A stretch of DNA of 27,135 nucleotides from Longimicrobiales bacterium (GCA_041743405.1 JBGTMU010000172.1:1-27135); one strand, 5' to 3'; positions 1 through 27,135 are shown, counted from the first letter of the stretch. The notes: generated from the letters alone by a model not told the origin. Translations and numbers: made by a program.

Positions 1-625
1 TGCGCCGCGGCGCGGTGACGTGGGCAGAGACGATCCCGCCGCCGGTGGTCACACGCTGCGTGAACTGCACGACGGCCGGCGGGGCTGCCCGGTCCAACAG
101 GTGCCGCACGATCCCGCCTCCGAGTCGCCTCAGTGGGAGGAGCCCAGCGTTCGGTACGTCGTTGATCGAATACCATTCCGGTGGCTTTATCTCCTCGGCA
201 GGGTCGAACCACGCGCCGTCCTGCGGCGTGCCGACCACCGACACGGGACATCGTGCCGTCACCGACTTTCGAGGCGCGAACCGCGCATGCGCCACGAGGA
301 AGTGTTCCACCCGGATTCGCCGCCCCCGATAGGATGGGAGTTCGTCGGCCACGGTGACACTGATGGAGCAGGTGTGGCTTCCGGGGAGCCAGTCGCCGAC
401 GAACAGCACCGGGGCGTGGTCGCTGTCGGTCTCGGCGCTTCCCCGCGCGGCGCGTCCGACAAGGACGAGCTGCCTGAGCGTGACGGTCAACTCGTCGCAG
501 TGGACTGGCTCGGTGACTCGGACCGTCAGGGACCCGGTGATCCGTTCCCCGGCGCGGAAGGTGCCGTCCTCCCGATCGAGCACGATCGTGACCTGGCACC
601 ATGGGTCCTGGAGTTCTTTCCCCAT
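1..625 (-). CDS. Hypothetical protein, partial (the C-terminal end runs off the left edge of the window)
   Basis: Not in the supplied ORF track because no stop codon lies inside the window. Reverse-complement translation from the ATG at 625..623 gives a clean, protein-like open frame to position 1: MGKELQDPWCQVTIVLDREDGTFRAGERITGSLTVRVTEPVHCDELTVTLRQLVLVGRAARGSAETDSDHAPVLFVGDWLPGSH... An in-frame TGA lies 9 codons upstream, so the start is ATG 625. An SD-like GAGGAA sits about 5 nt upstream on the coding strand. The overlapping plus ORF 20..658 and minus ORF 526..1692 have low-complexity Arg/Gly/Ser-rich translations and are judged spurious. No family recognised. Confidence 0.5.
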   Translation of the reverse strand, partial: MGKELQDPWCQVTIVLDREDGTFRAGERITGSLTVRVTEPVHCDELTVTLRQLVLVGRAARGSAETDSDHAPVLFVGDWLPGSHTCSISVTVADELPSYRGRRIRVEHFLVAHARFAPRKSVTARCPVSVVGTPQDGAWFDPAEEIKPPEWYSINDVPNAGLLPLRRLGGGIVRHLLDRAAPPAVVQFTQRVTTGGGIVSAHVTAPRR

Positions 626-1008
626 GCGTTCCTCGTTCGGGTAAGCCCATCAGGCTGACGAACCGTCCTTCGTGCAAAGCATACGGTGGATTGCCAGATA
701 CGGACACGGGCCGTGGAGTCGCCAGCCAGCGGTGCCGTCGGCAACCGGAGCGCCCATGCCGGAACGGCGCCTTGGGAATGGGAGCCCGTGACAGCGGTAT
801 CGATGAGGGCAGTCCATGCTGCCGGGATCGGTTCTGGCGAGCACACTGAACCATGCGTTTTGCCCGGAGAGGTTTGTTGCGGGTGGTACGAGACGAGGTC
901 TATCTTGACCCGACATTGAACACTCGATGCACCGCCTCCTTCATGCCCTTGGCATTCGGGAGCGCCGCATGTACCTCCCACGGACCAGGGATGGGGTAGA
1001 TCAGCATC

Positions 1009-3858
1009 ATGCAGAACGATCTGACCCGGTACCGGGCCGCTCTGGCCGACCGCTACGAGATCAGTCGCGAGCTGGGAACGAGTGGCTCTTCGACGGTCTA
1101 CCTGGGTCGGGAGCTTCGACACGATCGAGCCGTCGCTCTGAAGTTCATCCTTCCGACGATCGCTGGAAGCGTCGAACTGAAGCGCTTCCACCGTGAGATC
1201 CAGATCGCATCGAGGCTTCAGCACCCGAACATCCTGCCCCTTCTGGATTCGGGCGAAGTGGATGGATTGCCCTTCTTCGTGACCCCGTATGTAGAAGGTG
1301 CCAGTCTGCAGGATGTGCTGAACCGCAAGAAGACTCTTCCGGGCGACACGGTCCGCCGTATCGTCCGTGAGGTCGCAGAGGGTCTCACCTACGCCCATGC
1401 GCAGGGTGTGGTGCACCGAGATGTGAAGCCGGCAAACATCCTGCTCTCCGACGGGCACGCGATTCTGACCGACTTCGGCCTGGCGCTTCTTTCCGACAAT
1501 TCGGAGCGTCTGACGGAATCGATCAGCGGAGCCGGTGGCACCGTGCTCTACATGAGTCCCGAGCAGATGCAGGGAAGCTCGGAGCCCGATGCCCGCACGG
1601 ATGTCTACTCCCTGGCGTGCGTCGCGTACGAGATGCTCAGCGGCGAACCCCCATTCTCCGGAAGAACGGCCTGGTCGGTTCTTGCTCGTCAACAGAGCGG
1701 CCGGTTCCCCTCCCTTTCGAGCATTCGACCGGACATCCCGGCCGAAGTGGACGCGACCATCGGGAAGGCGCTGGACTTCGACCCGAGTCGGCGGTTCGCA
1801 ACCCCCCGGGCCTTTTCGGAAGCGCTCGATGCAAGCCTCGGGAAGACAGCATCCGCAGCCCCGCGAATATCGACTTCGCGGTTGATCGCCGCCGCCGTCA
1901 TGGTCGTGGTGTTCGTATCGCTGGCCGCGGTTGCGGTACTTCAGTTCGGCGGCAGTGATCCTGCACTGGATTCACAGAGCGTCATGGTGTTTCCCCTGTT
2001 TGATACCCGTGGGGAAGGCAGGAACTCGGCGGCTGGAGAGGAGGCCGCCATCATGATCGGCGCGGCCCTTGATCACGCCGGGCCGCTTCGCTGGATCGAC
2101 GGGTGGGACTGGCTGGAAGCTCCGCTCCGTTCCGACATGAGCGGCTGGACCGTGCAGCGCGGGGTGGAGATCGCTCGCAACCGAGGCTCTCGGTACCTGA
2201 TCGACGGGCGAATCATGGAGGAGGGCGACTCTACCCGAGTCCTGCTGCGTCTTCATGACGCCTCGAACGGAGAGATCGTTCGTCGCAGTCTCGTTGCGGC
2301 TCCGATGGGCGGCGAGGGCCCATCGGAGCTGGGTCGACGCGCCGTGATCGACCTCCTTCCATCCCTGATCGACGCCCGGCGGCTGGTGGGCACGGACGTG
2401 CTGACCGAGTTCGAACCTGCCGCCGTTGCGGCGTGGCTTCAGGGTGAACGCGCCTACCGCCAGTCAGACTTCGAAACCGCCCTGGACCTCTTCCAGCGCG
2501 CGGTCGGCCTCGATTCGACCATGGCGCTGGCGGCAGTCAGAGGTGCTCAGGCAGCGGGGTGGGTGCTGCGGCCTTCGATCGTGGATGCCCTGCTCACCGT
2601 CGGGCTCGAACGGGTCGAGGTCCTGCCCCTCAAGTACCGACATCTCGGAGAAGGACTCCGGAGTTACTATGCCGGGACAGGGCAGGCTGCGGTAGACCAG
2701 CTCAGGCGAGCGCTGGATCTCGATCCGACATGGAGTGACGCCCACATGGCCCTGGGCGAGGCACACTACCACCTTCTGCTGCCTGACAGCTCCGGAATCC
2801 CCGAAGCCGAGGCGGCCTTTCAGGAGGCCGTGCGGTTCGATCCGGGCTTCACCCCGGCTCTGGTTCACCTTGCCGAGCTGGCCATGGCGCGAGGAGATCA
2901 GCGGACGGCGACCGGGTTCCTCGACGAGATCCAACGCGCGGCGGGCGACGAGGTCGTGGCGGCCAGTCACCTCACTCTGATGAAGCAGTGTGCCGAGGGT
3001 GGACCGAACGACATCGACTGGCAGGGGAAGGCCACCTCCGCTCCGGCGGTTGCCCTGGAGAGCGCGCTTCGCGCCGGTGTGGGCGGTGGCCGCTCGGCCT
3101 GCGCCATCGCCGCCTTCACGGCGCTGGCCGAGACGGGACCTCCATCGTACGCCTGGGCCTCGCTTCTCGGCCGCTATTCTCATTCTCTGGCCACCGACCG
3201 GGCGGACGACGCCCGGCGCATCGTAGAGGCCGCCATCGAGTTTCCGCGACAACAGCACTACCTCGCGGTCGCCGGCACGCTGTCCGGAGCGCCGTTCTCG
3301 GACTGGGGGGAATCCGCCGTCCGCACCCTCCAGCAGGAGAGTGTCGACCCGCCGACGGCAACTCAGCTGTGGGCCGTGGGCGCTCTGCACGGTTCGAACA
3401 GCCGACCCGAGGGGACGGCGTGGGCGCTTGAAGCGGCTCGCCGCATTGCCGACACGTCTGTCGCCAGTCCGACCCACGCGCTTCTGGTCGAGGTTCTGGA
3501 AGGATGGGATGCGCTGGCCAGGGGAGACACGACCGAGGCGATCGAGCGCTTTGCCGGGCTCACCTCAGGGGACTCTCCACTCGATCTGGCCTGGGGGCTC
3601 TGGCAGTCGGTTGGGGCGGAGCGCCTGATGCTGGCACGCCTGCTGCTGGAGCGTGGGGAGTACGGTGCTGCTCTGCGCGTGGCGGGCAAGCTGGACCATC
3701 CCCAGCCCGTCATCTTTCTGGCTTACCGGCCGGAAAGTCTGCGGATCCGGGCGGATGCGGCATCAGCGCTGGGGCAGGCCAGCGTCGCCGCCGAACTGAG
3801 ACAGCGTCTCCAGAACCTTCGCGAACCCGCCACCGCAGTGACCGTCGGGTCCAACTGA
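1009..3858 (+). CDS. Hanks-type serine/threonine protein kinase, single-pass membrane protein with a large C-terminal TPR-like ectodomain
   Basis: 949 aa. Glycine-rich loop LGTSGSSTVY. Catalytic Lys in AVALKF. Catalytic loop HRDVKPANILL. DFG as TDFGLA. Activation-segment and APE-like motif GTVLYMSPEQ. One hydrophobic TM helix, LIAAAVMVVVFVSLAAVAVLQF, near residue 290. About 640 aa of helical, Ala/Leu-rich repeat sequence follow; their TPR-like character is an inference from composition and periodicity. Confidence 0.9.
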   Translation: MQNDLTRYRAALADRYEISRELGTSGSSTVYLGRELRHDRAVALKFILPTIAGSVELKRFHREIQIASRLQHPNILPLLDSGEVDGLPFFVTPYVEGASLQDVLNRKKTLPGDTVRRIVREVAEGLTYAHAQGVVHRDVKPANILLSDGHAILTDFGLALLSDNSERLTESISGAGGTVLYMSPEQMQGSSEPDARTDVYSLACVAYEMLSGEPPFSGRTAWSVLARQQSGRFPSLSSIRPDIPAEVDATIGKALDFDPSRRFATPRAFSEALDASLGKTASAAPRISTSRLIAAAVMVVVFVSLAAVAVLQFGGSDPALDSQSVMVFPLFDTRGEGRNSAAGEEAAIMIGAALDHAGPLRWIDGWDWLEAPLRSDMSGWTVQRGVEIARNRGSRYLIDGRIMEEGDSTRVLLRLHDASNGEIVRRSLVAAPMGGEGPSELGRRAVIDLLPSLIDARRLVGTDVLTEFEPAAVAAWLQGERAYRQSDFETALDLFQRAVGLDSTMALAAVRGAQAAGWVLRPSIVDALLTVGLERVEVLPLKYRHLGEGLRSYYAGTGQAAVDQLRRALDLDPTWSDAHMALGEAHYHLLLPDSSGIPEAEAAFQEAVRFDPGFTPALVHLAELAMARGDQRTATGFLDEIQRAAGDEVVAASHLTLMKQCAEGGPNDIDWQGKATSAPAVALESALRAGVGGGRSACAIAAFTALAETGPPSYAWASLLGRYSHSLATDRADDARRIVEAAIEFPRQQHYLAVAGTLSGAPFSDWGESAVRTLQQESVDPPTATQLWAVGALHGSNSRPEGTAWALEAARRIADTSVASPTHALLVEVLEGWDALARGDTTEAIERFAGLTSGDSPLDLAWGLWQSVGAERLMLARLLLERGEYGAALRVAGKLDHPQPVIFLAYRPESLRIRADAASALGQASVAAELRQRLQNLREPATAVTVGSN

Positions 3859-3872
3859 TCACCCCCCGCAAC

Positions 3873-3878
3873 GAGGAG
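3873..3878 (+). promoter_or_regulatory. Shine-Dalgarno-like GAGGAG, 8 nt upstream of the ATG at 3887
   Basis: acGAGGAGttgataccATG. Only 28 nt separate this from the kinase stop at 3858, consistent with co-transcription with the kinase. Confidence 0.5.
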
Positions 3879-3886
3879 TTGATACC

Positions 3887-4087
3887 ATGAGTCACTCAAG
3901 CGCTCACGCCCCGTCCGATCCCATTGGCCCCGGTGGACCTCCCGATGATCCCATTGGCCCCGGTGGACCTCCCGCTGATCCCATTGGTCCCGGTGGACCT
4001 CCGGCGGACCCGATTGGGCCCGGCGGCCCCCCCGCCGATCCGATCGGCCCTGGTGGTCCGCCGGCCTCGCGTCAGTCCCCGGCCTGA
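3887..4087 (+). CDS. Small Pro/Gly-rich protein of 66 aa with five tandem decapeptide repeats (DPIGPGGPPD/A)
   Basis: MSHSSAHAPS followed by 5 x DPIGPGGPP(D/A), then SRQSPA. Across the five 30-nt copies, about 18 of the 19 nucleotide differences are third-codon-position synonymous changes in this frame, and one is D to A. Both antisense frames carry non-synonymous variation. This is strong evidence that this frame is translated and conserved. A good SD lies upstream. No signal peptide. Confidence 0.6.
   Translation: MSHSSAHAPSDPIGPGGPPDDPIGPGGPPADPIGPGGPPADPIGPGGPPADPIGPGGPPASRQSPA
3917..4066 (+). repeat. 5 x 30-bp tandem repeat, in-frame within the small ORF
   Basis: Copies at 3917-3946, 3947-3976, 3977-4006, 4007-4036 and 4037-4066. 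Copies 1 and 2 are nearly identical; copies 3 to 5 diverge at wobble positions only. Confidence 0.9.
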
Positions 4088-4539
4088 GGCGTCCGGACCG
4101 ATCGCCCATCCCACATCGGGAGAGTGAAGGTGAAAAGCGGAAGAAGTATGGCGCCGACAAGCGGGTCCAACGCGGCGAAGGGCGCCCTTCCCAGTGACAC
4201 CGCCCAGACCAGGAAGCACGCCGTCGAGAGGAACAGCTGCTTTCGCCTCTCCACGCCTTCCACCCGGTACAGGTAGACGGGGGTGAGCACGAGCAGCAGT
4301 CCGAAGACCGCAGCGGGCCAGTGCCAGGTCAGACCACGACTTGCGAGGATACCGCCGATCGTGAGATAGACGGCGATCACCTCCGACGGGACATACTTGA
4401 CGAGCCGGGCCGTGTAGTCGTCAGGGGTTACGCTGGCAATCGGCGGAGCCCCGGGTGCCCCCCCCATGTCTGACATTGGAGCGGGGCCGCGACCGCGGCG
4501 AATATCCAGGTCCTGCGCGGTGATCACCTGCCGTGACAT
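4072..4539 (-). CDS. Small integral membrane protein (about 155 aa, about 4 TM helices), hypothetical
   Basis: An internal start MSRQVITAQDL... at 4539 is preferred over the ORF-track start at 4710. A GGAGG motif lies 5 nt upstream (revcomp cGGAGGcgacaATG), and the sequence between 4539 and 4710 gives a low-complexity translation. Hydrophobic helices include VIAVYLTIGGILA, AAVFGLLLVLTPVYLY, LFLSTACFLVWAVSLG and LVGAILLPLFTFTLPM. The cytoplasmic N-terminus contains GGAPGAPPIAS. The 3' end converges on the repeat ORF and overlaps it by 16 nt. Confidence 0.5.
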   Translation of the reverse strand: MSRQVITAQDLDIRRGRGPAPMSDMGGAPGAPPIASVTPDDYTARLVKYVPSEVIAVYLTIGGILASRGLTWHWPAAVFGLLLVLTPVYLYRVEGVERRKQLFLSTACFLVWAVSLGRAPFAALDPLVGAILLPLFTFTLPMWDGRSVRTPQAGD

Positions 4540-4715
4540 TGTCGCCTCCGGTCTGGGTAGTCGGCAGTCGACAAGATGACGCACGGATCGCCGAACTGCA
4601 AAGCGGTTCTCTGGAGAGTCGCCCGGGGGGGCCTCCTCCTCGCGGCCACACCGCCTGGACGGTATGCTGAGGCCAGGGTGAAGGGAGCCTGAACTCGGGG
4701 AAGGAGACACCTGGA

Positions 4716-5471
4716 ATGTCGAAGTCGCTGAAGACCTGCTTCGATCGGTATCCCGCCGATGAGCACCTGGTACGAGCTGCGGAGCTGGCGATTGCCGAGA
4801 ACGTCCGGAATGCCCCCGATCTGTCGGGTGAGTTGCCGGCTGAGGAGCTCGCCCTCGTCACCGGAAAGCTCTGGAAGAACGGCCGCAGGCTCAGAGTTGC
4901 ATTCCTGGATGGTCACGACGAGGTAAAGGCCCGCATCGAGCCGATCGCCCGGGAGTGGAGTGAGCACGCGAACATCGAATTCGACTTCGGCAACCATGCC
5001 GAGGCCGAGATCCGGATCTCGTTCGAGCTTGCGGGTTCCTGGTCCTATCTTGGAACGGACGCCCTTACGCTCGACCCCGAAGCGGCGACCATGAACTTCG
5101 GATGGCTGCGACCGGACTCCGGCGAGGCCGACTACCAGCGCGTCGTGCTGCATGAATTCGGGCATGCCCTGGCCTGCATCCACGAGCATCAGAATCCGGC
5201 AGGCGGAATTCCCTGGGATGTGGACAAGGTCTACGCCCACTACGGCGGTCCCCCTAACAACTGGCCCAAGGCGCAGGTGCACCGAAACCTCCTTCTCAGG
5301 TACGAGGAGGGGCTGACCTCGCATACCGAGTTCGATCCAGACTCGATCATGCTCTACCCGATCCCTGCGGAGCTCACCATCGGGGGCTTCGAGGTGGGCT
5401 GGAATACAGCTCTGTCGAAGACGGACCGCAAGATGATCGCGAGGATGTACCCCAAGCCGACAAGTCAGTGA
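4716..5471 (+). CDS. Astacin-like metzincin zinc metallopeptidase, with no signal peptide (predicted cytoplasmic)
   Basis: 251 aa. Extended zinc-binding motif HEFGHALACIHEH, which is HExxHxxxxxHE with astacin spacing. Met-turn SIMLYP; compare astacin SIMHY, where the Tyr two residues after the Met is the fifth zinc ligand. The N-terminus MSKSLKTCFDRYPADEHLV is not hydrophobic. A good SD (AAGGAG) lies 9 nt upstream. Confidence 0.85.
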   Translation: MSKSLKTCFDRYPADEHLVRAAELAIAENVRNAPDLSGELPAEELALVTGKLWKNGRRLRVAFLDGHDEVKARIEPIAREWSEHANIEFDFGNHAEAEIRISFELAGSWSYLGTDALTLDPEAATMNFGWLRPDSGEADYQRVVLHEFGHALACIHEHQNPAGGIPWDVDKVYAHYGGPPNNWPKAQVHRNLLLRYEEGLTSHTEFDPDSIMLYPIPAELTIGGFEVGWNTALSKTDRKMIARMYPKPTSQ

Positions 5472-7159
5472 TTGCGAACGACTTCATTGCCGAACTCAGG
5501 GCGGCTCTGGAGGCACGAGAGCACGACCGTGTTCGCGGGATGTGCCGTGGGCTGGCGGACGACCTGCGTGCCGGATCGGTGGAGGTGACCGAGAGGGACG
5601 CCGGTCGCATTCTGGCCTTCCTGAAGGCGAATCGCTGTTTCCGTGAGCTGGTGGGCGTGAGCGCTGTCATGTCGCGGACCTGGCCGGACAGTCCCCGGAT
5701 CCGAAGGCTCCATGCGCAGGGCCTCATCGAAGAAGGGCATCGATCTGACCAGCCCGAGTTGCTCGACCAGGCGCTGGACCTGCTGGAGCGCGCCGTGTCC
5801 GAGCCGGATGTGCCGCCCGATGAGCTTGACGAAGCCTGGGGTCTGATCGGTCGGGTTCACAAGCAGTTCTATGTTTCGTCGGTCCGCTCGTCCGCTGGCC
5901 CCCGGATCGAGTCGATGAATTCCGCCCTGGCGGCGTACGCCCACGGATGGGAACGGAGTCGCGAGACCTGGCACGGGATCAATCTTGTCGCCCTGCTTGC
6001 TCGCGCGCGCCGCGACGGACTGAAGCCCGAATCGCCCTGGGACGATGGCATGCTTGCCCGGGAGATTCTGGCCCGGATCGAGGAGCGCATGGACGATGGC
6101 AAGGCCGATCTCTGGGACTACGCGACCGCCATGGAGGCGTCGCTCGCGCTGGATGATGCCCCCACGGCCATCGCCATGGCGGAGACATATGTCCGCACCG
6201 GACTCGCTGCCGGCCGAGACGAGTTCGAGTTCGCATCAACTCTCCGGCAACTGAAGGAGATCTGGGAACTCGACCCCGACGGCCCGGCGGGCGCCGCCAT
6301 CCTTCCCATGCTCGAAGCCGTAGTGCTGGACCGGGGGCTGCGGAGTCCGGACGGGAGCGGTTCTGTCGCGCTCGAGTCGATGTCGGTCCACAGGATTCGG
6401 TCTGCGGAAACCTTCACGCGTCTGGAGCGTGTCTTCGGCTCGGACGCTTTCGTCACGACGCGGTGGCTGAACCTGCTCTTCGATCGTCTCCAGGCCATCG
6501 GCTCCGTGACGACCCGATCGGGGCGGGGGGTCGGCACCGGGTTCATGGTTCGGGGTCCAGTTCTTTCCACCGAGCTCGGGGACGACTGGTACTTCATCAC
6601 GAACAGCCATGTGGTTACGGACGACGAGGCCGTGATCGAGAAGGCTCCGCCCGGTCGCCAGCCATGCCGACCTCGCGAGGTCCGCATCACCTTCGAACTC
6701 CTGTTCGAACAGGAGCCGCGCGAGTACGGCGTGGCGGAGGTGATCTGGTCCTCGCCGCCGGAGGAATGCGACGTCTCCATCCTCCGGCTCGATGGCGACT
6801 TCTACGAGGACGGAGTCGAGTCCTATCCGGTCTCCTTTCAGCTTCCCCACCCGAGCACCCGACCACGGCTGTACATCGCCGGGCACCCCGGCGGGGGGAG
6901 TCTTCAGGTCTCGATGCACGACAACCATCTCATCGACTTCGATGATCTTCGGATACAGTACCGGACCCCGACCAATCCCGGGAGCTCGGGCAGTCCCGTA
7001 TTCAATGACGAGTGGGACCTGGTTGGGGTACATCACGCGGGTTCAGCCGAGATGCCTCGCCTCGATGGCTCGGGCGCGCACGAGGCGAATCAAGGTGTGC
7101 GGCTCACGGCGATTCTTGCGGCTCTGGAGCAGGTCCTGAGGGCGCGTCGGAGGGGGTAG
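5468..7159 (+). CDS. Two-domain protein: an N-terminal all-alpha TPR-like domain (about 330 aa) fused to a C-terminal trypsin-like (S1/Trypsin_2) serine protease
   Basis: 563 aa. GTG start overlaps the metzincin stop (GTGA), indicating translational coupling. C-terminal catalytic triad candidates: His in YFITNSHVV, Asp in ECDVSILRLD, Ser in TNPGSSGSPVF followed by GVHHAG. The N-terminal half is helical and Leu/Ala/Arg/Glu/Asp-rich with no TM helix or signal peptide. Its resemblance to DUF4071 or TPR-like sensor domains is an inference. Confidence 0.85.
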   Translation: MIANDFIAELRAALEAREHDRVRGMCRGLADDLRAGSVEVTERDAGRILAFLKANRCFRELVGVSAVMSRTWPDSPRIRRLHAQGLIEEGHRSDQPELLDQALDLLERAVSEPDVPPDELDEAWGLIGRVHKQFYVSSVRSSAGPRIESMNSALAAYAHGWERSRETWHGINLVALLARARRDGLKPESPWDDGMLAREILARIEERMDDGKADLWDYATAMEASLALDDAPTAIAMAETYVRTGLAAGRDEFEFASTLRQLKEIWELDPDGPAGAAILPMLEAVVLDRGLRSPDGSGSVALESMSVHRIRSAETFTRLERVFGSDAFVTTRWLNLLFDRLQAIGSVTTRSGRGVGTGFMVRGPVLSTELGDDWYFITNSHVVTDDEAVIEKAPPGRQPCRPREVRITFELLFEQEPREYGVAEVIWSSPPEECDVSILRLDGDFYEDGVESYPVSFQLPHPSTRPRLYIAGHPGGGSLQVSMHDNHLIDFDDLRIQYRTPTNPGSSGSPVFNDEWDLVGVHHAGSAEMPRLDGSGAHEANQGVRLTAILAALEQVLRARRRG

Positions 7160-7219
7160 ATGGAGCCTGAAGGGAGAGCGGCGGACGATCGATCCGTCCT
7201 TGAACCCGAGAGGGGTTGA

Positions 7220-8623
7220 CTATCCTCCCGGGCACAGCTCCTCGTATCCGGCCCTGCAGAACTCGACCTTCCCCCCGATCATCGTCATTCGCACTTCAAT
7301 GGACCGAAGTGACTCGGAAGGCGTGGTCAGAGGGTTCTCCGAAACCACGATGAGGTCCGCGAACTTCCCCGGGGAGAGGCTGCCCACCACCCCGTCCATG
7401 TGAAGCGCATAGGCCGCATTCACGGTCATCATCCGGAGCGCCTCCTGCACGGTCACGGCACCGGCCTCCAGCCAGTCAGGCGCTTCACATACGCTCCCGT
7501 CGGGCCTCAGCTCGTCGCGGGTGACGAGCGACCAGAGATGGACGAAGGGTTCGAGGGGCCAATGCCCCGGTGCGTCGCTCTTCCAGGCGACGGGGAGCCC
7601 GGGATTGGCGTCGATCAGCGCGCGCCAGGGATCCAGGCGGGGACGAAGGCTGGTGTAGGGCTCGCGAGCGAGGAAGCTCCAGTCCCCCCCGTCCTCGATA
7701 GGGCATGTGAACGGACTCCCGAACACGACAGGGATCACGCCCACCTCGGAATAGCGGGGAAACTGATGGGAGCGCAGGTAGCGGTTGTGATCCATCCGGT
7801 GACGGCGAGTGTTTGGAGCCCCCTGGAGCAGGGTCTCGATCGCGGCGAGCGCCGTGTCCACTGCGATATCTCCAAGGGCATGGATGAGCGCCTGGTATCC
7901 ACGCTGTTCGACCGCTTCGAGGGCGGTAGCCAGCTCTGTGGCCGTGAAGTACAGGTCTCCACCGTCGGCGAAGAAGGTGAAGGCGCCCCGGTTGCACGCA
8001 CCTCCGTCGGTGAAGAACTTCACCCCGGGAATGCGGAACAGCGCGTTCGGATCGGTGATCGGCGGGTGTGCCAGGTACCACCCGGCGGGCCAGGGGTCGC
8101 CGCAGAAGCTGTTGTATCCGAGGTAGACACTGGTCCGGGCGCGGAGCCCTCCCCCATCGACCCATTCCCGGAAGTGGGAGAAGGCGTCCGGCCAGATGTT
8201 CCCTTTCGCGAGGGTGGTCGTGCCCGCGGCGATCAGGCGGGACTGCGCCTCTTCGTATGACGTACCTACCCGGTCTTCCGACTGCCCGAGGAAGACTGCG
8301 TTGTATACGTGATTGTGGGGGTCCACGAAACCGGGCATCACCGTGTGACCGGCGAGGTCCACTCTGACCGCTCGCGCTCCGGCACGAGCCAGCATCGCTG
8401 CGCGTGAGCCCGTCTCCAGTACCCGGTCATCCTGAACAAGCACCGCTTCGTCAACCCGCCCCACGGGATCCATCGTGATCACGGAACCCCCGAAGAACAC
8501 GATCGCGTTCTCGAGCGGTGGGTCTGTGGGGACCTCAACCGGATCGGAGTCGCCGCAGCCGAACGCGACCGCTCCGAGAATCAGCGGAACCGTCCAAAGC
8601 ACCCCCCGAACGACAGTCAGCAT
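7220..8623 (-). CDS. Amidohydrolase-family (metal-dependent hydrolase, amidohydrolase_3-like) lipoprotein
   Basis: 467 aa. N-terminal signal peptide with a lipobox-like AFGC. Metal-binding HxH motif in MPGFVDPHNHV. C-terminal amidohydrolase-like region with conserved His and Asp (HALGD, HMDGVVGS). SD GGGGGAAAGGG lies upstream. Only 13 nt separate it from the NRAMP stop. Confidence 0.8.
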   Translation of the reverse strand: MLTVVRGVLWTVPLILGAVAFGCGDSDPVEVPTDPPLENAIVFFGGSVITMDPVGRVDEAVLVQDDRVLETGSRAAMLARAGARAVRVDLAGHTVMPGFVDPHNHVYNAVFLGQSEDRVGTSYEEAQSRLIAAGTTTLAKGNIWPDAFSHFREWVDGGGLRARTSVYLGYNSFCGDPWPAGWYLAHPPITDPNALFRIPGVKFFTDGGACNRGAFTFFADGGDLYFTATELATALEAVEQRGYQALIHALGDIAVDTALAAIETLLQGAPNTRRHRMDHNRYLRSHQFPRYSEVGVIPVVFGSPFTCPIEDGGDWSFLAREPYTSLRPRLDPWRALIDANPGLPVAWKSDAPGHWPLEPFVHLWSLVTRDELRPDGSVCEAPDWLEAGAVTVQEALRMMTVNAAYALHMDGVVGSLSPGKFADLIVVSENPLTTPSESLRSIEVRMTMIGGKVEFCRAGYEELCPGG

Positions 8624-8636
8624 CCCTTTCCCCCGG

Positions 8637-9857
8637 TCAGAGCACCCCGAACGCAGTGAGGACGCCCCGGAGCCCCAGCCCCAGCGCCACGAGGCACACG
8701 ATCACTCCGGCAGCGTTTGCCCAGCGGCCATTTGCGAGTTCTCCCATCCACCGTCGGTCATTGACGGCCAGCAGGAGAAAGACCGCGATCGCTGGAAGAA
8801 GCACCCCGTTCGTGGCCTGGGCGAAGAGAATCGCCTCGACAGGCCGTACGCCCGTCGCGGCCATGAGCGCTCCCGCGAGAATCACCCCTCCCCAGACGGC
8901 GCGAAACCGCGACGAACGGAGATCCGCCTTCCACCCGAAGGCGCCAGCCGTGGCGTAGGCGGCAGCGAGAGGCGCGGTGATCGCGGAGGTCATTCCCGCC
9001 GCAAAGAACCCCACCGCAAAGAACGCTCCAGCCCAGGCTCCCAGCAGAGGCTCGAGCTGCTGCGCCATCTCTGCAGCCGTTCCAACCTCCCCGCCCGAGC
9101 CATGGATCGTCCCGGCCGAGGTGATGAGAATCGCCATGCTCACCCCTCCCCCCACCAGGATCGAGAGCACCAGGTCGCGGCGCGCCGCGGGAAGGTCTTC
9201 GGGGCCGGAGAAGCGCTCGCGCACCGTGGAAGCGTGGAGGAAGAGGTTGTAGGGGACGACGGTGGTGCCGATCAGAGCGACGGTGAAGAGAAGCGCGCCT
9301 GGAGGGAGTTCCGGCACGAAGAGCCCGCGAAGGAGGTCAGGGATGGGAGGAAACACGAGCAGGGCGGTGACCATGAAGACCACGGCCATGACGCCGACCA
9401 TCCCCATGAGAAAGCGCTCGAGCAGCCGGTAGCTCCCCGTCCAGAGGAGCGCCGCCGCGGCCGCCGCGATCCCGAGCGCCCAGAGGTTCGGGGCCCCTCC
9501 CGCGATCGACTCCACCCCGAGCGCGGCGCCCAGCAGATTCCCGGTCTCGTAGGCGGCATTTCCAATCGCGATCGCCCCTACGATCAGGATGATCGAAGCG
9601 ATCCGGAGGAGCGGGCGGGCGAATCGACGCCTCACCGCTTCTCCCAGTCCGAGCCCCGTAACCACGCCGAGTCGGGCCGACATCTCCTGCAGGATCAGGG
9701 TGGCGATGGTGGAGAAGAGGAGTGCCCAGAGGAGGGTCAGCCCGAAGCGGGCACCCGCGAGCGTCGCGGTGGTGACGGTTCCCGGGCCGATGAAGGCCGC
9801 GGCGACAATCCAGCCCGGGCCGGATCGGCCGGATCGTTCTGGGGAGGTCGTTTCCAT
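8637..9857 (-). CDS. mntH: NRAMP-family divalent metal cation transporter (MntH-like)
   Basis: Highly hydrophobic protein with about 11 TM helices. NRAMP consensus-like N-terminal region AAAFIGPGTVTTATLAGARFGLTLLWALLFSTIATLILQEMSARLGVVTG. I prefer the start at METTSPERSG (9857). The ORF-track start at 10133 would add 92 aa of low-complexity sequence. Start confidence is moderate. Confidence 0.75.
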   Translation of the reverse strand: METTSPERSGRSGPGWIVAAAFIGPGTVTTATLAGARFGLTLLWALLFSTIATLILQEMSARLGVVTGLGLGEAVRRRFARPLLRIASIILIVGAIAIGNAAYETGNLLGAALGVESIAGGAPNLWALGIAAAAAALLWTGSYRLLERFLMGMVGVMAVVFMVTALLVFPPIPDLLRGLFVPELPPGALLFTVALIGTTVVPYNLFLHASTVRERFSGPEDLPAARRDLVLSILVGGGVSMAILITSAGTIHGSGGEVGTAAEMAQQLEPLLGAWAGAFFAVGFFAAGMTSAITAPLAAAYATAGAFGWKADLRSSRFRAVWGGVILAGALMAATGVRPVEAILFAQATNGVLLPAIAVFLLLAVNDRRWMGELANGRWANAAGVIVCLVALGLGLRGVLTAFGVL

Positions 9858-10047
9858 TCCGGTTTCTCGGTACGTTCGAGAGGGGGAGAGGATCGTTGAA
9901 CAAGTAGAGGGACCATAGCGCCCTGCGGCCGGGCTGGACAGTTTGGCGGCGCTGGACGGAAGCGGGCCGCACCGCGTCGCCCTCGGCCGGCCTGGACAGC
10001 TCGCCGAGGCAGGGTCGTCCTGATCCCCTTCCGGAACCGAACACCCG

Positions 10048-11148
10048 ATGCGGGGTCCGGAGGACCTCCCTCCGAACGGCCCACTTCGGACTTCGGTACC
10101 TGTTCCTTTCGAATTCAGATTCTTCGTGCCCACTCCCGACCCCTCCCTCCCCGCAGCCGAACTCCCAGTCGATATCGCGGTGGTCGGCGCCGGCCCATGC
10201 GGGATCGCGGTGGGAGCCGCGGCTCGGAAGGCCGGGCTCTCGTGCGTGCTCTTCGACCGCGGCCCGGTCTGCGCCTCGCTCCTCGACTACCCCCCGTACA
10301 TGTCCTTCTTCTCCACCTCCGAGAAGCTCGAGGTGGGCGGCGTTCCGTTCATCACCGCGGAGAAGAACCCGACGCGGAAGGAGGCACTCGCCTACTATCG
10401 TCGGGTGGCAGAGCACTTCGAGCTGGATATTCGTCAGTACCAGGATGTCGAGGAGATCGCCGGCGAGCTCGGGGACTTTCGCCTCATTACGGAAGATCGA
10501 TCCGGGGATCGCACGACGATCCGGGCCCGCCGGGTAGTCATCGCCACAGGGGGTTTTCACGAACCCAACTTCCTCGATGTGCCGGGCGAGGAACTTCCAC
10601 ATGTTTCCCACTACTACATGGAAGCGCATCCCTTCTGGCAGCAGGACGTCGTGGTGGTGGGAGGGGGCAACTCCGCGGTGGAGACGGCACTCGAGCTGTA
10701 CCGCGGCGGAGCCAGGGTGTCCCTCGTTCACTTCGGGGAGACGCTCGATCGCGGGGTCAAACCGTGGGTCGTCCCCGACATCACGAACCGCCTTGAGAAG
10801 GGAGAGATCCCAGTGCACTGGCGGCACAGGATCGTGGAGATCCATCGTCGGTCGGTAACAGTGAGGGAGGAGACAACCGGAGAGGAAAGCGAGATCCCGG
10901 CCGACTGGGTGCTCGCGATGACGGGGTGGCGAGCCGACCCCACGATGCTGCTGGAGCTTGGCGTCCCCGTGGACCCCGTCACGGGCATCCCCGCACACGA
11001 TCCGGAAACCATGGAAACGCCGGTCCCGGGGATCCACATTGCGGGAGTGCTCGCGGCCGGACACGATGCGAACAAGATCTTCATCGAGAATGGGCGGATG
11101 CATGGGACACTTATCGCTGCAAGGGCACGGGGGCCCCAGGCCCCGTAA
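10048..11148 (+). CDS. ypdA: YpdA-family FAD/NAD(P)-binding disulfide reductase (putative low-molecular-weight-thiol disulfide reductase)
   Basis: Rossmann motif VVGAGPCGIAVGAA. A second dinucleotide-binding motif VVVVGGGNSAVETALEL. Strong collinear similarity to Bacillus YpdA: SFFSTSEKLEVGGVPF versus TFFSSSDKLSIGDVPF; MEAHPFWQQDVVVVGGGNSA versus KEAHPYFDQDVVIIGGKNSA; IAGVLAAGHDANKIFIENGRMHG versus IAGVIAAGNDANTIFIENGKFHG. The start is uncertain: ATG 10048 or the in-frame GTG at 10126. Confidence 0.8.
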   Translation: MRGPEDLPPNGPLRTSVPVPFEFRFFVPTPDPSLPAAELPVDIAVVGAGPCGIAVGAAARKAGLSCVLFDRGPVCASLLDYPPYMSFFSTSEKLEVGGVPFITAEKNPTRKEALAYYRRVAEHFELDIRQYQDVEEIAGELGDFRLITEDRSGDRTTIRARRVVIATGGFHEPNFLDVPGEELPHVSHYYMEAHPFWQQDVVVVGGGNSAVETALELYRGGARVSLVHFGETLDRGVKPWVVPDITNRLEKGEIPVHWRHRIVEIHRRSVTVREETTGEESEIPADWVLAMTGWRADPTMLLELGVPVDPVTGIPAHDPETMETPVPGIHIAGVLAAGHDANKIFIENGRMHGTLIAARARGPQAP

Positions 11149-11184
11149 CGGGGTGGAAGTATCCGGGTGGCGGAGCGAGGGAGC

Positions 11185-11246
11185 TTCGGGGGAAGGCGGG
11201 GAATTTCGGGGGAAGGCGGAGGAATTTCGGGGGGAGGTGGAGGCAT
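11185..11246 (+). repeat. Three imperfect 20/21-nt direct repeats, each carrying a GGAGG or GAAGG Shine-Dalgarno-like core, immediately upstream of the aspartic protease start
   Basis: ttcgggggaaggcggggaat / ttcgggggaaggcggaggaat / ttcggggggaggtggaggcat, followed by catg. The third unit ends 1 nt before the ATG at 11248. Confidence 0.7.
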
Positions 11247-11247
11247 C

Positions 11248-12387
11248 ATGGGTGGAGCGGCGCAGGAAATGATCAGGCGCGGATGGGCACTCGCCGCCGT
11301 GTTCCTCACCACCGCCTGCGTCTCCTACGCCGCCTCGCCCTCCCCTGAACGCGTCCGCCTCCCCGAGCTGGAGGGCCCCTACACCCTCCCATCCGAAATG
11401 TGTGGGGGCTACTTCATCGTGGACGGCTGGCTGAACGGCACCGGCCCCTGGCCTCTGCTCCTGGACTCCGGAGCCGGACGAACCGTGCTGGACCCGACGG
11501 TTCGCGAAGCAGCCGGAATCCGCTGGAGAGCCGATTCCCTCCGGATCGGAGAGTTCGAGGCGTTCCGATTCGGGGCAGGGGAGCTCGAGATGACGGCCCT
11601 CAGCTCCGCGCTCGGAAGGGAGATCGTCGGGATCCTCGGTCACCCGGTCTTCGCAGGCGTACTCATGACCTGGGACCCGAAGAACCGCGCCATTCTCCTG
11701 GAACGAGGGGAACTGGATCGGGGAATGGACGGCGTGTTCCCGGCACGGGACGATTCCCGTCCCTGGGTGGGGTCGGTGATCGGAGGGGACACGCTCTGGG
11801 TGCTCATCGACACCGGCTCTTCGAGAGGGCTCACCCTCCGGAACCCGGAACGTCTCGACTACCTGAGCCCCCTCACCCCCACCGGGGCGCGAGAGCGATT
11901 CGATGGGACCCATCTGGTCACCTCCGGACGGCTCGCCACCGACGCGCGTATCGGTCCCCTCGTCGTCGCCACCCCGGTAGTGAACAATTCGGTGAGCGTC
12001 GACCTCGTGGGACAGGAAATCCTCGAGTACGCCCGGATCACCTTCGATCAGCGAAACGACCTCATCCGGTTCGAGCGAGTGAACGGCGACCCTTCCATGC
12101 TGATTCCGAGCCCCCCGGTGCGGAGCTCGGGCTACGCGGTGCGCCCTGGCCCCTCCGGGGCGGAAGTGATCCATCTCTTCGACGGGCTTGCTCCGGAGGG
12201 AATCGAGGTCGGAGACGTGATCGTCAGCGTGAACGGCGTCCGATGGACGGAACGAGGGTGTCCGGGCGCGCGCCCATCGGATGGTGATACCCCTCCCACC
12301 GTGGAAATCCAGCGGGGCGACTCCATTTTCATCCGTACCATTCCGGTTCATATCCTGCACGGGCCACCTGGAGGGGATCGATTCTGA
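11248..12387 (+). CDS. Secreted two-lobed retropepsin-like (clan AA) aspartic protease with a C-terminal PDZ domain
   Basis: Start chosen at MGGAAQEMIRRGWALAAVFLTTACVSYAASP, a signal peptide with a Cys near the cleavage region. The ORF-track start at 11167 would add a Gly-rich stretch encoded by the upstream repeats. Two catalytic Asp motifs lie in one chain: LLLDSGAGRTVL and VLIDTGSSRGLTL. PDZ-like C-terminus GIEVGDVIVSVNGVRW. Confidence 0.75.
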   Translation: MGGAAQEMIRRGWALAAVFLTTACVSYAASPSPERVRLPELEGPYTLPSEMCGGYFIVDGWLNGTGPWPLLLDSGAGRTVLDPTVREAAGIRWRADSLRIGEFEAFRFGAGELEMTALSSALGREIVGILGHPVFAGVLMTWDPKNRAILLERGELDRGMDGVFPARDDSRPWVGSVIGGDTLWVLIDTGSSRGLTLRNPERLDYLSPLTPTGARERFDGTHLVTSGRLATDARIGPLVVATPVVNNSVSVDLVGQEILEYARITFDQRNDLIRFERVNGDPSMLIPSPPVRSSGYAVRPGPSGAEVIHLFDGLAPEGIEVGDVIVSVNGVRWTERGCPGARPSDGDTPPTVEIQRGDSIFIRTIPVHILHGPPGGDRF

Positions 12388-12503
12388 CGAGAGATCCCTG
12401 CCTGCCCCCCCGCACCCGCCCTTCGCGTTGCTGGTCCGTTCGCAGCGCTCTACCTTGAGCCGCAGCCGGGTCCAGTCTGCACCATTTTGACGGGGAGTGT
12501 CCG

Positions 12504-13703
12504 ATGCGCACCTTCCAGAACCCACTCGTACGAAGCCTCGGCGGAGGATGCGCTCTCGTGCTCGTCGGGTACCTCGCCTTTTTTACCCCGCTCGGTTCAT
12601 CCCCTGCTTCGCCCGCACAGGACCCGCTCTCCGCTCCCTTCGTGGGCGTGACCACCGACAGCACCGTGGTTCCGGGGCTCTTCGCCATTCAGGCAACCGG
12701 CGTTTCGACGGAACCGGTTCGGGCTGCCGCTGAGCGCTTTCTCGACGCCCTCACCGCAGACCAGCGTTCGGCCACAGCCTTCCCCGTGGATGACATCGAA
12801 TGGCGCCTCTGGCAGAACATTCATCGATACACGCGGCAGGGAGTGTCCTTCGAGGAGATGTCCGAGGCCCAGCGCGAGGTGGCTTTCGACCTGATGCGGG
12901 CAGGCCTCAGCGCCCGCGGATTCGAACAGACGCGCAACATCATGCGCCTGAACGGCTATCTCGCCGATGTCCTCGAGCGGTGGGGTGAGTATGGTGAGTT
13001 CCTCTATCACCTCACGGTGATGGGCGAGCCTCACGCCACGGAACCCTGGGGATGGCAGCTCGACGGGCACCATCTGGTCATCAACTACTTCGTCCTGGGC
13101 GATCAGGTCGTGATGACGCCGACCTTCATGGGGTCGGAGCCCGTGTCCGCACAGACGGGGCAGTACGCCGGAGCCGAGGTGCTGCAGGAGGAGCAGACTC
13201 TCGGGCTCGAGTTGATGCGGGCGCTCCGACCCGATCAGCGGGCGCGCGCGGTCCTGGACGAAGCAAAGACCCGGAACAACGCGCAGGCGCAGGCCTTCCG
13301 GGACAACCTCGTGCTCGAGTACGCCGGGCTTCGGGGCGACGAGATGGACCCGATGCAGAGGACTCGCCTTCTCGAGCTGATCGGGATCCATGTCGGGAAC
13401 ATGGCCGATGGCCACGCCCGGGTGCGCATGGAGGAAGTGCAGCGCCACCTGGACGGTACCTGGTTCGCCTGGATCGGCGGATCCGGAACGGACGACACCT
13501 TCTACTACCGCGTACACAGCCCCGTCATCCTCATCGAGTTCGACCATCAGCTCCCGGTGGCCCTGCCGGGCGAGCGGGTCCCCGGCCGACGCCACATCCA
13601 CACGGTGGTCCGCACCCCGAACGGGAATGATTACGGGAAGGACCTTCTGCGTCAGCACTACGAGGCGCACGCGAACGACGCGGCCCACGGGCACGCGCAC
13701 TGA
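12504..13703 (+). CDS. DUF3500-family secreted protein with a His-rich C-terminal tail
   Basis: 399 aa. N-terminal signal peptide ALVLVGYLAFFTPL. Conserved-looking C-terminal block FYYRVHSPVILIEFDHQ...HIHTVVRTPNGNDYG, as in DUF3500. Assignment is from memory of the family. Ends in HANDAAHGHAH. An SD GGGGAG lies upstream. Confidence 0.75.
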   Translation: MRTFQNPLVRSLGGGCALVLVGYLAFFTPLGSSPASPAQDPLSAPFVGVTTDSTVVPGLFAIQATGVSTEPVRAAAERFLDALTADQRSATAFPVDDIEWRLWQNIHRYTRQGVSFEEMSEAQREVAFDLMRAGLSARGFEQTRNIMRLNGYLADVLERWGEYGEFLYHLTVMGEPHATEPWGWQLDGHHLVINYFVLGDQVVMTPTFMGSEPVSAQTGQYAGAEVLQEEQTLGLELMRALRPDQRARAVLDEAKTRNNAQAQAFRDNLVLEYAGLRGDEMDPMQRTRLLELIGIHVGNMADGHARVRMEEVQRHLDGTWFAWIGGSGTDDTFYYRVHSPVILIEFDHQLPVALPGERVPGRRHIHTVVRTPNGNDYGKDLLRQHYEAHANDAAHGHAH

Positions 13704-13705
13704 AC

Positions 13706-14308
13706 ATGCTCCCCCTCTACCTCTTTCTCTTCATCGTGGGGGGCGGGATCGCCCTCCTTTCGATGGCAGGCGACATCCTGGGTGGCGGCGCCGATCTGGA
13801 CTTCGATCCGGATCTGGACCTCGACGTGGACGCCGGATCCGGTCCCGGCCTCGATGGGTCGTCCATCTGGAAGGCGTTCTCCCTCATGGGGCTGGTCTAC
13901 GGCATCATGGGTGCCGGCGCCACGGGGACGCTTCTGCACCTCCTGTGGGATGGGGATCAGGTGCTTGTCACCGGGCTTCTCGCGGCCGGGGCAGGGGTGG
14001 TCTCCGGCGCCGGGGCCTCACTGATCCTCGGATACCTGAAGAGTTCCGGCTCCGGTGACGTAGCCTCGGAAAGGAGCTTCGAGGGGCTCGCCGCCCAGGT
14101 CCTGCTCCCGATCCAGGGCGAGGTGCCCGGACAGATCCGGATTCGAAAGGGGGCGCGGGAGCACGTGCTCCGCGCCCTTCCCTTCGGATCCGCTTCGCAG
14201 GCGGGGCCTCAACCCGCGACCTGGACCCATGTGGTCGTCGTGGAGGTCCGCGACGGAGTGGCCTATGTGACTCCCGGCGGCCCCGCACTGGACAGCCTGA
14301 ATCCCTGA
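13706..14308 (+). CDS. NfeD-like (YqiJ-like) membrane protein with a C-terminal OB-fold
   Basis: 200 aa. N-terminal TM helix, acidic DLDFDPDLDLDVD linker, further TM helices, and a C-terminal beta-rich segment (QIRIRKGAREHVLRA...VVVVEVRDGVAYVTP) typical of NfeD C-domains. It lies directly upstream of a flotillin gene, the canonical NfeD-SPFH pairing. Confidence 0.7.
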   Translation: MLPLYLFLFIVGGGIALLSMAGDILGGGADLDFDPDLDLDVDAGSGPGLDGSSIWKAFSLMGLVYGIMGAGATGTLLHLLWDGDQVLVTGLLAAGAGVVSGAGASLILGYLKSSGSGDVASERSFEGLAAQVLLPIQGEVPGQIRIRKGAREHVLRALPFGSASQAGPQPATWTHVVVVEVRDGVAYVTPGGPALDSLNP

Positions 14309-14338
14309 AACGCGCTTCCCCCGAACCAAGGAGATTCC

Positions 14339-15655
14339 ATGGGATCCGATCCCATCACCGGCGCAGCAGTCGCCGCCTTCGTCGTCCTGGCCGTCCTGGT
14401 GGTGGCGCTCAAGATCATTCAGGCGCTCATCATCATCGTCCCACCCAACCGCGCAGCGGTGATCACCGGTCGCAACCGGATCTCCGCGGATGGCGAGGCG
14501 ATCGGATACCGGGCCGTGATCGGAGGGCGTACCCTCCGGATCCCGATCATCGAGAAGGTCGACTACGTCTCCCTGGAGACGATCCCGATCGAAATCAGCG
14601 TCTCCAACGCGTTCTCGAAGGGGAACATCCCTCTTCAGGTCGAAGCGATCGCGAATGTGAAGATCGCTTCCGAGCCTGAAACCGTGTTCAACAATGCCGT
14701 GGAACGGCTCCTCGACAAATCCCCGGAACTCATCCGGGATCTGGCCCGCGACACGCTCATGGGGAATCTGCGCGGCGTGCTCGCGACACTCACCCCGGAG
14801 GAAGTGAACGAGGACCGGCTCGGCTTCGCCTCGGCGCTGGCCGCGGATGCGGGTGAGGACCTCGCGGCGCTTGGCTTCCACCTGGACGTTCTCAAGATCC
14901 AGAACGTCCACGATGAGCGGGGATACCTTGCCGCAATCGGACGGAAGAAGTCCGCGCTTGCTGTCCGGGATGCCGAGGTCGCGGAGGCCCAGGCCGAAGC
15001 CGACACGAGGGAGGAAGCCGCATCGGCCCGCCAGCGCGCTGAAGTGAGGGAGGCCGGTGCCGACATCGAGATCGCCGAGGCCCGGAACCGCCTGAGGGTC
15101 CGGCAGGCTCAGCTCGACCAGGAGGCGGAAACCGCCGAGCGCGTGGCCCACGTGAAGGCGGAGGAGGCCGAGGTCATCGCGCAGCGAGCCCTCGAGGCCC
15201 AGAGAGTGGAAAGGGAAAGGGAGCGGCTCCGGGCCGATGTGATCGAGCCGGCTCAGGCGGAGCGCGAAGCCGCCCGCGCCCGGGCCGAGGGAGAGGCCGC
15301 CCCCATTCTGGAGCGAGGGAAGGCGCAGGCCGAGGTGCTCCGCCGCCTCTATCAGGAGGTGCGCGACGGAGGAGAGCATGGGTTCGGAGTGTTCATCGCC
15401 GAGAAGCTCCCGGAGCTGCTCGCGACCTCGGTCGAAGCGGTGAAGGGGATCGAGATCGACCGGCTGGTGGTCATGGATGGAGGCGACGGAAACGGGGTCG
15501 CGAATGCCGCCAACCAGCGGGTGCGGGGGGCCCTCGGCACGCTCGAAGGGCTCGCCGCCACACTGGGGCTCGATCTGGAAGAGATCATCCACGCGGCCAA
15601 CCGGAAGAGCCTCGCCGCGGCGCCAGCGGAAGGAAAGTCGGCGAGCCGGGGGTAG
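14339..15655 (+). CDS. Flotillin / SPFH (band-7) domain protein, YqiK/FloA-like
   Basis: 438 aa. N-terminal TM helix. SPFH domain (VITGRNR...TLRIPIIEKVDYVSLETIPIEISV...). A long Ala/Glu/Arg-rich coiled-coil (EAQAEADTREEAASARQRAEVREAG...) typical of flotillins. Confidence 0.9.
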   Translation: MGSDPITGAAVAAFVVLAVLVVALKIIQALIIIVPPNRAAVITGRNRISADGEAIGYRAVIGGRTLRIPIIEKVDYVSLETIPIEISVSNAFSKGNIPLQVEAIANVKIASEPETVFNNAVERLLDKSPELIRDLARDTLMGNLRGVLATLTPEEVNEDRLGFASALAADAGEDLAALGFHLDVLKIQNVHDERGYLAAIGRKKSALAVRDAEVAEAQAEADTREEAASARQRAEVREAGADIEIAEARNRLRVRQAQLDQEAETAERVAHVKAEEAEVIAQRALEAQRVERERERLRADVIEPAQAEREAARARAEGEAAPILERGKAQAEVLRRLYQEVRDGGEHGFGVFIAEKLPELLATSVEAVKGIEIDRLVVMDGGDGNGVANAANQRVRGALGTLEGLAATLGLDLEEIIHAANRKSLAAAPAEGKSASRG

Positions 15656-15741
15656 GCCGGGGCGTCAGGCAGACCGCAGCATGAGGCAGAGCGCAGCCTC
15701 AGGCAGTCGCGGCGATCGCGCCCTCCCACGCCACGCCCGGT

Positions 15742-16335
15742 TCACCCCGTCCGGAACAGCGCCACAGTCTGCGATGGTCGCTCCAGCGCCCATCCATATT
15801 TCCCCGCCAACCACCTGAGTGTGACCTCGCGGTACAGGCAGACGTGGGTGGGGTCGCGACCGTAGTGCCAGGTTTGGAGATCGACATCGTCCCCGGGCAC
15901 CCCGGTCATGAGCGCGAGCCAGCCACCCGGCTTCACCAGCCCCGCGAGCGTGTCGAACTCGGCCTGCGGTCGGTGGAAGTGTTCGGCAGTCTCGGTGCAG
16001 GTCACGAAGTCGTACCTGCTATGCAATGGCGTGGGGTCAGGGGCGTAGAAGGGATCCCAGATTTCCATCGGGAAGCCCCGTTCCTCCATGATCACGGAAA
16101 GCGTGGGGCCGGGGCCTGAACCATAGTCGAGTCCGCGGGCGCCCGGCTCCAGCCTCTCGGAGAGGGGGCGGGCCAGTCGGTCCAGAAAGCTCCGATACGC
16201 CGGATCGACCGGGTCGTTCTCATGCTCGTCGTAGCGCGCGCGCTCCTCTTCCGGCGGCAGGTGATCTGAAGGGGCCACGAAGAGCAGTCGACACCCCGGG
16301 CAGGAGTACCAGAGCCGGAGCGCCCCGGGGAGCAC
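15742..16335 (-). CDS. Class I SAM-dependent methyltransferase
   Basis: 197 aa. GTG start. SAM-binding motif I GLDYGSGPGPT. Motif post-I/II region ...FVTCTETAEHF..., and VKPGGWLALMT. N-terminal CPGC pair. Confidence 0.7.
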   Translation of the reverse strand: MLPGALRLWYSCPGCRLLFVAPSDHLPPEEERARYDEHENDPVDPAYRSFLDRLARPLSERLEPGARGLDYGSGPGPTLSVIMEERGFPMEIWDPFYAPDPTPLHSRYDFVTCTETAEHFHRPQAEFDTLAGLVKPGGWLALMTGVPGDDVDLQTWHYGRDPTHVCLYREVTLRWLAGKYGWALERPSQTVALFRTG

Positions 16336-16385
16336 GTCGCCGGTGAGGGTGCCGCAGAGGGGGCAGGAGAGCGCCGGCCCTCCGC

Positions 16386-17777
16386 TCAGGGGGCGACCCC
16401 CTCGCCACCCAGCACCGGAGCCAGCACCCAGATCACCACCCGGAAGTAGATGAGAAGTCCGAGCACATCCATCACCGTCGTGATCCCCGGCGACGAAGTG
16501 AGCGCCGGATCGATCCCGAACCTGCGGAAGAGGAAGGGGAGACTCGCACCCACGAGATTCGCGGATACGCTGATCAGGACCATCGTGATCCCGAGCGCGA
16601 CCGCCATTCGAGGTTCGGCCCTGAACATCAGGACATAGAGCGTCATGAAGGCCCCGAACGCCACCCCGAGCATGAGCCCCGTCTTCAGCTCCTTCCAGAA
16701 CACCATCATGTAGTCGCGCAGCTCCAGCTCACGCGTGGCGAGGGCGCGAACCACCAGAGTCGCCACCTGCGAGCCCACATTTCCTCCCGTTCCAATCAGG
16801 AGCGGGATGAAGGCGGCAAGAATCGCGAGTTCGGTGATGAACGCCTGGTAGTGGTTGATGACGTTGAAGGTAAGGGTCATCGAAACGACCAGGAGCACCA
16901 GCCAGGAGGCCCGTTTTCGGAAGAGGAGCCAGGGACTCGCCCGCACATAGTCGATGTCGATCGGCGCCCCACCCATCCGGTGAATGTCTTCCGTCGCCTC
17001 GTCCGCCACGACGTCGAGCACGTCGTCGACCGTCACGATCCCGACCAGCCTTTCCTCCGAGTCCAGCACAGGGAGCACGGAGAAGTCGTAGTCCGCCATG
17101 ACCCGGGCCACCTCTTCCTGGTCCGTGTCGGTCGTGATCGCGACGATGTCAGTGTCCATGAGCTCGGACACCCGCGCTTCCGGAGGCGAGACGATAAGCT
17201 GCCGAAGCGAAAGCACGCCCTTCAACCGATCCCGCTCGTCTACCACGTACAGGTAGTAGATCGTCTCCGCGGCCGGCGCGGCCTTCCGGAGGAAGACGAG
17301 CACCTGCTCGGCGGTCATCGAGGCCCGGATCGAGACGAAGTCCGGGGTCATGATCCCCCCGGCTTCCTCCTCGTCGTAGATCGTGAGGGCGTCGGCTACG
17401 GCCCGTGTCTCCGGCGTGAGGAGGGCACGCACCTCCTCGGCCTGTCCCGGATCGTTCGCCTGAAGCGCCTGCAGGGTATCGACGAGGTCGTCCGGGCTCA
17501 GTTCCTCGAGTACCTCCGCCACCTGCGAGTGGGAGAAGGACTGGAGAACCTCGGGCTGTTCCTCGGAGGAAAGGTTGGACAGTAGCTCGGCCGCCCCTTC
17601 CGCTGGCAGAGCCGCGAGCACCTGTTCCCGTTCCTCGCTCTCGAGGTCGTACCAGGTCTCGAGAAGCTCCTGAACGCGGGTTTCGTCGAGCAGCCGGGCG
17701 AGCGTGACGGTTCCCTCTTCTGCCAGTGCGGCCCGAAGAGCGGTCAGGAGTTCCTGGATGTCGGCGGCGGAGTCCAT
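16386..17777 (-). CDS. mgtE: Magnesium transporter MgtE
   Basis: 463 aa. Acidic MgtE N-domain, tandem CBS domains (ELMDTDIVAI..., VLPVLDSEERLVGIVTVDDV), and a C-terminal 5-TM MgtE channel domain (PLLIGTGGNVGSQVATLVVRAL). A GGAGGAG SD lies 5 nt upstream. Confidence 0.95.
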   Translation of the reverse strand: MDSAADIQELLTALRAALAEEGTVTLARLLDETRVQELLETWYDLESEEREQVLAALPAEGAAELLSNLSSEEQPEVLQSFSHSQVAEVLEELSPDDLVDTLQALQANDPGQAEEVRALLTPETRAVADALTIYDEEEAGGIMTPDFVSIRASMTAEQVLVFLRKAAPAAETIYYLYVVDERDRLKGVLSLRQLIVSPPEARVSELMDTDIVAITTDTDQEEVARVMADYDFSVLPVLDSEERLVGIVTVDDVLDVVADEATEDIHRMGGAPIDIDYVRASPWLLFRKRASWLVLLVVSMTLTFNVINHYQAFITELAILAAFIPLLIGTGGNVGSQVATLVVRALATRELELRDYMMVFWKELKTGLMLGVAFGAFMTLYVLMFRAEPRMAVALGITMVLISVSANLVGASLPFLFRRFGIDPALTSSPGITTVMDVLGLLIYFRVVIWVLAPVLGGEGVAP

Positions 17778-17930
17778 GCGGCTCCTCCTGCGACGAGAGG
17801 GGTCAGGGTGCGCTGATCACTGGGACGGATTCGCGCTCAGCCTTGAAGAATACGGATTCGGAGTGCGCTTTTCCAGCGGCTTCCCCGGCGCCTGCGGCCC
17901 CGGCAGCATCCCGATGGCGGCTCGCCTGCC

Positions 17931-18998
17931 TCAGTCGGCCCAACCCCCTCCGCCGAGCGCTCTGACGCCGACCCCCGGACCGTCGGGCTTCTCCAGGTGC
18001 ACCTCGCCCCCCGGCTCCACCTCGCGACGAACGAAGCCCAGGGCAATCCCCTGTTCGAAGCGGGGAGACCAGACCGCGCTCCGGATCTCCCCGGCCGATC
18101 TGGCGCGTCCTTCGGCGAAAAGGGGTGTGCCAGCGGGTGGCAGCGGATGGTTCCCGAGGAGCAGCCCGCGCAGGAGCCGGTTCACCTGCCCCCGATCGCG
18201 GATTCTCACGATCACCTCCTGCCCCGTGTAGCACCCCTTGGAGTGGTCGATCGCACGCCGTTCCAGCCCGACTTCGGGTGGCAGCGCCGTCTCGTCGAAC
18301 TCCAGGCCGTACCGCGGACGTCCGTGCTCGATGCGGAGCAGGTCCCAGAGCCCCGCCCCCCCCACTTCGGCTCCCGCGTCGCGGAGGCGCTCCAGGAGTG
18401 CGGGCAATACCGTCTCGGATGCCACCAGGTCGAAGGCGGGAATATCCGTGTCACCATTCCGGATCGCGCGAATCCCGCCCTGCGGGCCGTCGTTCAGGGT
18501 CACTTCCCCGCCTTCCTCCAGCCCTTCGAGCCGCGAGGTGGGAACTCCGCCTTCGAATACCTCCTGCGCAACGAGCTCAGCCGCGCGCGGTCCCACGACC
18601 GTCACGAGCGCGAACGGGGGGTCGGGATCCAGGGGGCGCGCCATTCTGGGAGGGAGGTATTGTTTGAAGTGGGCGCGGGTGGCCGTCTCCCCGGCCCTCG
18701 CGAGGTCAAGGAGGAGCGGAGCCTCGGTCCCCGGCTCCAGGCGAATCAGTCGGAGGTCGGTGAGGGGGCGCCCCTTGGGCGTGAGAATCAGAGAGTACGG
18801 CGCCTTCCCCTCAACGATTCCCGAATCCCGGGCGACCCATTCGGGCGGGAGCGCCCCGGTGACCAACCCCTTCATCATCGCGAAGGGGGCTCGGCCCTCG
18901 AGCCGGAGGAAGTAGCGATCCGGACGCTCGAGCAGGACGGCGCCATTCCGGGCAGCGGTGTAGCCCTGCGGAACCATCTGCGACGACCCTGCCATCAT
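17931..18998 (-). CDS. ygfZ: YgfZ/GcvT-family folate-binding protein (aminomethyltransferase-fold)
   Basis: 355 aa. Family signature KGCYTGQE is present as DHSKGCYTGQEVIVR. The start ATGATG overlaps the stop of the upstream SirB1-like gene by 4 nt. Confidence 0.8.
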   Translation of the reverse strand: MMAGSSQMVPQGYTAARNGAVLLERPDRYFLRLEGRAPFAMMKGLVTGALPPEWVARDSGIVEGKAPYSLILTPKGRPLTDLRLIRLEPGTEAPLLLDLARAGETATRAHFKQYLPPRMARPLDPDPPFALVTVVGPRAAELVAQEVFEGGVPTSRLEGLEEGGEVTLNDGPQGGIRAIRNGDTDIPAFDLVASETVLPALLERLRDAGAEVGGAGLWDLLRIEHGRPRYGLEFDETALPPEVGLERRAIDHSKGCYTGQEVIVRIRDRGQVNRLLRGLLLGNHPLPPAGTPLFAEGRARSAGEIRSAVWSPRFEQGIALGFVRREVEPGGEVHLEKPDGPGVGVRALGGGGWAD

Positions 18999-19837
18999 CC
19001 CTTCTTCCCCTTCGCTTCCTTCAGTTCATCAACCAGCGTCTGAACCCGCTCCAGATCTGCGGCGGCGGGAGCGTACTCCAGATACCATTCGAGCTGCTCG
19101 AGCGCGGCTTCGATGCGCCCCATCCGCGCGAGCAGGGTGCCGCGATCGCGATTCTCGTTGGGCGAGGTCGGATGAATCACGAGGATTCGCTCGATTGCCG
19201 CGAGCGCCCGCTCGTGATCGCGCACGTTCAGGTATACTCCTTTCAGGTTCGTGAGCAGGCGCGCGAGCATGTCGCGGCGGGAGGCAGGCCGAAGGTAGCC
19301 GGGCTGCACTCGGATCATCCCGCCGTACACGCGGTCCAGGAGTTCCTGCGCCTGGTCCTCGAAGCGGAGCCTTCCGGCGTCGAAGGGATCGACGAGCAGG
19401 TTCACGGCCTCACCACGCATCCGGACCATGAAGTGCCCGGGGAAGTTCACCCCCTCGAGCGCCAGCCCGGATCTCCACCCCACTTCCAGAAAGATCATCC
19501 CGAGAGTGAGCGGGATCCCCACCCTCCGGTCGAGAACGTCGGAGAGGAAGGAGTTGCGCGGGTCGTAGTAGGCTTCCCGGTTCCCGCGGAAGCCGTTCCG
19601 TACATACAGGGTGTGGATGAGTTCCTGGAGTACGAGGGGGGGAGCGAGCTCCCCATCGAGCCGATCCTTCACCTCTTCGGCGAGTTGATCGAGGCGGGCC
19701 ATGTACGCGTCCACGGGGAGCTGATCGTATTCCTCCCGCGCCACGAGAAGCGCAGCCCGCGCGAGGTTCAGTTCCTCGTCCGGTCGCGCCACCTCGCGGG
19801 CGAACGCCTCGCGCGTGTCGGCCCTGGATCCCGTCAT
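18995..19837 (-). CDS. sirB1: SirB1-like protein: transglutaminase-like domain plus C-terminal TPR
   Basis: The architecture and N-terminal region resemble E. coli YchA/SirB1; that region reads REAFAREVARPDEELNLARAALLVAREEYDQLPVDAYMARLDQLAEEV. The C-terminal TPR-like region reads ALAAIERILVIHPTSPNENRDRGTLLARMG. Start chosen at MTGSR (19837), which has GGAGAA upstream. The alternative ATG at 19882 has no SD. Confidence 0.65.
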   Translation of the reverse strand: MTGSRADTREAFAREVARPDEELNLARAALLVAREEYDQLPVDAYMARLDQLAEEVKDRLDGELAPPLVLQELIHTLYVRNGFRGNREAYYDPRNSFLSDVLDRRVGIPLTLGMIFLEVGWRSGLALEGVNFPGHFMVRMRGEAVNLLVDPFDAGRLRFEDQAQELLDRVYGGMIRVQPGYLRPASRRDMLARLLTNLKGVYLNVRDHERALAAIERILVIHPTSPNENRDRGTLLARMGRIEAALEQLEWYLEYAPAAADLERVQTLVDELKEAKGKKG

Positions 19838-19933
19838 GAGACTCGCATTCTCCGTTTCGCTCCGTCCTGCAGCCCCGTACATTGATCGTCCCGACAGATC
19901 GGGGACGCGTCATCCACCGGGAGGAAGTCCATC

Positions 19934-20740
19934 ATGCGTACACATCTCGCCGTCGCAGTTTCCCTTTTCGCCGTTGCCTGCGGGCCCGCCGGCCCCGCGG
20001 ACGACCCCGCAAGCGACCCCACGGTTGTGGCTCCGCACCATGTGTTCCCCGACGCGGAGGTCACCCGCGTCTGGAATGACATGATGGGCGTGATCGCCCC
20101 TGACAACGGGTGGGAGCGCGCCCGCTACATCGAGTTCGAATGGGTGGTCGGGCGGGAAGGACAGCCACCCTCGATCCGCCGCCACCGGTGGGATCGATGG
20201 GATGGAGTGGCGCGGGTCGAGGGATCGAATGCCGAAGGAGCCGTGCAGGTTGCGATCTTCCCCACAGCGGATCCAACGGCGGGGCGGGTCTGGGTCGACG
20301 GTGTCGAAGTGACGGGGGAGGAGGCGGCGCCGCGGCTCGAGGGCGCCCACCGTTCGCACATCAACGACACCTACTGGCTCCTGATGCCCTTCAAGTGGAA
20401 TGATGAGGGGGTCACTGCCAGGTACGTCGGCGAGCAGACCGACGAGGGCGGCCAGCGCTGGGATGTCGTGGAGCTCTCCTTCGACGAAGGGGTCGGCCTC
20501 ACCCCCCAGAATCGCTACCATGCGTTCGTGAATGTGGACACCCGCCGGATGGAGCGCTGGAACTTCTTCCGGAGCGCCGAGAGCACCGAGGCGGATATCG
20601 ATACGGGGTGGGCGGACTGGAACCGGTACGGCCCGATCGAGATCTCGACCTCCCGTCCGGGAAGCTCGATCGGCTTCGAAGGCGTGCGCGTTGAGACGGA
20701 GGTCCCGGCCGGGGCCTTCGACCCGCCCTCGCCGGAGTGA
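19934..20740 (+). CDS. Hypothetical secreted lipoprotein
   Basis: 268 aa. Signal peptide with lipobox-like LFAVAC-G. No recognisable catalytic motifs. Trp/Asp/Glu-rich. The stop overlaps the selD GTG start (GTGA). Confidence 0.6.
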   Translation: MRTHLAVAVSLFAVACGPAGPADDPASDPTVVAPHHVFPDAEVTRVWNDMMGVIAPDNGWERARYIEFEWVVGREGQPPSIRRHRWDRWDGVARVEGSNAEGAVQVAIFPTADPTAGRVWVDGVEVTGEEAAPRLEGAHRSHINDTYWLLMPFKWNDEGVTARYVGEQTDEGGQRWDVVELSFDEGVGLTPQNRYHAFVNVDTRRMERWNFFRSAESTEADIDTGWADWNRYGPIEISTSRPGSSIGFEGVRVETEVPAGAFDPPSPE

Positions 20741-21834
20741 ATTCGGGACCCCTCCGGCTGACCGCCCTCACCCGGGGGAGCGGGTGCGCCTGCAAGCTCG
20801 GCATGGCGGAGCTGGAGGGGATCCTCGGGCGGCTCACCCCCGTCACGGATCCACGGGTGCTGATCGACGCCTCGTCGGGAGACGACGCGGCGGTCTGGCG
20901 GCTGGACCCCCCTCGGGAGCCGGCCGGCGAAGGGGGCGAAGGGCCGACCCGTGTCCTCGTTGCCACTACCGACTTCTTCCCGCCGATGGTCGACGATGCT
21001 CGGGATTTCGGGCGGATCGCGGCCGCAAACGCGTTGTCGGACCTGTATGCAATGGGGGCGGAGCCCCTCTTCGCACTGAACCTCGTGGCCTTTCCGCGGG
21101 AACGGCTCCCGACCGGGCTCCTGGATGAGATCCTCGAGGGAGTGGGGGCGGTGGCCGCGGAGGCCGGGGTCCCGATCGTGGGGGGGCATTCGGTGGATGA
21201 CCCTGAACCCAAAGTGGGTCTAGTGGCGATCGGAGAGACCACGGAGGGGGCGCTCATCCGGAACGATGCAGCCCGCCCGGGCGATCTTCTGATTCTCACG
21301 AAGGCGATCGGAACCGGGGTGATCACCACGGCCCTCAAGCGATCCGCCGAACCCGACTCCGACCCGGAGCTCCAGGAGGCGCTGGCCGGGGCGGTGGCCT
21401 CTATGACCACGCTCAACCGGGGGGGAGCCTCCCTGGCGGTGTCCTTCGGGGTGCGGGCTGGCACCGATGTGACAGGCTTCGGGCTCCTCGGGCACCTGAG
21501 TCGGATGCTTCGCGCATCCGGTACTTCCGCCACGGTCGAGGCCGCCGCCGTCCCGACCCTCCCCGGGGCGGAGGCCTTCGCCGGCGCTGGGCACCTGCCC
21601 GACGGGACGCTCCGGAACTTCCGGGATCTCCAGCCCTTCGTGAGCTTCGGCGCCGCCGTGCCCGAGCTCCTGCAGCTCCTTCTCCACGACGCCCAGACGT
21701 CGGGGGGGCTGCTCCTTGCGGTCCCACGGGAAACGAGTGACGCCCTCCTCGGGAGTCTTCCCGGGAGGGCGCCCTTCGCCGCAGTAATCGGCCGGGTGGA
21801 GGCGGGAGAGCCCGGTACCATCCGGGTCGTCTGA
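20737..21834 (+). CDS. selD: Selenide, water dikinase (selenophosphate synthetase) SelD, Cys-type
   Basis: 365 aa. N-terminal active-site motif LTALTRGSGCACK; compare E. coli HGAGCGCK, with Cys at the Sec/Cys17 position. AIR-synthase-like fold hallmarks: DAAV, ATTDFFPP, and the Gly-rich VGGHSVDDPEPKVGL. Confidence 0.9.
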   Translation: MNSGPLRLTALTRGSGCACKLGMAELEGILGRLTPVTDPRVLIDASSGDDAAVWRLDPPREPAGEGGEGPTRVLVATTDFFPPMVDDARDFGRIAAANALSDLYAMGAEPLFALNLVAFPRERLPTGLLDEILEGVGAVAAEAGVPIVGGHSVDDPEPKVGLVAIGETTEGALIRNDAARPGDLLILTKAIGTGVITTALKRSAEPDSDPELQEALAGAVASMTTLNRGGASLAVSFGVRAGTDVTGFGLLGHLSRMLRASGTSATVEAAAVPTLPGAEAFAGAGHLPDGTLRNFRDLQPFVSFGAAVPELLQLLLHDAQTSGGLLLAVPRETSDALLGSLPGRAPFAAVIGRVEAGEPGTIRVV

Positions 21835-21860
21835 GCCCCTTCTGCCCTGACCCCGTCTGG

Positions 21861-24458
21861 TCAGGCCCCTTCGTCCTTCAGCGCGATTTCGATCACTTCA
21901 TCCAGCTCCCTCACGAGGTGAATCGTGAGGGCCTCTCGCACGGGATCGGGAATATCTTCCGTATCCGCGTCGTTGTCGAAGGGGAGAATGATCTCGCAGA
22001 TCCCCGCACGGACTGCACCCAGCACCTTCTCGCGGACTCCTCCGATCGGCAGTACCTGCCCGGTGAGAGTCAGCTCCCCGGTCATGGCCAGATCCCTTCG
22101 GACCTTCCTCTTGGAGAAGGCCGAGACCAGGGCCGTGGCCATCGTGATCCCCGCGGAAGGCCCATCCTTCGGAATCGCGCCCGCCGGGACATGGATGTGC
22201 ACCTCGCACCCCTTCAGGAGCTTTTCAGGGATCCCGTACTGCTCGGCTCGGCTCTTCGCGAAGCTCCACGCGGCTCGCCCCGACTCCTTCATCACGTCAC
22301 CGAGCTGTCCAGTGAGGACGAGCCCCGCTTCCCCGGGGATCACGCTCGCCTCGACGAACATGATGTCGCCACCCATCGGCGTGTAGAACATCCCGGTGGC
22401 CACGCCCACGGCATCTTCCGTGCGCATCTTCTCGGGGTGGACCCGGGGGCGTCCGAGGAGCTCGCGCACCATTGCCGGGTCGATCGTGACCTGGTCGGCC
22501 TCCTCGCCCGCGATCCGTCGCGCCACTTTCCTTGACATCTTGCCGAGTTCGCGCTCGAGCTGACGCACCCCGGCTTCCCGCGTGTACTGGGAAATGAGCG
22601 CCGCGATCGCATCGTCCTTCACCACGAGCTCCTTCTCCTCCAGTCCCGCGTCCTTCCGCTGGCGGGGAAGCAGGTACCGCTTCGCGATCTCGAGCTTTTC
22701 CTTCTCCGTGTAGCCCGAGAAGTCGACCAGCTCCATCCGGTCGAGGAGGGGCGGTGGGATGCGGTCGACGTAGTTCGCGGTGGCGATGAAGAGCACCTCG
22801 GACAGGTCGAAGGGGATCCCCAGATAGTGATCGGTGAAGGCGTAATTCTGCGCCGGATCCAGAACCTCCAGCAGCGCCGACGAAGGGTCACCCTGGAATG
22901 AGACGCCCAGCTTGTCGACCTCATCCAGAAGGAAGACGGGGTTCTTCGTCTTCACCTGGCGCATTCCCTGAATGATCCGTCCCGGCATGGCGCCCACGTA
23001 GGTCCGCCGGTGGCCACGGATGTCGGCCTCGTCGCGCGCTCCACCCAGGGAGATCCGGACGTACTTCCGCCCGAGCGAGCGGGCGATGGACTGGGCAATC
23101 GAGGTCTTCCCGACACCTGGAGGCCCCGCAAAAAGCAGGATGGGGCCGCGTCCCTGCGAGCCGAGGTCCGGGTCTTCCGATGGGTCGACCGGTGGGGATG
23201 ATGGGGAAGCGCCCGCTTCCTCCTCGCGCTCTCCGGCGGCTGCTGTCAGGCCGCCTTCCTCATCGGATTCCTGGTCGCCTTCCTGATCGGACTCCTGGTC
23301 GGACTCGTCCGGGCTGGACGTCGACGGGCCCCCGTTTCCACTTCCATCCGCTCCTTCGGCACTCTCCCCGGCATCCCCCCCGGATCCGGACTCCACGGCT
23401 TCGGGCGCGGGATGCGCTTCATCCCACCGCTCGGTCTGAAGCTTCCGGACGGCCAGGAACTCGAGGATCCGGTCCTTCACATCTTCCAGACCATAGTGAT
23501 CCTCGTGGAGGATCTCCTGGGCCCGGGTCAGATCGATCTTGTCTTCGGTCCGTGCACTCCAGGGGAGCTCGGTGATCCATTCGAGGAAGGTACGGATGAC
23601 CTGGTATTCCGCCGACTGGGGGCTCGTGCGCTCGAGCCGCTTCAGCTCGCGCTCGACTTCCACCCGTGCGTCCTCGTCGAGTGCGAGGGCTTCGATCCGA
23701 CCCCGCAGCTCTTCCAGCTCCTTGCGGTCGTCCTCGTCCCCCAGCTCACGCTGGATCTGCTTCATCTGCTCGCGGAGGAGCATCTCCCGCTGGCGTTCGC
23801 CGAGTTCCTCCTGGACACGGGCCTGGATCTCCTCCTGGGCGTCGATCCGGGCAAGTTCGCGCTCGACCGCAACGAGGGCGCGGCGCATCCTCTCCTCATC
23901 ATCCAGCACCTCGAGAAGCTTCTGCTTGTCCGGTGTGGGAAGATCCAGGTAGAAGGCCACGAGATCCGAAAAGGAGCCGGGTTCGTCGACCCCCTGAATG
24001 AGCTGGTTCAGGGCCTCGGCCGGGACTCCCCTGCGCGTGCCCAGCTCGGCCGCCCGATCGCGGAGTTCCTTGTCGAGTGCCTGGAAGGCCGGATCGCTCA
24101 GGTTCCTCGGGGGATATCGGGTGAGTTCGATGAGGCTCGCGCGCAACATCTCGTCACCGTCACTCCGATAGTGGACGGCCTCTGCCCGATCCTCTCCCTG
24201 AACAAGAAGCTGAACCCCGCCCCGTACACGGTGCGTCTGAATCACGCGCACGATCGTTCCCACCGAGTAGAGGCCTTCGGGGGTAGCCTCGTCCACATTC
24301 TCCCGCTGCGCAACGGCGAACAGACGCCGATCGCCATCCATGGCGGCCTCGACGGCCTCGACGGTGCCGGGCCTGCCTGCCGAAATGGGCACGGCCACGC
24401 CCGGATACACGACGGTATCCCGGAGGGGAAGAACCGGAAGTGAGAAACGTTCGCTCAT
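21861..24458 (-). CDS. lon: ATP-dependent Lon protease (LonA) with a large acidic low-complexity insertion ahead of the AAA+ module
   Basis: Start chosen at MSERFSLPVLPLRDTVVYPG, the typical Lon N-terminus, with AGAGGA 4 nt upstream. The ORF-track start at 24500 adds 14 aa. Walker A GPPGVGKTS. Protease active-site DGPSAG and the Lys region. Insertion EAHPAPEAVESGSGGDAGESAEGADGSGNGGPSTSSPDESDQESDQEGDQESDEEGG...PSEDPDLGSQGR lies between the N-terminal/coiled-coil region and Walker A. Confidence 0.95.
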   Translation of the reverse strand: MSERFSLPVLPLRDTVVYPGVAVPISAGRPGTVEAVEAAMDGDRRLFAVAQRENVDEATPEGLYSVGTIVRVIQTHRVRGGVQLLVQGEDRAEAVHYRSDGDEMLRASLIELTRYPPRNLSDPAFQALDKELRDRAAELGTRRGVPAEALNQLIQGVDEPGSFSDLVAFYLDLPTPDKQKLLEVLDDEERMRRALVAVERELARIDAQEEIQARVQEELGERQREMLLREQMKQIQRELGDEDDRKELEELRGRIEALALDEDARVEVERELKRLERTSPQSAEYQVIRTFLEWITELPWSARTEDKIDLTRAQEILHEDHYGLEDVKDRILEFLAVRKLQTERWDEAHPAPEAVESGSGGDAGESAEGADGSGNGGPSTSSPDESDQESDQEGDQESDEEGGLTAAAGEREEEAGASPSSPPVDPSEDPDLGSQGRGPILLFAGPPGVGKTSIAQSIARSLGRKYVRISLGGARDEADIRGHRRTYVGAMPGRIIQGMRQVKTKNPVFLLDEVDKLGVSFQGDPSSALLEVLDPAQNYAFTDHYLGIPFDLSEVLFIATANYVDRIPPPLLDRMELVDFSGYTEKEKLEIAKRYLLPRQRKDAGLEEKELVVKDDAIAALISQYTREAGVRQLERELGKMSRKVARRIAGEEADQVTIDPAMVRELLGRPRVHPEKMRTEDAVGVATGMFYTPMGGDIMFVEASVIPGEAGLVLTGQLGDVMKESGRAAWSFAKSRAEQYGIPEKLLKGCEVHIHVPAGAIPKDGPSAGITMATALVSAFSKRKVRRDLAMTGELTLTGQVLPIGGVREKVLGAVRAGICEIILPFDNDADTEDIPDPVREALTIHLVRELDEVIEIALKDEGA

Positions 24459-24713
24459 GCATCCTCTGCTGTGGAGCGGGGCCTCCGCGAGGAGTTCCAC
24501 GCTCCCTGTGTTCGATTCGCACCCCGGATTTCCGCGGATCGGCCCGGGGACCTCCTGCTCACTGCATGAATCCTGCCACGCAGGGTGCTCCCGAAGCGTG
24601 CCGCTCCGGCGGGAGTACTGTCAAAATGGCTCCAGCACGGTACCACTTTCTCGGCACGGGGGGTCCGAATAGCTTGAGGGGGCCGTCGGCATCCCTTCTC
24701 CCCTTCCCCAGCC

Positions 24714-25895
24714 ATGACCGACGAGACCGTCTCACCCCCCACCCCTCCGCGGTCCCGCGGCACCTCGGGAATCGTGCTCGGCTCCGTCTTCGGGTTCGAA
24801 ATCTCCCTCGATTATTCCTGGTTCATAATCTTCTTCCTGATCCTGGGGACGTTCGCCGGTGCCGTCTTCCCCGCGCACGCCCCCGGGCTGGACCGCCTCT
24901 TCTATCTGGGCATGGGGCTCGCAGGCGCCCTCCTCTTTTTCACCTCTCTTCTGCTGCACGAGCTCGCGCACGCGTTCATGGCCCGGGCCCGCGGGATCGA
25001 GGTCGAGGGGATCACGCTCTTCATCTTCGGGGGGATGGCGCGCACGTCCAGGGAGGCATCCACACCGGGAGACGAGTTCCTGATCGCGGGCGTGGGGCCT
25101 CTCGCTTCCTTCGCCCTTGCGGCGCTCTTCTGGGGGACGGCGATCCTCGGCAGCCGGATGGGACTCGGGCTCGAGATCACCGTAGTGGCGGAGTACCTCG
25201 GCTTCCTCAACCTCGTGCTCGCAATCTTCAACCTCCTTCCCGGGTTCCCGCTGGACGGAGGGCGACTCCTGAGGGCGGGGCTCTGGAAAGCCACTGGATC
25301 CATGCGGCGCGCTACCCGGATCGCGGCGGGGGCGGGGCGGGCGCTCGGATGGGTGATCATCGGACTCGGGGTCTATTCGCTTCTCGTGGGTGGGGCCTTC
25401 ATCGGGGGGCTCTGGCTCGTCTTCATCGGGTGGTTCCTGGGGAACGCCGCCCGAATGAGCTATCAGCAGGTGCTCCTCCAGGAGATGTTCGCACCTCTGA
25501 CGGCCTCGCAGGCGATGTCAGGTGCGCCGGAGACGGTAGGACCCGACGTCTCGATCGATGACCTGGTTCACGATTACTTCCTGCGCCGCCCCTTCAGCGC
25601 CTTCCCGGTCACTGACGACGGCGCGCTCGAGGGGCTCGTGACCCTGGCCCAGGTGAGGGCTCTTCCCCGGGATGGCTGGCATGATCTGACCGTGGCCGAC
25701 ATCATGAGTCCACTCTCCGAGATCCTCACGGCCGGTCCGGATGACCCGATGCTCGACGTGCTCGCAGCGATGCGCGCGGCCGACTCCCGGCGTGTGCTGG
25801 TCGTGCGGGGCGAGGACCTCCTCGGTATCATTTCTGCCACCGACGTGGCTCGGTGGCTCGATCTCGTTGGACTACTGGATGAGGGCAAACGATGA
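24714..25895 (+). CDS. Site-2 protease family (M50) intramembrane zinc metalloprotease with tandem C-terminal CBS domains
   Basis: 393 aa. HExxH is LLHELAHAF in a TM helix. Third zinc-ligand motif NLLPGFPLDGGRLL. Multiple TM helices. C-terminal CBS pair (VTDDGALEGLVTLAQV..., LVVRGEDLLGIISATDV). Confidence 0.85.
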   Translation: MTDETVSPPTPPRSRGTSGIVLGSVFGFEISLDYSWFIIFFLILGTFAGAVFPAHAPGLDRLFYLGMGLAGALLFFTSLLLHELAHAFMARARGIEVEGITLFIFGGMARTSREASTPGDEFLIAGVGPLASFALAALFWGTAILGSRMGLGLEITVVAEYLGFLNLVLAIFNLLPGFPLDGGRLLRAGLWKATGSMRRATRIAAGAGRALGWVIIGLGVYSLLVGGAFIGGLWLVFIGWFLGNAARMSYQQVLLQEMFAPLTASQAMSGAPETVGPDVSIDDLVHDYFLRRPFSAFPVTDDGALEGLVTLAQVRALPRDGWHDLTVADIMSPLSEILTAGPDDPMLDVLAAMRAADSRRVLVVRGEDLLGIISATDVARWLDLVGLLDEGKR

Positions 25896-26758
25896 GTGAA
25901 AAGGGGGGGAAGGGACAGGAAATCCCATTCGACCGGCTTCCTCCCGGGTTCGCGGAGAAGGTGGGGCTCCCCGTGGAGTCCCCGGCTTTCCCCAGACCTG
26001 CGGCAACCGTGGTCGTGATGCGGGACGGAGAGGCCGCGCTCGAAGTGCTCCTGCTGCGCCGCACACGATCGGCGGGGTTTGTCCCGGGTGCCTATGTCTT
26101 TCCGGGAGGCAGAGTCGATGAGGCGGATGGCTCGCCGGAGCTCCTCCTGCGTCTGACTGGCGACGATGCCGCATGGTGGGCGGGCCGGCTCGAGCTGCCG
26201 GACGACGCCACCCCACCGGCTGCGGCCTACCTGATGGCGGCACTCCGGGAGACCTTCGAGGAAACCGGGATCCTGCTCGCACGCGCTACAGGGGGTGCAT
26301 TCGCCCCTGCCTCGGCGGGCGATTCGAAGACCGAACAGCTTCGCGATGCTCTACAGGAGGGAAGCCGGAGCTTCGGGGACGTCCTGAGGGAGCTGGACGT
26401 GATGCTGGAGGATGCCGCGGCCGAGTACATCGCGCACTGGGTCACGCCAGAGGCCGAACCGCGACGCTACGATACGAGGTTCTTCGCGGTCCGGGTCCCG
26501 CGCGAGATCCCGGTTCAGGTCGATCTCGGTGAGATCGTGGACCACCGCTGGCTCACTCCGCGTGCAGCACTCGACGAGTATCGTGCGGGTCGGCTCCCGA
26601 TGGTTTTCCCTACGATCCACACGCTGGACGAGCTCACCCTCTTCGAATCGGCTACCGAAGCGCTCGCGCATTACCGGGCCCGACGCATCCCGATGATAAT
26701 GCCGCGGCTCGTTCGCACCCCGACCGGGGTAGGAATCGAGGTCCCCGACCCTGAGTGA
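25892..26758 (+). CDS. NUDIX hydrolase
   Basis: 288 aa. Nudix box FPGGRVDEADGSP...ALRETFEETGILL (GX5EX7REUXEEXGU pattern). The ATG overlaps the upstream stop (ATGA), indicating translational coupling with the S2P gene. Confidence 0.8.
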   Translation: MSEKGGKGQEIPFDRLPPGFAEKVGLPVESPAFPRPAATVVVMRDGEAALEVLLLRRTRSAGFVPGAYVFPGGRVDEADGSPELLLRLTGDDAAWWAGRLELPDDATPPAAAYLMAALRETFEETGILLARATGGAFAPASAGDSKTEQLRDALQEGSRSFGDVLRELDVMLEDAAAEYIAHWVTPEAEPRRYDTRFFAVRVPREIPVQVDLGEIVDHRWLTPRAALDEYRAGRLPMVFPTIHTLDELTLFESATEALAHYRARRIPMIMPRLVRTPTGVGIEVPDPE

Positions 26759-26766
26759 ACCCGCCA

Positions 26767-27135
26767 TGCCGGAACCGATCGAGTCACCCCAGCCCACCAC
26801 CCCCATCCTGACAGGTGCGGGAACCCCCGGGAACGTCGGACGCCCGCAACGGATGACGGCGCTCCTCTGCGGCATCGTGGTCTTGGGGACGATTTTCGTG
26901 CTCTTCCCGGCAGGGGTGCCGGCCGGGAGTCCGGTTCCAGAGGATGGAGTCGTGAGCGCGGCCGCGGAAGAGCAGACCCCTCCCGATCCGATCGCGCTCT
27001 ACCTCGCCGCTCCCCCGCAGGACACGGCAGTCGTTCGTGAGGCGCTCGAAGCGCTGGAAGAGGCGATCGAGATCTGGCGGGACGGCTCGCGCACGGAGGG
27101 AGCGCGACGCGCCGACGAGGCGCTCGGCCGGCTCC
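26767..27135 (+). CDS. Hypothetical protein, partial (continues beyond the right edge), predicted N-terminal TM anchor
   Basis: Open frame from ATG 26767 to the window end with no stop, which is why it is absent from the ORF track: MPEPIESPQPTTPILTGAGTPGNVGRPQRMTALLCGIVVLGTIFVLFPAGVP... The alternative antisense ORF 26351..26875 overlaps the NUDIX gene and is rejected. Confidence 0.4.

Follow-up and report, generated by a model that had tools for sequence, protein, structure and literature searches.

Known multi-core precursor peptides include the cyanobactin PatE-type and yeast alpha-factor-type polyprotein precursors, and known elastomeric GPGGX/beta-turn repeat proteins include spider flagelliform silk and elastin-like polypeptides. 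To our knowledge, the substrates or triggers of intracellular protease/TPR modules of the kind described below are essentially unknown. Among conflict systems, the 'peptide-processing systems' combine a zincin peptidase with a small, rapidly diverging precursor (e.g. FxSxx-COOH) and a TPR-bearing effector (Kaur et al., 2020, PMC7159879). Myroilysin, in turn, is an elastase that cuts the Gly/Pro/Val/Ala-rich repeats of elastin, with Gly the commonest residue at P1 (PMC4377995). We compare with these a small repeat-encoding gene from the window, by which we mean the whole 27,135-nt stretch of DNA analyzed (66% GC).

The small gene occupies 3887..4087 on the plus strand, from an ATG start to a TGA stop, and its 66 codons translate to MSHSSAHAPS, one DPIGPGGPPD, four copies of DPIGPGGPPA and a terminal SRQSPA. 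The array of five 30-nt units encoding DPIGPGGPP[D/A] spans 3917..4066(+), with units starting at 3917, 3947, 3977, 4007 and 4037, and was found using Tandem Repeats Finder (period 30, 4.7 copies). The translation and unit positions bear out the first-pass annotation, which had proposed a 66-aa ORF with five tandem decapeptides at this place, and its description of the surroundings was equally accurate: the stop codon of the upstream kinase gene lies at 3856..3858, leaving a gap of 28 nt to the ATG, and the 'good' Shine-Dalgarno site can be read as GAGGAG at 3873..3878(+), 8 nt ahead of the start. Similar GGAG-type motifs also stand upstream of other window genes. A hydrophobic core is missing from the N-terminal MSHSSAHAPSDP, so that a signal peptide is not evident, again as annotated, and the repeat unit contains no Ser, Thr, Tyr, Cys, Lys or Arg. 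A single-sequence AlphaFold2 model (pLDDT 58, zero secondary structure) is compatible with disorder, yet uninformative. We rejected a structured RNA or terminator as an explanation for the region, which folded no better than shuffled sequence (z -0.99), matched no Rfam family and presented no promoter-like or terminator-like sites, including within the gap between the kinase and the small gene. The small gene closes the transcription unit of the kinase on its 3' side and is probably co-transcribed with the kinase.

The upstream gene (1009..3858(+)) encodes a Ser/Thr protein kinase with one transmembrane segment and a TPR-containing C-terminal region (Pfam Pkinase 2e-48 plus TPR matches). The kinase, apparently active, shows HRD and DFG motifs as well as the transmembrane segment in its translation; its TPR region is probably extracytoplasmic because it lies beyond the transmembrane segment. 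On the other side, a convergent gene (4072..4539(-)) encodes a 155-aa membrane protein (identical to P0001), and the last 16 nt of this gene (4072-4087) overlap the 3' end of the small gene. The membrane protein has three helices and conserved KxxPSEVI and TPVYL motifs, and found no family in Pfam, NCBIfam or PADLOC. Diverging from the membrane gene, 4716..5471(+) encodes a myroilysin-like astacin (M12A) metallopeptidase of 251 aa without a signal peptide, carrying the motifs HEFGHALACIHEH and SIMLY and sharing 50%-class identity with myroilysin (PDB 5gwd/5zjk/5czw, E about 3e-56); what had been annotated as a downstream 'metzincin' is therefore a close homologue of that elastase. The astacin gene is overlapped by 4 nt by 5468..7159(+), which encodes a fusion of a TPR-S sensor domain and a trypsin-like serine peptidase, also without a signal peptide (Pfam TPR-S 1.9e-12, Trypsin_2 9e-16). 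The characterized bacterial astacins that we know of are secreted, and the coupling of a seemingly cytoplasmic astacin to a sensor-protease (4716-7159) is unusual in this respect. The membrane gene adjoins a peptidase gene in every lineage seen, be it astacin-like (window, L081, L082/L110), Peptidase_S8 (L083-L088) or trypsin-like (L109), and the membrane protein may serve specifically as a partner to peptidases, intracellular or exported.

Comparison of the five repeat units with one another points to selection on the encoded peptide. The units vary at 11 columns, ten of them at codon position 3 and one at position 2; all wobble positions of the unit are variable, and the single position-2 change produces the Ala/Asp difference at unit residue 10. 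For at least 10 of 11 variable columns to coincide with the unit's 10 third positions, the hypergeometric probability is 20/C(30,11), or ~3.7e-7. Pairwise, the units differ 61 times, distributed 0/4/57 over the three codon positions. The earlier figure of about 18 differing positions was therefore loose, but its accompanying statement that all but one of the variable positions are synonymous third-codon changes holds for 10 of the 11 columns. A codon-aware comparison, which the same annotation had proposed, produced an excess of synonymous change between copies (Nei-Gojobori, sense frame, 56.5 synonymous versus 4.5 non-synonymous changes over all pairs) and of third-position change against a related genome, described below. 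Synonymous divergence is saturated among units 3, 4 and 5 (pS 0.78-0.89) and lower among units 1-3 (0-0.33), indicating that the array holds both old and recently duplicated units. We consider it highly probable from these counts that the amino-acid sequence of each unit is under selection, with synonymous sites saturated. Codon usage in the array falls below the genome norm (z -3.3; GC3 0.58 compared to ~0.78 in window genes), a point that counts against a coding gene and that may stem from weak expression, a foreign source or pressure for DNA-level dissimilarity of the units. Units 1-3 have the rare codons GAT, ATT, GGT, GGA and CCT in common.

We then turned to relatives, using the membrane protein, which has four homologues (P0002-P0005), as a guide. 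The locus of P0002 (82% identity), L081, is collinear with window 4037..7146 at 75% nt identity, and its contig ends within the array; on the small-gene strand it terminates in ...PPDDPIGPGGPLADPLFPA-TGA. The window and L081 have 13 repeat codons in common, in which differences are distributed 0/2/9 by codon position (9 of 11 at the third, P about 1e-4), and the two ORFs run for an equal number of codons to a common CCGGCCTGA end. In a more distant lineage of 54% identity, L110 (with P0044) ends in DPAGPGSPPA-TGA, and L082, which belongs to this lineage as well, has a contig that stops two bases beyond the TGA of the small gene. The orthologue stretches seen are 3' ends of the small gene, 60 nt in L081 and 33 nt in L110, and as far as these can be read three lineages have kept the peptide unit together with its stop codon, while the C-termini are SRQSPA in the window, DPLFPA in L081 and PPA in L110. 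In at least three lineages the small gene is convergent to the same membrane gene and stands beside the same astacin-like protease; the membrane and astacin genes are kept in both L081 and L110, each of which shows the 3' end of the small ORF, and L082 has the same two genes. Homologues of the astacin share 85% (L081) and 63% (L082) identity with the window enzyme, and the TPR-S/trypsin homologue in L081 shares 77%. No downstream Pro/Gly-repeat ORF accompanies the closest full-length kinase homologues found in genomes (44-46% identity, Gemmatimonadota MAGs L001 and L002), and no Pro/Gly-rich ORF adjoins the distant membrane-protein homologues (≤47% identity) at 21 metagenome loci, so that the small-gene family seems to be confined to a narrow clade. 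The contigs of two relatives break off within the array, an indication that short-read assembly truncates the small gene and conceals more cases of it.

The third-position pattern has a near counterpart on the opposite strand, and this has to be weighed before the sense ORF is accepted. The antisense frame that shares its wobble positions with the sense frame reads (AGGPPGP[I/M]GS)x5 with 51 synonymous versus 10 non-synonymous pairwise changes, and its codon usage (z -3.0), like that of the sense frame, is significantly below the genome norm. Because this frame is almost equally conserved, periodicity alone cannot identify the strand; nor can codon usage alone, and comparative data are required. 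The frame is also in frame with the membrane gene at 4072..4539(-), behind a single TGA, so that the repeat could be taken for additional C-terminal sequence that the membrane protein gains when the TGA is read through or decoded as selenocysteine, or for a recently truncated, pseudogenized tail. The relatives speak against such a tail: its offset relative to the membrane gene is 0 in the window (TGA), +1 in L081 (TAA) and +2 in L110 (TAA), the spacing between the stops of the small gene and the membrane gene shifts from -16 nt in the window to 0 in L081 and +37 nt in L110, and all five members of the membrane-protein family end in alignment near ...WDGxx, without a Pro/Gly tail. In addition, the first start codon in that frame does not occur before unit 3, and this antisense reading entails Met/Ile as well as Ala/Ser replacements, against Ala/Asp alone in the sense frame. 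Since the unit and stop are kept in L081 and L110, the antisense offsets vary and the membrane-protein family has no such tail, the sense ORF is favored as the real gene, and on these alignments an antisense extension appears largely refuted and retains hardly any credibility. A 1-nt indel in the final codons of the membrane gene explains the longer SVRTPQAGD tail of the window protein. The first-pass annotation's argument against antisense ORFs therefore stands for the two long ones, 3723..4160 (145 aa) and 3896..4219 (107 aa), in which the variable bases fall at codon positions 1/2 and the repeats are scrambled, and fails for the wobble-sharing frame, which needed the comparative data. It had further named equal antisense conservation of the repeat as grounds for refutation; the repeat comes near to this (51/10), yet the offsets of 0, +1 and +2 in three lineages reject that frame. 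We also rejected a +2-frame ORF of 67 aa with high GC3, where the variable bases again fall at codon positions 1/2, on account of its scrambled repeat, which is likewise scrambled in each of the four frames beyond the sense and wobble-sharing antisense frames, and a kinase frameshift or read-through into the repeat, because the kinase frame stops again within 8 codons and kinase homologues end alike. A non-coding tandem repeat (VNTR) or spurious ORF with a fortuitous third-position pattern would account for the silence of gene callers, the atypical codon usage and the failure to find a homologous protein family. It is very improbable given the positional pattern within the array (P about 4e-7), the third-position excess between genomes over 13 codons, and the retention of the stop codon and unit at 75% overall nt identity and beyond, and the earlier conclusions that this is not a non-coding VNTR and that the peptide is under purifying selection are both upheld by the combination of between-copy counts and conservation in L081 and L110. 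We thus have good confidence, on comparative grounds, that 3887..4087(+) is a real translated gene under purifying selection.

This gene has gone unrecorded. Although the kinase, membrane protein and metallopeptidase of the same contig are all present in a 15-billion-protein collection (NCBI and Logan), the exact 66-aa sequence is absent from it, and no gene caller reported the small gene. A word-indexed homology search of that collection with the 66-aa query returned no protein sharing even three 5-residue words, and Pfam (E up to 1), NCBIfam and PADLOC returned no match for the small protein. An exhaustive phmmer search of 1.84 billion representatives generated 38 matches, which with the exception of P0023 were Pro/Gly repeats of low complexity, in proteins that are unrelated and for the most part spurious or eukaryote-like; another match, P0026, was set aside because of its unrelated genomic context. 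Degenerate codon-level DNA patterns covering two adjacent units matched 0 viral contigs and 0 JGI metagenome contigs, and a literature search for PIGPGG found no match. The statement that no described family is recognizable is thus confirmed for Pfam, NCBIfam and PADLOC, and the search for homologues and their genomic partners that had been suggested alongside it, carried out by phmmer, word indexing and DNA patterns, yielded no convincing homologue, the partners being visible in L081 and L110. We regard the small gene as encoding a small peptidase- and TPR-associated orphan protein, a functional assignment that we infer, and it adds a well-supported case of a conserved microprotein gene overlooked by standard annotation.

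What the protein does is a more tentative matter. Synonymous divergence is saturated and the flanking sequences change (SRQSPA, DPLFPA, none), but the decapeptide stays constant at every residue, which makes the unit look specifically recognized instead of a generic spacer. Taken with the specificity of myroilysin and the recurrent theme of zincin, precursor and TPR protein, this constancy leads us to favor a multi-copy substrate, precursor or decoy. The conserved decapeptide would be a sequence-specific recognition unit, offered in multiple copies to the adjacent intracellular protease/TPR module, which would comprise the myroilysin-like metallopeptidase and the TPR-S/trypsin-like peptidase. 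The small protein might act as a polyprotein-like substrate or precursor that is cut to decapeptide units or, alternatively, as a multivalent decoy or ligand filling a protease cleft or the TPR-S sensor, with its supply set by the kinase operon. It can be counted for a protease link that the astacin, the TPR-S/trypsin protein and the small protein all lack signal peptides, that the membrane and astacin genes next to the small gene's 3' end are kept in L081 and L110, and that the idea of a protease substrate or ligand, already raised in the first-pass annotation, gains circumstantially from the neighboring metzincin being a close myroilysin homologue. Counting against it, the cleavage preferences of myroilysin were measured on a secreted, elastin-degrading enzyme and not on the window's astacin, the small gene belongs to the kinase unit and not to the protease operon, with a convergent gene lying between it and the proteases, and loci with a distant membrane protein (≤47% identity) do not have the small ORF. 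We hold the whole explanation, a real small gene that provides a recognition unit for the protease/TPR module, as a plausible but tentative proposal; functional coupling of the small protein to its protease and TPR neighbors is possible though somewhat doubtful, and actual cleavage into decapeptide units is quite unlikely.

A free-standing structural microprotein is the main competitor to recognition by the proteases. The small protein could be elastomeric, of PPII type or condensate-forming, acting alone or with the cytoplasmic domain of the kinase, in which case its proximity to the proteases would be accidental. It probably shares the kinase transcript (28-nt gap, no terminator-like site), its AlphaFold2 model is of low confidence and without secondary structure, and phmmer matches show that PxGPGG ten-residue repeats recur among unrelated proteins from many sources, suggesting a generic structural propensity. 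However, strict conservation of each residue would be unusual in a purely physical disordered spacer, the repeat lacks the Ser, Thr and Tyr residues that the kinase could phosphorylate, the TPR region of the kinase lies past the transmembrane segment and so is probably outside the cell, and the conserved synteny actually seen is with the membrane-protein/astacin pair; we judge a purely structural role unlikely. Translation itself might instead be what matters. XPPX motifs stall ribosomes, and the five GPP(A/D) motifs in 66 codons, together with rare codons, the operon-terminal (3') position and the overlap with a convergent gene, would fit an EF-P-dependent stalling cistron that tunes kinase mRNA stability or expression or disturbs the convergent transcript. 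All ten unit residues are conserved, though, and not the PP motif alone; no cistron follows on the same strand and transcript, the next gene being the convergent 4072..4539(-); and the analogue in L111 (GPGGNAADPL, see below) shows the same selection pattern without a PP motif, so that we consider a stalling role very unlikely. If the favored coupling of small protein and protease/TPR module is true, the locus would offer a simple test system, pairing a defined 10-residue peptide with a cytoplasmic myroilysin-like astacin and a TPR-S/trypsin protein; if it is wrong, a tidy but minor orphan repeat microprotein remains.

The exceptional phmmer match, P0023, comes from L111, an unrelated single short contig of 59% GC on which a TPR protein (3-956), P0023 (1034-1408) and a peptidase-like gene (1410-1520) follow one another. 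P0023 is a 124-aa protein containing GPGGNAADPL x3, in which a DPLGPGG core can be read, and 22 of the 22 nucleotide differences between its units fall at codon position 3. The gene that begins 2 nt past its stop has a weak Peptidase_C70 (papain-like) match, below the Pfam threshold. P0023 and the window gene are alike in their ten-residue period, in their DP[IL]GPGG core and in the pattern of selection, differences between P0023 units being synonymous only, and P0023 stands directly after a TPR protein and directly before a peptidase-like gene. In contrast to the window protein, P0023 has non-repeat N- and C-terminal regions, its peptidase neighbor is papain-like (weak C70) and not astacin- or trypsin-like, and its genome has 59% GC. 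The L111 arrangement of TPR protein, DPLGPGG-repeat small protein and peptidase offers circumstantial backing for the protease/TPR model, and its repeat may be convergent rather than homologous. As a speculation that we think improbable as it stands, DP[IL]GPGG tandem-decapeptide microproteins could form an unrecognized class of multi-copy peptide ligands or precursors for TPR sensors and intracellular peptidases (astacin-, trypsin- or papain-like) in bacterial signaling or conflict modules, recurring both in the window's clade and in the unrelated L111 and missed by gene callers and by assemblies broken inside arrays.

Other features were seen in the window and its relatives. A 21-nt tandem repeat (2.9 copies) at 11185-11243 encodes a Gly-rich N-terminal stretch (GGRRGISGEGGGISGGGGGIMGG) of the ORF 11167..12387, which has an Asp_protease_2 match and a weak PDZ match, and a 24-nt repeat at 23252-23301(-) lies in a Lon protease gene (21861..24500), where it encodes an acidic low-complexity insert (DESDQESDQEGDQESDEE). 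A few kb downstream of the kinase homologue in L001, the closest that is full length, lies a 530-aa ORF (L001:7553-9145) whose end by eye resembles a TIR domain (FLSYASEDRPEVEKL...), which hints at a defense-type neighborhood.

Set beside the systems from which we began, the locus resembles the peptide-processing systems of Kaur et al. (2020) in placing a small orphan protein near a zincin-type metallopeptidase and TPR proteins, and in conserving a short motif while its flanks diverge. The small gene lies 630 nt from the astacin-like zincin and the pair is kept in three lineages, with a convergent gene between them and separate operons. The small-protein C-termini SRQSPA, DPLFPA and PPA have no FxSxx, RxD, acidic or FtsH-associated motif; Pfam scans of window ORFs identified no vWA, MoxR, FtsH, AP-ATPase or radical-SAM domain, the TPR links being those of the kinase-TPR and TPR-S-trypsin proteins only; and the window element is a five-fold decapeptide and not a single C-terminal peptide, its peptidase being astacin-like. 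Compared to myroilysin, the M12A elastase of Myroides profundi, the window peptidase is a clear homologue, and the small protein resembles its VPGVG-type, Gly/Pro/Ala/Val-rich substrate in composition. Myroilysin is secreted and degrades foreign elastin, whereas the window enzyme and its candidate substrate have no signal peptides and are encoded at one locus. Like the GPGGX elastomers, the small protein has a GPGG core, high Pro and Gly content, short tandem units and no predicted regular secondary structure; it differs in its period of ten rather than five, its length of 66 aa and its intracellular location, and no homology connects them, phmmer matches being low-complexity only. The collagen-like scaffold suggested in the first-pass annotation did not survive, because Gly does not occupy every third residue: Gly at positions 4, 6 and 7 of the ten-residue unit breaks the (Gly-X-Y)n register on either strand, and there is no Pfam Collagen match. 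Pentapeptide-repeat and other curated repeat families were likewise rejected (no Pfam match at E up to 1, no NCBIfam or PADLOC match).

With multi-core precursors, the small protein shares identical short units within one small protein, conserved units amid drifting flanks and proteases encoded nearby. It differs from them in having no recognizable leader, recognition sequences or export signal and a unit without Cys, Ser or Thr, and the window contains no YcaO, radical-SAM, lanthionine-synthetase or PatA/PatG-type genes, the kinase's LanL/LanKC matches lying far below cut-off. Thus, although the small protein does not have the defining motifs and gene content of either the peptide-processing systems or the multi-core RiPP precursors, it may work in a similar way.
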